In this document: positions 1 to 64,000 of the stretch, one piece after another
How the letters are laid out: every line of letters starts with the position of its first letter
Position numbering within the stretch: the stretch's first letter is position 1
DNA from: an uncultured Bacilli bacterium
GTDB taxonomy: Bacteria; Bacillota_I; Bacilli_A; RF39; UBA660
Assembly: GCA_947629325.1 (NCBI GenBank)
Contig: CANRDE010000001.1
Coordinates: 4,028 to 68,027 of the forward strand
Direction: 5' to 3'
Length of the DNA stretch: 64,000 nt
The notes under the pieces: model-generated
Told to the model about the DNA's origin: nothing
The model's database searches: none
What the model saw: only the letters and a program-made list of their open reading frames with translations
Made by a program: the position numbers and the translations under genes

Positions 1-1087
1 TTTTATAGATTCTGCTAAAGACAATGAAAAAGAAAAAATACAAACCTTTACTGCTAAATTAATAGCTACTGGAGATGGCTTAGCTCATCCAGCTGTCTAT
101 AACTCAGGATATAATAAAGAAACTAATTCTTATGATTTTAGTGATATGTTAGCTTTTACTAAAGAAAAACTTAAAGGCTATGACATAAAATACTATAATC
201 AAGAAACTATTTTTGATGATTCTAAAAGTTATAGTGGATATCCTACGTTTAATACTCCCAGTGGGTTTGGAACAAGTATGCTAGCTGCTGGTTTTAATTT
301 AGTATCACTAGCGACCAATCATTCTATGGATAGAGGCAGCGAAAGTGCCAAAGCAAGTGCTAAATGGTGGGAAGAGCAAAAAAATATTTTAGCTACCGGG
401 ATGGCTTCTACACCCGAAAAAAGAAATGAACATAAAATTATGAATGCCAATGGAATAACTTATACGATGTTATCATATACCTATGGAACTAATGGAATAC
501 CAGTTACAGAAGATTATACAGTTAATTTATTTAATGAAGAACAAGTAAAAGCCGACATAGCCGCAGTAAGAGATAAGGTTGATGTTTTAATTGTAGCTAT
601 GCACTGGGGAATTGAATATCAACAAAATGCTACTGAAATTCAAAAGCAACAAGCAAAATTTTTAGCTGATAATGGGGTTGATATTGTATTAGGGACTCAC
701 TCTCATTGTATAGAACCATGGGAATGGATAGATGATACCGTAGTATTCTACTCTTTTGGCAATTTTGTTTCTAACCAAATGGATTTAACTAATCCCATGC
801 AAAAAAAGATTGCGGTTATTGGAATGTTTGCCACATTAGATATAACTAAAACAGTAGACACGGAACAAAATACAACTACTATAAAAATAGATAATATTGG
901 AGCCGACTTAAATTATTCTTATAAATTTTACAACAAAGACAAAGGCAAATATGATTTTTTAGTAATCCCCTTTAGTAAAATGGAAGCCCAATATTTAAAT
1001 AATTACGAAAGTATTTATAATGAATTTAGTGCAGTTTTAAAAAAGTATGACTCGAATATAAATATTGAGCCCTTGCCAATATCCTAA
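1..1087 (+). CDS. CapA/PgsA-family metallophosphatase (poly-gamma-glutamate synthesis-like), 5'-partial
   Basis: The frame stays open from nt 2 into the listed ORF. Motifs MHWGIEY, GTHSHCIEP and YSFGNF are typical of the CapA family. The gene runs off the window start. Confidence 0.65.
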   Translation, partial: FIDSAKDNEKEKIQTFTAKLIATGDGLAHPAVYNSGYNKETNSYDFSDMLAFTKEKLKGYDIKYYNQETIFDDSKSYSGYPTFNTPSGFGTSMLAAGFNLVSLATNHSMDRGSESAKASAKWWEEQKNILATGMASTPEKRNEHKIMNANGITYTMLSYTYGTNGIPVTEDYTVNLFNEEQVKADIAAVRDKVDVLIVAMHWGIEYQQNATEIQKQQAKFLADNGVDIVLGTHSHCIEPWEWIDDTVVFYSFGNFVSNQMDLTNPMQKKIAVIGMFATLDITKTVDTEQNTTTIKIDNIGADLNYSYKFYNKDKGKYDFLVIPFSKMEAQYLNNYESIYNEFSAVLKKYDSNINIEPLPIS

Positions 1088-1123
1088 AAAACAAAAATCT
1101 TATCTATATTGTGATAAGATTTT

Positions 1124-2161
1124 TTAATTAAGTTTTAAAGTTAAAATATTTACTAATTTTCGATCTTCTAAAAACTGGGTAAAAACATTTTCAATTTCTT
1201 TTTTAATATTTTGATCTATTGGCTCTGAAAAAGAAGCCATTTCTTCTTGTAAAAAACTTTTAAATTTATTTACATCTTCTTTTTCTACTATTTGTAATGC
1301 CACCCTAATAATTATTTGAGATAAAATAAATTTGGCAATTGCTTCATTATCAGTAGTAAAAAACAATTGCATAATATTTTCAATTTGATCATATAAAATT
1401 TCTGTTCCATAATCTCTTTTTATTTCTTCTAAATCATCTACATTATTTAGCTGAGCGATAATTGTCGAATTCCAATATAAATTTTTTTCAGGAGTAAAAT
1501 CATTATCTAAATAATCATTTAAATAATCGGCAAAAGCAAATACTATATTATATTTAAAATTAACCATATATTTCGATAAATGCTCATATTGAGGCTTGTT
1601 TAAATAGCTATTTAAAATTAGTAAAATAGTATGAATAATATCACTTTCAATGGCCATTTCCACCTTAGCTGTCGCAATATACTCAGCTTCTATTTGTTCC
1701 GGATTTTTAAATTTTGGCAAAGACGCCTCAACTAAATTTTTAATCTCTTCATCGTCAACATATTCATCTTCCAAATCAGTATCATCATTTAAATGCAAAT
1801 CATCTTTTTTTAATTTTAAAATTAAGTCTAATTTTTGCACTACCCTTGCGATGATTAAATCTTTATCATTACCATCAAATACCAAAGATAAAATATCGGA
1901 AAAATCAGGTTGATCAAATTTTACTAACCAAATTATAATGGCAGAAATTTTATATATATTACTGCCTATTTTTTGATATCCTTTCTTTTCTTCTTTTAAT
2001 AATTCTTGCAATTTCTCACTAAAAATTAAGTAATCAGTATCTTTTTGATTTTTAGATTCTAATTCGGCTAGCTTATTAAATATATTTTTCACCTGTTCAG
2101 TTATAGTTAAAAGATTATAAACATCTTCATAATCTTCTTTTGTTAATTCGTATCTTTTCAT
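1124..2161 (-). CDS. hypothetical acidic, helical protein (345 aa)
   Basis: Long ORF with a 4-nt ATGA overlap onto the upstream gene. No recognisable motif. Confidence 0.5.
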   Translation of the reverse strand: MKRYELTKEDYEDVYNLLTITEQVKNIFNKLAELESKNQKDTDYLIFSEKLQELLKEEKKGYQKIGSNIYKISAIIIWLVKFDQPDFSDILSLVFDGNDKDLIIARVVQKLDLILKLKKDDLHLNDDTDLEDEYVDDEEIKNLVEASLPKFKNPEQIEAEYIATAKVEMAIESDIIHTILLILNSYLNKPQYEHLSKYMVNFKYNIVFAFADYLNDYLDNDFTPEKNLYWNSTIIAQLNNVDDLEEIKRDYGTEILYDQIENIMQLFFTTDNEAIAKFILSQIIIRVALQIVEKEDVNKFKSFLQEEMASFSEPIDQNIKKEIENVFTQFLEDRKLVNILTLKLN

Positions 2162-3123
2162 AGAAATCTTACTAAATTAATATGGCCTCTATCATTAGAA
2201 GAATCTTTTATAATAGATAACATAGTTTCTGAGGTCAAATTATCATCACCTACTAGATTTTTCATAAAAATCAATTTTTGGACTTCATCTACTACTTTAG
2301 CTTTAGTAGTATCTAAAATAAATTGTTGAGACACTCTAAATAATAAACAATTTAGAAAAAATTTTTGAGCATTAGCTTGATCTTTTAAACTTTGTGTATT
2401 TTCAGATAGTATTTCTGCATAAATTTTGTTAAATGTACATGATATAAAAGATTCAGTCATTTTTTGACTTTCTTCTTCAGAATAACCATAATAAGTTTTA
2501 TAAAGAGGAGAACACCAATAAAGGATCGAATTTACTTTAAAATTCTTTTTAAGAAAGTCCGCTTCAATATTTTCAAAAAGAAAAGAAATATAATATTTAA
2601 TTTTTTGAAAATATTGTTTTATTGCCATTTCATCAGGATTATTTTGATTAGGAACAAAAGAATCTAAAAAATATAGTAAAGTATTTAAATAATCATTTTG
2701 GATAGAAACCATATAATTTAAAATATTTTGTTCTGGTTCTAATTTTTTTAAATATTGAAGAGGATAATCATCAAGAGAATTTAAGAAACATCTTTTAAAT
2801 AACTTATTAACAATTCGTCTTTGTTTTAATTCCTCCCGATTATTTTCTTTCTTAATAATTCCAAAATCTATTTCTACTTCAAAGCAATGACCAATATCTT
2901 TAACAAATTTATTTAGCATCGTTTGAGAAGCAAAAAAATCTAATTTGTCATATAAACTTTGCTCTAATTCTAAAGAAGACTTTAAACATTCCTCTAAAGC
3001 AATGTGTTCTGATGTATCTGCTCTATTTTCTAACTCATTTTTATATAATTTGTCATAGATTTCCATAATAGAATCTGTCATATTAATGATTTGTGTTTCT
3101 AATTCGTTAAAACGTTTCACCAT
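2158..3123 (-). CDS. hypothetical protein (321 aa), first gene of a two-gene operon
   Basis: Long ORF translationally coupled to 1124..2161. No recognisable motif. Confidence 0.5.
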   Translation of the reverse strand: MVKRFNELETQIINMTDSIMEIYDKLYKNELENRADTSEHIALEECLKSSLELEQSLYDKLDFFASQTMLNKFVKDIGHCFEVEIDFGIIKKENNREELKQRRIVNKLFKRCFLNSLDDYPLQYLKKLEPEQNILNYMVSIQNDYLNTLLYFLDSFVPNQNNPDEMAIKQYFQKIKYYISFLFENIEADFLKKNFKVNSILYWCSPLYKTYYGYSEEESQKMTESFISCTFNKIYAEILSENTQSLKDQANAQKFFLNCLLFRVSQQFILDTTKAKVVDEVQKLIFMKNLVGDDNLTSETMLSIIKDSSNDRGHINLVRFL

Positions 3124-3200
3124 TCCGCCCCCTAAATCTGTTTATTTATTATATAAAATAAGCTAAATAATGTCAATAAAAAAGAAGCCGTAGCTCCTTA

Positions 3201-3329
3201 TTAATATAATAAACTACCACCAAGAATTATAGCAAGTAGAATATATAATATTAACACTATAAAAAAGTAGTTGTAGTTATTATTGTTATTGTTTTGATTG
3301 TTTTGTTCACAACCTTTTGAACAAGCCAT
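3201..3329 (-). CDS. YjcZ-like small sporulation protein (42 aa)
   Basis: Unlisted ORF MACSKGCEQNNQNNNNNNYNYFFIVLILYILLAIILGGSLLY. It has a Cys/Asn-rich N-terminus and a hydrophobic FxxVLIL...LLxI tail, as in the YjcZ family. An AAGGAGG RBS lies 7 nt upstream. Confidence 0.55.
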   Translation of the reverse strand: MACSKGCEQNNQNNNNNNYNYFFIVLILYILLAIILGGSLLY

Positions 3330-3354
3330 AATATACCTCCTTAAAATTTAAAAA

Positions 3355-3441
3355 TTAAATATATGCTCCTAAGATTATAATTAATAAAATAAATAATACT
3401 AAAATGATAGCTGCGCCTAATCCATTATTTCCACAGTTCAT
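3355..3441 (-). CDS. YjcZ-like small sporulation protein (28 aa)
   Basis: Unlisted ORF MNCGNNGLGAAIILVLFILLIIILGAYI with an AGGAGG RBS. Same architecture as the neighbouring small gene. Confidence 0.5.
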   Translation of the reverse strand: MNCGNNGLGAAIILVLFILLIIILGAYI

Positions 3442-3562
3442 AGTTCACTCCTCCTTTATGTTTATTCATTAATAATTTATGGTTAATATTTTTAAGTGTG
3501 AGTGCTTAATTTATTGTATTTAATTTATTCCTTTGTTATAATAAGATTATTGGGAGGAAAAT

Positions 3563-4585
3563 ATGAAAAAAGGAATTATTTTAGGTATGATATGTCTTCT
3601 AGTCCTTTGTGGGTGTGGAAAAATACCTACTCTAAAAAATGGAGAAGAAGCTGTTGTTACATTTGCTAAAGATAAAAAAGAACATATGATAAGTGCAGAG
3701 TCACTATATGAAGAATTAAAAAATAAATTTGGTTTACAAGCAACAATCAATTTGATTAATACTTATATTTTTGAAACTGAATTTGCTGATTATATTGATA
3801 CTGCTAAACAATCTGCTCAAAGTTATATAGATGCTATGAAACAATCATATGATAGCGAAGAAGCTTTATTAGCTGACATTAGACGATATACTAATTATTC
3901 AACTGTAGAAGCTTACCAAGATTATATGTATTTAACTTTTATGGAATCTCATGCTTTAGAAGAATATGCTAAATCTCAAGTTAGCGATAAAGAAATTGAA
4001 GCTTTTTATAAAGATGAAGCTAAAGGAGATGTTGAAGTTTATCAAATTTTAATCACTCCAGAAGTTAAAGATGATATGACAGCAGATGAGAAAAAGAAAG
4101 CAGAAGAAGAGGCAAAAGCTAAGGCAGAAGAAGTTATTAATAAACTTGATAATGCGGAAGACAAATTAGCAACATTTAAAAAATTAGTTAAAGAATATTC
4201 TAATGATGATAGTACTAAAGATAAAGATGGAAACTTAGGCTTTATCAACTATAATGATTTAGCTTCTAACTACGATGAACTTCTTGATAGTGTTTACAAA
4301 CTAAAAGATGGTGAATATAGTAAAGAAGTAATTACAACTGAACTTGGTTATCATGTTGTATATAGAAATGCCTCTAAAGAAAAAGAATCTTTAGATGATT
4401 TAAAAGAAGAAATAATAGAAACTTTAGCAAATCGAAAAGTACAAAATAATAGCACAATTTCAATAGATTCTTTAAAATATTATAGAGAACTATATAATAT
4501 GAAAATAATTGATTCTACTTTAAATAGTCAATATGGAATTTATATGAATAACTTAATTAATAGTGCTACACAATCACAAGAGTAA
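3563..4585 (+). CDS. prsA: PrsA-like foldase lipoprotein (parvulin-type PPIase domain)
   Basis: Lipoprotein signal MKKGIILGMICLLVLCGCG. C-terminal parvulin-like segment GNLGF...ELGYHVVY. GGAGG RBS upstream. Confidence 0.65.
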   Translation: MKKGIILGMICLLVLCGCGKIPTLKNGEEAVVTFAKDKKEHMISAESLYEELKNKFGLQATINLINTYIFETEFADYIDTAKQSAQSYIDAMKQSYDSEEALLADIRRYTNYSTVEAYQDYMYLTFMESHALEEYAKSQVSDKEIEAFYKDEAKGDVEVYQILITPEVKDDMTADEKKKAEEEAKAKAEEVINKLDNAEDKLATFKKLVKEYSNDDSTKDKDGNLGFINYNDLASNYDELLDSVYKLKDGEYSKEVITTELGYHVVYRNASKEKESLDDLKEEIIETLANRKVQNNSTISIDSLKYYRELYNMKIIDSTLNSQYGIYMNNLINSATQSQE

Positions 4586-4591
4586 TCAAAT

Positions 4592-4619
4592 AAACCCCGT
4601 TTTTTAAAACGAGGTTTTT
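4592..4619. terminator. bidirectional hairpin terminator between convergent prsA and 4690..5550
   Basis: aaaccccgtttt-tt-aaaacgaggttt inverted repeat flanked by A/T runs. Confidence 0.5.
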
Positions 4620-4689
4620 ATATGCCAAAATAATAAGTCCTAATTTATTTATTAAATTAGGACTTAAATATTCTTTAAGAATTTTTAAT

Positions 4690-5550
4690 TTAATCGATTT
4701 TTCTACTAAAAGTTTGAGGAACTCGAACACCAATTTTTTTAAATTCATAATAGATGTCACTTAAAAATTCTCCACCCTCTAAATAATTCCATACTGGTTC
4801 TTGATCAGTACATTTGTGATAACCATTGCTCTCATCTTTAGTATAATATTCAATATAACCTAAAGCATTGGCATTAGTATCTGTTTCATCAAGAATATAA
4901 TGAGCTTTTATAACATTTTCCCGACCATTAAATTCTTTTAAATATTCATATATAACATAATGATTATTTTCCAAACCTTGATTTTTACAATATTCAATAT
5001 ATTCTTCATAACTACTAAAGTATTGATTGAAAGCTCCAATAATTTTAATTGGAACTGGTAAGGAAATTTCCATTTCATCATCAATTATATTAGCAGAAGG
5101 ATGTTTAAAATTGAATTTCATTCCGTTAGTTTCATAAATTTTTTGGACTTCTTCTAAAGTAATATTAGGCTTATACCATTCAACATGAGAATCTTTTTTA
5201 AATCTCTTAGTTTCTCCTCGTAAAAGATATAAATCTTTAATTTGGTTTTTAGCTATAGCACTAGTAGAAGGAACTTCTTTATTAAAACCAATATCATTTA
5301 TAATTAAATTAATATATATAGCTGTTATAAGCCATTTTTCATCACATGATTGGTCATAAAAATACTTTTTACAAATATCATATAAATATGATAATATTTT
5401 AAACCCTTCTTCTTCATTAACTCCGTCTGGTAAAGTAAACAATGGTAAGGTAAAATCATCTATTCCAAAACAATTATGGCCATCTCCAGACTTAAATAGT
5501 CTATTATAATGGATATAATGAAACCGATAATAATTTTTTTTATTTTCCAT
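4690..5550 (-). CDS. hypothetical protein (286 aa)
   Basis: Long ORF; no recognisable motif. Confidence 0.45.
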   Translation of the reverse strand: MENKKNYYRFHYIHYNRLFKSGDGHNCFGIDDFTLPLFTLPDGVNEEEGFKILSYLYDICKKYFYDQSCDEKWLITAIYINLIINDIGFNKEVPSTSAIAKNQIKDLYLLRGETKRFKKDSHVEWYKPNITLEEVQKIYETNGMKFNFKHPSANIIDDEMEISLPVPIKIIGAFNQYFSSYEEYIEYCKNQGLENNHYVIYEYLKEFNGRENVIKAHYILDETDTNANALGYIEYYTKDESNGYHKCTDQEPVWNYLEGGEFLSDIYYEFKKIGVRVPQTFSRKID

Positions 5551-5604
5551 AATATAATCCTTTCTTTAACTAGATATATATTCTAGTATATTTAATTGTC
5601 TTTT

Positions 5605-6345
5605 TCAAGTATTAAAATTAAAACCTTTTTGTCTTAATTTCATTTTTATTCGATATTCTAATTCTTCGCCCTCATACTTTTTACTTAATTTAGTTTTTAA
5701 TTTATTATATTCTTTTTCATAAATTTCTTTATTATCATTAAAATTATATTCCTTTATAATAAAGTTAATATCTTCTTTTAAGAAGCCTTTAGTAATTAAG
5801 TCTTGCATTAACTTATTTTTCAAGCCTAAACCAGATAAATTATGATTGCTACTAATTTTTTTAGTTATGTATTTATTTATTTTATCATACCAAATATCCT
5901 TACTAAAATTGTTCAAATAATTATTTATTTCATTTTCTTTAAAACCTAATTTAATTAATTCAAAAACAATTTTATTTGGCCCTACTAATTTTAAATTTAT
6001 AGCATCATTTACATAACTTTTGATATATAAATTAGAATCTAAATAACCTTCATTCTTTAATTTATTCAAGGTATATTGAATAGCCTCTTTACTAAAGCCA
6101 TTTAATCTTTTTATTATTTCTTTTTCAGTTCTTAATTTAGTGCTTAAAAATTTAAGGGCAATATAATAACTTTCAACATAACTATTATATTGAATAATTT
6201 CAGCTAATTTTGACTCCTCTATTTCTTTAGATAATAAAAGGCCGTATTTTAAAATAACCTCATCATACAAACAAATCTTTTCTTGATTAGATAATGTTAC
6301 TTCATAAATACTACCTTTTTTTTTCTTATAATTACTTATTTTCAT
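5605..6345 (-). CDS. recX: RecX-like regulatory protein
   Basis: Three tandem ~50-aa helical repeats and a C-terminal LRQKGF, as in RecX/YfhG. Confidence 0.55.
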   Translation of the reverse strand: MKISNYKKKKGSIYEVTLSNQEKICLYDEVILKYGLLLSKEIEESKLAEIIQYNSYVESYYIALKFLSTKLRTEKEIIKRLNGFSKEAIQYTLNKLKNEGYLDSNLYIKSYVNDAINLKLVGPNKIVFELIKLGFKENEINNYLNNFSKDIWYDKINKYITKKISSNHNLSGLGLKNKLMQDLITKGFLKEDINFIIKEYNFNDNKEIYEKEYNKLKTKLSKKYEGEELEYRIKMKLRQKGFNFNT

Positions 6346-7303
6346 ATGTTTGACATGCCTTACTTAAATCTTTAATTAAATTATCTACATCTTCCATTTT
6401 AGTAAGCCGAGCTCCAGAAGCAAATTTATGACCGCCACCATTATATTTGCTAGCAATTTCATTAATAATAGGCCCTCTACTTCTAATACTTATTTTGTAT
6501 TGATTATTTTTAACGTCTTCCGTGACAAACATCCAAACTAAAATCTCTTCAATAAAATTATAACCATTTATTAAGTTAGAAGGCGTTGCGGCATCAACAT
6601 TAAAATCTTTTAAATCTTGATCACTTATTTTTATGTATGCAAATTTATTTTCATCAACAATTAGATTATTAGTAATAAAAGCAATAAATTTATGTTCGGA
6701 CAAAGGCCTAGTATATAAGACTTCGTAAAGAGAAGAAAAATCAATTTGACTTTCTTTTATTAAAGAACTTACCGTGGCAAAAGTTTCATAACTGGTATTT
6801 TTTAAAGAAAACCGTTCACTATCTGAAACTATTCCTAAAAATAAATTTTCGGCAATTTTAGCATTTAATTTTAACTTTGTATTTAAAATTAATTCGGTTA
6901 CCATTTGACTGGTACTAGATTTACTTTCATCAGTCCAATCTACCAATCCTTCAATATCTTCTTTAGGATGATGATCAATTTTCAAAATACTTTTATATTT
7001 TAGCCCCTCTATTCCATCAACTCTTATCATATTAGGAACATCTAGTACAATTAAAAGGGGATTATTTAATTCCTCATAGTTAGGATGATTTAAACTACCA
7101 TAAGATTTGAATTTAGCAACACTTATACCAACAGCATAAACTTTTTTCTGAGGAAATGTTAAAAGAATAGAATCCCTTAAAGCAATTTGAGAAGCAATAG
7201 CATCGGGATCGGGACCGATATGTCTAGCTATTACAATTTTATCATATTTCTTTATTTCCCGATATATTTTATTTAATATATTTTTATTTATTATAAGTAT
7301 CAC
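6332..7303 (-). CDS. nrnA: DHH/DHHA1 phosphoesterase, NrnA-type nanoRNase/pAp phosphatase
   Basis: DHH motif (KIDHHPK) and DHHA1 GGGH motif (YNGGGHKFASGA). Confidence 0.8.
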   Translation of the reverse strand: MILIINKNILNKIYREIKKYDKIVIARHIGPDPDAIASQIALRDSILLTFPQKKVYAVGISVAKFKSYGSLNHPNYEELNNPLLIVLDVPNMIRVDGIEGLKYKSILKIDHHPKEDIEGLVDWTDESKSSTSQMVTELILNTKLKLNAKIAENLFLGIVSDSERFSLKNTSYETFATVSSLIKESQIDFSSLYEVLYTRPLSEHKFIAFITNNLIVDENKFAYIKISDQDLKDFNVDAATPSNLINGYNFIEEILVWMFVTEDVKNNQYKISIRSRGPIINEIASKYNGGGHKFASGARLTKMEDVDNLIKDLSKACQTYENK

Positions 7304-7307
7304 CTAC

Positions 7308-8486
7308 TTAACTAATTAATTCCATGGTATCTATAGCAATCATTAATTCTTCATTAGTAGGAACAACATAAACTGGAATTTTAGAGTCGTCGGTAGAAAT
7401 TAATCTGAATTCTCCTCTAAAATCATTTTTAGTTTTATCTAATTTTACGCCCAAACTTTGAATACGATCAATTATCATTTCACGCATAGTTTTAGAGTTT
7501 TCTCCTACTCCTGCGGTTAAAGTTATAACGTCAGCGCCATTTAATAAATTATTGTACATCGCAATATAATTCGCAATCTTTTGCGCATACATTTTTTGAG
7601 CTAATATAGCTTTTTCATCGCCTTCATTAGCAGCTTGTTCAATATCACGACTATCACTAGAAATACCAGTAACTCCCAATAGGCCACTCTTTTTATTTAA
7701 TTCATTTACTACTTCTTCGGCAGTAAGACCAGTTTTGTTCATTACAAAAGGAATTATAGAGGGATCAATATCGCCTGAACGAGTTCCCATCATAATACCG
7801 GCTAAAGGAGTAAATCCCATAGAAGTATCAATAACGTTGCCAGAATCAATGGCGCATAAACTTCCTCCATTACCTATATGACATGATATTACTTTTAAAT
7901 TATCTCTCTTTAAATATTCTGATATAGTTTTGTAAATAAAACGATGGCTTGTTCCATGAAAACCATATTTTCTAATTCCATATTTTGTATACCATTCATA
8001 TGGAACCGGATAAAGATAATTTTCTTCTTTCATAGTTTGATGAAACGTCGTATCAAAAACTCCCACATTTTTTACTTTAGGAAGAACTTTCATAAAAGCC
8101 CGAACTCCCATAATATTGGCTGGATTATGAAGCGGACCTAACTCATTATATTTTTCTATTCTCTTTAAAATGTCTTCATCTAAAAGAATAGATTTAGTAA
8201 ATTCTTGACCACCATGAAGTATTCTATGTCCTACTCCTTCAATTTCCTCTAAAGAATTAACAATTTTATTATCTAATAATTCATCAATTAATTTAGAAAC
8301 TGCTATTGAATGATCTTTTAATTCACATTCTTTTACGATTTTCTCTCCATTATATTTTATAGTATATTGACTATTATTCATTCCTATTTTTTCAAATAGT
8401 CCACTTGCTAAAACTTCTCTACTAGGTAGCTCGATTAAAGTGAATTTCAAAGAAGAACTACCCGCATTTACAGATAAAATTTTCAT
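7308..8486 (-). CDS. ackA: acetate kinase
   Basis: N-terminal MKILSVNAGSSSLKF and the conserved acetate/propionate kinase signature. Confidence 0.95.
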   Translation of the reverse strand: MKILSVNAGSSSLKFTLIELPSREVLASGLFEKIGMNNSQYTIKYNGEKIVKECELKDHSIAVSKLIDELLDNKIVNSLEEIEGVGHRILHGGQEFTKSILLDEDILKRIEKYNELGPLHNPANIMGVRAFMKVLPKVKNVGVFDTTFHQTMKEENYLYPVPYEWYTKYGIRKYGFHGTSHRFIYKTISEYLKRDNLKVISCHIGNGGSLCAIDSGNVIDTSMGFTPLAGIMMGTRSGDIDPSIIPFVMNKTGLTAEEVVNELNKKSGLLGVTGISSDSRDIEQAANEGDEKAILAQKMYAQKIANYIAMYNNLLNGADVITLTAGVGENSKTMREMIIDRIQSLGVKLDKTKNDFRGEFRLISTDDSKIPVYVVPTNEELMIAIDTMELIS

Positions 8487-8585
8487 TTAAACACCTCTCT
8501 TACATTATAAAGGACGATTAGCTTTTTGTAAATAAAGAAAGAGGCTAATTTTGACTAAATAAAAGGAAATAACTATTGTATTTCC

Positions 8586-8774
8586 TTATTTATTTTTATT
8601 AATTTTTCGGTTTAAATGATCTTTACTTTTCATCTTATTTAAATCAGAATTGCCTTTATCTTTATTATTGCTTTCAAAATTATATTCATAAGGATTAAAG
8701 TAATTAATCATTCTTTCTCTAAAGTTCTCATTTAAAAAATCAAAATTTTTATAATTACTATTATTTTTTAACAT
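8586..8774 (-). CDS. small Lys/Asn-rich hypothetical protein (62 aa)
   Basis: GGTGA RBS 4 nt upstream. A perfect 9-bp hairpin (8563..8587) overlaps the stop codon. Confidence 0.3.
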   Translation of the reverse strand: MLKNNSNYKNFDFLNENFRERMINYFNPYEYNFESNNKDKGNSDLNKMKSKDHLNRKINKNK

Positions 8775-8818
8775 TTTATCACCATTTATATTATGGCTTA
8801 AAACTTAATGTTAATACG

Positions 8819-10021
8819 CTATAATAAATCTTGAAATTCTAATTCTTCTTCACCCTTAATCGTTATAGTTTTATGATTTTTAATAGCATTGTATATTAAA
8901 TCCTTATAAGGAATTAAACTTTCATATTCTTCGCATTTTTCTTTTAAAGGGTTTATAACAGGATGATCGGGAACAAAAATAGTACAACAATCCTCGTATG
9001 GTAAAATACTAGTATCATAAGTATCTATTTTTTTAGCTATTTCAATTATTTCTAATTTATCAAAACAAGCAACTGGTCTTATAATAGGAATTTTAACCAC
9101 ATCGTTTATCACACTTAAGCTTGTAAGAGTTTGACTGGCAACTTGACCAATTGATTCCCCATTTACAATAATTTTAGCATTGCTTTTTTTAGCTATTATT
9201 TCACTTATTCGGTACATCATTCTTCGCATGATAGTAATTAAATAATCATGAGGAATATTTTTATAAATAGCTTCTTGGATTTCCGTAAAGTTGATAACAT
9301 GTAACTTTAAATCATTATTATATACTGCTAATTTTTGCGCTAGCCGTTTTACTTTATCTAAAGCGGCTTCACTAGTATGCGGAGGGCTTTCAAAATAAAT
9401 AGCTTCTAATTTAACGCCTCTTTTGATAGCTAGATAGCCTCCGACTGGGGAATCAATACCTCCACTTAACATCAATAACCCTTTGCCTAAACTAGAAACT
9501 GGATACCCGCCAATTCCTTTGATTCCCTCAAAATATAAAAGAACTTCTTGTAATCTGATTTCTACATTTACAATTAAATCAGGATTATTAACATCTACTT
9601 TAATATTAGATAAATTTTTCAAAATATGAGCCCCAATAAGTTTACGTAAATTCATGCCATCTATTTCATATTTTTTATCACTTCTTTTTACTTCAACTTT
9701 AAAAGTTTTAAACTCTTTATCTTTTAATATTTTAATTATGTTTTCATTAATGGCATCTAAACTGCGATCACTAAATTTATACGCTACTACTATTTCTTGA
9801 ATACCAAAAATATTCTTTAATTTAGCAATGGTTTCGGTAAAATCATTTTCCGAAGGAATTATAAACATTCGCCCATAATCATATTTTATTTCTACTTTAT
9901 CTTTTAAAACATGTTTTATATTGTTATTTAATATTTTTAGGAAGAAATTTCTATTATCCTTTTTAGTTGATAATTCTCCATATTTCAAAAAGATAATTTT
10001 TTCCATGAACTCACCTACCAA
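8819..10021 (-). CDS. thiI: tRNA 4-thiouridine synthase / sulfurtransferase ThiI
   Basis: N-terminal THUMP region LKYGELSTK and PP-loop SGGIDSPV. Confidence 0.9.
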   Translation of the reverse strand: MVGEFMEKIIFLKYGELSTKKDNRNFFLKILNNNIKHVLKDKVEIKYDYGRMFIIPSENDFTETIAKLKNIFGIQEIVVAYKFSDRSLDAINENIIKILKDKEFKTFKVEVKRSDKKYEIDGMNLRKLIGAHILKNLSNIKVDVNNPDLIVNVEIRLQEVLLYFEGIKGIGGYPVSSLGKGLLMLSGGIDSPVGGYLAIKRGVKLEAIYFESPPHTSEAALDKVKRLAQKLAVYNNDLKLHVINFTEIQEAIYKNIPHDYLITIMRRMMYRISEIIAKKSNAKIIVNGESIGQVASQTLTSLSVINDVVKIPIIRPVACFDKLEIIEIAKKIDTYDTSILPYEDCCTIFVPDHPVINPLKEKCEEYESLIPYKDLIYNAIKNHKTITIKGEEELEFQDLL

Positions 10022-11129
10022 TTAAATTTTTTAACTTGTTATATTCTACCTCAAATATTTCTAAAAATCTATTAATTTCTAAAACTGTAGTTAAATGTGA
10101 CAAACTAATTCGAAGACAAGATTTACTGCGACCTAAATCATTGTAAATAGCCATGACACTATTACATATTTCATTTTCAGAATTTGAATTAACATAAATT
10201 TCATGATTGGATAATATATTAACCATTGTTTCGGCTAAAACATCCGTAAAACTAATATTTAAAATATGGGGAATTGTGTATTCAGTTTTATTAATAGTAA
10301 TCCCTTCAATATGAGATAGTTTACTAACTAAGCGCTCATTTAAAAGAGTTATATATTTTTCCCGTTTATCAATATCTTTCAAAGCTATTTTCAAAGCTTC
10401 TTTCATACTTACTATTAAAGGAAGCGGGGTTGTTCCAATAAAAGAATTTACATTTTTGCTAAATAAAATGGGAGAAATTTTAACACTACTATTTTTATAT
10501 AAAAAACCAATCCCTTTAGGGCCATAAAATTTATGCGCACTAACACTTCCCAAATCAATATCTCGAAAATTAATAGTGGTTTTGCCTATTGCTTGAGCTA
10601 AATCGGAATGAAATAAAGTATGTTCATTTTCTTTTTTGATAATTTGTCTTAACATTTTTAACGGTTGGCGTACTCCAGTTTCATAATTTACTGCTGCGAT
10701 ACTGACTAAAATGGTATCTTCTCTAATTAGTCTTTTTAAATCATCAAAAACAATTAAACCATCCCGATCATTATTAACATAACTGATTTCAAAACCAATG
10801 CTTTCTAAATAATTACATATCTCATAAATTTCTGGATGTTCTAATTTAGATACAATAATATGCCGCCCCTTTTTATGATTGGCTAAAGCTACACCAATAA
10901 GTGCTCGGTTATTAGCTTCAGTTGAACCACTCGTATATATAATTTCACTATCCATTATGTTTAACATATCACTAATTTCTTTAGTGGTATTTTCTAATAA
11001 CTTTTTTGATTTCTCCCCTAACTTATTGTGGGAAGCAAAAGAACCAATATATTCTTTACTGACTTTAGTATAAACATCTAAAGCATCTAGGGAAATAGGG
11101 GTCGTTGCACTATAGTCAAGATAAATCAT
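10011..11129 (-). CDS. cysteine desulfurase (NifS/IscS class V aminotransferase), ThiI partner
   Basis: MIYLDYSATTP start and PLP-lysine context SAHKFYGPKGIG. Overlaps thiI by 11 nt. Confidence 0.9.
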   Translation of the reverse strand: MIYLDYSATTPISLDALDVYTKVSKEYIGSFASHNKLGEKSKKLLENTTKEISDMLNIMDSEIIYTSGSTEANNRALIGVALANHKKGRHIIVSKLEHPEIYEICNYLESIGFEISYVNNDRDGLIVFDDLKRLIREDTILVSIAAVNYETGVRQPLKMLRQIIKKENEHTLFHSDLAQAIGKTTINFRDIDLGSVSAHKFYGPKGIGFLYKNSSVKISPILFSKNVNSFIGTTPLPLIVSMKEALKIALKDIDKREKYITLLNERLVSKLSHIEGITINKTEYTIPHILNISFTDVLAETMVNILSNHEIYVNSNSENEICNSVMAIYNDLGRSKSCLRISLSHLTTVLEINRFLEIFEVEYNKLKNLIGR

Positions 11130-11206
11130 TTTATCACTCCATTTTACATATTCAGTATATCAAAAAAGTTAGCAATAATCTATCATAAAAAAGAAGCGCC
11201 ATATTT

Positions 11207-12538
11207 TTATTTGCGCTCCTTTTTGGGTTTTCTAGTCAAAGTTGGTAACTTAGCAAGTTCTATATTGCCATCTGTTCCTTCGCAATATTTAATATATCTT
11301 TCAATTTGGGAATTTTTACTTTCCGGAATCGGTATTTCTATCTCAATATTTAAAGAAGAAAATAATTTTATAAATTCCATTACTAGTTCTTCATCATATC
11401 GAACACTATTTACTAATTCAGTCGCCACTTCTTTAAATTCATTTTGTAGTTCTTTATCCGCTAATTTAGCTTTTAACGCTAAAATTTCAGGCGCTTCAAA
11501 ATCATTTAAAAGTTTTCCTAAAATATTAGAACATTGATTATTAATAAAATATTGATTAGTTAAAATTAAATATGTACATTTAGCTTTAGCATAAGTGACA
11601 CACGCGTTAATAATACTTACTCCTTCCACAGCCAAAAGTTCATTAATTTTATATAAATCTTCTAAAACAGCGTAAGCATAACTTGCATTAAAATACTGTT
11701 TAGAGCTATTCATAAGATAAGCTAATTTCATTTCGGTATTATCTTCAATATAGGTTTTATTGGTCATGACTTTTAAAGCAAATTCCGCATTAAAATCATT
11801 TAGAGACTCACTAAATATTTTCGCTGCTGGTAAAACACCACTAGATTTGATTTCATTAACAACAGAGATATATGTAAAAAAGCAATCTATATTATTTACA
11901 TTTTGACATTTAGCCATAATCTTTAAGACAGGAAGCGCTAATCCCATTTTTAAAAGCCAATTTTGTTTCAAAATAGAGAACAATTTATGAAGCAGTTCTT
12001 CTGATTCAATAGAGCTAAAAATAGTAGCAATTTCAAATGGTTCACAATTTTCATATTGGGAATCCATAAGAACCATTCTAATATATTTACTATTAGAATT
12101 ATTTTTGGCTTTACCAAAGATTTTTAAGGCTTTTATAATAAATTCATCGCCTTTTTCTTTATTATTTTCCAAAAACCAAATAATATAGGAAAAATTAGTA
12201 TTTGATTCAGAATCAGCGATTATTTGAAAGGCGGTTTCAATTACCGAAAGAGAAATACCATTAATATTAGCAATATTTTCCATAACAGAAATATTATTTT
12301 GATTTTGGCATTTTTTCATATTGTCTATCAATATTTTTAAGAAAGTAAATAGATAATCTTTATTTTTATCTTTAAACTTTAAAGCATATTTTATCGCTAT
12401 ACTAAAATATTTATAATCTATAAAATTAATCTTTTCCAAAACTTGTTCATCAATTTTTAAAATTTCCTTTATTTGAGTTTCCGAATATCTTAAGCTTTCC
12501 ATTTTTTTTAACAAATCTTTTGCCACTTTTGCATTCAT
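11207..12538 (-). CDS. hypothetical helical protein (443 aa)
   Basis: Long ORF. A hairpin plus T-run terminator follows its stop (about 11188..11222). Confidence 0.5.
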   Translation of the reverse strand: MNAKVAKDLLKKMESLRYSETQIKEILKIDEQVLEKINFIDYKYFSIAIKYALKFKDKNKDYLFTFLKILIDNMKKCQNQNNISVMENIANINGISLSVIETAFQIIADSESNTNFSYIIWFLENNKEKGDEFIIKALKIFGKAKNNSNSKYIRMVLMDSQYENCEPFEIATIFSSIESEELLHKLFSILKQNWLLKMGLALPVLKIMAKCQNVNNIDCFFTYISVVNEIKSSGVLPAAKIFSESLNDFNAEFALKVMTNKTYIEDNTEMKLAYLMNSSKQYFNASYAYAVLEDLYKINELLAVEGVSIINACVTYAKAKCTYLILTNQYFINNQCSNILGKLLNDFEAPEILALKAKLADKELQNEFKEVATELVNSVRYDEELVMEFIKLFSSLNIEIEIPIPESKNSQIERYIKYCEGTDGNIELAKLPTLTRKPKKERK

Positions 12539-12660
12539 TCCAAACCACTCCTAAATATATATTTTTATTATAATTAATGATTTAGATTATTGCAATAATA
12601 AACCTACAATATTATTTAGCATTTATTCAGACTTATATAATTTAAACCAAGTTTTAGGCG

Positions 12661-12690
12661 AAAGAAAAAAGTACTGTTAAACAGCACTTA
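12661..12690 (-). terminator. rho-independent terminator of ezrA
   Basis: The minus-strand transcript reads AGUGCUGUU-UA-AACAGUACU (9 bp including one G.U pair) followed by UUUUUUCUUU, immediately after the ezrA stop. Confidence 0.5.
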
Positions 12691-12698
12691 TACATATT

Positions 12699-14414
12699 TT
12701 ATTTATATTCTTCAAGTAATCTTTTATGAATTCCCGGTTCAATTATATTTATAGCATTTATGGCATTTTCTAAACTATTTTTAAAATTCCCTTTATAAAA
12801 GGCGGCTTCGGCTTTAGTTAAGCCAAAATCTACTTCTTTATTGACAACACGATAACGGTTTCCATATACAATAGCTGTTTCCGCCATTTTAGCCGTTTTA
12901 ACAGTTTCATTAATAGTATTATAAACTTTTAATACTAAATCTCTTGCTGTATCTACCCGTAAGTTAAGAGTTTTTATAGAAATTGGCCTTTTATCTAATT
13001 CTTTAATCATTTCATTAATTGCTAAAGTAGCTTCAGATAATTCTACATAATAATTTTTGGGAATTATAGGCAATTTATAACTTCTTACTTTCTCTTTAGC
13101 TTGAATTAATATATCTTTTATTTCATCTAATTGATCACGAGCGCGATTTTCATCTTCTTTTAAGCTTCCTAACGTTCTTAATGCCACATTTAATTTTTCT
13201 TCGGACTTAGTTAATTTATTATTTAATATTTCCATTTCTTTTGAAAGTCTAGAATAAGCTAACGTCTTATTCCTTTCCATTTCTACTACCCGATCATAAG
13301 TCTCTCTAATATTACTAAACTCTTCTTTTATTTCACTAATAACTAATACTTCATCATCAGATAAATCATAACTATATTTTATATCATCAATTTTACGATA
13401 TAATTCATTATTTATTTTTTCTAATTTACTAACTTTAATTAAAATACTTCTTTTGTAATCTTCATATAAATTTTTAGTTAATTTTTCTTTATCAAAGTCA
13501 TTATATAAAGAATCAAAATAATCTAACATTGTTTTAAGCTCAAAAACAGAATCAACTACATTAAGAACATTTAATCTACTAAAAACATCTTGAATTTTTT
13601 TGTTAGCTTCTTCTATGTTATATTCAATATTTAAATATTCTAAATTATACCCTTCTAAACACATTTTATGATATATATTACTAATATCTTCAATCCTTTT
13701 CGGAATTAAAACATTGCCTAAATTAACAATTGTTTTAGTCTCATTAATAACAATTTTTAAATTGCCAATAACATCATCGATTGCTTTAACAATTTTTCCT
13801 ACTTCTAAATATTCATTCTTGTCCATTGCATCTTCAAAAGCACTAAATAATTTATCAACATTTTCAAATTGTAATTCTAAAGGAGTTTTGATAATTTCAA
13901 AATCTTTTTCATTATTAGTATATAAATTTCTAATATCACGATAATCAGCTTTTAATTTAATTATTGTTTCGCGATTTCTTTCTTCGGATAAAGTTATTTC
14001 TTTTATCTCTTCTAATAAAAAATCGGCTTTAGTTTTAATATAGTTAATATTTAATTCTACATCAATTAAACTTTTTTTTAATTTTTGATAATCTTTTTCA
14101 TTAAAATCATTTTGCAACTCGATTATTTCATCAGTTATTTTAGGAATTTCAACATCCCTAATCGTTTCAAATCTTTTTTGCCAGTTATTATATTTTTTCT
14201 TCAATTCGTTATTATTAACTAAGGCTTCTACTTTATTAAGCTCTGATAATATGGAACTAGATATAATTAAATTTTTATCTCTTTCTAAAGCATTTATTTC
14301 TTTAGTCATTTTATTTTGAAATTTTTTATTCATTAATATTAAAACAATTACAACTATCACCATTGTAACTAAATAATACGCAACTGCAATTAGTAAAAAA
14401 GTTTCTCTTGTCAT
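12699..14414 (-). CDS. ezrA: septation ring formation regulator EzrA
   Basis: One N-terminal TM helix followed by ~540 aa of coiled coil, the size and architecture of EzrA. Confidence 0.85.
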   Translation of the reverse strand: MTRETFLLIAVAYYLVTMVIVVIVLILMNKKFQNKMTKEINALERDKNLIISSSILSELNKVEALVNNNELKKKYNNWQKRFETIRDVEIPKITDEIIELQNDFNEKDYQKLKKSLIDVELNINYIKTKADFLLEEIKEITLSEERNRETIIKLKADYRDIRNLYTNNEKDFEIIKTPLELQFENVDKLFSAFEDAMDKNEYLEVGKIVKAIDDVIGNLKIVINETKTIVNLGNVLIPKRIEDISNIYHKMCLEGYNLEYLNIEYNIEEANKKIQDVFSRLNVLNVVDSVFELKTMLDYFDSLYNDFDKEKLTKNLYEDYKRSILIKVSKLEKINNELYRKIDDIKYSYDLSDDEVLVISEIKEEFSNIRETYDRVVEMERNKTLAYSRLSKEMEILNNKLTKSEEKLNVALRTLGSLKEDENRARDQLDEIKDILIQAKEKVRSYKLPIIPKNYYVELSEATLAINEMIKELDKRPISIKTLNLRVDTARDLVLKVYNTINETVKTAKMAETAIVYGNRYRVVNKEVDFGLTKAEAAFYKGNFKNSLENAINAINIIEPGIHKRLLEEYK

Positions 14415-14506
14415 GAAAGAACCACCTTACTATATAATCATTTTAACATATAAATTAACTTTTTAGAATATAAGAATCTATAATTTTTATATTTTGTTAA
14501 AATTTG

Positions 14507-15337
14507 TCAAATTTGAGGGCCACTATGCTCTCTTTCCTGCTCTTCCATGATTCTAAGCTTTTCCTCCAAGGCGGCCATTTCTTCTTCTACTCCATCAAAT
14601 TCTGGACGCCAAACTACTGCTTCACCATTTTGAATGGCATTCCAATAATTTTTATAAACATCACTATTTATAATATCAGCTAATTGACTATATCTTCTCA
14701 TTACAGCTTCTTTAGTTACTAAAATTCGTCTTCCTGGAGTAACTAACTCTTCTAATTCAAATTTGCCTTCAGGAGTAACTCTAGATGTTACATAACCACA
14801 CAGATATTCCGGTTTTAAAACTTTTTTACTACCTTCATTATTAATTAATGAAAATTGATCTTTAAATTTAGCTTTCGGAATTTTTACTATTAAGGCTGAA
14901 CCCCAACCCAACCCATATCGTTTATAAACGGCACCTTCAGACAAAGCTTTTAAAAATTCACAATAATCTGAATGAAAAGTAATATTATGTTCCAAACTAA
15001 AACCACTATCGGAATTAGCAATACCACTACTGCCATGATTAGTTAATTCTAATCCTTCTCTTAATATTTTATCAACATCTGGTGCTAAACCTGTTCTATG
15101 AACGCCATAAACATACTCACTATCGCTAATCATAGATTCTAAATTGCTACCTATTTCTTTTGGAATTATAATATTCTCTCTTGCATAGAAAAAGGCAGCC
15201 AACATAAAATATTCGTTATAATTTAATTGGGTTTGATTATGCGTATAAACATAAATTAACTCTTGTAAAGAGCCATATTTCTTTATACCTTCTTCAATTA
15301 AAGCATTAGTAGGTATTTTATATTTCTCAAATTCCAT
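14507..15337 (-). CDS. hypothetical protein (276 aa) with Glu-rich coiled-coil C-terminus
   Basis: Long ORF. The last ~90 nt are markedly GC-richer than their surroundings. Confidence 0.5.
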   Translation of the reverse strand: MEFEKYKIPTNALIEEGIKKYGSLQELIYVYTHNQTQLNYNEYFMLAAFFYARENIIIPKEIGSNLESMISDSEYVYGVHRTGLAPDVDKILREGLELTNHGSSGIANSDSGFSLEHNITFHSDYCEFLKALSEGAVYKRYGLGWGSALIVKIPKAKFKDQFSLINNEGSKKVLKPEYLCGYVTSRVTPEGKFELEELVTPGRRILVTKEAVMRRYSQLADIINSDVYKNYWNAIQNGEAVVWRPEFDGVEEEMAALEEKLRIMEEQEREHSGPQI

Positions 15338-15467
15338 ATAATCACCATATTCTAAGATAATTATAGAATAATATTATGGAGAATGCAAATTAGAAATGTA
15401 ATTTATGTCAAGTCACATATTATTTGGATTGTTTATCAAATTTTTTTAAAGTATAATTAAAGAGAGC

Positions 15468-15498
15468 CTAATAGTTCTCAGGAATTATTAGTTTTTTT
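15468..15498 (+). terminator. pyrG leader hairpin plus U-run (candidate attenuator)
   Basis: CUAAUAGUUC-UCAG-GAAUUAUUAG forms a 10-bp stem with one G.U pair, followed by UUUUUUU, 17 nt before the pyrG ATG. A putative promoter lies upstream (-10 TATAAT at 15452..15457). Confidence 0.5.
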
Positions 15499-15514
15499 GT
15501 TTATGGGAGGTATT

Positions 15515-17119
15515 ATGACAAAATATGTTTTTGTTACAGGGGGAGTTGTTTCAGGTTTAGGGAAAGGAATAACCGCATCGAGTATTGCTCTACTTTTAAA
15601 ATCACGAGGCTATAAAGTTTTTATGCAAAAATTTGATCCCTATTTTAATGTTGATCCAGGGACTATGAATCCCATTCAACATGGTGAAGTTTTTGTCACC
15701 TATGATGGTTGCGAAACTGATTTAGATTTAGGCCATTATGAAAGATTTATTGATGAGGAATTAAATTATTCTTCTAATATTACTAGTGGAAAAATATATA
15801 AATCTGTAATTGAAAAAGAAAGAAGAGGCGATTATTTGGGAGCTACTGTCCAAATGGTACCTCATATTACTAACGAAATTAAAAATAAAATTTACGAAGC
15901 GGGAGCTTCAAGTAATGCGGATATTGTTATTACAGAAATTGGGGGAACTGTTGGAGATATTGAATCTCAACCATTTATTGAGGCATTGAGACAAGTTCAA
16001 TATGAAAAAGGCAAAAAAAATACTTTTTTTGTTCACTGCACTCTTATCCCCTATATTTTTGGATCCGGCGAGTTAAAAACTAAACCAACCCAAAATAGTG
16101 TTAAAGATTTAAGAAACATGGGAATCACTCCTAATGCTTTAGTTTGTCGAGCTCCATACGAAACGGGCATAAATATCAAAAATAAATTATCACTTTTTTG
16201 TTCGATTCCAGTAGAAAATATTATAGATTCAGTTGATGTAAATAATATCTATCAAATTCCAATCAATTATTACAATCAAAAAATAGATGAAATTATTTTA
16301 AAACAATTTGATTTATCTTTGAAAAAAGCTAATTTAAAATATTGGCAAGATTTAGTAAATACTGTTGATAATTTAAAAGATGAATTAGAAATTGCTTTAG
16401 TTGGTAAATATGTGGAATTACATGATGCTTATATTTCGGTAGCTGAAGCCTTAAAACATGCCGGATATAAAATAAATAAAAAGATTAATATTAATTGGAT
16501 TGATTCTGAGAAATTAGAAAATAGTAAAGTAAATTTAAAAGAAGTATTTAAAAATGCCAAAGGAATCTTAGTTCCCGGCGGATTTGGTTCGAGAGGCATC
16601 GAAGGAAAAATTAAGGCAATAAATTATGCTCGCGTTAATAAAATACCATTTTTAGGAATTTGTTTAGGAATGCAATTAGCAATTATTGAATTTGCTCGCA
16701 ACATTTGTCATATCGAGGATGCTGATTCAACTGAATTTAAAGCTAATTGTAAAAATCCAATTATAGATTTAATGACAAATCAAAAAGCGATAATTAACAT
16801 GGGCGGAACCTTACGACTTGGTAATTATGAATGTAGCCTTGTTAAAAATACTCTAGCCTATAAAGATTATCAATGTGAGACTATTTTAGAAAGACATCGG
16901 CATCGATATGAATTTAATAATGAATATAAAAGTATATTAGAAAAAAATGGACTTGTATTCTCCGGAATAAATTCCAAATCTAACTTAGTAGAAATTGTAG
17001 AATTACCTAGTCATCCTCATTTCATAGCTTGTCAATTTCACCCTGAGTTTAAAAGTCGACCTACCAAACCTCATCCTTTATTCATGAGTTTTATTGAAGC
17101 CGCTAATAAAATTAAATAG
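15515..17119 (+). CDS. pyrG: CTP synthase
   Basis: MTKYVFVTGGVVSGLGKG and a glutamine amidotransferase C-domain. ATG 15515 is preferred over TTG 15497 because a GGGAGG RBS sits just upstream. Confidence 0.95.
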   Translation: MTKYVFVTGGVVSGLGKGITASSIALLLKSRGYKVFMQKFDPYFNVDPGTMNPIQHGEVFVTYDGCETDLDLGHYERFIDEELNYSSNITSGKIYKSVIEKERRGDYLGATVQMVPHITNEIKNKIYEAGASSNADIVITEIGGTVGDIESQPFIEALRQVQYEKGKKNTFFVHCTLIPYIFGSGELKTKPTQNSVKDLRNMGITPNALVCRAPYETGINIKNKLSLFCSIPVENIIDSVDVNNIYQIPINYYNQKIDEIILKQFDLSLKKANLKYWQDLVNTVDNLKDELEIALVGKYVELHDAYISVAEALKHAGYKINKKININWIDSEKLENSKVNLKEVFKNAKGILVPGGFGSRGIEGKIKAINYARVNKIPFLGICLGMQLAIIEFARNICHIEDADSTEFKANCKNPIIDLMTNQKAIINMGGTLRLGNYECSLVKNTLAYKDYQCETILERHRHRYEFNNEYKSILEKNGLVFSGINSKSNLVEIVELPSHPHFIACQFHPEFKSRPTKPHPLFMSFIEAANKIK

Positions 17120-17126
17120 AATAAAG

Positions 17127-17160
17127 AAAGAACATATTTTAAGTAAAAAATATGTTCTTT
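17127..17160. terminator. bidirectional terminator between convergent pyrG and mutL
   Basis: Perfect 14-bp inverted repeat aaagaacatatttt/aaaatatgttcttt with a 6-nt loop, flanked by A/T runs. Confidence 0.6.
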
Positions 17161-18882
17161 TTAATTCATAGCTCTTTTAAACATTTTTTCTAAATCATAA
17201 ATACTAAATTTTATAATCGTTGGTCTTCCATGAGGACAATTATAAGGATTATCACATTTAACTAAATTTTTTAAAAGTCCTTCTATTTCTAACATAGAGA
17301 TATGTTCATTAGCTTTGATAGCCATTTTACATGCTAAAGTTATAGCTACATTTTCGCGAAACTTTATAGGATCAAAATCACCATTCAATGTAATTATTAA
17401 ATCAATGATTTTCCGAATGCTCTCTTCCTCATATCCGATTTTTAACCATGTTGGATGAGATTTGATAGCGATGGTATTTATCCCAAATTCTTCCCATTTA
17501 AATCCCATATCATTAAATACATTTTGGTGATTTAAAAATTTTATGTATTCACTTTGAGAAAACTCAATATTAATCGGAATTAATAAATCCGTAATCATAA
17601 TTTGATCATTTTTTAAATTCTCTAAATAATTTTCATAATTTACTCTTTCTTGAGCCGCATGTTGATCTAATAAATAAATACCCTCATCATTTTCACAAAC
17701 AATATAAGTCCCTAAACATAGTCCCACCGGATATAAAACTAAACTTTTAAAGTCTTCATTTTTAACGACTTTATCATTATCCATTTCCCCAAAATCAAAA
17801 GTTGTTTGTTTCCCTTCTAGATTAGAAATATCGGTGATGGGAATAAATTTATCTTTAATTTCATCCGCCTCTTTATTTGAAACGGCATTAGGAATTAATA
17901 AACTATCATATAATGCTTTTTTTATGGTTTGATATAACAAGTTATATAAGGAATCTATTTTACTTATTTTAACGTCTTGTTTAGTAGGGTGAATATTCAC
18001 ATCTACTAAAGTAGGATCCGTTTCAATATTTATTACTACTACTGGATATTTTCCATCGGGCTTATAAGTATAATAAGCATCATTAATTGCTTTATTAATT
18101 TCATTATTACGAATTACTCTCCCATTAACAAACGTAACTAAATGACTGCGACTTGCTTTCAAAATTTCTGGTTTACAAACATAACCTTTAATTTCAAAAT
18201 CATCATTCAAAGCATTTATTTCCAACATTTTACTAGAAATATTTAAACCATATATTTCATGAATAGTTTTTAATAAATTATTACTACCACTAGTTTTAAT
18301 TATCATATTGCCGTTATTGGATAATGAAAAGGCAATGTTGGGTTTAGCTAAAGCTAACTTTTCAATGTATTGAGTAGTATTAGCTAATTCAGTGGGTTCG
18401 CTTTTTAAATATTTTAATCTAGCCGGGGTATTATAAAATAAATTAGAAATAGTTATTTTAGTTCCTATTCGAGCACTACTAGGCTCTTTATTTATTATGG
18501 TTCCGCCCTTAATATGAACTCTAGTTCCTACTTCATTTTGGCATGTCTCTAAAACTACTTCTGACACACTTGCTATAGATGGCAAAGCTTCACCTCTAAA
18601 TCCTAGTGTATCTATAAAATATAAATCATCATCTTTATAAATTTTACTGGTAGCGTGCCTTTGAAAAGCCATTAAAGCATCATCTTCATCCATTCCCCAA
18701 CCATCATCTATTACAGTGATTTCTTCTAGGCCACCTTTTATTAAATTAACTTTAATGTTAGTAGCATGGGCATCAATGGAATTTTCCACTAACTCTTTCA
18801 CAACTGAAGCACACTTTTCCACGACTTCTCCCGCCGCTATTTTATTAGCTAAATTTTCACTCATTACTTTTATAACACTCAT
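17161..18882 (-). CDS. mutL: DNA mismatch repair protein MutL
   Basis: GHKL ATPase N-terminus (ANKIAAGEVVE, DDGWGM) and a MutL C-terminal dimerisation domain. Confidence 0.9.
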   Translation of the reverse strand: MSVIKVMSENLANKIAAGEVVEKCASVVKELVENSIDAHATNIKVNLIKGGLEEITVIDDGWGMDEDDALMAFQRHATSKIYKDDDLYFIDTLGFRGEALPSIASVSEVVLETCQNEVGTRVHIKGGTIINKEPSSARIGTKITISNLFYNTPARLKYLKSEPTELANTTQYIEKLALAKPNIAFSLSNNGNMIIKTSGSNNLLKTIHEIYGLNISSKMLEINALNDDFEIKGYVCKPEILKASRSHLVTFVNGRVIRNNEINKAINDAYYTYKPDGKYPVVVINIETDPTLVDVNIHPTKQDVKISKIDSLYNLLYQTIKKALYDSLLIPNAVSNKEADEIKDKFIPITDISNLEGKQTTFDFGEMDNDKVVKNEDFKSLVLYPVGLCLGTYIVCENDEGIYLLDQHAAQERVNYENYLENLKNDQIMITDLLIPINIEFSQSEYIKFLNHQNVFNDMGFKWEEFGINTIAIKSHPTWLKIGYEEESIRKIIDLIITLNGDFDPIKFRENVAITLACKMAIKANEHISMLEIEGLLKNLVKCDNPYNCPHGRPTIIKFSIYDLEKMFKRAMN

Positions 18883-18886
18883 AATA

Positions 18887-19774
18887 CTACCTACCTATAA
18901 TTGAATCTCTAATTTTTAAAGAAACATTACTATTTAAAATACAAGGATTTTTTATAAAAATAAATCCTTCTCCTCCCAGTTCGATGTCACTCGGTTTATT
19001 AACAATAATTTCTTTGGTTAAAACCTCATCATCTTTTTTACTTTTTAGATTAATATTGTTCGATAAATAAAAAGTAAAATTACCTTCTCCCTTTATTCTA
19101 ATATTATTTAATTCTAAAACATATTCTTTACTAACTTTTTTAGTAATTTCAGAAATACTTTCTAAATTTAATTTTTCCGGATTAATTATTAAACCAGGAG
19201 TATCGTAAATCAGACAATCTAAATAATTTATTTTAATAAAGTCTAAAGTTGTATTATTATACTTACTAGTTGTTAAATTACTATTAAATAATTTATTAAT
19301 AATTGTAGATTTTCCACTAGAAGTTTCTCCACATATTATAACTTTTCCTTGTTCTTTAATTATATTAATTAAGGAAGTCAAATTAATATTTTTTTTGGCA
19401 CTAACAAATAAAATGTCTTCCTTAATAGCAAAAGCTTTTTGCAAATTACTTTTTATATGTTCTAATTTTAAATTTGATGGAATTAAATCACATTTATTAA
19501 TAACTAACACTTTATTATTTTTTATTTTTTTATATGTGGCAATTACGTCACTATTTAAACTTAAAAAGTCCGTAATAAAAATGGTCAATAGATTTAAATT
19601 ATTTATTTTATTAATTATTTTAGTATTATCTATATTAGGAACTTTTTTCTCTTCATTATAATGTGTCATTCTAAAACAGCGTTCACAATATTTATTAGTT
19701 AAAAGAGGTGTATAACCCAATTTTTGGGAATCAGTATTTTGCAGTTTTATGCCACATCCACTACATTTACTCAT
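18887..19774 (-). CDS. yqeH: YqeH-like circularly permuted ribosome-biogenesis GTPase
   Basis: N-terminal Zn-finger CSGCG...CERC. G4 motif NKCDL precedes G1 motif GETSSGKST. Confidence 0.7.
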   Translation of the reverse strand: MSKCSGCGIKLQNTDSQKLGYTPLLTNKYCERCFRMTHYNEEKKVPNIDNTKIINKINNLNLLTIFITDFLSLNSDVIATYKKIKNNKVLVINKCDLIPSNLKLEHIKSNLQKAFAIKEDILFVSAKKNINLTSLINIIKEQGKVIICGETSSGKSTIINKLFNSNLTTSKYNNTTLDFIKINYLDCLIYDTPGLIINPEKLNLESISEITKKVSKEYVLELNNIRIKGEGNFTFYLSNNINLKSKKDDEVLTKEIIVNKPSDIELGGEGFIFIKNPCILNSNVSLKIRDSIIGR

Positions 19775-20291
19775 AATATTCTCCTTTTATAAGTAAACCC
19801 TTTTTATTAAATTTTTTAATAATATATTGATCAATTTTTTTGATAAAGTGCATATAAAAGGGCTCATCTTCACTGATTGAATTAACTAAAATAGTGGTAA
19901 AGCCCATTCGATTGCCTCCCCAAATATCAGTTATCAAAGTATCTCCAATCATAGCAATTTCGGTATCTTGGTAATTATATAAATTCATGATTTTTTTAAA
20001 TTTTTTCTTAAATGGTTTTTTAGAATTATAAGAAGCATCAATGTTTAACTTCTCTTTAAAAGGTCTTATTCTATCTTTACCACTATTAGAAACAATTATT
20101 ACCTTAAATGTTTTTTCTAATTCAAAAATTAATTCTCTTAATTTATCATTAGGATAGTCTACATCATAACTAACTAATGTATTATTTAAATCAAAAAGTA
20201 AACATTTAATTCCTCTTTTTTTTAATTTTTTATAATTAATTTTATAAATACTTTGGGCATATATATCAGGATAGAATAAATCCATTTTCAT
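19767..20291 (-). CDS. yqeG: YqeG-family HAD-IIIA phosphatase
   Basis: LLFDLNNTL HAD motif I. Sits upstream of and overlapping yqeH, as in the Bacillus yqeG-yqeH operon. Confidence 0.75.
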   Translation of the reverse strand: MKMDLFYPDIYAQSIYKINYKKLKKRGIKCLLFDLNNTLVSYDVDYPNDKLRELIFELEKTFKVIIVSNSGKDRIRPFKEKLNIDASYNSKKPFKKKFKKIMNLYNYQDTEIAMIGDTLITDIWGGNRMGFTTILVNSISEDEPFYMHFIKKIDQYIIKKFNKKGLLIKGEYYE

Positions 20292-20300
20292 CGTTCCTTT

Positions 20301-23300
20301 CTAAAATAAACTTAATTGCGCTGATTCGGGCATATTTTTAAATACTCCTAATGCTTTTAGTTTTTCCATAGTTGAAGCATTAACTTTACCTCTCTCTTGA
20401 AAATCTTCTATACAATAGTAAGCTTTTTTATTTCTTTCCTCGACAATTTGATTGGCAACAGCATCTCCTAAACCATCCAATGTTCTAAAAGGAGAAATTA
20501 ATGTTTTACCATCATCATCGATTACATAATTTTTAGCTTGACTTCTTTCAATATCAATATTGCCAAATTTAAATCCTCTGGCGGTAGCCTCTAAGGCTAA
20601 TTTCAAAGTTTCTAATAAAGAGGTCTCTTTACTAGAAGCTTCATTTCCTTTACCTATTATTTCATTAATGCGGGCTTTAATTGCATCATATCCTCTAATC
20701 ATTGTTTCCAATTCAAAGTCGTCAAAACGAGTAGAAAAATAAGAAGCATAATATTCAGCCGGATAATGAACTTTAAAATAAGCTATTCGAAAAGCACTCA
20801 TAACATAAGCTGCCGCATGAGCTTTAGGAAACATATATTTGATTTTAGCGCAAGATTCAATATACCAATCAGGTATTCCCGTGGCTTCCATTGTTTCTTT
20901 ATGTTTAGCCCACCCTTCTGGGTCTTTACTTGCCTTTCCTTTTCGAACAAACTCCATTATTTTAAAGGCTTTTAATGGTTCCATTCCACATTGAATTAAA
21001 AATACCATAATATCATCACGACAACCTATTACTTCTTTAAAAGGTACTACGCCCTTGCGAATTAATTCTTGGGCATTACCTAACCATACATCAGTACCAT
21101 GGGATAAACCAGATATCTTTATAAGTTCCCCAAAAGTAGTTGGCTTCGTATCTCGAAGCATTCCAATTGTAAAATCGGTACCAAATTCTGGAACTCCTAA
21201 AGTACCCGTATCATTCATAATTTGTTCTTTGGTTACTCCTAAAGGCTCTGGCGATAAAAACAAGCCCATTGTTGGTTTATCATCAAAAGGAACAGTTTTA
21301 ACATCTATTCCAGTTAAATCCTGTAACATTCTTAATTGAGTAGGATCAGTATGTCCCAAAATGTCTAGTTTCAAAACATCTTGGTCAATAGCATGATAAT
21401 CAAAATGAGTCGTCCGCCAAGTAGCATCAACATTTTCAGCCGGAAATTGGTAAGGAGTAAAATCAAATACATCCATATACCCAGGAATAACAACGATTCC
21501 GCCGGGATGTTGACCTGTAGTTCTTTTAACTCCTACGCAACCGGCCGCAAGCCGTTCTACTTCAATATTACGCATAACAATATTAAAATCCTCACAATAA
21601 TTTTTGACAAATCCATAAGCGGTTTTCTCAGCTACTGTACCGATTGTTCCGGCTCTATAGACATTATCAACTCCAAATAATACTTTTGTATATTCATGAG
21701 CAGCGGCTTGATTTAAATCAGAAAAGTTTAAATCGATATCAGGAACTTTATCGGCATTAAACCCTAAAAAAGTTGCAAAAGGCATATCTTCTCCATCTTT
21801 TATCATTTTTACTCCACAATTAGGGCAATTTTTATCAGGCAAATCGAAACCTATGCCATATTCAATGGCTAAATCTTCGCCTTTTTCGTTTTTAAATATA
21901 GATAATTTGCATTTAGGGCAGCGATAATGACTAGGCAAAGGATTTACCTCAGTAATTCCCATCATCGTAGCAACAAAAGAAGAACCAACAGAACCTCTTG
22001 AACCGACTAGAAAGCCATCATCATTACTTTTTTTAACTAATTTTTGAGCAATTAGATAAATAACATCAAAACCGCCGCCAATTATTCCTTTTAGTTCTTG
22101 TTCAATTCTCTCGCGAATATTATCCGGAAGAGGATCTCCATACCATTCTTTGGCTTTAGTATAGACCATATCTTCTACTATTTCCTTAGAATTTTCTATT
22201 TTAGGTGAAAAAGGAACTCCACCTGTTTCAATTATAACTTCTACTATTTCACATTGAGAAGCTACTTTATTAGTATTAGTTATTACTATTTCTTTGGCTT
22301 TTTCTTCTCCCAAAAACATAAAAGCATCTAACATTTCCTTCGTAGTATAAAAATGCATATCAGGAACGGTAATATCTTTTTTATTTAAAGGATGAAGTTT
22401 TCCATTAGCACGTTGGTCAATAATTATATCGCGATATATTTTATCATCTCTTGTTAAATGATGGGCGTCACTAGTAGCACAAACAATAACGCCGGCTTCA
22501 TCAGCAACTCTTATAATTTTTTTAATATGATCATAAATATCCGCTAAGGATTTTATAGAACTGCTTTCCATATTAATAAGGAATGAATACACTTCGGGAG
22601 GTTGAACCTCTATATAATCATAATATTGCATCATTTTAGCTAATTCTTCATCTTCTTTAGTAAAAGCGGCCTCAAATATTTCCCCATTAACACATCCACT
22701 ACCAAATAATAATCCTTCTCGATGTTCATTTAATTCATTTCTTGGTAATTTAGTTTGATCCCCTTTATATAAATATTTGGTATTAGCATAACTAATTAAC
22801 TTAAATAAATTTTTAAGCCCAACTTTATTTTTGACTAGAATTGACATATGAAAAGGCTTGGAAAATTTTAATAACTCTTCTTGATTAACTGAATTATTAA
22901 ATTTTGTCGTAGTTTCTATATTACGATTACTTAAAACCTTAGCCATTTTATAAAAACCAATTGCAGTTCCTTCACTATCATAATCAGCTCTATGATGAGA
23001 ATCTTCATCCCAAGGCACTTCTAGATTTTTAACTAAAGTAGATAATTTATGATTTTTCCAATTTGGATATAAACTTCTCGCCATTCCCATAGTATCTAAA
23101 ACGGTATTTTTAAATTCACCTAAATTATATTTATTCATAGCTGCACTTATAAAGCCTATATCAAATTTAGCATTATGGGCTACCATTGGTAAATTACCAA
23201 CAAAATCTAAAAATCTTTTGGTAACATTTTCTTCACTATCTTTATCTCGTAACATTTCATCAGTAATATTAGTTAATTCCACTATTTTATTAGGTAGCTT

Positions 23301-24626
23301 GCGATAAGGATTTATTAATTCATCAAAACGATCTGTAATTATACCATTTTTAATTTTGACAGCTCCAATTTCAATCATTTGATCGGAAAAAGGAGTAAAA
23401 CCAGTTGTTTCGGTATCAAAGACAACATATTCTTGATCTAATAAATCATAGTCTTTTAGATTATATATTAAATCATTTTCGTTATTTACGACACTCATTT
23501 CTGCTCCGTATATAACTTTAAATTTATCTGCCTCATTTTCAATGTCTTTATTTATATCACAGACTGTATGATATAAATCGGGATATGATTGTAAACAATT
23601 ATGGTCAGTAACCGCAACCGCTTTATGTCCCAGTTTCTTGGCAAATTTCACTAAGGCCTTAGCATCAATTACGCCATCCATTGCACTCATCATTGTATGA
23701 GTATGAAGTTCTACTCTTTTTTCCTCAGCTTCATCAGTAATTACCTCATCTTTACTAGGGATAAGTTCAATACTGCGCCCATTAATAACCATTTGTCTTA
23801 AATAATTATCCATTTCTACATTGCCAACTATTCGAACCCATTTACCTACTTTAATTCCTTTTAATATTTGCTGATACTCATCACTATTAAAGCGTACAAA
23901 TTTTACCAAAAAACTATCGGTTTTATCACTAACTTTCAAATTTATGATATAAGCCGTCGCCTTTTGGCCTTTTCTTTCACTATTATCAATGCCAAAAATA
24001 AAACCTTCAATAATAATGTTTTTTTGTTCTCCGACAATATTTTTGATTAAAGTTATTTCCCCATCTTTATGAAAGCCAAATAATACAGGACTTTCTTCTT
24101 TTTTTTCAACCTTTACTTCTTTAGTTTCGGCAATTTCTTTTTTAATTTCCTTATTTTTTTCTTCATTAATAGCAATTTCAATTTTAAAATCCCCTAAGCC
24201 ATAATTTTTTAAAGTAGTAATAATATCATTTTCATATTTACCTAATGATGTTACTTCAGTTTGACTAACTACTTCTAAATAAATAACGTTATTTTCTTCT
24301 TTAACAAAACTATTTTCTAAACCCATTAATGATGGATGTTCAAAAATAACTGCCTCTAAAATCGTTTTTATATAATTTTCTAAATCTTCTGGGGTTATAT
24401 GGTCATAAACCATTTCAATATAACATTTATCTTTTCCATTAATTCCTTTTTTGGCCGCATTGAAAAGACTAGTTATTTTATCATAAGCAATAACTTTATT
24501 ACTTTTTAAGTATACATAATATATCTTTTTTTCTCGATTAAAAATTACTTTTAAAACCGTCGTATCAGCAAAATCGTCACTATATTCAAAATCAATACTT
24601 TTAAAAAATCTTAATACTTCTTCCAT
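20301..24626 (-). CDS. polC: DNA polymerase III PolC-type (alpha subunit with proofreading exonuclease)
   Basis: 1441 aa with a PHP domain, DEDDh exonuclease (VVFDTETTG), Zn-finger CPKC...CPNC and a polymerase core. Confidence 0.95.
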   Translation of the reverse strand: MEEVLRFFKSIDFEYSDDFADTTVLKVIFNREKKIYYVYLKSNKVIAYDKITSLFNAAKKGINGKDKCYIEMVYDHITPEDLENYIKTILEAVIFEHPSLMGLENSFVKEENNVIYLEVVSQTEVTSLGKYENDIITTLKNYGLGDFKIEIAINEEKNKEIKKEIAETKEVKVEKKEESPVLFGFHKDGEITLIKNIVGEQKNIIIEGFIFGIDNSERKGQKATAYIINLKVSDKTDSFLVKFVRFNSDEYQQILKGIKVGKWVRIVGNVEMDNYLRQMVINGRSIELIPSKDEVITDEAEEKRVELHTHTMMSAMDGVIDAKALVKFAKKLGHKAVAVTDHNCLQSYPDLYHTVCDINKDIENEADKFKVIYGAEMSVVNNENDLIYNLKDYDLLDQEYVVFDTETTGFTPFSDQMIEIGAVKIKNGIITDRFDELINPYRKLPNKIVELTNITDEMLRDKDSEENVTKRFLDFVGNLPMVAHNAKFDIGFISAAMNKYNLGEFKNTVLDTMGMARSLYPNWKNHKLSTLVKNLEVPWDEDSHHRADYDSEGTAIGFYKMAKVLSNRNIETTTKFNNSVNQEELLKFSKPFHMSILVKNKVGLKNLFKLISYANTKYLYKGDQTKLPRNELNEHREGLLFGSGCVNGEIFEAAFTKEDEELAKMMQYYDYIEVQPPEVYSFLINMESSSIKSLADIYDHIKKIIRVADEAGVIVCATSDAHHLTRDDKIYRDIIIDQRANGKLHPLNKKDITVPDMHFYTTKEMLDAFMFLGEEKAKEIVITNTNKVASQCEIVEVIIETGGVPFSPKIENSKEIVEDMVYTKAKEWYGDPLPDNIRERIEQELKGIIGGGFDVIYLIAQKLVKKSNDDGFLVGSRGSVGSSFVATMMGITEVNPLPSHYRCPKCKLSIFKNEKGEDLAIEYGIGFDLPDKNCPNCGVKMIKDGEDMPFATFLGFNADKVPDIDLNFSDLNQAAAHEYTKVLFGVDNVYRAGTIGTVAEKTAYGFVKNYCEDFNIVMRNIEVERLAAGCVGVKRTTGQHPGGIVVIPGYMDVFDFTPYQFPAENVDATWRTTHFDYHAIDQDVLKLDILGHTDPTQLRMLQDLTGIDVKTVPFDDKPTMGLFLSPEPLGVTKEQIMNDTGTLGVPEFGTDFTIGMLRDTKPTTFGELIKISGLSHGTDVWLGNAQELIRKGVVPFKEVIGCRDDIMVFLIQCGMEPLKAFKIMEFVRKGKASKDPEGWAKHKETMEATGIPDWYIESCAKIKYMFPKAHAAAYVMSAFRIAYFKVHYPAEYYASYFSTRFDDFELETMIRGYDAIKARINEIIGKGNEASSKETSLLETLKLALEATARGFKFGNIDIERSQAKNYVIDDDGKTLISPFRTLDGLGDAVANQIVEERNKKAYYCIEDFQERGKVNASTMEKLKALGVFKNMPESAQLSLF

Positions 24627-24630
24627 GTTG

Positions 24631-27501
24631 TTACTCCTTAATCATTCTATCTATAATTATACTATATTTATCCAATCTTTTGCTAACTGTTCCCCATATT
24701 TTTATCATATCATTCTTTTTTAAATCTTTATTGGCAGCATAAATTTTAGGGAAAACAGTAAAATTGCCCGTATCAGTTTCGTCACTAGCTGTAATAAAAG
24801 CCATTTCCTCATTATTTTTAGTTTTTATTCTTTTTATATCTTCAATCATAACATAACAAATAACTTTTTTAAACAAATTATTTTGCAATTGATCTAATTT
24901 CATCACTTCATCACTTTTTAATTTACTAGCAGGATGATTGGAAATAAAAAATCCATAACTATTTATTTCATTTTGTTTTAAAATATCTAAAGAATATTCA
25001 CTAGTCATTTCAATTTCTGGTATTAACGCATACTCTCCTAAATCTAAATATAAATTACCATAATTTATCAATTTATCTAAATTAGTTATTAACGTTTTAG
25101 TATTTAACTTAAATTCTTTTAATACATTGGCATTAATTAACATAATATACTCATTTTTAGTGATTATAGAAACCGTTCTTTTAAAGAAATCAAAAATATC
25201 TTTAAACTTCCCATTGTTATTTCTTTCTTTAAGCAAAGCTTTTATTAATTCACTTCTAATATTTTTAATCATTTTAAATGGTAAAAATACTACGTTATTT
25301 TTTAATACAAAATTATCTTCGGAATAATTAATACTAACGGGATATATTTTTAAATTAGCTTTTTTTAAATCCGTTAAATAACTTTTCATTTTTTCCATAC
25401 TGCCAATGGCATTATTTAGAAGTTCAAACAAAAATAATGATTTATAATGCACTTTTAAATAAGCCATTTGATAAGATACTAAAGCATAAGAAACGGAATG
25501 AGCTTTATTAAAGGCATAGGCGGAAAAATTCATAATATGATTGTAAATATTTTGAGCTAAATCTTTTTGATAACCATTTTTAATACTTCTTTCAATAAAA
25601 TTATTTTCTTCTTTTAAAATGATATCTTTCTTTTTCTTAGCCATAGCTCTTCTTATATTATCCGCTTCGGCATAACTAAAAGATGCCATTTTTACTAAGA
25701 TACTAATTACTTGTTCTTGATAAACAATAACACCATAAGTTTCTTCTAAAATATCACGTAAAGAATCATGATAATAAGTAATTTTCTCTTGTTTATTTTT
25801 TCTTCGAATATATGTTGCTAGTTCATTACTAGGTCCTGGTCGAACTAAAGCAATAGATGCTACTAACTCTTGAAAATTTTGAGGTTTATACTTTGTTAAC
25901 ATCTTTTTAAAAGTAGGGGTTTCAAATTGAAATATTCCATCAGTATCAGCATTTTGAAATAAAGCATAAACTTCTTTATCAGCCAAAGAAATTTTATTAA
26001 GATTAAAATTGGGAATGTTATTAATAATATTGCTAATAGTACTCAAATTTTTTAAAGCTAAAAAATCCATTTTTAAAAGTCCTAAATCTTCTAAATATTC
26101 CATGCTTACGCCTGTTAAATAAATTTCTTTATTTTTATACATCGGAATAATTTCATCTAAAGGCCGATCCCCGATAACTATTCCTGCAGCATGCGTACTA
26201 ATATTTCTTTTTAAACCTTCTAATTTTAAAGAAATTTCATATAAATTTTTTAATTCGGGATAGTTTTTTAAATAATCTTGAACCGTTTTATTTTCATAAT
26301 TACTTTTTAGATCCAAATCTTTATTAATAATTTTTAAAAATTTATTTAAAAGTCTTTCATCTATATTTAATATTTTGCCTATTTCTCTTAATACTAATCT
26401 TGTCTTAAGAGTTGCAAACGTCATCCCGCCCGCAACATTTTGAGTTCCATATTTCTCTTTAACATAATTTATAACTTCTTCACGTCTCGTATTATCAAAA
26501 TCAATATCAATATCTGGCATTGATACTCGTTCATAGTTTAAAAATCTTTCAAATAATAAATTATATTGAAGAGGGTCAATATCAGTTATGCCTAATACAT
26601 AACTAACCAAAGATCCCGCAGCACTTCCCCGCCCTGGCCCTACTAATATATTATTTTTCTTGGCATAGAGAACATAATCATAAACAATTAAAAAGTAATC
26701 AACAAAGCCCATTTTTTTAATAACTATTAATTCGTATTTTAATCTTTGCAAATATTCTTTAGTGATCTTATTATTTAATCTTTTTTGCAAACCTTTAACA
26801 CTTAAATTATAAAGTAATTTAAAAGAATCTTCCTCCTTTTTATATTGAGGAATATATCTTTTTCCTACCGGCATTTCTACATTTAAAAAACTAACTACTT
26901 TTTCCATATTTTTCATATCAAAATCAGTTAAATTTTGAAAATCAAAATAATTATGAAGGTAAGATTCATTATGTCTTTCAGCCATAATATCTAAATATTT
27001 TAAATATTGGGCGTCTTCTAATTTAAAAGATTTTATATCATTAACATATACAACATTTTGACTTTTTATTAAACTATTTTGTAACTCTTCTCTATTTTGA
27101 TAACCAATAAATAAGTGTTTAATAAATGTTAAGTCATCATAAAGTTCTAAACTTTTAAAAGGAATTATACCTAAAATATTATCACTTAAATTTTGGAGTT
27201 CAGCTACACTCAAGTTTCTTTCGTTCACAATTGTGTTTATTTTTAACAAATTTTTATATCCCAAATAATTTTCAGCATATAGATAAAGAGGATAATTATT
27301 AATAATTACTTCTAAACCAATTATAGGTTTAATATTATTTTGCTTACAAGTTTTATAAAATTCAACTGCTCCAAATAAATTAGAATCACATATAGCACAA
27401 CTCTTAAGGTTATTTTGCACACAAAAATTAATCAAATCTTTAATTTTAATCAAGCTTTTTAACAAGCTATAATCTGTTGTAACTTTAAGCGGTGTATACA
27501 T
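24631..27501 (-). CDS. dnaE: DNA polymerase III alpha subunit DnaE
   Basis: MYTPLKVTTDYSLL PHP start and a polymerase core (GIVIGDRP). Ends 4 nt upstream of polC. Confidence 0.9.
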   Translation of the reverse strand: MYTPLKVTTDYSLLKSLIKIKDLINFCVQNNLKSCAICDSNLFGAVEFYKTCKQNNIKPIIGLEVIINNYPLYLYAENYLGYKNLLKINTIVNERNLSVAELQNLSDNILGIIPFKSLELYDDLTFIKHLFIGYQNREELQNSLIKSQNVVYVNDIKSFKLEDAQYLKYLDIMAERHNESYLHNYFDFQNLTDFDMKNMEKVVSFLNVEMPVGKRYIPQYKKEEDSFKLLYNLSVKGLQKRLNNKITKEYLQRLKYELIVIKKMGFVDYFLIVYDYVLYAKKNNILVGPGRGSAAGSLVSYVLGITDIDPLQYNLLFERFLNYERVSMPDIDIDFDNTRREEVINYVKEKYGTQNVAGGMTFATLKTRLVLREIGKILNIDERLLNKFLKIINKDLDLKSNYENKTVQDYLKNYPELKNLYEISLKLEGLKRNISTHAAGIVIGDRPLDEIIPMYKNKEIYLTGVSMEYLEDLGLLKMDFLALKNLSTISNIINNIPNFNLNKISLADKEVYALFQNADTDGIFQFETPTFKKMLTKYKPQNFQELVASIALVRPGPSNELATYIRRKNKQEKITYYHDSLRDILEETYGVIVYQEQVISILVKMASFSYAEADNIRRAMAKKKKDIILKEENNFIERSIKNGYQKDLAQNIYNHIMNFSAYAFNKAHSVSYALVSYQMAYLKVHYKSLFLFELLNNAIGSMEKMKSYLTDLKKANLKIYPVSINYSEDNFVLKNNVVFLPFKMIKNIRSELIKALLKERNNNGKFKDIFDFFKRTVSIITKNEYIMLINANVLKEFKLNTKTLITNLDKLINYGNLYLDLGEYALIPEIEMTSEYSLDILKQNEINSYGFFISNHPASKLKSDEVMKLDQLQNNLFKKVICYVMIEDIKRIKTKNNEEMAFITASDETDTGNFTVFPKIYAANKDLKKNDMIKIWGTVSKRLDKYSIIIDRMIKE

Positions 27502-27597
27502 GGAATCCTCCTTAAATTCATTATATCACATACTCTAAAATATTTGACATATCTTTTAATATATGATAAAGTTTTAAAAGACAAAGGAGGCATTATA

Positions 27598-27756
27598 ATG
27601 GCAAAGAAAATAACTACTAAAAAACCTTTAACCGGAAATTTAAGAAGCCATGCTTTAAATGCTACAAAAATGAAACAAAAACCTAATTTACAAAAGAAAA
27701 CAATTAATGGTAAAAAAGTAATAATTAGTGCAAGAGAAGCGAAAAAAATGAAATAA
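27598..27756 (+). CDS. rpmB: 50S ribosomal protein L28
   Basis: MAKKITTKKPLTGNLRSHALNATK matches L28. AAGGAGG RBS. ATG 27598 chosen instead of the ORF-track start 27544. Confidence 0.85.
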   Translation: MAKKITTKKPLTGNLRSHALNATKMKQKPNLQKKTINGKKVIISAREAKKMK

Positions 27757-27780
27757 ACTTAGTATATCTAAGTTTTTTTA
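27755..27780 (+). terminator. rpmB terminator
   Basis: aaacttag-tatat-ctaagttt hairpin followed by TTTTT. Confidence 0.55.
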
Positions 27781-27782
27781 TT

Positions 27783-27811
27783 GTCAAAAAAAGAACCGTT
27801 AAGGTTCTTTT
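27783..27811 (-). terminator. ligA terminator
   Basis: aaagaacc-gttaa-ggttcttt hairpin preceded on the plus strand by an A7 run, which is a U-run on the minus transcript. Confidence 0.5.
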
Positions 27812-27847
27812 GTTTAAATATGATTTCAACATTATCTAGTCTGCTAA

Positions 27848-30744
<2,897 letters not shown>

Positions 30745-30745
30745 T

Positions 30746-32833
30746 TTATTTTCCTTTCTTTAATCCTTTATAATTTTTTAAAAATTTCTTAATACCAAAT
30801 CTTTTATTAAATGCCACACTGACAAATCGCTCATCAACTTCAACTACTACCCCTCTTCCAAATGATAAATGATTTACAACATCTCCACTATGATAATCCT
30901 CATTATCTTCGCTATATAATAATTCTTTATTTATTTTCTTTTTCTCTTCTGTTTTGGCAATATTTGATTCCAGATATTCATTAGCTATCTCATTAATAAA
31001 ACGAGAAGGCGGATTAATCATATCTTTTCCATAAAGCATTCGAACTTTGGCATTGGTCAAATACAATCTTTCTTTGGCCCTCGTTATACCAACATAACAG
31101 AGTCTTCTTTCTTCCTCAATACCATTTTCTTCATTATAAGCATTAGAATGAGGCATTAAACCTTCTTCCATTCCTACCATAAAAACTACTTTAAATTCTA
31201 ACCCTTTTGCAGAATGAAAAGTCATTAAAGTAATGGTATCAGCATCGGCTTGATGTTCAGTAATATCAGAAATTAAACTAATTTCATCTAAAAAATCCTG
31301 TAAATTAACACTACCGGTTACATTTTGGTAACTTTCGGTAATACTTCTAAATTCCATTAAATTTTCTAATCTTAATTCCCCTTCTAAAGTTTGCTCTTTA
31401 GTAATTTCTTCTTTAATTCCAGTTTTTATTAATACTTCATCAATCAGTTCTGTTAATGATAAAGATTCGGATTCTTTCGTTAATGCTTCAATAATGTTTT
31501 TAAATTCTAATTCTTTGCCTTTATTAATTTTACTATACATAGAAGTATTATCTTCTTTAGCAGCTAATTCAATATTTTCGATAGTCTTAGTGCCAATGCC
31601 TCTTTTAGGCTCATTAATAATACGTTTTAAAGCTATATCATCATCATGATTAGCAATTAACTTTAAATAACTTATTAAATCTTTAATCTCTTTACGTTTA
31701 TAGAAATAAAAACTACCTACTACTTTATAAGGAAAATTATTTTTAATCATTGCTTCTTCATAAATCCGCGACTGAGCATTAGTACGATAAAAAATAGCTA
31801 TATCGCTCTTATTATACCCTAAATTTAATAAATCTTTTATTTCATTTATAACAATATTTACTTCTTGTTGGCCATCATTAGCTCTTAAATATTTAACTTT
31901 TACGCCTTCGCCTAATTCACTATATAAATTAACATCTTTTCTTTCTACGTTATTCTTAATAACAGAATTAGCAGCGTTTAATATATTAGTTGTACTGCGA
32001 TAATTTTGGTTTAACACAATAACATTAGCATCAGGATAATCTTTTTCGAAATTTAAAATATTTTTATAATTGGCTTGCCTAAAACCATAAATGGCTTGAT
32101 TTTGATCTCCGACAACAAAAATATTGCGATATTTTTGACTTAATAATTTTACTAACTTATATTGAACTTCATTGGTGTCTTGATATTCGTCTATTAAAAT
32201 ATATTGATATTTGTCTTGATAATGTTCTAATATATCTTTGTTTTTAATAAATAAATCAACTGGCAACTTTAGTAAATCATCAAAATCAACAACATTATTT
32301 TTCTTTAGTACCTTTTGATATTCATAATAGACTTGCATCGCTATTTTTTCTGGATCAGATAAAAATAATCTCGTTATTTCAGCATCACTTAGCATTTCGT
32401 TTTTAATAAAGCTAATTCGATTACGAATATAAGAAGGCGATGTAATTTTAATATCATAGCCTAAATCTTTCATTATTTTTTTTATTATACTTAAAACATC
32501 TTCGGAATCTAAAATGGTAAAACTTTTAGTTAGCCCTAGAGATTCATAATTTTCTTTAATAATTCTTAAACCAAAAGAATGAAATGTACCAACAAAAGCA
32601 TAATTATCATTAACTATTTTACCAACTCTTTCTTTCATTTCTTTGGCGGCTTTATTAGTAAAAGTAATAGCTAAAATATTACCACTATAAATACCATTAT
32701 CAATTAAATATGCTATTCTAGTTGTTAAAACCTTTGTTTTGCCCGAACCAGCTCCAGCTACTACTAAACAAGGTCCATTAATATGTGTTACAGCTTCTTT
32801 TTGTTCTTTGTTTAAGTTGTTTAAATATTCCAT
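30746..32833 (-). CDS. pcrA: ATP-dependent DNA helicase PcrA/UvrD family
   Basis: Walker A GAGSGKT, DEYQD motif and UvrD helicase motifs. Confidence 0.85.
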   Translation of the reverse strand: MEYLNNLNKEQKEAVTHINGPCLVVAGAGSGKTKVLTTRIAYLIDNGIYSGNILAITFTNKAAKEMKERVGKIVNDNYAFVGTFHSFGLRIIKENYESLGLTKSFTILDSEDVLSIIKKIMKDLGYDIKITSPSYIRNRISFIKNEMLSDAEITRLFLSDPEKIAMQVYYEYQKVLKKNNVVDFDDLLKLPVDLFIKNKDILEHYQDKYQYILIDEYQDTNEVQYKLVKLLSQKYRNIFVVGDQNQAIYGFRQANYKNILNFEKDYPDANVIVLNQNYRSTTNILNAANSVIKNNVERKDVNLYSELGEGVKVKYLRANDGQQEVNIVINEIKDLLNLGYNKSDIAIFYRTNAQSRIYEEAMIKNNFPYKVVGSFYFYKRKEIKDLISYLKLIANHDDDIALKRIINEPKRGIGTKTIENIELAAKEDNTSMYSKINKGKELEFKNIIEALTKESESLSLTELIDEVLIKTGIKEEITKEQTLEGELRLENLMEFRSITESYQNVTGSVNLQDFLDEISLISDITEHQADADTITLMTFHSAKGLEFKVVFMVGMEEGLMPHSNAYNEENGIEEERRLCYVGITRAKERLYLTNAKVRMLYGKDMINPPSRFINEIANEYLESNIAKTEEKKKINKELLYSEDNEDYHSGDVVNHLSFGRGVVVEVDERFVSVAFNKRFGIKKFLKNYKGLKKGK

Positions 32834-32896
32834 ATGTTTACCTCTTATATAATTATTATAACATTTTATATATTTTAAGTCATTAAAAAAAGCAAG

Positions 32897-33496
32897 TTAT
32901 TTTCCTTGCTCTCTTGTTCTTTTTAAAGCTGATGATTTAGTAGGAAATACTTCACTTAGAAATATATCTAAAATAGCTTCTGCTGGCACTTGATTATTTA
33001 ATGTTTCTGATATTACTGAAGATAATTTGCCTAATTGTTCCTCAATATTTGGAACATTTTCTTGAGGAGTATTGGTCATTATATCTTCAAAAGGAATAAA
33101 CTCTTCTGTATCGGTAAGTTCTACTCTTTTGCAATATATTTGTCGAGGACCATTATTTACAAATTTTTGTCCTATTTCATAGCCAACATTATTATAAGAT
33201 ATTCTAAAAAAATATTTGTTATCTTGCAATACTGGATAAATATAATTATTAAAAGCATAAAGACCAATTCCTTCGTGGAAAAATTCTAAATCTTTAACAT
33301 TCCTCATATCACTAACTTGAATTGGCGTGGCAAAATATTGCCAAGCATTAGAAGAAAACTCAGGAAATTTATCAGTAAAATGTTGAAGCCAACAAATATA
33401 TTCTTCACTTTCAAATGCATAAACATATTTATCTATCCATCTTTCTTTTCTTTCTTCATCAGTTACAATGGTTTTATTTAATTGTTCTTTTGCCAT
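32897..33496 (-). CDS. hypothetical protein (199 aa)
   Basis: Long ORF; no motif recognised. Confidence 0.45.
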   Translation of the reverse strand: MAKEQLNKTIVTDEERKERWIDKYVYAFESEEYICWLQHFTDKFPEFSSNAWQYFATPIQVSDMRNVKDLEFFHEGIGLYAFNNYIYPVLQDNKYFFRISYNNVGYEIGQKFVNNGPRQIYCKRVELTDTEEFIPFEDIMTNTPQENVPNIEEQLGKLSSVISETLNNQVPAEAILDIFLSEVFPTKSSALKRTREQGK

Positions 33497-33585
33497 TCAG
33501 ACGCCTCCCTAAATTTCTATGTCTATTATTATATTTATTTGTCAACATTTGTCAAGAATGGAAAATTCATTCTATTTTGGTTAAT

Positions 33586-33612
33586 AATAATATTTAAAAA
33601 GCGACTTTTAAA
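33586..33612 (-). terminator. hairpin terminator at the 3' end of 33608..34765
   Basis: aagcgactttt/aaaagtcgctt inverted repeat overlapping the stop codon, followed by a U-run on the minus transcript. Coordinates are approximate: the displayed sequence line starting 33601 shows only 50 nt. Confidence 0.45.
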
Positions 33613-34765
33613 AGTCGCTTGGGGTATTTATAATCACATTATTTAAAATAAAATTTATTATTTCAGTTGTTTTTTTCTTTCTTGTCGCTCTATTCAAATG
33701 AGTATTATGCAAAACATTACACATTATTAAAACGATTATTTTTTGTTCAAAATCCATAACAAACATTGGCCCGGTATAACCGGAAAAAGTAATCGAATTT
33801 TGACTTAAACATAAAGGAACATCATTTATTTCTAAAATATTATTATGATATCGACACCCCATAAAATTATAAGTACTAGGTAAATACAAATCATTATGAG
33901 ATTTTTTTACTAATTTGTAAAGTTCGTTTACTTCTAAATCTTTATCTATATAACTTTTTAAAATTTTTAAATTATAATTATTAATATCGTGGTGTTGCAA
34001 CATTAGATTAATGGTTTCTTGCTTTAATAAAGAATAATCAAAAAAAGAAAGTAAAAATTTCATCATGTCTTCACCAGTCGAAAATAGTCCAGCATGACCC
34101 GTATATATTCCAAGTTCTTGCGCTTTTCTTGCCTTTTTGTCATGCACTACCCCCAATGGTAAATCAGTTATTATTTCTTCGTTTATGGCTTCAAAATTGC
34201 TAGAAGCACTATTTTTAGGATTGGGTTTAAAAGTTGTATTTTTTAAATGTAAGGGTTCTAAGATTTTTTGCTTAATTAATTCTTCAAAAGAACTTTTATA
34301 TATTTGTTCTAATATATTAGATAAAATAATATAGTCCACATCAACATAAGTTGGTATATCTTTTAAAACATAAGCTGAATATAATATATTATTGAATTCT
34401 TGGACAGTTTTAGCTTCTCCTAAATATCCTTTAGTATATAATTCTTGATTATGACATAATAAATCTAAAATTGTTACATCTTTTAAATATATAAATTTAT
34501 CATTTATCGAAAAAATACTTTGATTTAAATCCAAAAGGCTTTCCTCATATGCTTTGTATATTAATACTGCTGTAAACATTTTTGTTAAAGAAGCTATATC
34601 ATATAATGTGTTTTTGGATGTTGGCATTTTTCTAGGCCTAATACTTTTATTACCTAAGATAAATTCTAAATTGCTGCCATTAGAAAACGTTTCAATAACG
34701 TAGCCAGGAGAATGCGTATTTAAAAAAGATTTTTCTAAAAATTCTTGTAATTCATTCATAAACAT
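33608..34765 (-). CDS. beta-lactamase-family serine hydrolase
   Basis: SxxK active-site motif ASLTKMF near the N-terminus; class C / PBP-like hydrolase fold. Confidence 0.75.
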   Translation of the reverse strand: MFMNELQEFLEKSFLNTHSPGYVIETFSNGSNLEFILGNKSIRPRKMPTSKNTLYDIASLTKMFTAVLIYKAYEESLLDLNQSIFSINDKFIYLKDVTILDLLCHNQELYTKGYLGEAKTVQEFNNILYSAYVLKDIPTYVDVDYIILSNILEQIYKSSFEELIKQKILEPLHLKNTTFKPNPKNSASSNFEAINEEIITDLPLGVVHDKKARKAQELGIYTGHAGLFSTGEDMMKFLLSFFDYSLLKQETINLMLQHHDINNYNLKILKSYIDKDLEVNELYKLVKKSHNDLYLPSTYNFMGCRYHNNILEINDVPLCLSQNSITFSGYTGPMFVMDFEQKIIVLIMCNVLHNTHLNRATRKKKTTEIINFILNNVIINTPSDF

Positions 34766-34861
34766 TCTCCCTTTCTTATATTTTAATATTTATTAATTAA
34801 AAGCGCCTTTTTTATAAGTCGCTTTATATTTTACTCGCATTGCCCGAGTTTAACATCATAA

Positions 34862-34938
34862 TGGTGTTCTTGAAGGGAATCGAACCCTTGGCCTTACGCG
34901 TCGGAGGCGTACGCTCTATCCAACTGAGCTACAAGAAC
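34862..34938 (-). tRNA. tRNA-Arg (anticodon CCG)
   Basis: The reverse complement folds as a cloverleaf. Acceptor stem GTTCTTG/CAAGAAC, D-arm AGCTCAGTTGGATAGAGC, anticodon loop CTCCGAC, T-arm GGTTCGATTCC, then ACCA. Confidence 0.9.
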
Positions 34939-34989
34939 AACTTTATTATAACACATTAAAAGGACAAAATAAAAGTAGGCATTTGCCTA

Positions 34990-36042
34990 CTAAAATAATT
35001 TTATTACATCATTAATTGTTACAAATAAAATTAATAACATTAATAAGAAGAAACCAATCGTATGACATAAGTTTTCAAATTTTTGATTTACTGGACTTCC
35101 TTTTATTTTTTCTATTACTAAGAATAATATACGACCCCCATCAAAAGCTGGGAATGGAATAATATTAATAACGCCAACATTAATAGATAAATAAGCAATT
35201 AAATATATAACATAATAAATTCCATAATTAACACTTTGACCAACAACTGAATAAATTCCTACAGGACCCGATAAAGCATCAAGAGATATCTTTCCGGTTA
35301 CAAGTCCAGCAATTGTTAACCACATTGAAGAAACTGTAGCCCAGAATTGTTCAAAAGCATACCTAATTTTATTAAATAATCCATAAGTTTTGGCTTGGTT
35401 AATATTTACGCCAAAAACTTTGGTTTCAGTTCCATCTTCAGCTACTTCCGTTTTAGGAGTAATTTTATAATTTTCTATTTCGCCGTTTTCATGTTTAATG
35501 GCAAACTCATAATAAGTATTCTTATTTTTATAATATAATAAAATTTGTGCTTCATCCCATGTGCTGATTTTATTATTATTAATTGCTACAATAACATCGC
35601 CTTTTACAATACCAGCTTCTGCCATTGGATAACCTTCTAAAACTGATTCTATTTTCGGTTGTAAAGATTTGCTTCCCCAAAATAAAGCTATAACAAATAA
35701 CAAGACGATAGCCATGATAAAGTTATTTATAACTCCGGCAGCCATTACAATTATTCTTTGCCAAATAGGTTTATTACATAGACATTTTTCTTTAGGGACA
35801 CTCTTATCATCTTCATAAACTTCACCAGCCATGGAAACAAAACCACCAATTGGTAAGGCTCTAATATTGTATGTTATACCATCTTTTTTTCTTTTATGGG
35901 AATATATTACAGGACCCATTCCTATAGAAAATTCATAAATATATACACCAAATTTTTTTGCCCATAAGAAATGACCCAATTCATGCACTAAAACAATTAT
36001 TCCTAAAATAAATATAAACAACAATAATGTTAACACCCACAT
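34990..36042 (-). CDS. rseP: RIP site-2 metalloprotease RseP/RasP
   Basis: HELGHF zinc motif, PDZ domain and a C-terminal LDG motif. Confidence 0.9.
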   Translation of the reverse strand: MWVLTLLLFIFILGIIVLVHELGHFLWAKKFGVYIYEFSIGMGPVIYSHKRKKDGITYNIRALPIGGFVSMAGEVYEDDKSVPKEKCLCNKPIWQRIIVMAAGVINNFIMAIVLLFVIALFWGSKSLQPKIESVLEGYPMAEAGIVKGDVIVAINNNKISTWDEAQILLYYKNKNTYYEFAIKHENGEIENYKITPKTEVAEDGTETKVFGVNINQAKTYGLFNKIRYAFEQFWATVSSMWLTIAGLVTGKISLDALSGPVGIYSVVGQSVNYGIYYVIYLIAYLSINVGVINIIPFPAFDGGRILFLVIEKIKGSPVNQKFENLCHTIGFFLLMLLILFVTINDVIKLF

Positions 36043-36055
36043 ATAAATCCTCCTC

Positions 36056-36844
36056 TTAGATACTTATTAAAATAACATATGTCATTAACACAAAAGTTAA
36101 ACTGTCAATACGATCTAAAATACCACCATGCCCTGGCATAATATTAGAAAAATCTTTAATATCATTTTCTCTTTTAATCTTACTGAAAACAAAATCACCC
36201 ATTTGACTAACAACAGATAGAATAATGGTAATTAAAATTATTTTTAAATTGATCTCGCCTAGTAAAGCAGCATATAAAATAACTGATATTGTAGCTCCCC
36301 CAATTAGACCGCCAATAGCTCCTTCCCAAGATTTATTAGGACTTATAGAAGGACATATTTTATGTTTTCCAATTAATCTTCCTATTAAATATGCAAAAGT
36401 ATCAGTTAATATAGTAATGCTTATTAAATAAATTAAAAGGTTAATATCCATATTTCTTATAATTATTAAAAGATTAAAAACCAAACCAATTAAATAAATG
36501 AAACCAATCAAATTGAAAGCATCTTTGGCCTGATATTTTTCCTTTTTATAAAATATTACAGGCAATAATAGAAATATTAATGGAATTAATAATTTAGAAT
36601 AACTTAATGCTCCAGATAAGGTGGCTTTTTCATAATTACCTAAAATTAAATATAATAGTGATAGCATACCTAATATTTTAACAAAATTAGGAATTTCATT
36701 GTGGAATTTTTTTAAGTCCAAAAGCTCTTTATAAGCAAGTAAGCTTATAACTCCTACGCCAAAAGCAAAAATTGAACCACCAAAATAAATTAAGGGAATA
36801 ACAATTAATAACGCTACAACGGCACTTATTACTCTAGTTTTCAT
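36056..36844 (-). CDS. cdsA: phosphatidate cytidylyltransferase
   Basis: Polytopic membrane protein with the CTP-transferase signature near the C-terminus (SxxKRxxxxKDxxxxxPGHGGxxDRxD). Confidence 0.85.
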   Translation of the reverse strand: MKTRVISAVVALLIVIPLIYFGGSIFAFGVGVISLLAYKELLDLKKFHNEIPNFVKILGMLSLLYLILGNYEKATLSGALSYSKLLIPLIFLLLPVIFYKKEKYQAKDAFNLIGFIYLIGLVFNLLIIIRNMDINLLIYLISITILTDTFAYLIGRLIGKHKICPSISPNKSWEGAIGGLIGGATISVILYAALLGEINLKIILITIILSVVSQMGDFVFSKIKRENDIKDFSNIMPGHGGILDRIDSLTFVLMTYVILISI

Positions 36845-36927
36845 TATACCTCCTTAACATTATATTCTATAATCAAGTATACTATTATTTAGAAATTTAG
36901 TAAAGAAAAAGCGTAGTTTAATCTACA

Positions 36928-37362
36928 CTAATTATCTAAATCTAATTTTTCAACTTCATCAAGTTGTTCTTCCAAAATATTCTTATATCTTCTTTTATAT
37001 TGGGCTACTTGCCTTCTTAAATTATTAGCAGCTTCTTCTACTTTATCTACCTTGAGTAAAGCATTATTTATTATTCTTGAAGCATTCTTTTTAGCATCTT
37101 CAACGATAAGTTTAGATTCTTCTATAGCAGATTTTTTTATATTTTGAGAAGATTCTTCTGCAATAACTAAGGCTCTATTTAATGTTCGTTCTAAATTTTT
37201 ATAATGGTCCAATTCTTTTTTTAAATTAGCAATTTCTTGATCGCGAGCTTTTAAATTATTTAGCATACTTTCATATTCAGTTGTTACATTTTTAACAAAA
37301 GAATTTACTTCATTTTTATTATAACCCGGAAAACTATTATTAAATTTTCTCAATTCACTCAC
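36928..37362 (-). CDS. divIVA: DivIVA-domain cell-division protein
   Basis: N-terminal F-x-x-x-F-PGYNKNEVNSFV motif followed by coiled coil. Confidence 0.8.
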   Translation of the reverse strand: MSELRKFNNSFPGYNKNEVNSFVKNVTTEYESMLNNLKARDQEIANLKKELDHYKNLERTLNRALVIAEESSQNIKKSAIEESKLIVEDAKKNASRIINNALLKVDKVEEAANNLRRQVAQYKRRYKNILEEQLDEVEKLDLDN

Positions 37363-37374
37363 AACCGTTTCTTA

Positions 37375-37785
37375 TTACCACTCTAATTCGTCTTCAGCTC
37401 CACTTTTGGCTTTATCATTATCATCAGTAATCTTACCTTGTACATTAACATTTTTAGGGGTGCATAAATAAATTCCCACACCTATTTTTTGCATATTTCC
37501 ACTTATAGCATAAATACATCCACTTAGAAAATCAATTATTCTTTTAGCTTGACTAGAAGTAACTCTCTTTAAATTAACAACAACACTGTTTCGAGATTTT
37601 AAATGATCCGCAATAGCCTGTGCTTCAGAAAAAGAACGAGGTTCTAATAAAATCATTTTATTACCTACTTTATCGGCTTCTTTCAAAGCTTCTGCTTCAG
37701 AAACTGCATAATATTCATCTTCTGTACCAATTACTTCACTATCTTCATCATTTTTAAATAAATCTTTTAATTTACCGAGTGCCAT
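37375..37785 (-). CDS. sepF: cell division protein SepF
   Basis: Conserved SepF C-domain (LLEPRSFSEAQAIADHLKSRNSVVVNL...IDFLSG). Confidence 0.8.
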   Translation of the reverse strand: MALGKLKDLFKNDEDSEVIGTEDEYYAVSEAEALKEADKVGNKMILLEPRSFSEAQAIADHLKSRNSVVVNLKRVTSSQAKRIIDFLSGCIYAISGNMQKIGVGIYLCTPKNVNVQGKITDDNDKAKSGAEDELEW

Positions 37786-37841
37786 ACTTATCCTCCATAC
37801 TATCTAGATTACTATTTTATTCTATCAAATAAATATTATTT

Positions 37842-39218
37842 TTACAAGACTATTTTACTTTCAATGTAATCTTTTATCTCTTCTATATTAATAGTTACTT
37901 GTTTCATTGTATCTCTATCTCTAATTGTTACCGTATTATTATTTAGACTATTGTCATCAACTGTTATGGCAAAAGGAGTTCCGATAGCATCACATCTGCG
38001 ATATCTTTTGCCAATGCTTCCGGCTTCATCATAAGTGCAACTAAAATATTTGCTCAACATATTGTATATATCGTTAGCTTTTTCCGCATGAAACTTTTTA
38101 ACCAATGGTAAAATAGTGGCTTTTATCGGTGCTAAAGCAGGTTTAATTTTTAAAACTAATCTTTCCTCATCATCAACTACTTCCTTTTGATAAGCATCAG
38201 TTAAAATACTCAAAAAAATTCGATCGACACCTACCGCCGGTTCAATTACATAAGGCAAATATTTTTCATTGGTCTCGGGATCTAAATAACGCAAATCTTC
38301 GCCGGAATGTTTCATATGAACCGCTAAATCATAAGAAGTTCGATCAGCTATTCCCCATAGCTCTCCCCAACCAAAAGAATAATTATATTCTATATCCGTA
38401 GTTGCCTTACTATAAAAAGTTAATTCTTCTTTAGCATGATCTCTAAATCTTAAATTCTCTTCTTTTAAACCTAATAATTTTAAAAAATCCCAACAATAAT
38501 TTTTCCAAAATCCAAACCATTCTAAATCAGTATTAGGTTTGCAAAAAAATTCTAACTCCATTTGTTCAAATTCCCTAGTTCTAAAAATAAAGTTTCCGGG
38601 AGTAATTTCATTTCGAAAGCTTTTGCCATATTGTCCTACTCCAAAAGGAACTTTAGCTCTCATACTTCTTTCAATATTTTTAAAATTAACAAATATACCT
38701 TGAGCAGTTTCCCCTCTTAAATATAATTTACTTTTAGCATCTTCCGTAACTCCCTGACTAGTTTCAAATAACAAATTAAACTTTCGAATATCAGTAAATT
38801 CTTTACTACCACATTTAGGACAACCAATTCCTTTTTCTTTAATTAATTTAATTAGTTCTTCTTCACTTAAACCATCGCCGGTAATTTTTCCTTTGGTAAA
38901 ATCTTCAATTAATTTATCAGCCCGATAACGACTTTTACATTGTTTACAATCGATAAGGGGGTCAGAAAATGAAGCAACGTGACCTGAGGCTATCCAAACT
39001 TTAGGATTCATTAAAATGGCAGAATCTAAGCCATAATTATAAGGGCATTCTTGAATAAATTTCTTCCACCATAAATTTTTAATATTTTGCTTTAATAAAA
39101 CACCTAAAGGACCATAATCCCAAGCATTGGCAAGCCCTCCATATATTTCACTTCCTTGAAAAACAAATCCATATTGTTTTGCATAATTTACTAATTCTTC
39201 CATTGTAACTTTTTCCAT
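37842..39218 (-). CDS. glyQS: glycine--tRNA ligase (alpha2 class II type)
   Basis: Class II motifs and 458 aa. GGAGAAAT RBS. Preceded by a T-box leader. Confidence 0.9.
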
Positions 39219-39369
39219 ATATTTCTCCTTTAAATAAAAAACTTCTAGTAAATATAAGGACGAAATTATTCCGTGGTTCCACCTTATTTTATTCTAGAAG
39301 AATCTCTCATATTATATAGCTCGGGTTTTCCACACCGTCATCACTTGTATCAATATCATTATATATTAA
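39219..39369 (-). promoter_or_regulatory. T-box riboswitch leader of glyQS
   Basis: The minus strand carries AGAGA, then AAUAAGGUGGAACCACGG (T-box consensus AGGGUGGNACCGCGG). A large terminator helix CUUCUAG...CUAGAAG follows, then UUUUUU immediately before the RBS. Confidence 0.65.
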
Positions 39370-40011
39370 CTATTTTATTTTATCAACCAATTCTGTTAAT
39401 TTCTTCGCTTCATTACTATTGATTTTTATATATTTTAAATAACAATCTGAGCATAGTGGAACATATTCATATTCTTCTTTTGTTCCATCATCTATAACCA
39501 AATCTGGTCCAACATCAGTAAATTTATCATTTTCTTTTCGCGCATTAAATATAGCTTTTTTACCACATCTACATAAACTACTACTACCAATTTCTTCAAC
39601 ATGATCAGCCATTGCAAATATTTGGGAAATACCATCACTAAAAATATTACCTTTAAAATTACTTCTTAAACCATAACAAATAACCGGAACATTTATTAAA
39701 TGAGCAATCATCCATAATTCTTTTATTTGTTTAGCATTCAATAACTCTACTTCATCAACTAAAATAGCTTTGGCAGTATAATAGATTTGATAATATTTTT
39801 CTTGGAATAATGTTTCATCTTCTTTTAAACAAATGTCTGCTTTTCTACTCATTCCATTTAAAGATAAAATATTATCTTTACCTTTAGTATCTTTAGTAGA
39901 TTTTATTAATACTACTTTAAAATTATTTTCTTCATAGCTATAAATAGTTTGTAAAATATTAATTGTTTTACCACCATTCATTGCACTATACTTATACACC
40001 ATATCAGCCAT
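39370..40011 (-). CDS. tdk: thymidine kinase
   Basis: P-loop SAMNGGKT and a C-terminal Zn ribbon CRCGK...CSDCY. Confidence 0.85.
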   Translation of the reverse strand: MADMVYKYSAMNGGKTINILQTIYSYEENNFKVVLIKSTKDTKGKDNILSLNGMSRKADICLKEDETLFQEKYYQIYYTAKAILVDEVELLNAKQIKELWMIAHLINVPVICYGLRSNFKGNIFSDGISQIFAMADHVEEIGSSSLCRCGKKAIFNARKENDKFTDVGPDLVIDDGTKEEYEYVPLCSDCYLKYIKINSNEAKKLTELVDKIK

Positions 40012-40116
40012 AACATCACCCTAATTAAAGTATAAAATAAATTATTTTTTATTTCAACCAAAAAACATTATTTACATTTTAACCTACAATTACCTTCAGC
40101 ATCTTTTTAAACATAA

Positions 40117-41310
40117 TTATTTTTGTTCTTTAGAATTTTTTTTAAGTGTTAAGTTTGGAATTATTTTTCGAGTATTTATTTCTTCATTTGGCATATTTTC
40201 TACTACTTTTATTAAATCAGTAACAAACTGATCTTTATTATTTTCTTTTTTATTGATTATTCCTTCTATTAAATCATTAAAATGAGGATTGAAAGAAATA
40301 CATTGATTATTTTCTAAATATATTTCTAGTTTTAATTCTCTACCTAATATCATTTTAGAAAGATTATTAAAAGTTTTATACAAACTTAAATTTTTTAAAA
40401 CTAAACTCTTTAAATATTCATACATTCTTTCTTTTTCATCTTCAGAAGTTAAGACTTGTTTTAATGCTAATAAATCTTCTTTACTTCCCGCAATAATTTT
40501 AACTAATTTAAACGCTACTTCTAAATTTTCTCCTAACAAAAGATACGTGCTTCTTAAATCTATAATATCTTCTATACCATTTATTGCTTTGGCCATTTCT
40601 AATGCGGCATCATAATCCACTATTGGTCCTTTTTCATAATACCTTAAAATACATTTGGCATTAAATTCTTGAGGAGATTCTTTTAAAATTTGAACAAATG
40701 ACAGAATAAAATTTAAATCAACCCTATTTTCGTTATGCAAAAAAACACTTATTAAAAATATACTAATATATTCAGAATTAAATTCTTGTTTAGTATCTTT
40801 TAAGATATTAGCCAATAATAAACTTATACCTGATTTTAAAATATTTTCATTTATTAAAATGTTACTAATTTTATAACCATTAAAACTACCTTTTACAGTA
40901 CTAACTATTTTAGCCCCCTCTAAAGCAACACCATAATTTATTGCATTAACATCAGTTAATATTTCACATGCTGCTATGGCATTTGCCTCTAAATCTATAG
41001 TATTTATTATTTTTGCTCCTTCTAATGCTATATTTTCCCTAATCGCTTTTTTGTTTAATAAAATATTAACTACATAGTCTCTTTGCATAGAATTACTATT
41101 TTGGAAAATGTTTAAAGCTTCGCATATTTCATCTACTGTTTTATATGGAGAAATAGCAATTTCAATTCCATCTCTTATAAGAGATTCATCTAAATTTTTT
41201 ATTTTAATTAATATTCTATAACTTTTTTGTAATAATTTTTTTAATTTAGTGGGAGGAATATGAAGACCATTAAGTTTATATAGTAATGATAACATTAACT
41301 CTTTTTTCAT
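40117..41310 (-). CDS. repeat protein, paralog A (397 aa) of a three-gene tandem family
   Basis: Contains ~35-aa repeats with core G(I/V)ALEGAKI(I/V)..(S/T)....FN. N- and C-terminal domains are shared with 42757..43767. Confidence 0.6.
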   Translation of the reverse strand: MKKELMLSLLYKLNGLHIPPTKLKKLLQKSYRILIKIKNLDESLIRDGIEIAISPYKTVDEICEALNIFQNSNSMQRDYVVNILLNKKAIRENIALEGAKIINTIDLEANAIAACEILTDVNAINYGVALEGAKIVSTVKGSFNGYKISNILINENILKSGISLLLANILKDTKQEFNSEYISIFLISVFLHNENRVDLNFILSFVQILKESPQEFNAKCILRYYEKGPIVDYDAALEMAKAINGIEDIIDLRSTYLLLGENLEVAFKLVKIIAGSKEDLLALKQVLTSEDEKERMYEYLKSLVLKNLSLYKTFNNLSKMILGRELKLEIYLENNQCISFNPHFNDLIEGIINKKENNKDQFVTDLIKVVENMPNEEINTRKIIPNLTLKKNSKEQK

Positions 41311-41434
41311 TATTTATCTCCTTATCTTAGCCAGTATTATATCATATTTTTTTATTAGTAAACATTTAGTCCCCTCTAATTTTAGTATAAAATAAATTAA
41401 AAATTACTACAATCAAAAATTAAAGAAAAGTTAA

Positions 41435-42745
41435 TCATTTTTCCGTATTATCTGATTTTCTGTTTTCTCGGATTAATTTTAAAGCTATATCACAAGAAGA
41501 AATATTTTGATCCGGCATATTTTCAACTACTTTTATTATATCAGATATTGCATCACTATTAGTTTTCCTACTTGCTTTTGATTCTTGATCTAATCTTATT
41601 TCTTCATTCAACAAAGATTTGGCTAAGATATTAGCAGTTAAAATAAAGTGAGGATTTTCTAAAACTAAATTTCTTAAATATAAATATATTTCTGTCCTCT
41701 TTTCGCTAGAATTTAATTCGCTTTTTAAATTATCTAAATCCTTTTTTGATCCCATTAATATTTTTATCATATTAAAAGATAAAAGAGACTCTTGAGACAA
41801 TAAATATACATAATTATAATTTACTTGGTGAAATTCAAACATTCTAGCCGTCTTTAATACCTCCATCGGATTAATAATGGAAAGCATTTTAAAAAGTTTA
41901 ACAACACAGCGAGCTGCATTTGGATTTAAACAATTATTAACAATTTTAACCCCTTCCAAAGCAATACCACTGGTGATAGCCATATTATTTCTTAAAATAT
42001 CATACCCGCACTCTGCATTATATGGATTCAAAGATTTTGCTATAATTTGAGCCGCATCTAAAGCAATTCCCGCTTTTATTAAATTTTCATTATTTAAAAT
42101 ATTTTTGATAAAAAAGGCATTAAATTCATTTTGAGACCGACTAATTATTTTAGCCCCAGAAATAGCTAAAGCAGCTTTATTCATTTTTTCATCAATTAAA
42201 AAATAATAAATATATTTTGCTTGAAATTCTTCTGAAGCTTGACTAAGTATTTTAACTCCTTCCATATTGATAGTATTAACTTCTTTAAATAACAAATATT
42301 TTAAAAGGTAATAAGCATTAGATATATTAATAGTTTCATTAATTAATTTAGCATACTTTAAAGCAATTCCCGCCTGCAAAAACGATTTGTTTTGTAAAGC
42401 TTCAGTAACAAATCGCGCATTAAAAGTTTGCTTAGATGATCTTATTAGATAAGCCCCTTCTAATGCTAGTCCCATTTTTATAATATTTTCATCTTGCAAG
42501 ACGCACCTTATATAACATCTATTAGTTGTGGATTGCTTTAATATTCGCAAAGCTTCTAAAATAGTATTAATATTATCATAAGGGGCTAAGATTATTTTAA
42601 CACTATCTTCTATTAGGGACTCTTCCATGTTATTTAATTCTCTTAATAATAATTCTTCCTTAGTTAGCAAAATCTCGACATCGTCAACATTAATATGTAA
42701 TTTTTGCATCTTTTTTAACAAAGACAAAATTATTTCTTTTTTCAT
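41435..42745 (-). CDS. repeat protein, paralog B (436 aa), five repeat units
   Basis: Same architecture as paralog A but more divergent. Repeats GLALEGAYLI, GIALKYAKLI, ALAISGAKII, GIALDAAQII, GIALEGVKIV. Confidence 0.6.
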   Translation of the reverse strand: MKKEIILSLLKKMQKLHINVDDVEILLTKEELLLRELNNMEESLIEDSVKIILAPYDNINTILEALRILKQSTTNRCYIRCVLQDENIIKMGLALEGAYLIRSSKQTFNARFVTEALQNKSFLQAGIALKYAKLINETINISNAYYLLKYLLFKEVNTINMEGVKILSQASEEFQAKYIYYFLIDEKMNKAALAISGAKIISRSQNEFNAFFIKNILNNENLIKAGIALDAAQIIAKSLNPYNAECGYDILRNNMAITSGIALEGVKIVNNCLNPNAARCVVKLFKMLSIINPMEVLKTARMFEFHQVNYNYVYLLSQESLLSFNMIKILMGSKKDLDNLKSELNSSEKRTEIYLYLRNLVLENPHFILTANILAKSLLNEEIRLDQESKASRKTNSDAISDIIKVVENMPDQNISSCDIALKLIRENRKSDNTEK

Positions 42746-42756
42746 ATAAACCTTTT

Positions 42757-43767
42757 TTAATTACCTTGATTATCAAAAGGATTTTTAAGAGTTAATTGGA
42801 GCTCATCAGGCATATTAATAGATGCTTTTATTAAGTTTGCAACATCAGGATTAATAGGAGTAATATATCTAATAAATTTTGCTTCGATAATTATTTCTCT
42901 ACCTAATATAATTTTAGAAAGATTATTAAAAGTTTTATACAAATTTAAATTTTTTAAAACTACACTTTTTAAATATTCATACATTCTTTCTTTTTCATCT
43001 TCAGAAATTAAGACTTGTTTTAAAGCTATTAAATCTTCTTTTCTTCCTGCAATAATTCCAATTAATTTAAACGCTACTTCTAAATTTTCTCCTAACAAAA
43101 GATACGTGCTTCTTAAATCTATAAAATCTTCTATACCATTTATCGCTTTGGCCATTTCTAATGTGGCATCATAATCCATTATTGGCCCTTTTTCATAATA
43201 CCTTAATATACATCTAACATTAAATTCTTGAGGAGATGCTTTTAAAATTTGAACAAATGACAGAATAAAATTTAAATCAATATTATTTTCATTAGTCTCA
43301 AAAACTTTTGTTAAAAATTCACATATATAACTAGAATTAACACTTTGTTTAGTATCTTTTAAGATATTTGCCACCATTAAACCAATTCCAGATTTTAATA
43401 TATTTACATTAGTTAAAATACGACTAATATGACTACCATTAAAACTATCTTTTACAGTACTAATTATCTCAGCTCCTTCTAAAGCTATTCCTTTCTTAAT
43501 TGCTTCTTTATTTAATAAAATCATAACTACGTAGTCCCTTTGCATAGGATCACTATTTTGATAAATATTTAAAGCAGTAATTATTTCCTCGGTAGTTTTA
43601 TATGGAGAAGTGGCAATTGCAATTCCTTCTTCTATAAGAGGCTCATCTAAATTATTTATTTTAATTAATACTTCACTACTTCTTTGCATTAATTTTTTTA
43701 ATGTAATAGGTGAAAAATTATAACCTTGCAATTTATTTAATAAAGATACTATTAATTCTTTTTTCAT
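42757..43767 (-). CDS. repeat protein, paralog C (336 aa)
   Basis: Near-duplicate of paralog A; long identical nucleotide runs are visible. Only 11 nt separate it from paralog B. Confidence 0.6.
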   Translation of the reverse strand: MKKELIVSLLNKLQGYNFSPITLKKLMQRSSEVLIKINNLDEPLIEEGIAIATSPYKTTEEIITALNIYQNSDPMQRDYVVMILLNKEAIKKGIALEGAEIISTVKDSFNGSHISRILTNVNILKSGIGLMVANILKDTKQSVNSSYICEFLTKVFETNENNIDLNFILSFVQILKASPQEFNVRCILRYYEKGPIMDYDATLEMAKAINGIEDFIDLRSTYLLLGENLEVAFKLIGIIAGRKEDLIALKQVLISEDEKERMYEYLKSVVLKNLNLYKTFNNLSKIILGREIIIEAKFIRYITPINPDVANLIKASINMPDELQLTLKNPFDNQGN

Positions 43768-43836
43768 TATTTTTCTCCTTTTTTCCGCTAATATATTATA
43801 GCAATAATCGTTTTATTGCAAGAAAAAACTCTATTT

Positions 43837-44592
43837 CTAGAGTTTAGCGATTGTTTTTAAAAAATCTTTACTTTTTAGATATAATCCCGTATAGTCATCA
43901 TAATAATTAATTAAGAAATTATTTATTTCGTGGATAATATTATCTTTAATTGCTAATTTAGATATGCTTTTAATATCAACTAAATAATACATATTAATAA
44001 CCTTAATTACGCTTATTGGCATAATTCTTTCCCCTTGATAACAATTTTTACAAATGAGACCACCTTTTTCGCTAGTAAGAGTTACAATATCTTTTTTATT
44101 ACCACAAACAATACAACTAGTAAGATTTAATCCTACCCCTAAATAATCTAGTAGTTTAACCTCTAAAATATTAGTAATAACCATAGGATTTAATCCTTCT
44201 TCTATTTTTAATAAAGAATAGATAAAATCATTATAAATTTCCGCATTCGGCGATTGTTTTAATATTTGGCTAACTAAATCAATTAAATAAGTAGCATAAC
44301 TAATTAAGGTAATATCACTTTTTATTTTTTTTAAGGGATTTAAAATATCCACTGATACTAAAGGCGATAATTTGCCTTTTTTATAATAAATATTGAATAT
44401 TCCATAAGTAAGTTTCATGGTAGTACTTCTTAAATGTGATTTAATATTCATTGCTCCTTTAGCCATAATTCCTATTATGCCATATTCTTTTGTAAAAACA
44501 TTAATAATTTTAGAAGTATCTCCATAAGGAGTTTCTTGCATTATTATTCCTTCTACTTTTATAATTGCATTAGTTGTCACTTCATCACCCAA
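43837..44592 (-). CDS. recO: DNA repair protein RecO
   Basis: N-terminal OB region EGIIMQETPYGDTSKIINVFTKEYG and a C-terminal Zn-finger CIVCG...CKNC. Confidence 0.85.
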   Translation of the reverse strand: MGDEVTTNAIIKVEGIIMQETPYGDTSKIINVFTKEYGIIGIMAKGAMNIKSHLRSTTMKLTYGIFNIYYKKGKLSPLVSVDILNPLKKIKSDITLISYATYLIDLVSQILKQSPNAEIYNDFIYSLLKIEEGLNPMVITNILEVKLLDYLGVGLNLTSCIVCGNKKDIVTLTSEKGGLICKNCYQGERIMPISVIKVINMYYLVDIKSISKLAIKDNIIHEINNFLINYYDDYTGLYLKSKDFLKTIAKL

Positions 44593-44595
44593 TTA

Positions 44596-44676
44596 CTACT
44601 TACATTTTTTATAATTTAAATAATCTTCTACTTTTCCACTATTTTTAAATTTTTCCCAGGCTTCTTTTTTATTCAT
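44596..44676 (-). CDS. YqzL-like small protein (26 aa)
   Basis: Unlisted ORF MNKKEAWEKFKNSGKVEDYLNYKKCK with a GGAAGGTGA RBS. Occupies the era-recO gap, as yqzL does in Bacillus. Confidence 0.5.
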   Translation of the reverse strand: MNKKEAWEKFKNSGKVEDYLNYKKCK

Positions 44677-44720
44677 TTATTTCACCTTCCTAATACTATA
44701 TTGAGAAGGTTTTAAAATTT

Positions 44721-45602
44721 TTATTCATAATCAAAAAATCCTAGTTCTTTTAAATATCTTTCCTTATCTTTCCAATTTTCAATAACTTTAACATATAATT
44801 CCAAATAAACTTTTTTGTTGACTAGGTCTTCTAAATCTTTGCGAGCTAAAATGCCGATTTTTTTTAACATTTCCCCACCAGAACCAATAATAATTTTTTT
44901 AATATTAGGTTTATCTACAATTATATCAACATAAATACTAACTAAATCTTTTTTTTCTTCAATCTTGGTGCAATGACAAGTAATGGAATGAGGAATTTCT
45001 TCCATCGTATTTTGTAATAGCTTCTCTCTTACTAGTTCTCCTGCTCTAAAAGATAATGTACTAGTGGTGATGGTTTCATTACCATAATATTTAACTGTAT
45101 CTTTTAAATATTTTTTTATAACTGTAATTAAATGAGATACGTTATCATCTTCTTTGGCAGAGACTGGTACTATTTCAGCAAAAGAATAATCTTTATATTC
45201 ATTAATTGCTAAAATTAGAGTTTCATTAGAAACCTTATCTATTTTATTTATTACTAAAATAACCGGAATACTACTATCTAATAAGTTATCCATTAGATAT
45301 TTATCACCTTTACCAATTCCGGATTCAATATCAACTACTAATAAAATCAAATCAACATCTTTTGTCAAAGCATAAGCTTGTTTATTTAAAACTTTTCCTA
45401 ATTTATTTAAAGGCTTAGATATTCCCGGGGTATCTACAAATATTATTTGATAATCTTCTTCATTATATATCCCTTCAATTAAATTTCGGGTTGTTCCGGC
45501 CACATTAGATGTAATGGCCACTTTATGATTGATAATACTATTTAAAAGGGTACTTTTGCCAACATTAGGCCGACCAACTATACTTACAAAACCACTCTTC
45601 AT
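44721..45602 (-). CDS. era: GTPase Era
   Basis: G1 motif GRPNVGKST, G3 motif DTPG, G4 motif NKID, plus a C-terminal KH domain. Confidence 0.9.
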   Translation of the reverse strand: MKSGFVSIVGRPNVGKSTLLNSIINHKVAITSNVAGTTRNLIEGIYNEEDYQIIFVDTPGISKPLNKLGKVLNKQAYALTKDVDLILLVVDIESGIGKGDKYLMDNLLDSSIPVILVINKIDKVSNETLILAINEYKDYSFAEIVPVSAKEDDNVSHLITVIKKYLKDTVKYYGNETITTSTLSFRAGELVREKLLQNTMEEIPHSITCHCTKIEEKKDLVSIYVDIIVDKPNIKKIIIGSGGEMLKKIGILARKDLEDLVNKKVYLELYVKVIENWKDKERYLKELGFFDYE

Positions 45603-45611
45603 ATAATCACC

Positions 45612-46016
45612 TTAAAATACTTTGATAAATAATTCAATAAAATAGGGAACAAAAATAATAAGATTTACTATAGTGGCTAAAACGGACATAATTCCTGTTG
45701 CGGCTGAGCCACAATCCTTAGCAATTTTAGCATATTCATTATATTCTTGAGTAACCATATCCACTGTAGCTTCAATCGCGGTATTTATTAATTCAACAAT
45801 ACTAATTAACGCTAAACTGCCAAATGATATAACCCATTCTAAAAAGTCAATATCAAATATTACCCCTAAAATAATAATAATACATCCCATAATCGCTACA
45901 AGAATAAAGCTCGATTCATTTTTAAAACAATAAGATAATCCTTGCATTGAATATTTGCATTTATTTAAAAAATTTTTAATTAAACTATTACTCTTTTTTT
46001 GTTCTTTCATCTTCAT
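45612..46016 (-). CDS. dgkA: diacylglycerol/undecaprenol kinase DgkA family
   Basis: ELINTAIEATVD and KDCGSAA motifs in a ~130-aa protein with 3 TM helices. Confidence 0.75.
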   Translation of the reverse strand: MKMKEQKKSNSLIKNFLNKCKYSMQGLSYCFKNESSFILVAIMGCIIIILGVIFDIDFLEWVISFGSLALISIVELINTAIEATVDMVTQEYNEYAKIAKDCGSAATGIMSVLATIVNLIIFVPYFIELFIKVF

Positions 46017-46437
46017 TCAACATCTTCTCCTGCAACTCAAACATTATTTCTTCCTCTTCTTTGTTCATATGATCATAACCAAGTAAATGTAAAAGGCCAT
46101 GACAAGTTAAAAAGGCTAGTTCTCTTACTTCACTATGACCATATTCTTTAGCTTGAGCAATCATTCTAGGAATACATATATATATTTCTCCTAAAAATCG
46201 CATATTATTATACACTACTTTATCATTATCTTCAAATGCAAATGAAATTACATCAGTAATTCTATCAATATTACGATAATTTTTATTTAAATATTGGATT
46301 TTTTCGTTATCAACAAATACGATACTAAATGTAGCATTTTTAACTTTCTCATGTTTTAAAGTGCGTTTAATTAAATCATCTAAATAGCCATAATCTTTAC
46401 TATAACCATATTCATTTGTTATTTTATAATCTATCAT
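45988..46437 (-). CDS. ybeY: rRNA maturation endoribonuclease YbeY
   Basis: HxxxHxxGxxH zinc motif, seen as HGLLHLLGYDH. Confidence 0.9.
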   Translation of the reverse strand: MIDYKITNEYGYSKDYGYLDDLIKRTLKHEKVKNATFSIVFVDNEKIQYLNKNYRNIDRITDVISFAFEDNDKVVYNNMRFLGEIYICIPRMIAQAKEYGHSEVRELAFLTCHGLLHLLGYDHMNKEEEEIMFELQEKMLNEDERTKKE

Positions 46438-47063
46438 TTAAATATAACTCCCCAATACCCCAATATATATACGGCAAATAACAATATTAATACAAGGGAA
46501 ATAATATTATAAAATAATTCACTTTTAAAAATATCAGGTAAGTGACGATGAATAGCACTTAGACCAATGTATAGCAAATAACCACCTACACCACCAATTA
46601 AATTTAAAATTATATCATCAATATCAAATGATCTACCAATTTGCAATTGAACAAATTCTACGGCAATACTAGTCATTAAAGTTGTTATAATTATAGGCCA
46701 GATTTTTTTCGGATTAACATAAACTCCTATTAAATAACCAAATGGTAAAAAAATTAATATATTGCCAAAAACATTATAATTAAACATTTGAGTACCAAAT
46801 TTATACCGCATTATTTCTGAGAAAGGAATAATATTTACTCCTCCACTACTATTTATCTCCGTCATAGTTAAGATTTCAAATAAAAGCCAAATATAAATTA
46901 TAGAAATCAAATAACTTAATTCTTTATATAAACAAAATCTTTCACGATGATTACGCAAATAAAAAAATCGGATTAAGACAATTGCTACTATAAAAACCAC
47001 TAACATGGGCCAAATATTATTGAACACTTTCTGGATTAGATTGGACATTTGGAACCTCCTCAA
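46434..47063 (-). CDS. VanZ-family membrane protein
   Basis: Four TM helices. Motifs NIIPF and RSFDIDDIILNLIGGVGGY are typical of VanZ-like proteins. Confidence 0.65.
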   Translation of the reverse strand: MRRFQMSNLIQKVFNNIWPMLVVFIVAIVLIRFFYLRNHRERFCLYKELSYLISIIYIWLLFEILTMTEINSSGGVNIIPFSEIMRYKFGTQMFNYNVFGNILIFLPFGYLIGVYVNPKKIWPIIITTLMTSIAVEFVQLQIGRSFDIDDIILNLIGGVGGYLLYIGLSAIHRHLPDIFKSELFYNIISLVLILLFAVYILGYWGVIFK

Positions 47064-48201
47064 CTTTATCTAAGATACCAATATTTTCTTTCGTTACTAT
47101 AAATATCTCTAAGTATATTGTACTATCATTTACCTCTTTTTTCAAAACTTTTTTTAATAATATTTCTTCCTCTTCGTCTAAAGTTAATTTTATCTTTTCT
47201 AAAGCCAGTTTTAGGCCCTTATTATAGGCCTCTTCTTCCGTTAAATAATTAGTATCTAAAATGTATTCTTTTTCCTTTACTAAATTAATTTCAAAATCAT
47301 TTAATTTATATAAATTAGTAATCTCTTCTTTTTTATTTTTTATTCGGCTTTTAAAAATAGGAAACTTGTTTTCGTTAATTACTACATTAAAATTATATCG
47401 ATTTTTACCAGTATATTTAGTTTTAACTTCTTTAAAAGGAACCGTTATATTAACTGTATACCAAACTTCTCCATATATTTCGCCACTAGCACAAACCGTA
47501 TTTTTTATTTCTTCGTTATGAGTAATAGTACCTGATAAAATAATATCACCTTTTAAAACATAGTCATTTATTTCTTTTAAGGCTACGCCTCTATAAATAT
47601 TTAGACTGGTAATTTTAGCATCTGTACTAGCTATAATATTACAATTTTTATAATTTGTTGTTTCTTCTTTAACCGTTTTTTCGGTGACATTTACTATTAA
47701 AACTAAACCGCTATACTTTATCTCTAACCACTCTAAAGTATTTTTGTTATCATTTAATATTTTATTAACAATTTTTTCAATTTCTGAATGTTTCTTTTTT
47801 AAAGTTAATTTTTTAATTCCATTTTTTTCCAATTCTTTCATTACTAATTTTTGGACATTTTTATTTGGACTTTTTATTTCAATTTTAAAAATTAAATTAT
47901 TTACTAAAAATAATAAAATTATACTTAAAATAACTCCTACGGAAAAAAAGATATATTTTTTTATTATATCTAATATTTTTCGAAAACCAGAATTGCCAAT
48001 AATTTCTGTTTTATAACTAACTAAATATTTTTTGATTTTTTTATAATCAGAATAGGAAGTCTTAATTAAAATATCATTTTTATTTTTTTTATTATCATAT
48101 ACTGTAACTCCAATATCATTTAATTTGATTAATAAATTATAATAACTTTGAGCATCTATTTTAATCCAAATGATTTTTTCTCTATTCATAATTAAACTCA
48201 A
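47017..48201 (-). CDS. yqfD: sporulation protein YqfD (stage IV)
   Basis: Size and single-TM architecture fit YqfD. It is immediately downstream of and overlapping yqfC. Confidence 0.8.
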   Translation of the reverse strand: MSLIMNREKIIWIKIDAQSYYNLLIKLNDIGVTVYDNKKNKNDILIKTSYSDYKKIKKYLVSYKTEIIGNSGFRKILDIIKKYIFFSVGVILSIILLFLVNNLIFKIEIKSPNKNVQKLVMKELEKNGIKKLTLKKKHSEIEKIVNKILNDNKNTLEWLEIKYSGLVLIVNVTEKTVKEETTNYKNCNIIASTDAKITSLNIYRGVALKEINDYVLKGDIILSGTITHNEEIKNTVCASGEIYGEVWYTVNITVPFKEVKTKYTGKNRYNFNVVINENKFPIFKSRIKNKKEEITNLYKLNDFEINLVKEKEYILDTNYLTEEEAYNKGLKLALEKIKLTLDEEEEILLKKVLKKEVNDSTIYLEIFIVTKENIGILDKVEEVPNVQSNPESVQ

Positions 48202-48439
48202 CTTTCATTATAGTGCCATTTATTAATAATTCTTGTTTGGTCATTTGTTTTATTTTTAAATTATTACCCGTAATAATTATTTTTTTCCCTTCTAAAGAAA
48301 TAATTATTTCTTTATCACTCAATTTGTTTAATTTTTTATAATTAAAAACATGCAAATGATTTTCATATATAGTTATGAAATTTTCTAAATCATATAAAAA
48401 GCTTTTAAAACTGTCTCTGAAATTTAAATTTTTCATCAA
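48182..48439 (-). CDS. yqfC: sporulation protein YqfC
   Basis: 85-aa protein in the conserved position before yqfD, with YqfC-like beta-rich sequence. Confidence 0.75.
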   Translation of the reverse strand: MMKNLNFRDSFKSFLYDLENFITIYENHLHVFNYKKLNKLSDKEIIISLEGKKIIITGNNLKIKQMTKQELLINGTIMKVEFNYE

Positions 48440-48470
48440 TTAATTATATTTGCCATAAATTAAAAAAAGA

Positions 48471-48908
48471 CTATTTACTTAGTCTTTCTTTAACAATTGT
48501 ACTTACTTTTGTCATATCAGCATTATTTAATTTTTCATTTACATATTTCATTATTAATCCCATCTCTTTCATACTACTAGGATTAATTTCTTGAAAAGCT
48601 TCATCAATAACTCTTTTAATGTCTTCCATAGAAGCTTCTTCCGGTAAGTAACTATTTATAATAGCTATTTCTTTTCTTAAATTATCAGCAGTTTCTATTT
48701 TACCTAAATTTTCGTATTCCATTATAGAATCTTTTCTTTGTTTAATTTGTTTTTTCAAAACATTTATAACAACATCATCGGTTAATTCTTTTTTGTTATT
48801 AAGTGCCTCTAATTGCAAAGCACTTTTTATCATTCGAAGCACTGATAATTGAAATTTATCGCCACTCTTAAGGGCATTTACTAAATCAGTATTTATTTTT
48901 TCAAACAT
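48471..48908 (-). CDS. GatB/YqeY-domain protein
   Basis: 145-aa YqeY-family sequence, in the conserved position after rpsU. Confidence 0.85.
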   Translation of the reverse strand: MFEKINTDLVNALKSGDKFQLSVLRMIKSALQLEALNNKKELTDDVVINVLKKQIKQRKDSIMEYENLGKIETADNLRKEIAIINSYLPEEASMEDIKRVIDEAFQEINPSSMKEMGLIMKYVNEKLNNADMTKVSTIVKERLSK

Positions 48909-48919
48909 AAAATCTCTCC

Positions 48920-49105
48920 TTAATTATGATTTCTTTTGTGAGAATTTTTTATGCCTTCTTCTTTCTTAATTCTTCTTTCAACTCCTGGTTTAACATGGAA
49001 TTTTTTCTTTTTTAGTTCTGAAGGGACACCACTTCTCGCAACTTTTACTTTGAATTTTTTCAAAGCCATATCAATGTTGCCATTTTGAACTACAACCTTT
49101 GTCAC
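48920..49105 (-). CDS. rpsU: 30S ribosomal protein S21
   Basis: Basic 61-aa protein matching S21. GTG start with an AAGGGAGGG RBS. Confidence 0.9.
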   Translation of the reverse strand: MTKVVVQNGNIDMALKKFKVKVARSGVPSELKKKKFHVKPGVERRIKKEEGIKNSHKRNHN

Positions 49106-49138
49106 AAATTCGCCCTCCCTTCGCTTTTAACTGAGCCT

Positions 49139-49167
49139 ATTATACCACTTACCTTTAAATTTGACAA
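49139..49167 (-). promoter_or_regulatory. sigma-A-type promoter of rpsU
   Basis: Minus strand reads TTGTCA, 17 nt, TATAAT, about 35 nt upstream of the rpsU RBS. Confidence 0.55.
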
Positions 49168-49213
49168 CAACAAAAGCAATCATCTGTAAAAAATGTTGTA
49201 AATTAACGATTAA

Positions 49214-49366
49214 TTAACAATAATTTTTGGCAGCAATTCTTCTGATTGCACTTCCAACCGTTTTGCCTAAATCAAGAATTGTATTTATAAGTCTTGAAAC
49301 TGAATTTAATAAGGTTGAAGAAATCCCTCCACCTTGAATCAATAATAATTCTTCGTTTGTTAACAT
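49214..49366 (-). CDS. double-glycine-leader bacteriocin precursor peptide B (50 aa)
   Basis: Unlisted ORF MLTNEELLLIQGG|GISSTLLNSVSRLINTILDLGKTVGSAIRRIAAKNYC. The leader fits the LSxxELxxIxGG consensus (-12 L, -8 E, -7 L, -4 I, GG). AGGAGGT RBS. The mature peptide has a GxxxG motif and a C-terminal Cys. Confidence 0.7.
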   Translation of the reverse strand: MLTNEELLLIQGGGISSTLLNSVSRLINTILDLGKTVGSAIRRIAAKNYC

Positions 49367-49376
49367 TTTAACCTCC

Positions 49377-49520
49377 TTAATTACATTTTTTAGGATTAAT
49401 TATGCCGTCAATCACGCCAATAACAAAAACTGCGGCTGCTCCTATAATACCAGCAATCAATTTTAAACTAACTGCGCCACCTTCTACTGCTAACATTTCT
49501 TCATTATTTAAAATTTTCAT
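49377..49520 (-). CDS. double-glycine-leader bacteriocin precursor peptide A (47 aa)
   Basis: Unlisted ORF MKILNNEEMLAVEGG|AVSLKLIAGIIGAAAVFVIGVIDGIINPKKCN with an AGGAGG RBS. The mature peptide is hydrophobic, carries GxxxG motifs and has a C-terminal Cys. Confidence 0.7.
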   Translation of the reverse strand: MKILNNEEMLAVEGGAVSLKLIAGIIGAAAVFVIGVIDGIINPKKCN

Positions 49521-49531
49521 TATTACCTCCT

Positions 49532-49945
49532 CTATTTAAATAACTCTAAAATAAATTGCCAAATAGTTTGTTTACCATAATAAATTTCCACATCTCCTAT
49601 TTCATTATTATAAAAATCTTTTTCTAAAACTAAAAATATATCTTGATAGATAATATTTTTATCTAAACTATATTTTTCATATGAGTTAATGGTATACTCT
49701 GTTTTAGTACCATTGAAAGTCAAAGTATTTTGTTTTTTTATTTTATCAGAGAGTCTATTTTCTATTTGTATATGTAATAAATGACTTTCATAAATTCCAT
49801 AACATTTAATCTTTTTATCAATATAAAAGAAGTTGGCAATCACAATGAAGAAAACAATAAATGAAACTCCTATTACTAAAAGATAAATATATGGCCTTTG
49901 AACTAAATTTCTAAGTTTATAATAATTAATTTTGAAGTATTCCAT
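49532..49945 (-). CDS. small single-TM protein (137 aa); candidate immunity or truncated secretion-accessory protein
   Basis: N-terminal TM helix YIYLLVIGVSFIVFFIVIANFFYI. Overlaps the 3' end of the ABC transporter and sits directly upstream of the two peptide genes. Confidence 0.45.
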   Translation of the reverse strand: MEYFKINYYKLRNLVQRPYIYLLVIGVSFIVFFIVIANFFYIDKKIKCYGIYESHLLHIQIENRLSDKIKKQNTLTFNGTKTEYTINSYEKYSLDKNIIYQDIFLVLEKDFYNNEIGDVEIYYGKQTIWQFILELFK

Positions 49946-51986
49946 TTTGAACTCCTATGTCAATAATTTTGCTAAAACTTTTAGTTTGATTTTTATGAGA
50001 AATATAAATTATTGTTTTATCATTAAAATAATTTTTTATATTTTTTATGATCTTGTTTTCTAATTTAAAATCCACTTCACTTAACGCTTCATCCAAAATA
50101 ATAATATTGGCTTTCTTTAAAAGGCCTCTGGCTAAAATTATTCTTTGTTTTTCGCCACCTGAAACGTTCTGAGAATTTGGTTCAAGCAAAGAATTAAAAC
50201 GAAGTGTTTTTTTAGCTACAATCTCCTCAATACAGCAAATTTGACATATATCATTAAACAATTGCTCTTCAACTTCTCTATCAATTAAAATGTTTTCTTT
50301 GATAGTTCCAGTAAAAAGTTCTTCATTTTGGGATACATATAAAATATTATTTCTGATTGTTCCTATATCTATATCTTTGATGTTTTGATTACCAATATAT
50401 ATCTCCCCTTCATTTGAAACATATTCCTTATAAATTAGTTTACAAATGGTACTTTTTCCCGCTCCAGAAGGTCCATTTAACAAAACATGATCTCCCTGTT
50501 TGATTTGCAAAGTCAAATTTTTTAATATGCTTTTATAATTATTATATGAATAGTAGACATTAGCAAAAACAATATCACCATCTAAATAACATCCTTTATC
50601 ATCAATATTTTCTTCTTCAATATTTATAAATTCGGTTAACTTTGTAAAAGTTGCTTTAATAAAATTATATTTAGGTAACAAGCTAATAATATTACGCACA
50701 GGATCAATACAATAACCAAGAATAATATTAAATGTGAATAAATCAATGATAGATAAATTGCCTTGATAAATATTCCAAAACCCACAAGAATTAATCAAAA
50801 AGAAACAAAGTTCTAATAAGAAATCTTTACCTAAATTGGTTAGGTTGAAATATTTATTAAAATTATAAGTATTAAATAAGTATTTAGATAAACACTTTTC
50901 TATTTTTTCTAATATAATGTTATTTATATTTAAATTTTTAATACTATCTAACATCGTAATGTCTTCTACTATCATACTATTAAAATTGGTTTGATAATTA
51001 ATATTTTCTAAAATTCTTTGATATAAACTCTTACTAACCAAAAAACCATATAAAACGTATAAAACAATAAAGAGAAATAAAATAAAAGACAAGTTTTTAT
51101 TTATTATAAATAAAATAACTACAGTTATAAGTATCATTAAAGAGTTTACAAGATAAGAAACAAATATTTCGGAAAACAAGCTTTTTATATTAGCTAATTC
51201 ATCAATCCTTGTTACTATTTCTCCTACACTTCTTGTCTTGATACTATTAGAAGGAAGGTAAAAAATATGATGTAAAAACTCTGGATACAAATAAACATCA
51301 ATTAAATTACCCAAATGATTTTCATAATATTCTCGAATATATAAACTTAAAATTTTTAATAAAGTAAATATTGCAAATATTAAAATGAGCCATTTAAAAT
51401 ATTTATAATTTTCATTTAATAAATTGCTTCCTACTTTCAAATAATAACTACAAATTATAGCGATAATAGTCCAAATTATACTACTCATAACTATTTTCAT
51501 TATTAGAAACTTTTCCTGATTTAATATTTGTAAAAATAAGTTATTTATAGTAAGACCTTTGTCCATTTTAATAATTTTACCACGCGGTTTTACTAAAATA
51601 AGATGACCAGTAAATAAACTATTAAAAATAGTTAAAGATATTTTTTTATTTCCAACACTTGGATCCATTAAATATACAATGTTGTTTTTTACCTCTTTAA
51701 CTACAACAAAATGTTCTAAACCATTCTCTAAAGTTAAATGAGCTATTAAAGGAAATTCCAATTCACTTTTTGTAATGTCGCGCTCCAAAATCCCCAATGA
51801 ATCAAATCCCCATTTTTTAAAAGCATTTACAATATGGTAAGCATTAGTTCCATTTTTATCGGTAAAAGTATCTTCTCTTAATTTTTCTAGAGTCACATAA
51901 CCATTATAAAAAATAAATAACCATTGCATACAACATATACCACAATCTTTCAAATCTTTTTGTATAACAGGTTTAACTTTCATCAT
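49926..51986 (-). CDS. bacteriocin-processing ABC transporter with N-terminal C39 peptidase domain
   Basis: C39 catalytic motifs QKDLKDCGICC (Cys), LEHFVVV (His) and LMDP (Asp). Six-TM domain. Walker A GPSGAGKST, signature VSGGEKQR and Walker B IIILDE. Confidence 0.9.
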   Translation of the reverse strand: MMKVKPVIQKDLKDCGICCMQWLFIFYNGYVTLEKLREDTFTDKNGTNAYHIVNAFKKWGFDSLGILERDITKSELEFPLIAHLTLENGLEHFVVVKEVKNNIVYLMDPSVGNKKISLTIFNSLFTGHLILVKPRGKIIKMDKGLTINNLFLQILNQEKFLIMKIVMSSIIWTIIAIICSYYLKVGSNLLNENYKYFKWLILIFAIFTLLKILSLYIREYYENHLGNLIDVYLYPEFLHHIFYLPSNSIKTRSVGEIVTRIDELANIKSLFSEIFVSYLVNSLMILITVVILFIINKNLSFILFLFIVLYVLYGFLVSKSLYQRILENINYQTNFNSMIVEDITMLDSIKNLNINNIILEKIEKCLSKYLFNTYNFNKYFNLTNLGKDFLLELCFFLINSCGFWNIYQGNLSIIDLFTFNIILGYCIDPVRNIISLLPKYNFIKATFTKLTEFINIEEENIDDKGCYLDGDIVFANVYYSYNNYKSILKNLTLQIKQGDHVLLNGPSGAGKSTICKLIYKEYVSNEGEIYIGNQNIKDIDIGTIRNNILYVSQNEELFTGTIKENILIDREVEEQLFNDICQICCIEEIVAKKTLRFNSLLEPNSQNVSGGEKQRIILARGLLKKANIIILDEALSEVDFKLENKIIKNIKNYFNDKTIIYISHKNQTKSFSKIIDIGVQNGILQN

Positions 51987-52115
51987 TCTTTCCTCCCTTC
52001 ACTACTATTATTAGCTTCAACTAAAACTATTTCCTTTTAAATATAATAAATTTTTTTTAAAAGGTATTTTTTAGCTTTTTAAACATAATATTAAGTAGCG
52101 ATAAAGGAGAGCTAT

Positions 52116-52610
52116 ATGATAAACAAACAAAATTTATGGTTTATTACTTTATTTTCTTTAATACTTATCTTAGGAATTTATTATATTAGTATTGATGATG
52201 AGGTGGCAAGTGTGCTTAAAGCCGAAGATACTTCTAATGCCAATGAAGTTATTGAGATTAATGAATCTGATGTATTAGTGGCCTTAGAAATAGAAAATGA
52301 CGAGGAAAAGCAAGCCCTTATGGAAGAATATCAAAATATCCTTTTAGACACGGGAAGTACTTTAGAGGAAAAAAATGTTGCTTATGAAAATATGCAAAAA
52401 TTAAATAATTCCAAAGCCGAAGAAACTAAAGTGAAAAAATTAATTAAAGAAAAATTTGATTTAAATTCTTTTGTAAAAATTAAAGATAATACAATTAGTA
52501 TTACGGTGGCTTCAAAGGAACACAATACGGAAAAAGCTAATTCTATTATCCGAAGTGTGCAAGAATTATATGAATCAAAAATGTATATAACAGTAAAATT
52601 TAATAAATAA
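52116..52610 (+). CDS. SpoIIIAH-like membrane protein (tentative)
   Basis: N-terminal TM helix, an acidic linker, and a C-terminal segment NTISITVASKEHNTEKANSIIRSVQ that resembles the SpoIIIAH/YscJ-like ring-building domain. Confidence 0.4.
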   Translation: MINKQNLWFITLFSLILILGIYYISIDDEVASVLKAEDTSNANEVIEINESDVLVALEIENDEEKQALMEEYQNILLDTGSTLEEKNVAYENMQKLNNSKAEETKVKKLIKEKFDLNSFVKIKDNTISITVASKEHNTEKANSIIRSVQELYESKMYITVKFNK

Positions 52611-52631
52611 AAACAAAGATCTTGGAAAACT

Positions 52632-53369
52632 TTAATCTTTGTTTTTTTCTTTGGAAAAATCAATTAAATTTTGTAAATAAGAATCATTCTTATGCTCTTC
52701 ATAAAAATGAGGATTTAACCAAATAGCCTTAAAACTTTCCCATTTATTTTTAGCATTTATTTCACTAATATTTAATTTTTTTCCTTCTTGGGCTTTTTTG
52801 ACAAATTTTTGAGGACTAAATAATTCTAATAAATAACTTAATAAGGTTAAGGCTTCCATTAAAATAGCAGGTAATAATAAAATCATATATAAAGTATCTT
52901 TAGAAAAAGAAGAAATAGCACTAACCATTATATTAGGGAGAAAATGAAAACTAGATAAATCAGTCACTAAAAAGGTTAAAATAACACAAATAGCCAAAAT
53001 CCAAACCTTTAGTTTTCCAACTATATTAGATTGGATATTCAAATTTCTTTTATATTTATAAAATTGCACTATTATTATTAATAATTCAAAAATTATAGGT
53101 ATTAAAGCATAAGGAGTTATAAGATATAAAACAATAAAATTCAAAATAGTAAATAATTTATCAGCTACACTATCAAATAGAGCCCCAAAAAATGTTGAAC
53201 AATGCCATTTTCTAGCTAATAGGCCATCTAAACTATCAGTAAAATAACAGATTAAAGCTAATATTCCTGTTATAAAACCACCACAATTTTTATAAATTGG
53301 AACTAAAATTATAGTTCCAATAATTCTAATTAATGTTAAAATATTAATAATTATTAATTTTAAAGTCAA
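52632..53369 (-). CDS. CDP-alcohol phosphatidyltransferase family protein
   Basis: DSLDGLLARKW...GALFDSVADK fits the D-x2-DG-x2-AR...G-x3-D-x3-D signature. Confidence 0.8.
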   Translation of the reverse strand: MTLKLIIINILTLIRIIGTIILVPIYKNCGGFITGILALICYFTDSLDGLLARKWHCSTFFGALFDSVADKLFTILNFIVLYLITPYALIPIIFELLIIIVQFYKYKRNLNIQSNIVGKLKVWILAICVILTFLVTDLSSFHFLPNIMVSAISSFSKDTLYMILLLPAILMEALTLLSYLLELFSPQKFVKKAQEGKKLNISEINAKNKWESFKAIWLNPHFYEEHKNDSYLQNLIDFSKEKNKD

Positions 53370-53380
53370 TTAAATTCACC

Positions 53381-53998
53381 TCAATAAGCTATATCTGTTA
53401 TCTTACCAATATCACTATAATTTAAATTATAAATGTTTTCTCCTATTTTTATTTCGATATTGGTAATATCATTGTCATTAGTACTAATTATAATTTCTCT
53501 ATTATCTAATGTATATATATATTTATCATCTTCAATTTTATATTCTTGATTATTAATTAAATTTTTAATATTAGTTATATCCAATAGAGAACTATCTATT
53601 TCATTATAAAGAGTATCTATTTGAAATAAACCGCCATTTTTTACTTCATAAGTATAACCGTTTTCCTTAAAATATTGTAATTTTTCATCTAAAAATAAAC
53701 GATATCCACTTTCCCTATTATTCATTTTACTACCATTAAAAGTATAAGTTTTATCTCCTATATTAATTATATAGCTATATTTATAATTATCTGTTAATTT
53801 CGCTAATTTTTCTTCAAAAGATATTTTTTCAATAGTATTATTAGTTTCAGGAATAGTATTAACATCATTGTTAATATCTTTTTTTCCTCCAAATTTTACT
53901 ATAATTATTAAAACAATAATAAATATTAACCATAAGCTTAATTTTATGATTGGGACGGTTTTATCATTATCCTTCATCTTAAATACTCCTTTTACCAT
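53381..53998 (-). CDS. hypothetical membrane-anchored protein (205 aa)
   Basis: N-terminal TM helix then a Tyr/Asn/Ile-rich domain. Overlaps fmt by 20 nt. Confidence 0.5.
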   Translation of the reverse strand: MVKGVFKMKDNDKTVPIIKLSLWLIFIIVLIIIVKFGGKKDINNDVNTIPETNNTIEKISFEEKLAKLTDNYKYSYIINIGDKTYTFNGSKMNNRESGYRLFLDEKLQYFKENGYTYEVKNGGLFQIDTLYNEIDSSLLDITNIKNLINNQEYKIEDDKYIYTLDNREIIISTNDNDITNIEIKIGENIYNLNYSDIGKITDIAY

Positions 53999-54890
53999 TT
54001 AAATAACTTTTAATATCCATTGTATTTTTGCCGATTGGTTTAATAACATCAAGATATATTATACCATCTTTTGCCCCGATGCCTAATGTATTTTTATTAA
54101 TAGTTATTTTTCCAATTTCACTCTCACAAACTTTGTAATGAGCCTTAACAATTTTTATTTCTTCGCCATTTATTTTAGTCCGAGTAAGAGGCCAAGGGCT
54201 AAATGCTCTTATTTTGTTATATAAATTTAAAACACTATCATGAAAATCTAAATCTTCCATTTCTCTTTCTATCATAGGAGCATAACTAGCCTCTTCTTCA
54301 TTTTGCTTTGTTCTTGTAATATGTCCTGTAATAATATTATCTAAATTTTTTAAAAGTAAATTACTTCCAAGTTCACTTAATTTATCATGTAATGTTCCCA
54401 CATCATCGCTATCATCTATTTTTATTTTGGCCACATCTATAATATCACCAGTATCTAAATTTTCGTCCATGTACATTAAAGTAACTCCAGTTTCTTTTTC
54501 CCCATTAATAAGAGCCCACTGAATTGGAGCTGCCCCTCTATATTTAGGTAATATAGATGCATGAATATTTATGCAGCCAAACCGTGGATAACTAATAAGC
54601 TCTTTGGGAATTATTTTGCCATAAGCACAGGTTATAATTAAATCCGGTTTAGCATCTATTATTTTTTGGTAATCTTTTTTTATAGATTCTGGGGTAAAAA
54701 CAGGAATATTATTTTTAAGAGCCATTTCTTTTACAGGAGACGGTGTTAATATCTTTTTGCGTCCTACCTCCGCATCTTTTTTGCTTACTACTAAAACAAC
54801 TTCTGTATTTTTTAATAGGACCTCTAAAGGCTTTAAAGAAAATTCGGGAGTTCCCATATAAACAACTCTTATTTTTTGCATATTATTCAC
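53979..54890 (-). CDS. fmt: methionyl-tRNA formyltransferase
   Basis: RVVYMGTPEF start, SILPKYRGAAPIQWA motif and a C-terminal domain. Confidence 0.9.
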   Translation of the reverse strand: MNNMQKIRVVYMGTPEFSLKPLEVLLKNTEVVLVVSKKDAEVGRKKILTPSPVKEMALKNNIPVFTPESIKKDYQKIIDAKPDLIITCAYGKIIPKELISYPRFGCINIHASILPKYRGAAPIQWALINGEKETGVTLMYMDENLDTGDIIDVAKIKIDDSDDVGTLHDKLSELGSNLLLKNLDNIITGHITRTKQNEEEASYAPMIEREMEDLDFHDSVLNLYNKIRAFSPWPLTRTKINGEEIKIVKAHYKVCESEIGKITINKNTLGIGAKDGIIYLDVIKPIGKNTMDIKSYLNGKRSI

Positions 54891-55035
54891 CTAATTAATA
54901 TTATAAAATAAAATGCTTAAAATCACTACTATCTTTTTTGCTTTTTAAACTCAATAATGTTTAAAAATTAGTTTTCTCCTTTAATTTTTTAATCTCTATT
55001 TTCTTTAACAAAAAAGAAAGCATTTTTTATGCTTT

Positions 55036-58000
55036 CTAACATTTCTCAATTTGAACCATTATTTTTATACCATTAACATTTATTTCTTCTGCAGCTAAAT
55101 CTTTTTTAATAATATTAATAGCCAATGTTTCATTTTTAATGTAATCAGAAAATTTTGTTAGCACATCATTAAAATCATCATTACTATAATAAATATTTAT
55201 CCTATCACTAACATCAAAATTTTGAGCTTTACGCATATTTTGAATTTTAGAAACAAACTCCCGCGCATGACCTTCCATTATTAAATCATCAGTCAAATTA
55301 ACATTTAGAATTATAAATAAACTATCTAAAACACCAACATTAAATCCTTCTTTGGAATTAATTTTGACTTCAAACATATCTTTAGTTATGGTAATATCTT
55401 CAAATTTTATAGATTCTGTATTCAAGTCACTAATATCACATGTTTGTAAAAATTCTTCATATGCTTTAATTTTAGCGCCAAAAACTTTTCCAACATTCTT
55501 ATAATTTGGCTTCAATGTTAAGTTCATATATTTAGTTAAATCAGCTTCACTTAAAATATCTTTAACATTCAATTCTTCTTTTATTAAAGGAACTAAATCA
55601 CTGATTTTTTCGTATATTTTACTATCTATTATAGCTTCCTTTAATGGGGTCCGCACTTTGATTTTGGCATCTTCTCTCACATTACGACCAAGAGAAATTA
55701 AATTACGAACATAATCCATTTTTTCTTCTAATTTTAAATTTATTAATTTTTCATCGTATACAGGATAGTCAGTAAAATGTACGGATTCTTCATTAGTTAA
55801 ATTACGATACATTTCCTCACTTAAAAATGGGGTAATAGGAGCAATTAATTTAGAAAGACCCACTAACACTTCATAAGTAGTAATGTAAACTGATTTTTTA
55901 GAATTATCTAAAGTACTGCCCCAAAAACGATTACGACATCTTCTTATATACCAATTAGATAAATCGTCAGAAACAAATCCGGTTAAATATTTTACTACTT
56001 TATTTAAATCATATTCTTCAAAAGAATTAGTCACATTTTTGATTAAAGTATTATATTTAGATAATAACCATTTATCAATTTCTTCTCTATCTTTAATTGG
56101 AATTTGACAATCATCAGTATCAATTTGATCAACATTAGCATACATACAGAAGAAGTTGTAAGAATTTTTTAAAGGATTAAAGAATTTAGAATACACTTCT
56201 TTTAAGCCTTCAATATCAAACTTTAAAGGTGTCCATACAGGAGAAACATATGGCAAATAAAATCTAACCGTATCTGCTCCATATTCCTTTATAGTAGTAA
56301 ATGGTTCCACTATATTGCCTCTACTTTTACTCATTTTTTTGCCTTCAGCATCTAAAAGTAAATCATTTACTAAAACATTTTTATAGGGACTAACTCCTTT
56401 TAGAAAAACTGATATAACCATTAAAGTATAAAACCATCCTCTAGTTTGATCTATTCCTTCACAAATAAAATCAGCTGGAAATTGTGTTTCCCAAAATTCT
56501 TGATTTTCAAAAGGATAATGATATTGAGCAAATGGCATCGAACCAGAATCAAACCAACAATCTAACACATCAGGTATTCTCTTCATTTCTTTACCACATT
56601 TAGGACATTTTAAATAAACATTATCAATATATGGTTTATGTAAATCTAAATCATCACCTAAAGGTTTAGTAGACATTTCTTTTAATTCTGCAATTGAGCC
56701 AACCATGTGATTATAACCACATTCACATTTAAAATAAGGAATTGGACTACCCCAGTAACGACTTCTTGACACATTCCAATCTTTGGCATTAGCTATCCAA
56801 TTAGCAAATCTTTTTTCTCCAACATAAGCAGGATACCAATTAACCGTTTTATTAGCTTCAACCATTTTATCTCTAAATGCCGATACTTTGATATAATAAC
56901 TAGGCATTGAGTAATAAATTAAAGGAGTATGACAACGCCAACAATGAGGATAATCATGCATAATTTTTTGTCTTCTAAATAATTTATTATTTTCTTTTAA
57001 ATAATCAACGACTTCTTCATTAACATCAAAGACAAATTTTCCTTGCCATAAGCCTTCTGTATAACAGCCATCTTTACCTACTGGATTAATAGTTGGTAAA
57101 TCATAATTTCTTCCTACATTGGCATCATCTTCACCAAAAGCGGGAGCAAGATGGACTATTCCTGTACCATCTGACATAGTAACATATTCATCACAAGTTA
57201 CAAAGAATGCTTTTTTATCTACTTTTATTTCTGGTATTAATTGCTCATATTCGGTATATTCTAAAGATTTACCTTTAAAGGTATCTAATATTTCGACATC
57301 GTCACCAAGAACTGTATTTATAAGAGCGGTTGCTAAAATAAATTTATTTCCTTTAGATAAAACTAACGAATAATCCTCATTAGGATTTACACATAATGCG
57401 ACATTGGCGATTAAAGTCCAAGGCGTAGTTGTCCAAACAAGAAAATAAACATCTTCATCTTTTTTCTTAAAAGGAACATATACTGTTATAGCTTGTTCAT
57501 TAACATATTCTTGAGCTACTTCGTGAGAAGCAAGACCAGTACCACAATGAGGACAGTATGGTACAACTCGAGTTCCTTCATAAAATAGATTTTCTTCATA
57601 AAATTTCTTTAAAATCCACCATTCTGTTTCAATATAATCATTTTTATAAGTTAAATATGGTTCTTCCACATTAATAAATTGCCCCATTTTGCTAGTTAAA
57701 TCGGTAAAAGCACTTTCATTTTCCCGAACACTTTTCCGACATTCAGCATTAAACTTATCAATTCCCAAAGCTTCAATTTCCTTTTTAGAGGAAATACCTA
57801 ATTTTTTCTCTACATGGTTTTCAATTGGAAGTCCATGCGTATCCCAGCCCACTTTTCTAATTACTTTAAAGCCTTTCATAACTTTGTATTTACAAATACA
57901 ATCTTTTAAATTTTTAGAAACCATATGATGAAGGCCAGGAAATCCATTAGCAAAAGCCGGTCCATCATAAAAAACGAATGATTTACTATTTTGCCGATTT

Positions 58001-58104
58001 AGAACTTGTCTTTCGGTAATTTTATTAATGCCACCCCATGATTCTAAAATATCTTTTTCCACCATTTCATAAGGACGCTTATCAAGTTCTTTAAAATTTT
58101 TCAT
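55036..58104 (-). CDS. ileS: isoleucine--tRNA ligase
   Basis: HMGH-type and KMSKS motifs, a CP1 editing domain and C-terminal Zn-fingers. Start moved to ATG 58104 (MKNFKEL) with a GGAAGGTGA RBS, because the ORF-track N-terminal extension overlaps the leader terminator. Confidence 0.95.
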   Translation of the reverse strand: MKNFKELDKRPYEMVEKDILESWGGINKITERQVLNRQNSKSFVFYDGPAFANGFPGLHHMVSKNLKDCICKYKVMKGFKVIRKVGWDTHGLPIENHVEKKLGISSKKEIEALGIDKFNAECRKSVRENESAFTDLTSKMGQFINVEEPYLTYKNDYIETEWWILKKFYEENLFYEGTRVVPYCPHCGTGLASHEVAQEYVNEQAITVYVPFKKKDEDVYFLVWTTTPWTLIANVALCVNPNEDYSLVLSKGNKFILATALINTVLGDDVEILDTFKGKSLEYTEYEQLIPEIKVDKKAFFVTCDEYVTMSDGTGIVHLAPAFGEDDANVGRNYDLPTINPVGKDGCYTEGLWQGKFVFDVNEEVVDYLKENNKLFRRQKIMHDYPHCWRCHTPLIYYSMPSYYIKVSAFRDKMVEANKTVNWYPAYVGEKRFANWIANAKDWNVSRSRYWGSPIPYFKCECGYNHMVGSIAELKEMSTKPLGDDLDLHKPYIDNVYLKCPKCGKEMKRIPDVLDCWFDSGSMPFAQYHYPFENQEFWETQFPADFICEGIDQTRGWFYTLMVISVFLKGVSPYKNVLVNDLLLDAEGKKMSKSRGNIVEPFTTIKEYGADTVRFYLPYVSPVWTPLKFDIEGLKEVYSKFFNPLKNSYNFFCMYANVDQIDTDDCQIPIKDREEIDKWLLSKYNTLIKNVTNSFEEYDLNKVVKYLTGFVSDDLSNWYIRRCRNRFWGSTLDNSKKSVYITTYEVLVGLSKLIAPITPFLSEEMYRNLTNEESVHFTDYPVYDEKLINLKLEEKMDYVRNLISLGRNVREDAKIKVRTPLKEAIIDSKIYEKISDLVPLIKEELNVKDILSEADLTKYMNLTLKPNYKNVGKVFGAKIKAYEEFLQTCDISDLNTESIKFEDITITKDMFEVKINSKEGFNVGVLDSLFIILNVNLTDDLIMEGHAREFVSKIQNMRKAQNFDVSDRINIYYSNDDFNDVLTKFSDYIKNETLAINIIKKDLAAEEINVNGIKIMVQIEKC

Positions 58105-58355
58105 TTTTATCACCTTCCTAATAAAAAAATTCATAAACATAAGGACGTTTTACCGTGGTACCACCTTAATTTATGAATTATTATTCATCTTAAAAATATG
58201 TTAACGCCATCTACGAATTATTTTACTCTTATTTCAAATAATCAACTAACAAGGGATATATTTAAAACCGCTTCTTTTAGTTTGCACCAACCACTAATTC
58301 TCTCTAGATTAAAATTTAAATACGTATCTTGCTTCGTTTTTCAATTACACCCTAA
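58105..58355 (-). promoter_or_regulatory. T-box riboswitch leader of ileS
   Basis: The minus strand carries AGAGAG early, then the T-box AAUUAAGGUGGUACCACGG. Terminator helix UUCAUAAAUUAAGG...CCUUAUGUUUAUGAA plus UUUUUUU (58120..58180) directly precedes the RBS. Confidence 0.7.
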
Positions 58356-58384
58356 ATTATATGAAAATTTTATAAATAAGTCAA
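58356..58384 (-). promoter_or_regulatory. sigma-A promoter of the ileS leader
   Basis: Minus strand reads TTGACT, 17 nt, TATAAT. Confidence 0.6.
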
Positions 58385-58409
58385 CAATTTTACTCGATTT
58401 AAAAGGCCA

Positions 58410-58877
58410 TTATGTTATTATTTTATTAGCATTATCAAAATCCAAACTGGCGGTTTCTACAAAAATTTGACTGCCAATAATAGTGACTAAAGAAGTCAGA
58501 TAAGCATTATAATTCCTACTATAATCTATTTTTAATTCCACATTTATTTTTAACTGTTGACATATTTCATTAGCTTTCTTTATTAAATAAGCATTTGTTC
58601 CCATATTATCAGCATTGATAAATATGGTATAAATTCCTTCATAATCAGCAATATCATGAATGATTTTTAAAATGGTCAAAATATCTCCTTCAGTAATAAT
58701 AGTGGTGCCAACAATAGGATATTTCAAGGCTTTTTCATTGGGAAAAAATTCTAAATAATTTAATACTTCTTCTCCTGAAATGTTCAAATTTTCTCTGTTA
58801 TCAGCATTTATTAAAGTCAGAAATTTTTCTTTATTACTATTAATAATATCTACTAATCTCTTGTATAAACTATTCAT
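58410..58877 (-). CDS. hypothetical protein (155 aa)
   Basis: ORF overlapping the upstream 462-aa gene by 8 nt; second gene of a two-gene operon. Confidence 0.45.
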   Translation of the reverse strand: MNSLYKRLVDIINSNKEKFLTLINADNRENLNISGEEVLNYLEFFPNEKALKYPIVGTTIITEGDILTILKIIHDIADYEGIYTIFINADNMGTNAYLIKKANEICQQLKINVELKIDYSRNYNAYLTSLVTIIGSQIFVETASLDFDNANKIIT

Positions 58878-60258
58878 TATTATCCTCGCTATTTATAAAT
58901 TCTAAAGCATCTTCTATGCGATAAGTTCCATTTATTTCTTGGATTATATTTTTTTGCCAATTAGCCTCTGTGGAATGAAATATTCTCCTAAAATTGATGG
59001 CTTTAGTAAAGTACTTAGTTAAATTTAAAGCATCTATTTCACTCATAGTTATAAAATCATCAATATCTAAAATATAAGTGGCTGTTAAATTATTATTTAT
59101 ATTTTCTATTACTACTTTTCCATTAGAATAAATAAAGGCATAGTAATCATCTGCCCCTTTTAAAGGCGTTCCAATTAAAGTTTCTAAGTTAAATAAATAT
59201 GCAAAACGTTTTTTTATTTTGGAATCAGTAATAGTAACATCATCATTTTCAGAGGTAAATTGCCAATTGTTTTGATTGTTTAACTTAAATAATTTTTCCA
59301 TTAAATTAATATTTTTATACTTTTCGGAGTCTTCATCTAAGTTAAAATTAATTTTTTCTAAGGTAGGATGTTTAGCTATTAATTGTTTATAATCTTGAAA
59401 ATAATCATGAATATTATATCTTGCTATTTTTTTGTCTGGATATTCAAAAATAATTTCCGGATTATAAGATGAATCGCTTGCTAATATTTTATCTACAATT
59501 TTTTTATAGTATACCAAAAAATAATCTTTAGAGATGTCATCAGTATCACTTGCTTCTAAAATTATTTTTGCAAACAGTAAAAAGAAAATATCCGGGTCAA
59601 AACAAGCGTACAATTCCTCAATATTAATTTCTTTATCAAAAAAATCTTTTAAATTTAATAGTCCTTTTTCATATGCACAAGTTTCTTGATATAAATTTTG
59701 AATATAATCTTCAAATTCCATAGTATTTTTATAAGAGGAATAATCTTCTAATGCAACATCAAAATATTTAGAACTTATTTCATTTAATAAAATATCATTT
59801 AATTTTTCTTCTTTAATCTTTAAGGCTTCCGAATATAAAAGATTGATTTCATTATTGGCTTTAGAAATATTTTCTAAAAGATTCACTAAATAATTTTCAT
59901 ATTCTTCTTCGTCTTTTTCAAAACTATCAATTTTATTATTTAAAAAATAAGTAAGCTCTCGAAAAAAAGTTAACTTAGAAAATTTTAAACACCTTCCTAA
60001 ATTGTTTTCATTAGGAAGAGATACTAATTCAACTTGAAAATCTAAAATATGAGAATTATTAAAAATATTTAATAAAGGCTCTTGGTATATCTTCTTAAAA
60101 AAATCTTGAAATAAATTTTGCTCTTTATCTCCGTTTTTAATGACTTTAGCATTATTTATTAGATTTTTAATATTAAATGACCATTCCTCTTTGTATGATG
60201 GTATGGGATCAAATATTAAACGGGCATTACAATTGGAAATAGTCTTCTCAATAACCAT
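58870..60258 (-). CDS. hypothetical protein (462 aa)
   Basis: Long ORF, acidic and Asn/Tyr-rich; no motif recognised. Confidence 0.5.
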   Translation of the reverse strand: MVIEKTISNCNARLIFDPIPSYKEEWSFNIKNLINNAKVIKNGDKEQNLFQDFFKKIYQEPLLNIFNNSHILDFQVELVSLPNENNLGRCLKFSKLTFFRELTYFLNNKIDSFEKDEEEYENYLVNLLENISKANNEINLLYSEALKIKEEKLNDILLNEISSKYFDVALEDYSSYKNTMEFEDYIQNLYQETCAYEKGLLNLKDFFDKEINIEELYACFDPDIFFLLFAKIILEASDTDDISKDYFLVYYKKIVDKILASDSSYNPEIIFEYPDKKIARYNIHDYFQDYKQLIAKHPTLEKINFNLDEDSEKYKNINLMEKLFKLNNQNNWQFTSENDDVTITDSKIKKRFAYLFNLETLIGTPLKGADDYYAFIYSNGKVVIENINNNLTATYILDIDDFITMSEIDALNLTKYFTKAINFRRIFHSTEANWQKNIIQEINGTYRIEDALEFINSEDNNE

Positions 60259-60571
60259 ATTAAAGCCTCCTACTATAGATTAATTATAGCATTCTTAATC
60301 CCTTTATTTCAAGCAATTTAATACATAACCAGTCGATGTAACTAATTTGTACATTATGGCTATATAAATACTTAAATGCTACATACTTATAGAACGATAA
60401 TTTAATATTCTTCTAACATTCTTTTAATTATTTTCTTAAATCAGTTTATTATGTTACTTTAGGTAATATAACTAAACATATACCACACAATAACCATTTA
60501 AAAATTTTTTACTATTTTTTTGTTCTTTTTAAACACGCCTAAATAGCTGATTTTTCTTTATTTATAAGGGT

Positions 60572-61768
60572 TTATCTTAAGTTTAGAACACATACACACT
60601 CAACATGCTCACTATTAGGGAACATATCTAATAAAATTAAATTTTCTATAGAATAATTTAACAATAATAATTTTAAGTCTCTAATTAAAGTGGCTGGATT
60701 GCAAGAAACATAAATTATTTTCTTTATCTGACTATCTATAATTTTAGAAATTACACTTTTAATAACTCCACTACGCGGTGGATCTAATATTACCATATCA
60801 AAATTATTAGTAATTTTCTTTAAAATATTTTTAGTATCACTACATATAAATTCAACATTTTGAGCATTATTAATCATTTTATTGAAATTAGCATCTTTAA
60901 TTGCATTAGGTACAATTTCTACTCCTAAAACTGAGGCTCCATTAGTACTAGCTACAATACTTAAAGTACCGACTCCACAATATAAATCTAAAATGTTTTG
61001 ACTATCACTCGTGTATTTAACTATCAAATCAAACAACTTGGCACAGATAAAAGGATTGATTTGAAAAAAAGAATCATAACTAACGCGAAACAAATAATTA
61101 TTTATTTTGTGAATAAAATATTCTTCTCCATAGATTATTTTTTTATTTTGAATTATTCCTGCCACTTTATAAGTATTAATTATTTTTTCGACATTTTCTA
61201 TTTCATTTATTGAATCAATTATAATTAATAAATCTTGATTATAGTTAATCTTGATTGTAATAATTCCATCCGAAATACCTAAAATGACAATATCCTTAAT
61301 TAATTTGTTAACAATATCGGGAATTAAATAACAATAATCTATTTTTATCAAATCATGAGAGTCATTTTTATAAAATCCTACTTGGCCTTGCTCTATTTTA
61401 AAAGATACTTTGTTGCGATAATGAAATTGTTCCTCACTTTTTAAAATGTCTTTTACCTCAAAATCGATTTTATTTTGCTTTAACAAATTATTTATTTTTT
61501 GTAATTTATATTCTAAAGATTCGCTTAATGAAATATGTTGCAAATCACAACCACCACAATAATTAAAATAAGGACATATAGGATTTATTCTAATTCTTGA
61601 AGGCTTAATAATATTTTTAATTTGCCCTTCTAAATAATCCTTTTTTTCTTTGGTAATAACAACTTCTACTATATCTCTTGGAACACTTTTCGGTATAAAA
61701 ATAATTTTATTATTTGTATATCCGAGACCTCTTCCTAAATTATCAAATTTAACTATTTCTACTTTCAT
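60572..61768 (-). CDS. rlmD: 23S rRNA (uracil-C5)-methyltransferase RlmD/RumA family
   Basis: N-terminal TRAM domain, Fe-S cysteines CPYFNYCGGCDLQH and a SAM-binding motif LDLYCGVGT. Confidence 0.85.
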   Translation of the reverse strand: MKVEIVKFDNLGRGLGYTNNKIIFIPKSVPRDIVEVVITKEKKDYLEGQIKNIIKPSRIRINPICPYFNYCGGCDLQHISLSESLEYKLQKINNLLKQNKIDFEVKDILKSEEQFHYRNKVSFKIEQGQVGFYKNDSHDLIKIDYCYLIPDIVNKLIKDIVILGISDGIITIKINYNQDLLIIIDSINEIENVEKIINTYKVAGIIQNKKIIYGEEYFIHKINNYLFRVSYDSFFQINPFICAKLFDLIVKYTSDSQNILDLYCGVGTLSIVASTNGASVLGVEIVPNAIKDANFNKMINNAQNVEFICSDTKNILKKITNNFDMVILDPPRSGVIKSVISKIIDSQIKKIIYVSCNPATLIRDLKLLLLNYSIENLILLDMFPNSEHVECVCVLNLR

Positions 61769-61815
61769 AAAAATACTATAACATAATTCTTTTCAAGAAA
61801 AAAGATTAATTATTT

Positions 61816-62382
61816 TTAATCTTGCAAGTATTTTTCATAATATTCTTCTAAAGTTAAATTTTCTTTAGTTAATAATTCCGCAATATTGCCAACATATCTT
61901 AAATGCCATGGTTCATAAATATAACCAGTTATCGCTGTTTTATCACTAGGATACCTTACTATAAATCCATATTTATAAGCATTATCTTTAAGCCATAAAA
62001 ATTCTTTGGCAAAATCTTCATTTTTAAATTTAGGAACATAATGACCATCTTTATAAAAACCAATATCAACAGCTAAACCCGTTTGATGTTCCGAATATCC
62101 CGGTTTAGCCAAGCTATTATATGCTTCTTCTTGCTTTTCTTGTAGTAAATCTTTTAATAAATTTTCTTGATATAAATAAGGTCTATATCCAGAATCAATT
62201 ACTATTTCGGTCATAAATTCTTTATTGATATCTTTTAACAATTTTTTAATTTGTTTATAAGTCTTTTTTTCCAGATAAATCTTTTTCCCTCCTCCAGTTT
62301 TTATTTTTACTTTAACTAAATTGTTAGGAATGTAATATTTTCCTAATCCATTTGTTTTATTAACTAACATTAAATAATCCAT
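61816..62382 (-). CDS. D-alanyl-D-alanine carboxypeptidase, VanY/M15 family
   Basis: SGYRPYLYQ and SEHQTGLAVDI zinc-ligand motifs. Confidence 0.8.
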   Translation of the reverse strand: MDYLMLVNKTNGLGKYYIPNNLVKVKIKTGGGKKIYLEKKTYKQIKKLLKDINKEFMTEIVIDSGYRPYLYQENLLKDLLQEKQEEAYNSLAKPGYSEHQTGLAVDIGFYKDGHYVPKFKNEDFAKEFLWLKDNAYKYGFIVRYPSDKTAITGYIYEPWHLRYVGNIAELLTKENLTLEEYYEKYLQD

Positions 62383-62402
62383 AACTCACCTTATTACATT
62401 AT

Positions 62403-63872
62403 ATGAAAGAAATGTATTATTTGGTAAAAGTTGCCAATACTAAAATTGGATGTGAAATAATGAATAAAATCGTTGAAAAAGTAAAAAAAGAATTTGCTGA
62501 TACCCCGGATTTTAAAATAAAGGAAATAAAAGTAAGTCTTTTTAAAAGCATTTATGTTTTATTTATTGATACAATTTGTTCTAGTGATCGAATAAACGAT
62601 TATATTTTAAAAAATTTAACAAAATATCAAAATTCTCAAAATTTAAATAGCAATGTTCCTGGACCAAATACCATTTTTATAAAAGAATATGACCAAATAG
62701 AATACTATATTACTAATGGATTTGCCATCATTATTAATGACAAAGAAATAATTGCAATTGAAGCAAAAGGTGATTTAAGTAGAAGTATTTCTCAGTCTTT
62801 GCGAGAGCCTTCGCTCTTAGGACCGGAAGACTCATTTAATGAAAATTATCAGACTAATATTGGGCTTATCAAAAGAAGAATAAAAACTAATACTTTAAAA
62901 ACAGTAGAATTATCAATGGGAAGAAAAACTAAAACTGCTGTTAGCATTAATTACTTAGAAGATGTAGCGGACTTAGAAAATGTCAAAATTATTAAAGAAA
63001 AATTAAGTCGAATTGATGTCGATGGAGTTATTGATTGTGGCACCATAATAAATTATTTAGAAAGTGAGAATAGAACTGTTTTCCCAACAATCAAAAGAAC
63101 CGAAAGGCCTGATTTAGTGGCTACGGCCCTCTTAGAAGGCAAAATTATAATCATGATGGATACTACGCCTTTTGCCATTATTTTACCTACCTTTTTAGTA
63201 GATTTTATTAATCCAGTAAGTGACAATTATGTAAAAAGTATTAATGTCGCTTTTATTAAAATATTAAGAGTTTTATGTTTTGCTTTATCAATGATTACAC
63301 CAGGGATTTTTATCGCTATAATCAATTATAATCAAGAAACAATACCTACTAGTTTATTAATAAATTTTAGTACGCAAAGATCGGGCGTTCCTTTCCCTAG
63401 TATTGTGGAATTAATTATGTTATTAATCATTTGTGATATTTTAAGAGAAAGTGATCTTCGTTTCCCTTCTAATTTTGGTTCGGCTATTTCTATTTTAGGA
63501 GCTTTAATTATTGGGGATGCTGCCGTAAATGCCGGATTAGTTTCTCCTATTGCCATTATCATTGCGGCCTTTACTCTTATAACCAGCCTAATATTTACAG
63601 AATTGGAAATTAATAATGCTCTTCGTTATTACCGCTATTTATTTTTATTCTTCGCAGCCTTTTTTGGTTTATACGGTATCTTTTTGGGCACTATGTTATT
63701 TTTAATAAATGCTATTTCTATAAAGTCTTTAAACGCTCCCTTCTTTGCCCCTATTGCTCCTTTTAACAAAGAATATTTCCTTAAAACATTATTAAAGAAA
63801 AAAGATATAAAAAATACCAAAAGAAGTAGTTTATTAACTGACAAAAATATGACGAGAGGAAAATTTTCATGA
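62403..63872 (+). CDS. spore germination protein, GerA/GerKA (A subunit) family
   Basis: Soluble N-domain followed by ~5 TM helices, matching the GerAA family. The true start may be the internal Met (MNKIVEKV). Confidence 0.8.
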   Translation: MKEMYYLVKVANTKIGCEIMNKIVEKVKKEFADTPDFKIKEIKVSLFKSIYVLFIDTICSSDRINDYILKNLTKYQNSQNLNSNVPGPNTIFIKEYDQIEYYITNGFAIIINDKEIIAIEAKGDLSRSISQSLREPSLLGPEDSFNENYQTNIGLIKRRIKTNTLKTVELSMGRKTKTAVSINYLEDVADLENVKIIKEKLSRIDVDGVIDCGTIINYLESENRTVFPTIKRTERPDLVATALLEGKIIIMMDTTPFAIILPTFLVDFINPVSDNYVKSINVAFIKILRVLCFALSMITPGIFIAIINYNQETIPTSLLINFSTQRSGVPFPSIVELIMLLIICDILRESDLRFPSNFGSAISILGALIIGDAAVNAGLVSPIAIIIAAFTLITSLIFTELEINNALRYYRYLFLFFAAFFGLYGIFLGTMLFLINAISIKSLNAPFFAPIAPFNKEYFLKTLLKKKDIKNTKRSSLLTDKNMTRGKFS

Positions 63873-64000
63873 AAAAACTATTAATCTTAATAATAATTAC
63901 TATTTTTTTAACTGGCTGTTATGATAATATTGAACTTAATAATTTAGCCATTATAACTGGTATTGGTATTGATTATAAAGACAATAATTTTTATTTAACT
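63869..64000 (+). CDS. spore germination lipoprotein GerAC/GerKC family, 3'-partial
   Basis: ATGA overlap with the A-subunit stop. GAGAGGA RBS. Lipobox LTGC and the IITGIGID motif typical of GerxC N-termini. Confidence 0.6.
   Translation, partial: MKKLLILIIITIFLTGCYDNIELNNLAIITGIGIDYKDNNFYLT

What the first reader, a model, noticed from the sequence alone, without database searches (positions are those of the whole stretch)
40117..43767. Tandem triplet of paralogous genes encoding a 'GIALEGAKII' ~35-aa repeat protein family, inserted between recO and tdk
Three consecutive minus-strand genes (397, 436 and 336 aa) share a common N-terminal domain (MKKEL(I/M)LSLL.K(L/M)…), a central array of 2 to 5 degenerate ~35-aa repeats (consensus N.N(I/L)(I/L)K(A/S)GIALEGAKI(I/V)..S...FNA..I..IL) and a shared C-terminal region (…MYEYLKS(L/V)VLKNL.LYKTFNNLSK). 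The repeat has alternating small and hydrophobic residues and resembles a solenoid or helical-repeat scaffold. I do not recognise it as a named family. In Bacillus-type synteny recO is followed closely by glyQS, so this ~3.7 kb block looks like lineage-specific inserted cargo.
Basis: seen in the sequence. Interest (0 to 1): 0.7.

Follow-up and report, generated by a model that had tools for sequence, protein, structure and literature searches.

The report
Unnamed 34-residue helical-repeat protein family, triplicated
Three neighbouring genes in an uncultured low-GC gut bacterium encode a real, previously unnamed family of proteins built from stacked 34-residue three-helix units. The fold is predicted with high confidence, but the function is still unknown; a cytoplasmic protein-binding scaffold is my best guess.

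Summary
Three intact minus-strand genes lie between recO and tdk: C (43767-42757, 336 aa), B (42745-41435, 436 aa) and A (41310-40117, 397 aa). All three share an ~80-aa N-terminal helical domain, tandem repeats, a degenerate helical C-terminal region and a related tail. The repeat period is exactly 34 aa, not ~35.

No model in Pfam, NCBIfam, PHROGs or PADLOC matches them, and no PDB sequence does. An exhaustive HMMER scan of 1.84 billion representative proteins found only 51 related clusters. All come from low-GC (23-33%) gut MAGs or metagenomes labelled uncultured Bacilli, 'Tenericutes' or Clostridium sp. CAG:302. The only name any source gives is 'hypothetical protein'.

The genes are stand-alone with sigma-A-like promoters. 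They have no conserved neighbour, no signal peptide, no phage copies and no GC anomaly. They evolve fast, by whole-repeat indels, tandem duplication and gene conversion. Function is inferred only.

The parts
42757..43767 (-). Gene C (336 aa). N-terminal domain aa 1-82 (43522-43767). Two clear 34-aa repeats aa 83-150 (43318-43521). A degenerate helical C-terminal region follows. The tail is shortened and lacks the basic cluster.
   Evidence: ORF; repeat register; 65% identity to A; tail.
41435..42745 (-). Gene B (436 aa), the most repeat-rich paralogue. N-terminal domain aa 1-81 (42503-42745). Six HMM-detected repeats lie within aa 82-285 (41891-42502). The C-terminal tail reads ...IKVVENMPDQNISSCDIALKLIRENRK. 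Its start is 11 nt after the stop of C, so it is probably co-transcribed with C.
   Evidence: The exact protein is also present in NCBI, Logan and ENA assemblies.
40117..41310 (-). Gene A (397 aa). N-terminal domain aa 1-82 (41065-41310). Three clear repeats aa 83-184 (40759-41064). The degenerate solenoid continues to about aa 322. A small beta-hairpin spans aa 328-340. The tail is low-confidence in the model.
   Evidence: AlphaFold2 model m00b1de192b62: pLDDT 87.4, pTM 0.78.
43795..43821 (-). Sigma-A-type promoter candidate for the C-B unit: TTGCAA, 15 nt, TGcTATAAT (extended -10). The RBS AAGGAGA lies 7 nt before the ATG.
   Evidence: Sequence read; pattern scan. This is a consensus match only; no expression data are available.
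41336..41344 (-). Extended -10 box (TGaTATAAT) upstream of gene A, followed by the RBS AAGGAGA. A appears to have its own promoter.
   Evidence: A TATAAT box about 30 nt before the start codon recurs at 11 of 16 independently sampled family genes.
40332..40631 (-). Gene-conversion tract in A. Its partner in C is 42891-43190: 300 nt at 94% identity, against about 77% elsewhere.
   Evidence: repeat family D1. In one search, dS is 0.10 in this region versus 0.45-0.55 in the N-terminal domain and repeats.
42891..43190 (-). Gene-conversion tract in C, the partner of 40332-40631 in A.
41376..41419 (-). The spacer between B and A holds a copy (80% identical) of the 44 nt immediately upstream of tdk (40021-40064). 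This is a footprint of the tandem duplication. It carries an RBS and a 7-codon remnant ORF (MFTNKKI).
   Evidence: D4; sequences.
40021..40064 (-). The tdk upstream region (TTGAAA, 17 nt, TATACT promoter-like site). It is the second copy of the duplicated spacer.

Best explanation
A, B and C are functional members of a previously undescribed, narrowly distributed family of cytoplasmic alpha-solenoid proteins. Each has an ~80-aa helical N-terminal cap, then 2-13 tandem 34-residue units. The unit consensus is VLTNENAIKAGIALEGAKIINESKNEFNAEYASD, and each unit forms three helices: short a1 at positions 5-9, a2 at 13-21 and a3 at 26-36. More degenerate helical hairpins follow, and most members end in an acidic-then-basic tail of the form [DE][DE][IV][DN]xxx[LV]xK[RK][LI]x[KR].

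Shown: the genes, the repeat architecture, the confident fold prediction, the taxonomic restriction, the lack of any named relative, and the mode of evolution (whole-unit indels, tandem duplication, gene conversion).

Inferred: they act as non-enzymatic protein- or peptide-binding scaffolds or adaptors expressed in vegetative cells. The stacked repeats would present a conserved polar ridge (N4, E15, K18, N21, N28) flanked by variable surface positions (5, 6, 22, 25, 26, 30, 33, 34). The conserved C-terminal helix would be either a packing/capping element or a docking peptide. The three paralogues would then offer three different binding surfaces on one framework.
For: Real genes under constraint. 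The ORFs are intact with strong RBSs. A/C dN/dS is 0.36-0.53 in the N-terminal domain and repeats. Alleles are near-invariant within species, and the tail is invariant in the two abundant clusters (142 and 328 member sequences).

No catalytic or known domain in 32 members. No signal peptide or TM segment; the N-terminus is a confident helix. The body is acidic (median net charge -7.5, pI 5.6) and the tail is basic (median +3).

The tail motif is enriched: 23 of 69 family members versus 9 of 159 control C-termini and 6 of 639 internal windows. In P0006 it is predicted as a helix at pLDDT 75-85.

The genes are stand-alone, with a TATAAT box about 30 nt upstream of the ATG in 11 of 16 loci, often a TTGACA-like -35, and no consistent sigE/K/F/G patterns.

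Modularity. A and C differ by an indel of exactly one 34-aa unit. Unit number ranges from 2 to 13 across the family.
Against: No binding partner is identified. No neighbouring gene is conserved across about 30 loci, so guilt-by-association gives nothing.

In the model of A the tail is disordered (pLDDT below 50), and C has lost the basic cluster. The tail is therefore not essential to every paralogue.

'Scaffold' is the default reading for any domain-less solenoid and is weakly discriminating. A same-habitat family of three-helix tandem repeats (pTERF) binds DNA (PMC11417379).
Confidence: 0.5

Rival explanations
1. The proteins are modular nucleic-acid binders like TALE, pTERF or PUF. Each 34-aa unit would contact one or a few bases, and the variable positions would set specificity.
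Confidence: 0.12
2. The proteins are sporulation- or spore-associated structural proteins, for example coat or assembly scaffolds.
For: The hosts carry sporulation genes. yqfD lies 3 kb upstream in the window. Homologue P0008 sits next to spoIID, an M23 peptidase gene, spoIIID and mbl. P0006 follows a weak CotD-like gene. Several members are Cys-rich, with 10-13 Cys and Cys at repeat position 3 in 21% of units.
Against: Upstream regions show sigma-A-type -10/-35 boxes and no consistent sigE, sigK, sigF or sigG patterns. Most neighbours are unrelated housekeeping genes. The sporulation-gene neighbours are seen in only 2-3 of about 30 loci. yqfD next to the ybeY-dgkA-era-recO cluster is the ordinary Bacillus-type gene order (my own knowledge).
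Confidence: 0.08
3. The proteins belong to a genetic-conflict system, such as immunity proteins for polymorphic toxins, anti-phage sensors or decoys. That would explain the fast evolution and tandem paralogy.
For: The syntenic orthologue P0009 is only about 26% identical to A, B and C, while the flanking RecO is 74% and TK 68% identical. Tandem paralogues occur here and in L012. There is gene conversion and mosaicism between paralogues.
Against: There are no PADLOC or PHROG hits. No toxin, nuclease, ATPase or T7SS gene is adjacent in any locus. There are no viral copies. Most genomes carry a single copy among housekeeping genes. Within-species alleles are conserved rather than hypervariable.
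Confidence: 0.08
4. The ORFs are spurious or decaying, an artefact of AT-rich sequence.
For: Low-GC genomes give long chance ORFs and low-complexity matches. The first word-indexed search found only one homologue.
Against: There are 51 homologous clusters down to E 1e-24, confident AlphaFold2 folds, dN/dS below 1, good RBSs and promoters, and hundreds of conserved alleles in human-gut metagenomes.
Confidence: 0.01

Closest known systems
De novo designed helical repeat proteins (DHRs; FD15 'flat repeat helix-turn-helix-turn' 8ugc; DHT03 7upp; peptide-binding RPB designs 7udm/7udj)
   Different: They are artificial, with no homology (8-13% identity). Most designs have two helices per unit; this family has three. 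The resemblance describes the geometry and says nothing about function.
TAL effectors and TALE-likes (AvrBs3, dHax3, Bat/BurrH, MOrTL, STAR)
   Same: They share the 34-residue period, tandem helical units, unit-number variation and a basic C-terminal region. They are the top natural Foldseek hits.
   Different: There is no RVD-type hypervariable di-residue loop and no profile similarity (HHalign 0.1%). TM-scores are about 0.2. The repeats here are acidic, there are only 2-6 units per protein in the window, the hosts are Gram-positive gut bacteria with no T3SS context, and no DNA-binding evidence exists.
pTERF (prokaryotic mTERF-like tandem-repeat DNA binders; Hu et al. 2024, PMC11417379)
   Same: Both are tandem units of about 35 aa with three alpha-helices each, in 3-11 units. 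Both are known only from MAGs, mostly Bacillota, from gut metagenomes.
ARM/HEAT alpha-solenoids (e.g. PP2A A subunit, importin-alpha)
   Different: Their unit length is about 40-47 aa, not 34. Pfam ARM and HEAT models do not match. The PP2A-A superposition is poor (rmsd 12.4 A).
TPR / RNPP-type cytoplasmic receptors of Firmicutes (Rap, PlcR, Rgg, AimR)
   Same: They share the 34-residue period, a cytoplasmic location, an N-terminal helical domain followed by a repeat array, a length of 250-430 aa, and lineage-specific, fast-evolving, often tandemly duplicated paralogues.

Membership tests
TPR (Pfam clan CL0020 TPR models) | 34-aa unit made of two antiparallel helices with the consensus small/large pattern (W4, L7, G8, Y11, A20, F24, A27, P32), detectable by TPR profiles | tested here: not met
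   The period is 34 aa, but the models show three helices per unit. There is no TPR Pfam hit at E <= 1 for A, B or C, or at E <= 10 in 32 members. HHalign against consensus TPR gives probability 0.06%. The only trace is a designed-TPR PDB hit at E 0.0025, in the non-repeat C-terminal region of the A/B/C profile.
Ankyrin repeat | 33-aa unit with the TPLH motif, two helices and a beta-hairpin/loop | tested here: not met
HEAT / Armadillo | Units of about 37-47 aa (HEAT, two helices) or about 42 aa (ARM, three helices), matched by HEAT/ARM profiles | tested here: not met
TAL effector / TALE-like | 33-35-aa repeat period | tested here: met
   The period is 34 aa.
TAL effector / TALE-like | Near-identical repeats whose variation is concentrated in a repeat-variable di-residue (positions 12/13) on the loop between the two helices | tested here: not met
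   Positions 12-13 are conserved (I 54%, A 61%) and lie inside helix a2. High-entropy positions are spread over 6, 10, 22, 25, 26, 30, 33 and 34.
TAL effector / TALE-like | Detectable sequence or structure homology to TALE repeats and their right-handed superhelix | tested here: not met
TAL effector / TALE-like | Sequence-specific DNA binding | not testable with these tools
   This needs EMSA, SELEX or a bacterial one-hybrid assay.
mTERF / pTERF | mTERF motifs recognisable by Pfam or SMART mTERF models | tested here: not met
   There is no PF02536 hit in A, B, C, P0001 or any of 32 members at E <= 10.
mTERF / pTERF | Three-helix unit of about 30-35 aa | tested here: inconclusive
mTERF / pTERF | Direct homology to pTERF1 (MBQ3414883.1) | not testable with these tools
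   The sequence is not held in the paper's text or supplements, and accession look-up is not possible.
RNPP quorum-sensing receptors | TPR-type peptide-binding domain plus a cognate small secreted-peptide gene adjacent | tested here: not met
Known anti-phage defence or phage protein families | Match to PADLOC or PHROG models, or presence on viral contigs | tested here: not met
   PADLOC gives no hits. PHROG hits are all at E >= 0.009 and mutually inconsistent. The IMG/VR scan found no relative.

The most novel reading that the evidence does not exclude
The family is a natural programmable modular reader. Each 34-residue three-helix unit would recognise one element of a linear polymer, either bases of DNA/RNA as in TALE, pTERF or PUF, or residues of an extended basic peptide as in importin-alpha and the designed RPB binders. 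Specificity would be encoded at the few variable surface positions (5, 6, 30, 33, 34). Unit gain and loss plus gene conversion among tandem paralogues would retarget it. The conserved acidic-basic C-terminal helix could be the self or partner ligand. This would be a new engineerable repeat scaffold from uncultured human-gut Bacilli.
Probability: 0.1. Interest if true: 0.8.

Novelty: new variant of a known kind. Interest (0 to 1): 0.4.

Why it matters
The family adds a new, cleanly periodic natural repeat class to the alpha-solenoid repertoire: 34 residues and three helices per unit. Its geometry is closest to de novo designed repeat proteins. Canonical members have almost idealised, near-identical units and fold predictions at pLDDT about 95, which makes them attractive for structural work and as engineering scaffolds.

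Biologically, it marks a lineage-specific and apparently vegetatively expressed component of poorly known, uncultured low-GC gut Bacilli. These bacteria are prevalent in human-gut metagenomes, where hundreds of alleles are on record. The locus also shows plainly how such families evolve, through whole-unit indels, tandem duplication and gene conversion.

If the units prove to read a polymer (DNA, RNA or peptide), the family would join TALE, PUF, PPR and pTERF as a programmable binder. If it is only a scaffold, it is a solid but unremarkable new DUF-type family.

Tried and rejected
- Named repeat families (TPR, ANK, HEAT, ARM, mTERF, Sel1 and others): no Pfam or NCBIfam hits for A, B or C, or for 32 family members even at E <= 10.
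- PDB sequence profiles: only a marginal designed-TPR hit (E 0.0025) outside the repeats, and noise.
- Phage or defence origin: PHROGs and PADLOC were negative, and IMG/VR was negative.
- Horizontally acquired 'cargo': rejected. There is no GC or skew anomaly, and a single family gene occupies the same slot in a related genome.
- Conserved operon partner: clustering ORFs from 16 loci found only generic ABC-transporter and AMP-binding families shared between loci. Pfam on the immediate neighbours gave unrelated housekeeping genes.
- Domain fusions: apparent ribosomal-L4 fusions (P0068, P0070, P0072) and a PBP fusion (L035) look like chimeric low-coverage assemblies. One ends in adaptor-derived sequence.
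- Secretion: there is no signal peptide, and no double-glycine leader despite a C39 ABC exporter 6 kb away.
- Sporulation promoters: simple sigE, sigK, sigF and sigG pattern scans of 17 upstream regions gave one isolated match.
- FtsZ-C-terminal-peptide-like reading of the tail (SepF and DivIVA genes are nearby): the spacing of the motif differs. I dropped this as a recollection-based resemblance only.
- The afdb50 fold library was unavailable, so predicted-structure relatives could not be surveyed.
- The first genome-collection scan with A alone, and an over-diverse alignment, both failed. A tighter alignment worked.
- Three full-text literature searches found no description of this family.
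Full report
OBSERVATION

Upstream on the coding strand lie era (44721-45602) and recO (43837-44592; Pfam RecO_N and RecO_C). Downstream lie tdk (39370-40011; Pfam TK, E 5e-28) and a single-chain glycyl-tRNA synthetase (37842-39218). A and C are 65% identical (E 4e-151). B is 29-33% identical to either (E 1e-25 to 1e-41).

The GIALEGAKII-type motif recurs at exactly 34-residue intervals in all three proteins. A repeat HMM iterated on the family detects 4, 6 and 3 units in A, B and C. Across 52 family proteins it detects 198 units, and 116 of 144 successive spacings are exactly 34. The consensus unit is VLTNENAIKAGIALEGAKIINESKNEFNAEYASD. The period is 34 aa rather than ~35. The 'shared C-terminal region' is strongly shared only by A and C.

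ARE THEY REAL GENES?

Each has a strong RBS (AAGGAG). C and A are each preceded by an extended -10 box (TGnTATAAT), and B starts 11 nt after C's stop, so C-B looks like one transcription unit and A another. Nei-Gojobori dN/dS between A and C is 0.53 in the N-terminal domain and 0.36 in the repeats. Two ENA metagenome assemblies carry 100% identical DNA.

WHAT FAMILY?

Pfam, NCBIfam, PHROGs and PADLOC give no significant hit for A, B or C or for a canonical homologue. Scanning 32 family members against Pfam at E <= 10 gives no TPR, ANK, HEAT, ARM or mTERF match. The only recurrent hit is a sub-threshold 24-residue match to DUF4090 in 5 members. PDB sequence searches with family profiles return only marginal or noise hits.

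An exhaustive HMMER search of 1.84 billion cluster representatives with A found 51 proteins at E <= 1e-3, of which 21 were at E <= 1e-10. A profile search of the 5.8-billion-protein collection found 40, none with a source-given name. The only name recovered from cluster members is 'hypothetical protein [Bacillota bacterium]'. The few precomputed PF00573 (ribosomal L4) labels belong to chimeric assemblies; one ends in adaptor-derived sequence.

Species-representative genomes with homologues are MAGs labelled uncultured Bacilli (human, rabbit, mouse gut), an uncultured 'Tenericutes' MAG and Clostridium sp. CAG:302. JGI/ENA metagenome hits are human-gut contigs. All loci have 23-33% GC. IMG/VR holds no relative.

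ARCHITECTURE AND FOLD

Family members (121-726 aa) share four parts. First is an N-terminal ~80-aa helical domain (MKK..L..LL.KL...DE.IL..L..L....A..II..Y....I.EAL.IL). Then come 2-13 units of 34 aa, then a variable and often degenerate-repeat region. Most end in a tail of the form [DE][DE][IV][DN]xxx[LV]xK[RK][LI]x[KR]. A strict regular expression for that tail matches 23 of 69 family C-termini, against 9 of 159 control C-termini and 6 of 639 internal windows. A basic cluster in the last 15 residues occurs in 34 of 69 family members against 23 of 159 controls.

AlphaFold2 with a 33-sequence family alignment gives an all-alpha solenoid for A, with pLDDT 87.4 and pTM 0.78. It runs to about residue 322 and is followed by a small beta-hairpin and a low-confidence tail. 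The canonical homologue P0006 gives pLDDT 94.6 and pTM 0.86. Each unit forms a short helix (positions 5-9), a 9-residue helix (13-21) and an 11-12-residue helix (26-36). The C-terminal basic motif forms a helix at pLDDT 75-85.

CONTEXT AND EVOLUTION

GC content and skew across the block match the flanks. A related organism (RecO 74% and TK 68% identical) has a single family gene (P0009, 393 aa) in the same recO-tdk slot, yet that gene is only about 26% identical to A, B or C. The slot is therefore ancestral to this lineage, the gene evolves much faster than its neighbours, and the triplet arose locally.

Several footprints of that history are visible:
- A and C differ by an indel of exactly one 34-aa unit.
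- A 300-nt tract is 94% identical between A and C (dS 0.10 versus about 0.5 elsewhere), which indicates gene conversion.
- The 3' end of A and the spacer after it resemble those of B (72-80% identity).
- The B-A spacer contains a copy of the tdk upstream region with a 7-codon remnant ORF.

Another tandem pair (388 + 430 aa) occurs in L012/L013. Most other loci hold one copy.

Across about 30 loci the neighbours are unrelated housekeeping genes: truA, ackA, proS, an AMP-binding enzyme, tmcAL-like, HAD, UDG, NUDIX, TatD, spoIID, ABC transporters. No partner is conserved. Upstream regions of 11 of 16 sampled genes have a TATAAT box about 30 nt before the ATG, frequently with a TTGACA-like -35 and a preceding terminator-like hairpin. 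Sporulation-sigma patterns are essentially absent. Within abundant human-gut species the protein is well conserved and the tail is invariant (clusters of 142 and 328 member sequences).

MECHANISM (INFERRED)

The proteins have no signal peptide or TM segment, and the N-terminus is a confident helix. They have no catalytic domain. The body is acidic (median net charge -7.5, pI 5.6) and the tail basic (median +3).

The most economical reading is a vegetatively expressed cytoplasmic scaffold or adaptor. The stacked units would display a conserved polar ridge (N4, E15, K18, N21, N28) bordered by variable positions (5, 6, 22, 25, 26, 30, 33, 34), and this surface would bind a protein or peptide. The C-terminal helix would act as a capping or packing element or as a docking peptide. 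I put this at about 0.5.

Four rivals remain:
- A TALE/pTERF-like nucleic-acid reader (about 0.12). For it: the same period, the weak TALE hits, the basic tail, and the same-habitat pTERF precedent in PMC11417379. Against it: acidity, no RVD-like pattern, few units and no mTERF or TALE profile match.
- A spore-associated structural role (about 0.08). For it: hosts with yqfD, spoIID and spoIIID nearby, and Cys-rich members. Against it: sigma-A-type promoters and inconsistent neighbourhoods.
- A conflict or immunity role (about 0.08). For it: fast evolution and tandem paralogy. Against it: no toxin or defence neighbours, no PADLOC or PHROG hits, and no viral copies.
- Spurious ORFs (about 0.01), which the evidence above refutes.

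The remaining probability is 'something else'.

NOVELTY AND SCORE

This is a genuine, unnamed family, best described as a new variant within the known kind 'alpha-solenoid tandem-repeat proteins'. It is interesting to repeat-protein and gut-microbiome specialists for three reasons: the near-idealised 34-aa three-helix unit whose closest structures are designed proteins, prevalence in uncultured human-gut Bacilli, and a textbook picture of modular evolution. No surprising function is demonstrated. Interest is 0.4. The most novel reading not excluded is a programmable modular reader of DNA, RNA or peptide (probability about 0.1, interest 0.8 if true).

Noticed in passing
window 31046-31147 (-): Rfam match above the gathering score to RF03531 (n00280, 'Clostridioides difficile sRNA included into helicase gene'): 70.6 bits, E 5e-10. 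It lies inside the 695-aa ORF at 30746-32833.
   Followed up: no
window 49532-51986 (-): A peptidase-C39 / ABC bacteriocin-type exporter (686 aa) overlaps a 137-aa ORF with no Pfam match. It may be a peptide or bacteriocin export locus about 6 kb from the triplet. A, B and C have no double-glycine leader.
   Followed up: partly
window 47017-48201 (-), 45988-46437, 45612-46016, 44721-45602: The Bacillus-type cluster yqfD (stage IV sporulation protein, Pfam E 4e-59), a VanZ-like gene, ybeY, dgkA, era and recO is conserved. This suggests the host is, or descends from, an endospore former.
   Followed up: partly
window 36928-37785 (-): sepF and a divIVA-family gene sit immediately downstream of glyS and are followed by cdsA and rseP. 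Cell-division genes are here detached from a dcw/ftsZ context.
   Followed up: no
window 41360-41383 (-), B-A spacer: The spacer holds a 7-codon remnant ORF (MFTNKKI) with its own RBS (AGAGGGG). It lies next to a copy of the tdk upstream region and looks like a scar of the tandem duplication rather than a peptide gene.
   Followed up: partly
P0068, P0070, P0072 (public protein clusters); L037: Database proteins fuse the N-terminal half of ribosomal protein L4 (…[25 protein letters not shown]) to family repeats at a shared 'GGIA' junction. P0072 ends in adaptor-derived 'VSYTHLTLPTNSRV'. These look like metagenome assembly chimeras, not real domain fusions.
   Followed up: partly
L035 5394-7691 (+): On a 2.3x-coverage human-gut contig, the first ~160 residues of a family protein run in frame into a TM helix and a penicillin-binding-protein transpeptidase. 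It is either a chimeric assembly or a deletion fusion.
   Followed up: no
L018 3208-5244 (+): This is the largest array seen: a 679-aa family member with 13 HMM-detected 34-aa units in an 'uncultured Bacilli' MAG, next to an ABC-transporter ATPase gene.
   Followed up: no
L012 160-1638 (+): A HerA/DUF87-type ATPase gene and a dCMP/MafB19-like deaminase gene lie a few kb upstream of the tandem family pair in L012. This was seen in one locus only.
   Followed up: no

Follow-up and report, generated by a model that had tools for sequence, protein, structure and literature searches.

Organization of the locus

Four tightly packed genes on the minus strand make up a cassette at positions 49214..51986 of the window, by which we mean the whole 64-kb stretch of DNA that was analyzed. 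The genes encode an ABC exporter, a protein of 137 residues and two small peptides (pepA and pepB, with mature products A and B), and they are followed by the promoter of rpsU. The features and the evidence for each are as follows.

49926..51986, minus strand: peptidase-containing ABC transporter (PCAT), 686 aa; Pfam matches and alignment with PCAT1 and ComA
49532..49945, minus strand: membrane-anchored beta-barrel protein, 137 aa; predicted fold and gene position
49377..49520, minus strand: pepA precursor, 47 aa; ORF, leader and Shine-Dalgarno sequence
49214..49366, minus strand: pepB precursor, 50 aa; ORF, leader and Shine-Dalgarno sequence
49139..49167, minus strand: sigma-70-like promoter of rpsU, TTGTCA-17-TGnTATAAT; 11 of 12 positions matched, extended -10

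The start of the 137-aa gene overlaps the stop of the ABC gene by 20 nt, and the remaining gaps within the cassette are 10–11 nt (10 nt between pepA and pepB). Because of this overlap and spacing, all four genes are predicted to share one transcript. The 108-nt spacer between pepB and rpsU, which houses the rpsU promoter, contains neither a further ORF nor an intrinsic terminator, and no terminator-like site was found in 48800..52400. An original prediction made from this DNA had placed the two peptide genes directly downstream of the exporter gene, overlooking the conserved 137-aa ORF that intervenes. The peptide ORFs themselves were correctly located, are uninterrupted and yield mature peptides of 32 and 37 aa, as proposed. 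They were also said to be unannotated, which holds in the sense that no source gives them a name; public gene callers do include both.

Purifying selection acts on each of the four genes (dN/dS 0.05–0.3 in close pairs). For the peptide ORFs dN/dS is 0.00–0.20 at a dS of merely 0.15–0.45, and orthologous pairs occur at every related locus. This conservation, together with the dN/dS values, rules out chance or pseudogene ORFs for pepA and pepB.

The exporter, its accessory protein and the peptide pair

The exporter, whose gene has a Shine-Dalgarno sequence GGGAGG at 51997..51992, is composed of an N-terminal C39 domain, a 6-TM exporter domain and a nucleotide-binding domain, matching Peptidase_C39 (PF03412, E 4e-29), ABC_membrane (PF00664, 3e-26) and ABC_tran (PF00005, 2.5e-27), respectively. 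Its alignments with PCAT1 (4ry2, E 5e-96) and ComA (8hf4, E 1e-81) are collinear and span the full length, and the catalytic residues coincide. The intact C39 triad of the original prediction was borne out on re-alignment to PCAT1, where Gln9, Cys15, His92 and Asp108 fall on the oxyanion Gln and the Cys/His/Asp triad (SEQRES 18/24/102/118, which we take to be Gln15/Cys21/His99/Asp115). Walker A (GPSGAGKST), signature (VSGGEKQR) and Walker B (ILDEA) motifs are present in the translation. The protein scores below the cut-offs of two NCBIfam models, TIGR01193 (bacteriocin_ABC; 345.8 vs 523.85 bits) and NF045998 (Mbov_0121 family; 307.6 vs 500). With the features that define a PCAT in place, namely a C39 domain bearing Cys, His, Asp and the oxyanion Gln, a TM domain and a nucleotide-binding domain, it is, judged by its sequence, a divergent member of this class.

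The consensus of PCAT leaders has hydrophobic residues at -4/-7/-12(/-15) and Gly-Gly at -2/-1 (PMC7018657). The pepA precursor comprises a double-glycine leader of 15 residues (MKILNNEEMLAVEGG), hydrophobic at -4, -7, -12 and -15, and a mature peptide of 32 residues (AVSLKLIAGIIGAAAVFVIGVIDGIINPKKCN). The leader of pepB (MLTNEELLLIQGG) ends in Gly-Gly, is hydrophobic at -4/-7/-12 and, at 13 residues, is slightly under the usual 15–30; it precedes a mature peptide of 37 residues (GISSTLLNSVSRLINTILDLGKTVGSAIRRIAAKNYC). This leader matches that of CtA, the substrate of PCAT1 (7s5j; LTDEELMEMTGG), and no other PDB relative of the peptides was found. The strong ribosome-binding sites claimed earlier are AGGAGG in both cases, 5–6 nt from the start (49531..49526 for pepA and 49377..49372 for pepB).

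Both mature peptides had been described as cationic and amphipathic. That description fits B (strongly amphipathic at muH 0.6–0.77, net charge +4); A is hydrophobic and transmembrane-like (GRAVY 1.38, net +2). The GxxxG motifs noticed in both peptides are indeed there (GVIDG in A; GKTVG, residues 21–25, in B) and are invariant among orthologues. In the orthologue alignments the sole invariant mature residues are G35, G39 and C46 of pepA and G34, G38 and C50 of pepB, in precursor numbering. The single Cys of mature A (..NPKKCN) lies 11 residues past the first Gly of the motif, and that of mature B, residue 37, lies at +16 from GxxxG; the signatures are GxxxG-x2-P-x2-C for pepA and GxxxGSxIRR-x7-C for the pepB family. 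The GxxxG-to-Cys register of pepB is identical in 11/11 orthologues and in most of the best 150 of 294 family representatives, and the GxxxG glycines are conserved across the wider family as well. The original prediction had overlooked that each peptide has one invariant Cys and that an immunity gene is missing (see below).

The AF2 model of pepB is one unbroken helix (residues 4–49, pLDDT 77) that runs through GxxxG. A helical hairpin with the glycines as its loop, suggested by a PDB match to a designed repeat protein, is disfavored by this continuous helix, although an AF2 prediction for an isolated peptide is weak evidence.

Mature A and B are unrelated in sequence; hhalign aligns the leaders alone, which rules out that they are paralogues. 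They are present 1:1, in the order A then B, at every locus examined, including distant loci and fused gene calls. Elsewhere in the window there are no other double-glycine peptides and no pepA-like or pepB-like motifs, not even a pepB-like decoy ORF.

The pepB family comprises 294 representatives at 50% identity (E<=1e-3), all from uncultured gut bacteria, and no Pfam or NCBIfam model exists for it; a single-protein scan of metagenome contigs with pepB returned three loci. Against the curated class II bacteriocin models (PF10439, NF038034/NF038035, TIGR03949) pepB gave nothing below E 0.02, and at most 16/117 family members match them, weakly and through the leader. pepA remains under the cut-offs of PF10439 (21.9 vs 27.1 bits), NF038034 (22.4 vs 37) and TIGR03949 (18.6 vs 21.5). 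The earlier statement that neither peptide matches a named bacteriocin therefore stands, Pfam and NCBIfam matches being sub-cut-off and leader-driven.

The closest fold to the model of the 137-aa protein, which has an N-terminal membrane anchor, is the beta-barrel of membrane-fusion proteins, an assignment to which Foldseek gave no significant support. Small beta-barrels turn up repeatedly in unrelated proteins. No HlyD Pfam match was obtained across 57 family members at E up to 10, and the protein could be linked by sequence neither to HlyD families nor to a solved structure; a single-sequence word search returned the query alone, and an alignment query was needed for homologues. The N-terminal anchor, extracytoplasmic beta-barrel and ABC-adjacent gene are those of ComB/LcnD-type accessory proteins; the alpha-helical hairpin and lipoyl domains of that type are missing from the model. 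Gram-positive PCATs operate unaided or with a single accessory protein (PMC7018657). On the strength of modeled fold and position, the 137-aa protein probably serves export as a minimal accessory of the HlyD/membrane-fusion type.

Could this protein instead confer immunity, alone or in addition to an accessory role? The cassette would then be a complete canonical class IIb locus. It is the sole unassigned gene of the operon, and its product has a membrane anchor. Its evolution follows that of the peptides, with a dN/dS that reaches 0.5 and exceeds that of the other three genes, and one distant locus, L032, lacks it and carries a different small membrane ORF. A third small ORF, a candidate immunity decoy, is present at distant loci (L030, 390..569; L032, about 844..1029). 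Accessory proteins may also add to immunity (PMC2850506). We nevertheless consider an immunity role unlikely, given that the nearest folds are membrane-fusion-protein beta-barrels and that the gene, coupled in translation to that of the exporter, does not follow the peptide genes. The protein also differs in type from the known class IIb immunity proteins, which are multi-pass membrane or Abi/CAAX-type proteins.

Inheritance and genomic setting

At least 13 distinct relatives have the four-gene cassette at the identical position, immediately upstream of rpsU. Identity of the ABC protein to that of the window (58–65%) tracks that of the neighbors YqfD (59–66%) and YqeY (64–72%), the dS of the cassette equals that of the flanking core genes, and GC is 0.24–0.28 both within the cassette and in its flanks. 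No plasmid with similar DNA or with mature pepB was found, and the window lineage shows no mobile-element signature. The proposal of an accessory island inserted in core synteny finds no support in these data: GC, dS and absence from plasmids rule out recent horizontal acquisition, and the shared rpsU site, with dS and GC matching the flanks, argues for old vertical inheritance. As far as sequence comparison can tell, the cassette is an old, vertically inherited, chromosomally fixed trait of a lineage of uncultured gut bacteria (at least 13 relatives).

Sporulation is represented among the neighboring genes by yabP, yqfD and a SpoIIIAH-like gene; two related loci, L033 and L034, retain the cassette and lack the yabP-yqfD neighbors. 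Around the cassette, neither the window nor any related locus has a histidine kinase, a response regulator or an Rgg-type receptor, and the window peptides have no match to PF03047 (ComC family). The peptides thus withstood the comparison with ComC/BlpC pheromones that had been named as a possible refutation, having neither a cognate kinase or regulator nearby nor a ComC-family sequence.

Interpretation and relation to known systems

Class IIb bacteriocins have as their hallmark a pair of neighboring genes for different peptides that contain GxxxG (PMC2850506). The cassette has such genes in one operon, each with its own AGGAGG, together with double-glycine leaders with predicted cleavage sites and a dedicated C39-ABC transporter. 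We consider it rather probable that the locus encodes a class IIb-like two-peptide membrane-active system, vertically inherited and chromosomally fixed, with presumed antimicrobial activity. This reading draws on the complete PCAT, the consensus leaders and the paired GxxxG genes, and equally on the invariant GxxxG and Cys spacing, the 1:1 pairing and the purifying selection. The transmembrane-like character of A and the predicted continuous, amphipathic and cationic helix of B are consistent with it, as is an anchored barrel resembling membrane-fusion proteins next to a PCAT, a transporter that may use one accessory.

In the proposed mechanism, the C39 domain of the exporter would recognize the leaders of the pre-peptides, cut after Gly-Gly and export the products, with the 137-aa protein acting as a putative stripped-down HlyD/ComB-type accessory. 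Outside the cell, hydrophobic A and amphipathic cationic B would pair in the membrane through the invariant GxxxG motifs in parallel register. The invariant C-terminal cysteines would then lie at about equal depth and may either join the two peptides through a disulfide or be essential as free thiols. The pair would permeabilize membranes of competing close relatives. Spontaneous disulfide formation outside the cell is uncertain because the organisms are gut anaerobes, and the cassette has no thiol oxidoreductase gene.

The part of the original prediction that called the locus a two-peptide bacteriocin holds for the exporter, the paired leaders and the GxxxG motifs, and falls short for immunity: class IIb operons always include an immunity gene (PMC2850506), and this peptide operon has none. 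The bacteriocin reading is weakened by that absence and by the lack of a regulator nearby, by an inheritance that is strictly vertical and tied to one core site, which is atypical of bacteriocin loci, and by the failure of curated bacteriocin families to match above cut-off. This lineage has no dedicated immunity gene to account for self-protection.

Fixation as a core trait and the missing immunity gene would both be accounted for if the peptide pair served the biology of the producer itself, for instance in kin recognition, cell-cell signaling or a membrane function tied to development or sporulation, and not killing. The site beside rpsU shared by relatives, the dS equal to that of core genes, the lack of a mobile-element signature and the sporulation neighbors are all in keeping with this idea, and signals, not toxins alone, are among the substrates of PCATs (PMC7018657). 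We regard it as improbable, however, in view of the missing kinase, regulator or receptor and ComC-family match, the occurrence of the cassette without yabP-yqfD in L033 and L034, and the architecture of the peptides: a transmembrane-like 32-aa peptide, a cationic amphipathic partner helix and GxxxG motifs are as in pore-forming pairs and unlike known pheromones. Lineage-fixed two-peptide bacteriocins do exist, moreover, as in pneumococcal CibAB, which is used in fratricide.

It is decidedly unlikely, in our view, that A and B form a disulfide-linked heterodimer of parallel, GxxxG-packed helices, exported by the PCAT with the 137-aa adaptor, as a core, immunity-gene-free system of the whole lineage, for instance in kin discrimination or sporulation-linked cannibalism, and not a conventional competitive bacteriocin; a full-text search of the literature found no disulfide-linked two-peptide bacteriocin. 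That A and B are independent one-peptide (class IId-like) bacteriocins sharing an exporter is very unlikely: their mature regions are unrelated and multi-bacteriocin PCAT loci are common (PMC7018657), but strict co-occurrence in fixed order even at distant loci, one GxxxG and one Cys as the sole invariant residues of each, and complementary physico-chemistry as in known pairs speak against it.

Gut metagenomes have already yielded thousands of new double-glycine precursors (PMC12648112), so finding one more peptide pair is in itself unsurprising. If active, the two-peptide membrane-active system would represent a large, nameless family of bacteriocin-like pairs (294 pepB clusters at 50% identity), and its PCAT would be able to function with a one-domain adaptor of 137 aa, a minimal model for the poorly understood accessory proteins of Gram-positive bacteria. 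A question then, raised by fixation beside rpsU and the missing immunity gene, is how the producer tolerates its own pore-former, or whether the role of the pair is not that of a weapon.

Among known exporters, PCAT1 of Clostridium thermocellum and ComA of Streptococcus pneumoniae have the same Gln/Cys/His/Asp active site. PCAT1 has no accessory protein and ComA has full-length ComB, whereas the exporter of the cassette has the 137-aa partner, which lacks the hairpin and lipoyl domains found in HlyD/membrane-fusion-type proteins (ComB, BlpB, LcnD and RtgB; the adaptors MacA and Spr0693). Pneumococcal CibAB/blp-type loci resemble the cassette in being species-wide chromosomal loci of PCAT-exported double-glycine pairs with a plausible role in close-kin competition, and differ in having immunity genes and quorum-sensing regulators. 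With class IIb systems (lactococcin G, enterocin 1071, plantaricin EF/JK) the cassette shares paired adjacent genes, double-glycine leaders, a dedicated C39-ABC exporter, mature peptides of 30–40 aa, GxxxG in each and helical predictions; in lactococcin G the exporter gene also lies within the peptide operon. It differs from them in that A and B are below the cut-offs of NF038034, NF038035, TIGR03949 and PF10439, and in the accessory protein, 137 aa here and roughly 450 aa there. The class IIb loci are strain-variable and carry an immunity gene, whereas the present one is fixed beside rpsU and vertically inherited, and each of its peptides has one invariant C-terminal Cys at a fixed distance from GxxxG.

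Layout of the cassette and its exporter

The cassette comprises four closely packed minus-strand genes (49214..51986). Each is preceded by a Shine-Dalgarno sequence, which is AGGAGG in the case of pepA and pepB.

49926..51986, minus strand: ABC transporter, 686 aa
49532..49945, minus strand: ORF of 137 aa, its ATG start overlapping the end of the ABC gene by 20 nt
49377..49520, minus strand: pepA, double-glycine-leader precursor of 47 aa, 11 nt beyond the 137-aa ORF
49214..49366, minus strand: pepB, double-glycine-leader precursor of 50 aa, 10 nt beyond pepA

For the two peptides the original prediction was exact in its coordinates, its leaders and its mature lengths of 32 and 37 aa, and its ABC gene is real, but the 137-aa ORF had been overlooked. 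For close pairs (Nei-Gojobori), dN/dS was 0.00–0.20 for pepA and pepB at dS of 0.15–0.45, and 0.06–0.18 for the ABC and 137-aa genes. By these sequence measures pepA and pepB are real genes. A strong sigma-70-like match (11/12; minus strand, 52209..52180) could be the cassette promoter. It lies inside the coding region of a lone, divergently transcribed SpoIIIAH-like gene (PF12685, E 9e-9; 52116..52610, plus strand), which is highly conserved among relatives.

The ABC protein matches Peptidase_C39 (4e-29), ABC_membrane (3e-26) and ABC_tran (2.5e-27) in Pfam, and was aligned over its full length to the peptidase-containing ABC transporter (PCAT) PCAT1 of C. thermocellum (4ry2, 5e-96) and to pneumococcal ComA (1e-81). 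It scored under the curated NCBIfam cut-offs (TIGR01193, 345.8 versus 523.85) and is, by sequence, a divergent member. Gln9 aligns with the PCAT1 oxyanion Gln, and Cys15, His92 and Asp108 with the Cys/His/Asp triad; because these residues fall on the PCAT1 active site, the proposed C39 triad holds, catalytic Cys included. Hydrophobic residues occupy −4, −7 and −12 in both leaders, and −15 in that of pepA, which are positions of demonstrated importance for recognition by PCATs (PMC7018657). The pepB profile also matches the CtA leader in PDB 7s5j, CtA being a PCAT1 substrate. The observation of two small double-glycine peptides beside a C39-ABC exporter was thus right, as judged by the ORFs, the active site and the orthologues.

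No sequence match to the 137-aa protein was found in Pfam, NCBIfam or PDB. An alignment-based search gave 57 unnamed clusters, nearly all of about 137 aa, and the AlphaFold2 model made with that alignment is confident (pLDDT 87.7). In this model an N-terminal helix (8–37) is followed by a barrel of six strands plus one short helix and, at the C-terminus, by another helix. Foldseek returned no significant match, membrane fusion proteins being listed among other small barrels. The protein is probably a minimal export adaptor, fairly likely a ComB/LcnD-like accessory cut down to anchor and barrel. Three things fit such a reading: the protein is membrane-anchored, its gene is translationally coupled to the ABC gene, and Gram-positive PCATs employ one accessory protein at most (PMC7018657). 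A role in immunity, alone or in addition, is possible. The gene is absent from the distant locus L032.

Conservation among relatives

Scanning the ABC protein against one genome per species gave nine loci (ABC identity 59–65%), labelled uncultured Bacilli from rabbit gut, with one "uncultured Mycoplasma". All four cassette genes are present in unchanged order in 9/9. Exact-protein look-ups supplied further relatives (L023, L027, L033–L037). The cassette lies directly upstream of rpsU-yqeY in the window, L002–L009, L023, L027 and L033–L036, and it precedes rpsU-yqeY in the distant members L030 and L032 as well (pepB about 50% identical); L001 and L031 end too early to judge what follows pepB. 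The upstream neighbour varies, L023 having a sigma factor gene in place of the SpoIIIAH-like gene. In one related locus, L037 (5827..6825), a sugar epimerase/VanZ-like cluster follows pepB instead of rpsU, which shows that the cassette can survive a rearrangement that breaks the rpsU linkage.

ABC identity to the window (58–65%) parallels that of YqfD (59–66%) and YqeY (64–72%). Cassette dS equals that of flanking genes (L004 versus L007: ABC gene 0.126, yqfD 0.145), GC is 0.24–0.28 both within and outside the cassette, and nothing resembling it was found on the plasmids searched. The proposal of an accessory island is rejected on these grounds. Synteny, identity, dS, GC and the plasmid result argue that the common ancestor already had the cassette and that selection has kept it; the locus appears to be an ancestral fixture.

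Two other features of the window were observed. A VanZ-like gene (PF04892, E 1.6e-22; 46434..47063, minus strand) lies between yqfD and ybeY, a position kept in all related loci. Just downstream of recO, three paralogous ORFs lie in tandem (40117..43767, minus strand; 397, 436 and 336 aa) and resemble one another at the N-terminus (MKKEL/I..SLL.KL..); 0/3 had a Pfam match, and they form a gene family expansion.

Immunity and the class IIb reading

By definition, an immunity gene is expected in a class IIb (two-peptide bacteriocin) operon (PMC2850506); none is recognisable in the window operon. Past pepB comes a 108-nt spacer with the rpsU promoter as its only feature; it has no terminator, and no pepA-like or pepB-like motifs occur elsewhere in the 64 kb. 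Two distant loci have a third small ORF (about 52–59 aa) between pepB and rpsU, which is absent from the window lineage:

L030, 390..569: third small ORF
L032, about 844..1029: third small ORF, probable TTG start near 871

Its product combines a hydrophobic helix with YGTxxxG(T/S)xxR...C at the C-terminus, where the Gly-to-Cys spacing is that of pepB (+16); the L030 ORF, the one compared, gave a weak hhalign match to pepB (E 0.003). From these features it may be a membrane-anchored decoy serving as immunity protein.

The class IIb-like reading, the best available, is reasonably probable, with the qualifications that the locus is a fixture, has an extra fourth gene and lacks a recognisable immunity gene. 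Because of that lack and the lineage-wide retention, a non-toxic or kin-directed role for the pair is kept in play, as a rather unlikely alternative.

The peptides compared with known bacteriocins

Among 1.84 billion representatives, the pepB profile had 294 protein hits at E<=1e-3, of which 39 reached E<=1e-10; almost all are 49–57 aa long. Most of the 150 best have a double-glycine leader, GxxxGSxIRR and, 16 residues on from its first Gly, a Cys. When 117 of these were aligned, that Cys and one motif glycine proved invariant. The family is represented by no Pfam or NCBIfam model, and no source examined names a member. Mining of gut metagenomes already yields thousands of double-glycine precursors (PMC12648112), so a further pair is in itself no surprise. 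In two library proteins (P0153, P0198) the gene call fuses an A-type and a B-type precursor into a single ORF, which places an A-type partner immediately upstream in these distant members. At the P0153 junction (..PC TSKKW SI M..), a code-4 gene caller would seem to have translated a TGA stop as Trp; some members may therefore belong to genomes whose annotation uses the mycoplasma code.

Across 10–14 orthologues the only invariant mature residues in each peptide are the two GxxxG glycines and a single Cys. In every pepB the motif begins at mature position 21 and the Cys is residue 37; in every pepA the Cys comes 11 residues past the first Gly, after Pro or Ser (..DGxxNPKKC). The matched cysteines suggest, by inference only, an inter-peptide disulfide or essential thiols. 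If the B tail is taken as helical and the A tail as extended beyond Pro, rough geometry puts both cysteines at much the same depth in a parallel pair. Full-text searching of the literature gave no paper on a disulfide-linked two-peptide bacteriocin.

PepA is hydrophobic (GRAVY 0.8–1.5, net charge 0 to +3) and pepB amphipathic (muH 0.58–0.77, net charge +2 to +5), with a single continuous helix through GxxxG in its AF2 prediction. The GxxxG conservation, these properties and the predicted helix match the class IIb picture, in which two helices pack via GxxxG within the membrane (PMC2850506).

Follow-up and report, generated by a model that had tools for sequence, protein, structure and literature searches.

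Why should both peptides of what looks like a two-peptide bacteriocin carry a single cysteine at the extreme C-terminus? The question is raised by a short interval of the window, by which we mean the whole stretch of 64,000 nucleotides analysed here, from an uncultured Bacilli bacterium. Positions 49214..49520 are made up of exactly two minus-strand ORFs, pepA and pepB, with the following parts.

49377..49520, minus strand: pepA precursor, 47 aa, MKILNNEEMLAVEGG (leader) then AVSLKLIAGIIGAAAVFVIGVIDGIINPKKCN (mature)
49476..49520, minus strand: Gly-Gly leader of pepA, 15 aa
49380..49475, minus strand: mature pepA peptide, 32 aa, hydrophobic and TM-like
49383..49385, minus strand: codon TGT of pepA Cys46, the second-to-last residue, in the tail …NPKKCN
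49214..49366, minus strand: pepB precursor, 50 aa, MLTNEELLLIQGG (leader) then GISSTLLNSVSRLINTILDLGKTVGSAIRRIAAKNYC (mature)
49328..49366, minus strand: Gly-Gly leader of pepB, 13 aa
49217..49327, minus strand: mature pepB peptide, 37 aa, cationic and amphipathic
49217..49219, minus strand: codon TGT of pepB Cys50, the last residue, directly before the stop, in the tail …AKNYC

There is exactly one Cys in each precursor. The preliminary description had placed one Cys in each peptide at 1-2 residues from the C-terminus, and the ORF translations agree with it in every detail. Cys accounts for 1.08 % of the residues in those window ORFs that reach 150 aa or more, and the naive probability of finding a single Cys within the last two residues of both mature peptides is about 2e-4; placement by chance is ruled out by this figure together with the invariant Cys columns described below. 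Mature pepA contains the motif G35xxxG39-x6-C46 with Pro43, and it has a mean hydrophobicity of ~0.8, a helical moment of ~0.2 and a net charge of ~+2. Mature pepB contains G34xxxG38, a GSAIRR motif and the C-terminal Cys50, with a helical hydrophobic moment of 0.6-0.69 along the whole peptide and a net charge of ~+4. Both leaders are hydrophobic at -4, -7 and -12 and have Glu at -8, and a strong Shine-Dalgarno site (GGAGG) precedes both genes.

The peptide genes belong to a compact operon, the remaining elements of which, together with the gene that follows it, are these.

52180..52209, minus strand: sigma-70-like promoter candidate TTGCCA-18-TATAAT, 11/12 consensus matches, upstream of the ABC gene
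49926..51986, minus strand: peptidase-containing ABC exporter (PCAT), 686 aa, N-terminal C39, then ABC membrane and ATPase domains
49532..49945, minus strand: 137-aa single-TM protein, in 20-nt overlap with the ABC gene
48920..49105: rpsU, with its own promoter-like site

The gene order is ABC/C39, 137-aa protein, pepA and pepB, with neighbours that overlap or lie 10-11 nt apart (10 nt between pepA and pepB, on one strand), and the promoter candidate is likely that of the operon. The exporter matches the Pfam families Peptidase_C39 (E 4e-29), ABC_membrane (3.2e-26) and ABC_tran (2.5e-27), its catalytic set Q9, C15, H92 and D108 is readable in the translation, and orthologues are present at every related locus; its predicted role is the removal of the Gly-Gly leaders and the export of pepA and pepB. 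The 137-aa protein has no match in Pfam or NCBIfam, nor in the PDB sequences by profile search, and its single-sequence AF2 model is unreliable (pLDDT 52.8). All rpsU-linked loci have a counterpart of 130-156 aa in this place, between exporter gene and pepA; the distant locus type L045 lacks it. Within this family M1 and Y100 are the only invariant residues, and none of a catalytic type is conserved. We regard the protein as a candidate transport accessory and/or immunity protein; a possible resemblance to a truncated HlyD-type accessory protein gained no support from Pfam, NCBIfam or the PDB profile search, and that assignment was set aside.

Downstream, a spacer of 108 nt (49106..49213) runs from the pepB stop to the rpsU start and holds a strong promoter-like site, TTGTCA-17-TGnTATAAT, at 49167..49139. 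No terminator-like site or hairpin was found between pepB and rpsU, so that the peptide operon may read through into rpsU. In the window there is no ORF between these two genes and no recognisable immunity gene. Elsewhere in the window, and unrelated to the peptides, a gathering-level Rfam match (RF03531, n00280, 70.6 bits, titled 'Clostridioides difficile sRNA included into helicase gene') lies at 31046..31147 on the minus strand, and one tRNA at 34865..34938, also on the minus strand.

Is the pair then a class IIb bacteriocin? Among the defining features of that class as listed in a review (PMC2850506), the locus shows neighbouring genes for two different peptides in a single operon, Gly-Gly leaders together with a C39-ABC exporter that carries the Q/C/H/D residues (cleavage being predicted), and GxxxG in both peptides, where G35xxxG39 is invariant in pepA and G34 in pepB. 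What it has in common with lactococcin G, plantaricin EF/JK/S and enterocin 1071 extends to the length of the leaders (~13-15 residues), the small accessory-type gene and the cationic nature of the 32- and 37-residue peptides (PMC2850506). The initial assignment to class IIb-type peptides with GxxxG motifs is thus borne out by the operon, the Pfam exporter and the pepA and pepB alignments. Curated families, however, were reached only below their cutoffs: pepA scores 21.9 vs 27.1 bits with Pfam PF10439 (Bacteriocin_IIc), 18.6 vs 21.5 with NCBIfam TIGR03949 (lactobin A/cerein 7B) and 22.4 vs 37 with NF038034 (lactococcin G-beta/enterocin 1071B), the last over residues 4-41 and hence into the mature region. 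With scores of 23.1 and 21.9, two distant pepA relatives (P0061 and P0065) narrowly exceed the TIGR03949 cutoff. For pepB there is no Pfam match, and its NCBIfam scores, at most 14.8 bits, are weak ones in the leader region. No curated family in Pfam or NCBIfam thus matches mature pepA or pepB above threshold, and the profile search of PDB sequences returned nothing relevant but a weak leader-region match to the PCAT1 substrate CtA (E 0.22).

Among species-representative genomes, a scan recovered the pair from 15 MAGs of uncultured gut and rumen bacteria, labelled Bacilli, Erysipelotrichaceae, 'Tenericutes', Firmicutes CAG:321 or Clostridium sp. In 13 of the 15, rpsU-yqeY follows directly on the cassette, and the same holds for the metagenome contigs of the pepB matches P0006, P0007, P0088, P0113, P0194 and P0209. 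The rpsU-linked loci are that of the window (48920..51986) and L001-L012, L018-L026, L028-L031, L033, L036-L038, L040 and L041; the position is kept even in lineages with just 34-44 % identity to the window in the ABC protein and 38-76 % in rpsU. Housekeeping genes (fmt, spoIIIAH, rpsU, yqeY, yqfC and yqfD) flank the cassette, GC is ~0.25 in cassette and flanks alike, and no plasmid homologues were found. The rpsU position is apparently core-genome-like and vertically inherited, and a fixed position of this kind is unusual for a bacteriocin locus. Off rpsU are L027 and L032, with ftsA downstream, and the L042 and L045 types. The more distant pairs, L042 and L045, retain both Cys, with the tails …GVIDGIARPKKCNG and …RRIATGNTCPL in L042 and …GYVRPLRCRS and …RRVKDKNVCK in L045, and the pairing of pepA with pepB is conserved in all 25+ related loci.

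Copy number varies at some loci. L019 has an extra pepA-like gene (5851-5991, …GFIKGYKKAPRCP), and L040 has two complete pairs (3556-4141), one with both Cys and one without; judged from sequence, these duplicates look like bacteriocin-style paralogue turnover. In P0144, a 101-aa gene call, one ORF spans a pepA-like and a pepB-like peptide.

A chromosomal site that is fixed upstream of rpsU-yqeY even in divergent lineages, with matching GC and no plasmid homologues, would also suit a conserved physiological or signalling pair that is not a weapon at all, for example a surface or membrane heterodimer or a cell-cell signal whose Cys serve the assembly of the complex. Most lineages lack a kinase or regulator as well as a recognisable immunity gene, which points the same way; a receptor kinase nearby, however, is likewise missing, and the combination of a hydrophobic and an amphipathic cationic peptide with GxxxG is the design of pore-forming two-peptide bacteriocins. 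Paralogue turnover (the extra pepA of L019 and the second pair of L040), the tolerance of pepA to disruption by a mobile element and the presence of distant family members in other contexts also speak against a purely physiological role, and we consider it quite improbable. The narrower proposal that pepB is an induction pheromone was rejected, as no kinase or regulator is nearby and pepB, 37 aa long when mature and with an invariant GxxxG, is accompanied by pepA in every case.

How far the two Cys are conserved could be read from the families. Searches with single sequences gave few relatives only, whereas profiles opened both families: the pepA profile search returned 61 proteins, and the pepB profile, run with full HMMER against 1.84 billion representatives (E ≤ 1e-3), gave at least 303 clusters at 50 % identity. 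The alignment with homologues that the preliminary description had proposed as a check left the Cys invariant in both peptides. The 42 aligned pepA homologues share the Gly-Gly site, F32, G35, G39, P43 and C46 as invariant columns; in the 74 diverse pepB homologues these are only G12, G13, G34 and C50, G38 being kept in at least 90 % of these sequences. The Cys is therefore as well conserved as the Gly-Gly cleavage site in both alignments. Its spacing is strict as well, with GxxxG-x6-C in 76 of 81 distinct pepA and GxxxG-x11-C, that is, Cys 12 residues past the second Gly, in 138 of 149 pepB. Four of the five pepA that depart from this spacing appear to owe it to a mobile element (see below). 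Exactly one Cys is present in 74 of the 81 mature pepA, and exactly one downstream of the GxxxG motif in 141 of the 149 pepB. With one Cys per chain an intramolecular disulfide is impossible, which leaves only a link between chains or a free thiol. A search of the metagenome collection with P0209 as query gave no match.

The Cys of pepB is followed by no residue in 50 of the 149 sequences, by one in 26, two in 45, three in 23 and four in 3. In a close clade (P0004-P0007, P0068; L009, L018, L020) the tails read CKLS, CKIS, CSIN, CKIN, CKMS or CKLQ after basic residues, a superficial resemblance to the eukaryotic polybasic-plus-CaaX prenylation signal. As a feature of the family a CaaX-like tail was rejected, since a three-residue tail is confined to those 23 and the Cys is the last residue of the window pepB.

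Homologues without the Cys, which the preliminary description had named as what would speak against its reading, turned out to be limited to disrupted pepA genes, fragments arising from truncation or frameshift, and two pairs with joint loss of both Cys. Four Cys-less pepA matches (P0041, P0046, P0048 and P0058) end in GQIKLK or GHINLK. At the loci of P0041 and P0046 a mobile element with genes for ParA, HTH_36/HTH_3 proteins and a DNA methylase sits in pepA right after a (D/N)G codon, so that at least these two are disrupted genes and were rejected as natural variants. The insertion sites (L013 3001-3132, L014-L016 and L017 1820-1954) fall in at least two pepA lineages; the junction CA[AT]ATCAA[GC]CTCAAATGACA is conserved, and pepA may therefore be a specific integration site. 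In L032 (6062-6230) pepB has no in-frame start, and a short ATG ORF, MKKYKKIKKK*, enters an A-rich stretch out of frame; probably the assembly has a frameshift here, or the gene is a pseudogene.

Intact pepB without Cys numbered two among the 156 sequences examined, namely L041 and the second pair of L040. The L040 operon has two pairs. Its first pair has both Cys (…NPTYCKTKN and …RRLISNTICPM), whereas in the second pepB ends …GKQIKRLFG and pepA ends …GVFCGFFE, without the PxxC tail. In L041 pepB ends …IRKIVYKLKR, and the 3' end of the preceding pepA, …AIYGFFNN*, also lacks the PxxC tail. Over all loci there are 25 distinct Cys/Cys pairs, two without both and none mixed (Fisher p ~0.003, a naive value in which loci are treated as independent of phylogeny). 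A search with the alignment of tail-less pepA gave one extra locus only, L048, which is a Cys/Cys pair. Loss in both partners at once speaks for a coupling between the two Cys rather than against one. The pepA ends of the two cases are alike (GFFE and GFFNN), and since they may go back to a single evolutionary event, the co-loss evidence is suggestive, not conclusive.

Joint loss would be equally expected if both Cys served one shared external partner, be it an enzyme, a receptor or a metal, and it therefore bears on a second explanation, that each Cys is the attachment site for an enzymatic modification (S-glycosylation, lipidation or thioether formation) by an enzyme encoded elsewhere in the genome. 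Glycocins offer a precedent, as they are S-glycosylated on a C-terminal Cys; their clusters include a glycosyltransferase gene, and their peptides have two nested disulfides. The CaaX-like tails CKLS, CKIS and CSIN of some pepB relatives also point to modification, but, as seen above, such tails do not characterise the family. In more than 20 lineages the cassette has no conserved gene for a modification enzyme, a thioredoxin-like protein or a regulator, and in particular no glycosyltransferase, LanM/LanB, radical-SAM or prenyltransferase gene was found in or beside it, nor would the 137-aa protein, with no conserved residues of a catalytic type, take this part. We give a modification very little credence. 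Two specific forms were rejected: a glycocin, there being no glycosyltransferase in the cassette or the conserved flanks and one Cys per peptide, and a class II lanthipeptide, there being no LanM-sized gene near the cassette at any locus and a single Cys in each peptide. The reading with which the analysis started had left open a disulfide or a lipid or other modification. What stands of it is the coupling of the two Cys, as invariance, spacing and co-loss suggest; the second alternative is weakened, because the conserved cassette has no enzyme for it.

In four lineages (L027, L032, L033 and L042) a further ORF of 55-58 aa is present downstream of pepB, at the following positions; the window has none.

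L033, 2645-2821: leaderless third ORF
L027, 6301-6468: leaderless third ORF
L032, 6223-6396: leaderless third ORF
L042, 726-893: leaderless third ORF

It has no leader, begins with a TM helix and ends with a GxxxG and then a terminal Cys, and its last 30 residues align to the last 30 of pepB, Cys on Cys (hhalign probability 93.5 %, E 2.2e-7). By analogy it is a candidate immunity protein that would mimic pepB, in parallel to the toxin mimicry proposed as the mechanism of the gallocin immunity peptide GIP (PMC10100652).

The third ORF also helps to weigh a last explanation, in which pepA and pepB pair non-covalently, as class IIb peptides do, and the Cys of each has to be a free, reduced thiol for receptor contact, metal bridging or a redox switch, oxidation inactivating the toxin in the switch version. 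Lactococcin B is the precedent: this class IId, unmodified Gly-Gly-leader bacteriocin has exactly one Cys, is reportedly thiol-activated, and its activity is controlled by the redox state. It differs from pepA and pepB in that it is a one-peptide bacteriocin with an internal Cys and its reduced form is active. The hosts of the pair are gut and rumen MAGs of a strict-anaerobe type, and the cassette has no oxidoreductase, for which reasons the thiols might act reduced or bridge a metal. Moreover, an invariant GxxxG in both peptides suffices for non-covalent pairing in known class IIb bacteriocins (PMC2850506). Independent thiol functions do not predict, however, that both Cys tails are lost together or that the distance between Cys and GxxxG is strict in both partners, and the Cys retained by the leaderless paralogue of the pepB module is better explained by capture of the partner. 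Overall, free thiols seem to us unlikely.

The best explanation, in our view, is that pepA and pepB are an exported, class-IIb-like, membrane-active pair with linked C-termini, the link being most simply a disulfide; we put it forward tentatively, as a little short of an even chance. It draws on the hydrophobic-plus-amphipathic design, the invariant Cys, the fixed spacing, the co-loss and the lack of a cassette enzyme. Its parts differ in strength, for the functional coupling of the pepA and pepB Cys appears well supported by the sequences, disulfide chemistry between them is plausible, and an antimicrobial activity is what we infer for the pair. The exporter would cut the Gly-Gly leaders to give the hydrophobic, TM-like 32-mer of pepA and the cationic amphipathic 37-mer of pepB, and the GxxxG helix-packing motif in each would allow the two to pack in parallel. 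The pepA Cys lies 7 residues past GxxxG, after a helix-breaking Pro, and that of pepB 12 helical residues past GxxxG, with basic residues flanking the Cys in both. A C-terminal interchain disulfide could tie the parallel-packed chains into a covalent 1:1 heterodimer, for which the predicted average mass is 7096.4 Da vs 3178.9 and 3919.6 Da for the free peptides.

Some considerations weigh against the disulfide. From geometry, with the GxxxG motifs in register the two Cys would be 5 residues out of register unless the pepA tail is extended; we estimate that a pepA tail partly extended past Pro43 and a helical pepB tail would have a similar span. In the low-redox habitat of gut and rumen an exposed disulfide may not form or persist. 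A thiol-disulfide oxidoreductase was found neither in the cassette nor, by a non-exhaustive scan for CxxC motifs, in the window. The fuller reading of an unnamed, vertically inherited family that has a C-terminal interchain disulfide, and in which a leaderless, membrane-anchored copy of the pepB Cys module protects some lineages by capturing pepA, is possible, but we would sooner doubt than assert it as a whole.

Two-peptide bacteriocins are the textbook case of non-covalent helix pairing through GxxxG, and a covalent tie would add a structural principle to it; were the disulfide reading true, this would be the first covalently heterodimeric class II bacteriocin. Such a tie would fix a 1:1 stoichiometry, could raise protease resistance, as has been argued for distinctin, could serve as a built-in redox switch and would offer engineers of heterodimeric antimicrobials a template from nature. 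The family is large, uncharacterised and so far unnamed, and since it is abundant in uncultured gut and rumen Bacilli and holds a core-genome-like position, it may matter for the ecology of the clade.

Set beside known systems, the pair differs from class IIb in the lone invariant Cys near the C-terminus of both peptides, set at a fixed spacing; in the window, moreover, the peptide genes are not followed by an immunity gene, and the locus is chromosomal and fixed beside rpsU across a deep clade. The single Cys per chain, invariant, fixed in position and jointly lost, is a trait without a described counterpart in class IIb, and one invariant Cys per chain together with co-loss suggests a departure from the non-covalent association of that class. 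That the pattern is unusual for class IIb, as had been noted at the outset, agrees with the review text, in which cysteine is mentioned 0 times (PMC2850506). A literature search for two-peptide bacteriocins with an interchain disulfide found no precedent, and PMC10059821 states that there is no report of single cysteines forming a disulfide in bacteriocins. Gallocin-type two-peptide bacteriocins likewise have Gly-Gly leaders and functionally essential Cys (PMC10100652). Their peptides, however, have two Cys each, which form an intramolecular disulfide within a helical hairpin, whereas pepA and pepB have one Cys per chain. In the frog peptide distinctin the Cys lie near the C-termini, in basic contexts. 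Distinctin is built of two different short helices, both membrane-active, with one disulfide between the chains, and it was described in 2017 as the only natural heterodimer published (PMC5244374). It comes from an animal, shares no sequence homology with pepA and pepB and is not exported by a Gly-Gly-leader/ABC system, so that its likeness to the pair is one of functional analogy only.

Follow-up and report, generated by a model that had tools for sequence, protein, structure and literature searches.

We analyzed a window of 64,000 nucleotides (nt) of genomic DNA from an uncultured Bacilli bacterium, with a G+C content of approximately 25%. On its minus strand lies a compact cassette comprising, in order, a C39-peptidase ABC exporter (PCAT), a 137–amino acid (aa) open reading frame (ORF), here called X, and the precursors of two double-glycine peptides, A and B, followed by rpsU (Table 1). 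Only 11 nt separate X from peptide A and 10 nt separate peptide A from peptide B, while the gap between peptide B and rpsU is 108 nt. Good Shine-Dalgarno sites can be read from the sequence for all three small genes (AGGAG, GAGGAGG, and AAGGAGG), the AGGAG lying 8 nt upstream of the X start.

Table 1. Features of the exporter-peptide cassette and of its surroundings in the 64,000-nt window.
Feature	Position	Strand	Remarks
SpoIIIAH-like protein	52116-52610	+	164 aa; N-terminal TM helix; divergent from the PCAT gene
C39-peptidase ABC exporter (PCAT)	49926..51986	-	686 aa
X, single-TM ORF	49532..49945	-	137 aa; shares 20 nt with the end of the ABC gene
X parts (residues)	TM at nt ~49826-49888		Tail 1-19; TM ~20-40; beta-barrel 41-127; C-terminal helix 128-136
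Peptide A precursor, double-glycine	49377..49520	-	47 aa
Peptide A leader	49476-49520	-	MKILNNEEMLAVEGG
Peptide B precursor, double-glycine	49214..49366	-	50 aa
Peptide B leader	49328-49366	-	MLTNEELLLIQGG
AT-rich hairpin, then AUUUUUU	49189..49220	-	Over the peptide B stop codon; from RNA folding of 49100-49220
Promoter-like site, TTGTCA-17-TATAAT with TG extension	49167..49139	-	11/12 matches, consensus match only; precedes rpsU
rpsU, ribosomal protein S21	48920..49105	-	Invariant downstream neighbor; PF01165 on called genes of related loci
VanZ-like multi-TM protein	46434-47063	-	Inside the conserved yqfD-ybeY-dgkA-era operon at all related loci
ORFs without a Pfam family	11207-12538, 40117-41310, 41435-42745, 42757-43767	-	
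ORFs without a Pfam family	58870-60258, 32897-33496, 53381-53998, 58410-58877	-	

This layout agrees with the first-pass annotation, which had described a 137-aa single-TM protein that overlaps the end of the ABC gene and precedes the peptides, and peptides that run straight into the rpsU promoter. The overlap is 20 nt long, X has one hydrophobic stretch (residues 20-42), and no ORF intervenes between peptide B and rpsU, either in the window or at any related locus. Possibly, the hairpin over the stop codon of peptide B separates the cassette from rpsU as a weak terminator. It escaped a terminator scan that requires G+C because its stem is almost devoid of G-C pairs. The RNA-fold z-score of the whole segment (49100-49220) was not significant, and an Rfam scan of 48500-52800 returned nothing real. 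A 25-aa ORF on the minus strand (49102-49179) that overlaps the rpsU promoter and ribosome-binding site was regarded as spurious, since the other loci showed no flagged counterpart.

The same annotation had stated that the locus lacks a recognizable immunity gene and a full-length HlyD-type accessory protein. We find the same: the cassette contains neither a recognizable immunity gene nor an LcnD/ComB-type accessory gene of ~450 aa, and a Pfam scan of 20 further window ORFs detected none of the HlyD/LcnD, Abi/CPBP, or EntA_Immun families. No regulatory genes occur in the locus, and there is no sensor kinase or regulator nearby. Eight window ORFs of 155 to 462 aa match no Pfam family at E ≤ 1e-4 (Table 1) and represent uncharacterized proteins of this lineage.

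The exporter has a C39 peptidase domain, a six-helix membrane domain, and a nucleotide-binding domain (Pfam: Peptidase_C39, 4e-29; ABC_membrane, 3e-26; ABC_tran, 2.5e-27). Its translation retains intact motifs throughout: the catalytic Cys/His/Asp (DCG...HFVVV...DP), Walker A (GPSGAGKST), and the signature VSGGE. Among NCBIfam families, it scores 345.8 bits against TIGR01193, below the family cut-off, and 307.6 bits against NF045998, [quoted passage not shown] (cut-off 500). The first-pass annotation had presumed that canonical double-glycine exporters are paired with a ~450-aa accessory protein. This premise is too strong. Gram-positive PCATs function alone or with one accessory protein (PMC7018657), and the absence of a 450-aa accessory is thus not an anomaly in itself. 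A comparison case for a PCAT without an accessory protein is found on the Clostridium botulinum plasmid pRSJ13_1 (3051-6187), where a Blp-family bacteriocin gene accompanies a PCAT gene that no accessory ORF follows. Upstream, a multi-TM DUF6773 protein of 138 aa is encoded, a likely immunity candidate.

Both peptides carry canonical leaders that end in GG and have L-12, E-8, L/M-7, and V/I-4. The mature part of peptide A is a hydrophobic stretch of 32 aa with a conserved GxxxG (GVIDG) and a C-terminal NPxKC; its orthologs follow the pattern G-x-x-(D/N)-G...NPxKC. The mature part of peptide B is 37 aa long, amphipathic, and cationic, with a conserved GxxxGS (GKTVGS) and a C-terminal Cys, and its orthologs follow the pattern G-x-x-x-G-S...R and then a C-terminal Cys. 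Orthologous peptides are present at all related loci, and the GxxxG is invariant in the aligned orthologs of peptide A (10 loci) and of peptide B (11 loci). Peptide A matches Pfam Bacteriocin_IIc (21.9 bits), NF038034 (lactococcin G-beta/enterocin 1071B; 22.4 bits, cut-off 37), and TIGR03949 (lactobin A/cerein 7B; 18.6 bits, cut-off 21.5). One of its orthologs, at locus L010, passes the TIGR03949 cut-off with 25.0 bits. Peptide B has leader-level profile matches only.

A GxxxG in each peptide is a hallmark of two-peptide class IIb bacteriocins (PMC2850506). Peptides A and B would thus constitute a class IIb-type two-peptide pair, with presumed antibacterial activity. As in the class IIb loci of lactococcin G/enterocin 1071 and lactobin A/cerein 7B, two double-glycine precursor genes are adjacent, a dedicated C39-ABC exporter is encoded in the same operon, and each mature peptide has one GxxxG. 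There are also clear differences. Here, no immunity gene follows the peptides, whereas class IIb operons are described as always having one (PMC2850506), and there is no 450-aa accessory. Each peptide has a single conserved C-terminal Cys, and the locus occupies a fixed core-genome site by rpsU rather than a plasmid or a variable island.

The cysteines are consistently placed. At nearly all loci (the window, L006, L008, L010-L020, L023, and L030), each mature peptide has one Cys near its C terminus, within ...NPxKC(N) in peptide A and at the C terminus, or no more than seven residues from it, in peptide B. The exceptions are L021, the most distant locus, and L023, whose peptide B has a second Cys. 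This arrangement suggests a possible inter-peptide disulfide or another thiol-dependent step. Neither is known as a feature of class IIb bacteriocins. The cassette itself encodes no thiol-disulfide enzyme.

X belongs to an orphan family. A word-indexed homolog search with X alone returned X itself as the sole match, and an exhaustive search was therefore needed: phmmer against 1.84 billion representative proteins recovered 40 relatives (a family of ~40 clusters). Those that look full-length are 131 to 154 aa long and align end to end. The dN/dS of X between close orthologs ranges from 0.06 to 0.33, which indicates purifying selection. Given these ~40 relatives of similar length and this range of dN/dS, X is a genuine gene and not a chance ORF. 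Five positions are near-invariant in an alignment of 36 sequences (N7, Y8, L11, G50, and E115), and the N-terminal tail has the motif (Y/F)xKxNYxKL within residues 1-19. The alignment contains no conserved Cys.

Profile searches assign X to no known family. Neither X nor its 36 relatives match Pfam, and the only exceptions among the relatives are sub-threshold NCBIfam matches to NF045999 (see below). X itself has a single, chance-level match in NCBIfam, to the oligopeptide permease Opp3C (E 0.031), and a profile built from the family matched no PDB sequence at E ≤ 10. Comparison with known immunity families, a check proposed in the first-pass annotation, gave a negative answer: neither X nor any of the 36 relatives matches a known class II immunity family in Pfam or NCBIfam.

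AlphaFold run with the 36-sequence alignment gives a confident fold prediction for X (pLDDT 85.3, pTM 0.60). In the model, a brief N-terminal segment leads into a TM helix at residues 20-37. Six strands make up the beta domain that follows, with a short capping helix (63-70) between the second and third of them, and a further helix (128-136) lies at the C terminus. A single-sequence prediction (pLDDT 53, all helical) was poor and was discarded. Since basic residues precede the TM helix, the tail should be cytoplasmic and the predicted barrel external.

Foldseek searches of the PDB with this model gave nothing at E ≤ 0.001, all E-values being 0.03 or higher. Membrane-fusion proteins make up approximately 10 of the top 40 matches, at E ≥ 0.13: MacA (5nik_D, 3fpp, and 9qgy), MexA (6iok and 6ta5), CusB (3ow7), AcrA (2f1m), pneumococcal Spr0693 (5xu0), and TMexC (9j3d). 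The match to MacA 5nik_D has a probability of 0.98 and an E-value of 0.13, and the Foldseek output does not specify the MacA domain that is aligned. The TM-scores of the membrane-fusion matches, normalized by query length, do not exceed 0.38, and unrelated small barrels (HerA, PilZ, and riboflavin synthase) score similarly. The modeled ectodomain may weakly resemble a membrane-fusion-protein barrel. The top 50 matches include no SpaI/NisI-type structure.

The proteins that usually accompany such exporters offer a direct comparison. LcnD, ComB, and BlpB are HlyD-like proteins of ~450 aa, three times the size of X. The domain set of LcnD and ComB comprises a TM anchor, a lipoyl domain, a long alpha-helical hairpin, and a beta-barrel, whereas X would have only the TM helix and the barrel. 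Nevertheless, the X gene is LcnD-like in lying directly downstream of, and coupled to, the C39-ABC gene, and, like LcnD, ComB, and the Bacillus HlyD gene (compare LcnC-LcnD and the Bacillus PCAT-HlyD pair), it comes ahead of the peptide genes. The predicted topology of X is likewise LcnD-like, with the N terminus inside, one TM helix, and a domain outside, and the predicted barrel of X shares with the C-terminal barrel of LcnD a pattern of strand, short helix, and strand, followed by a terminal strand and helix.

The first-pass annotation had suggested comparing X with the LcnD/ComB N terminus, and this comparison yields no significant homology. We used a 456-aa accessory protein of the LcnD type encoded on a Lactococcus plasmid, a Bacillus HlyD-family protein, and 40 LcnD homologs, 18 sequences being aligned. 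hhalign of the X and LcnD alignments gives a probability of 6.8%. In the top-ranked alignment, X 6-56, covering just the tail, TM helix, and first strand, is matched to the N terminus and TM segment of LcnD; in an alternative one, X 46-137 runs collinearly with the C-terminal barrel of LcnD (347-456; E 0.05-0.18, not significant). Taken together, X maps as LcnD minus its middle, a correspondence that falls short of demonstrated homology. In a block-shuffle control, the observed hhalign score was reached by 3 of 60 shuffles. Real sequences scored no higher than decoys in HMMER comparisons of X with LcnD, and hhalign in global mode gave nothing useful. The profiles matched by LcnD homologs (TIGR01000, PF25935, PF25940, and PF25887) are matched by neither X nor its 36 relatives.

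A precedent for small accessory proteins that are not HlyD-like is provided by PedC/BrcD, thioredoxin-like bacteriocin transport accessory proteins of ~160 to 175 aa that are membrane-anchored and encoded beside a PCAT. X is also small, membrane-anchored, and encoded beside a PCAT. However, it has no thioredoxin fold, CxxC, or conserved Cys, it has no match to TIGR01295 (NCBIfam and Pfam searches), and its ectodomain is predicted to be all-beta. A thioredoxin-type accessory role was therefore rejected, on the basis of the absence of a conserved Cys across the X family.

The first-pass annotation had made no mention of what is the most informative feature of the locus, its fixed and vertically inherited place by rpsU. 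We looked up the genomic place of relatives with 23 to 46% identity to X (P0045, P0044, P0042, P0039, P0005, P0053, P0038, and P0052), and also examined ten species-level genomes (a genome scan with nine closer sequences) and one metagenome contig with the same layout. Gene order was judged at loci with enough DNA. All 10 independent relatives, including those whose X is as little as 23% identical, keep the four-gene order directly upstream of rpsU. At every locus, the ABC and X genes overlap or abut (20 nt in the window, and -2 to +26 nt across the 10 loci measured). X is the only additional gene of the cassette in the window, as the annotation had noted, and likewise in each of the relatives examined. 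The ten genomes from the scan are of uncultured Bacilli bacteria from rabbit-gut samples. We found no X relatives on viral contigs, and a phage origin of the module was therefore rejected. The same gene order next to rpsU, together with this absence from viral contigs, shows that the module is old and vertically inherited in a clade of uncultured low-GC gut Bacilli, and is not a mobile bacteriocin island.

Mean pairwise identity across 13 loci is 54% for the ABC protein, 36% for X, 41% for mature peptide A, and 39% for mature peptide B, against 70% for YqeY and 78% for Era. X and the peptides evolve much faster than these housekeeping genes. The divergence of X follows that of the ABC protein (partial r of 0.71 when controlling for YqeY and 0.87 when controlling for the peptides) more than that of the peptides (partial r of 0.48 to 0.49), although these figures, from the same 13 loci, are descriptive only because the pairs are non-independent and the peptides very short.

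A possible link to mycoplasmas comes from NCBIfam NF045999, “MAG1140 family protein” (126 positions), a family of similar length to that of X. Thirteen of the 36 X-family members match it at E ≤ 10, the best scores being 29.8 bits (P0019; E 5.4e-7) and 23.2 bits (P0008). The cut-off of 35 bits is reached by none of the 36, and the X of the window has no match at E ≤ 1. The matches with listed coordinates span the profile from position ~1-9 to 125-126. MAG1140 is a locus tag, which we take to be from Mycoplasma agalactiae. The accession adjoins NF045998, the mycoplasma PCAT family matched by the exporter of the window, and from this adjacency, its sole basis, we infer that mycoplasmas may carry a comparable pair of exporter and small protein. 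Literature on Mbov_0121 and MAG1140 comprises table entries only, with no function given.

We propose that X serves the C39-ABC exporter as a dedicated partner anchored in the membrane, a minimal accessory factor, and we give this proposal about an even chance of being right. Translational coupling would keep the synthesis of X matched to that of the transporter. Its cytoplasmic tail, with the NY..L motif, and its single TM helix would contact the transporter, while the barrel would sit over the outer face of the exporter, much like the membrane-proximal barrel of HlyD/MacA-type proteins but without the lipoyl and coiled-coil hairpin domains. In this position, X could help the two cleaved peptides to exit the transporter and to reach or clear the membrane of the producer.

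Several observations argue for an accessory role, and thus for one half of the earlier suggestion that the 137-aa protein provides immunity and/or a minimal accessory function. The X gene is coupled to the ABC gene at every locus, upstream of the peptides, and the same four-gene order recurs in 10 of 10 relatives. N7, Y8, and L11 are conserved in the tail, as expected for a contact with a partner in the cytoplasm or membrane. A TM helix with its N terminus inside, followed by a barrel, recalls membrane-fusion proteins and the topology of LcnD. In addition, X divergence tracks the exporter more than the peptides, the LcnD alignments are collinear (albeit non-significant), and 13 of 36 family members match NF045999, listed beside NF045998. 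Other results weaken this reading. Pfam, NCBIfam, hhalign, and HMMER against decoys reveal no significant similarity to LcnD, ComB, or HlyD. The Foldseek matches are weak and other barrels score alike; furthermore, PCATs can work alone (PMC7018657). Finally, the evolutionary rate of X is close to that of the peptides, which would fit an immunity protein too.

The rate of X (36% mean identity, against 39 to 41% for the peptides) is indeed among the reasons to consider that X is instead an immunity protein. Its external beta-domain might bind or sequester mature peptides at the producer surface, in the manner of LanI lipoproteins, or shield the receptor. X is the only cassette gene at all loci that encodes neither transporter nor peptide, and its modeled external domain would meet the secreted peptides. 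Nonetheless, we regard this as unlikely. Known class II immunity families are helical bundles or multi-TM proteins, an architecture unlike a single TM helix with a beta-barrel, and X matches none of these families. Coupled to the ABC gene and ahead of the peptides, its gene also occupies an unusual place for an immunity gene. The conservation of a cytoplasmic motif, a divergence that follows the exporter more than the peptides, and the lack of SpaI/NisI-type structures among the top 50 Foldseek matches also speak against immunity. On the other side stands the described constancy of an immunity gene in class IIb operons (PMC2850506). The function of the class IIb accessory protein has itself been called “not entirely clarified,” with possible roles in immunity and/or secretion (PMC2850506), and X could likewise combine both, serving export while protecting the producer, for example, by stopping released peptides from re-inserting into its own membrane. 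The evidence for an accessory role and that for immunity are each compatible with such a dual function, and the cassette holds no other immunity candidate. It is, however, the least parsimonious reading and is inseparable from the other two by sequence analysis, and we consider it quite improbable.

A further alternative is that the module is not primarily a weapon. The peptides might serve their own cell, through signaling or a membrane-active physiological role, with X as a specific component; no immunity gene would then be needed. The fixed chromosomal site, vertical inheritance across a deep clade (54% identity for ABC and 36% for X), and absence of relatives from viral contigs are consistent with this view, as are the lack of immunity and regulatory genes at the locus and the possible distant relatives in mycoplasmas. 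We nevertheless think it very unlikely. The peptides have class IIb hallmarks (paired genes, each with one conserved GxxxG), a peptide A ortholog passes TIGR03949, and no sensor kinase or regulator is found nearby. Moreover, core-genome bacteriocins are known.

The locus is thus a known kind of system, a PCAT with a class IIb-like peptide pair, in an unusual form, in which a small uncharacterized putative partner stands in place of the usual accessory and immunity genes and the whole is fixed by rpsU across a clade. If X is the partner of the exporter, a natural 137-aa version consisting of tail, TM helix, and barrel would offer a compact system in which to learn which part of an accessory protein is responsible for its function. 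This provides a first functional lead for the unnamed X family and possibly for the mycoplasma MAG1140 family. More speculatively, and with considerable doubt on our part, X and, by extension, the MAG1140 family could represent PCAT partners of a new class, each a “mini membrane-fusion protein” with a barrel only, the lipoyl and hairpin domains having been lost or never present, within an ancient, vertically inherited core module (an exporter and a Cys-terminated GxxxG peptide pair) common to low-GC gut Bacilli and Mollicutes. If so, such a protein would reveal which part of LcnD/ComB is needed for peptide export in single-membrane bacteria. The fixed position of the module by rpsU also shows that this uncultured gut lineage has kept the trait for a long time and did not acquire it recently as a weapon. 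This prompts the question of how the producers withstand peptides of their own making when no immunity gene is recognizable.

On the far side of the exporter, the upstream neighbor varies among loci. Most of them have a SpoIIIAH-like gene there; in the L006/L025 subclade, its place is taken by an unrelated gene of 218 aa. Because of this replacement, the SpoIIIAH-like gene lies outside the conserved block and was rejected as a part of the module. In the window, it is a stand-alone gene outside any spoIIIA operon, and it is kept in members that have yabP and yqfD. In the L006/L025 subclade, the 218-aa protein has no family and is followed upstream by rpsD, and yqeY, yabP/yqfC, and yqfD are absent between rpsU and the VanZ-like gene (compare 47017-48908 in the window). 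These may be relatives that lost sporulation-associated genes yet retain the module. L008/L016 (238-3758) has a 56-aa ORF between the SpoIIIAH-like and PCAT genes and, beyond the SpoIIIAH-like gene, a gene for an HTH regulator and two unknown genes (228 and 399 aa). These extra genes could be regulatory or immunity add-ons in that species. The placement of the VanZ-like gene inside the yqfD-ybeY-dgkA-era operon is unusual for a family associated with glycopeptide resistance.
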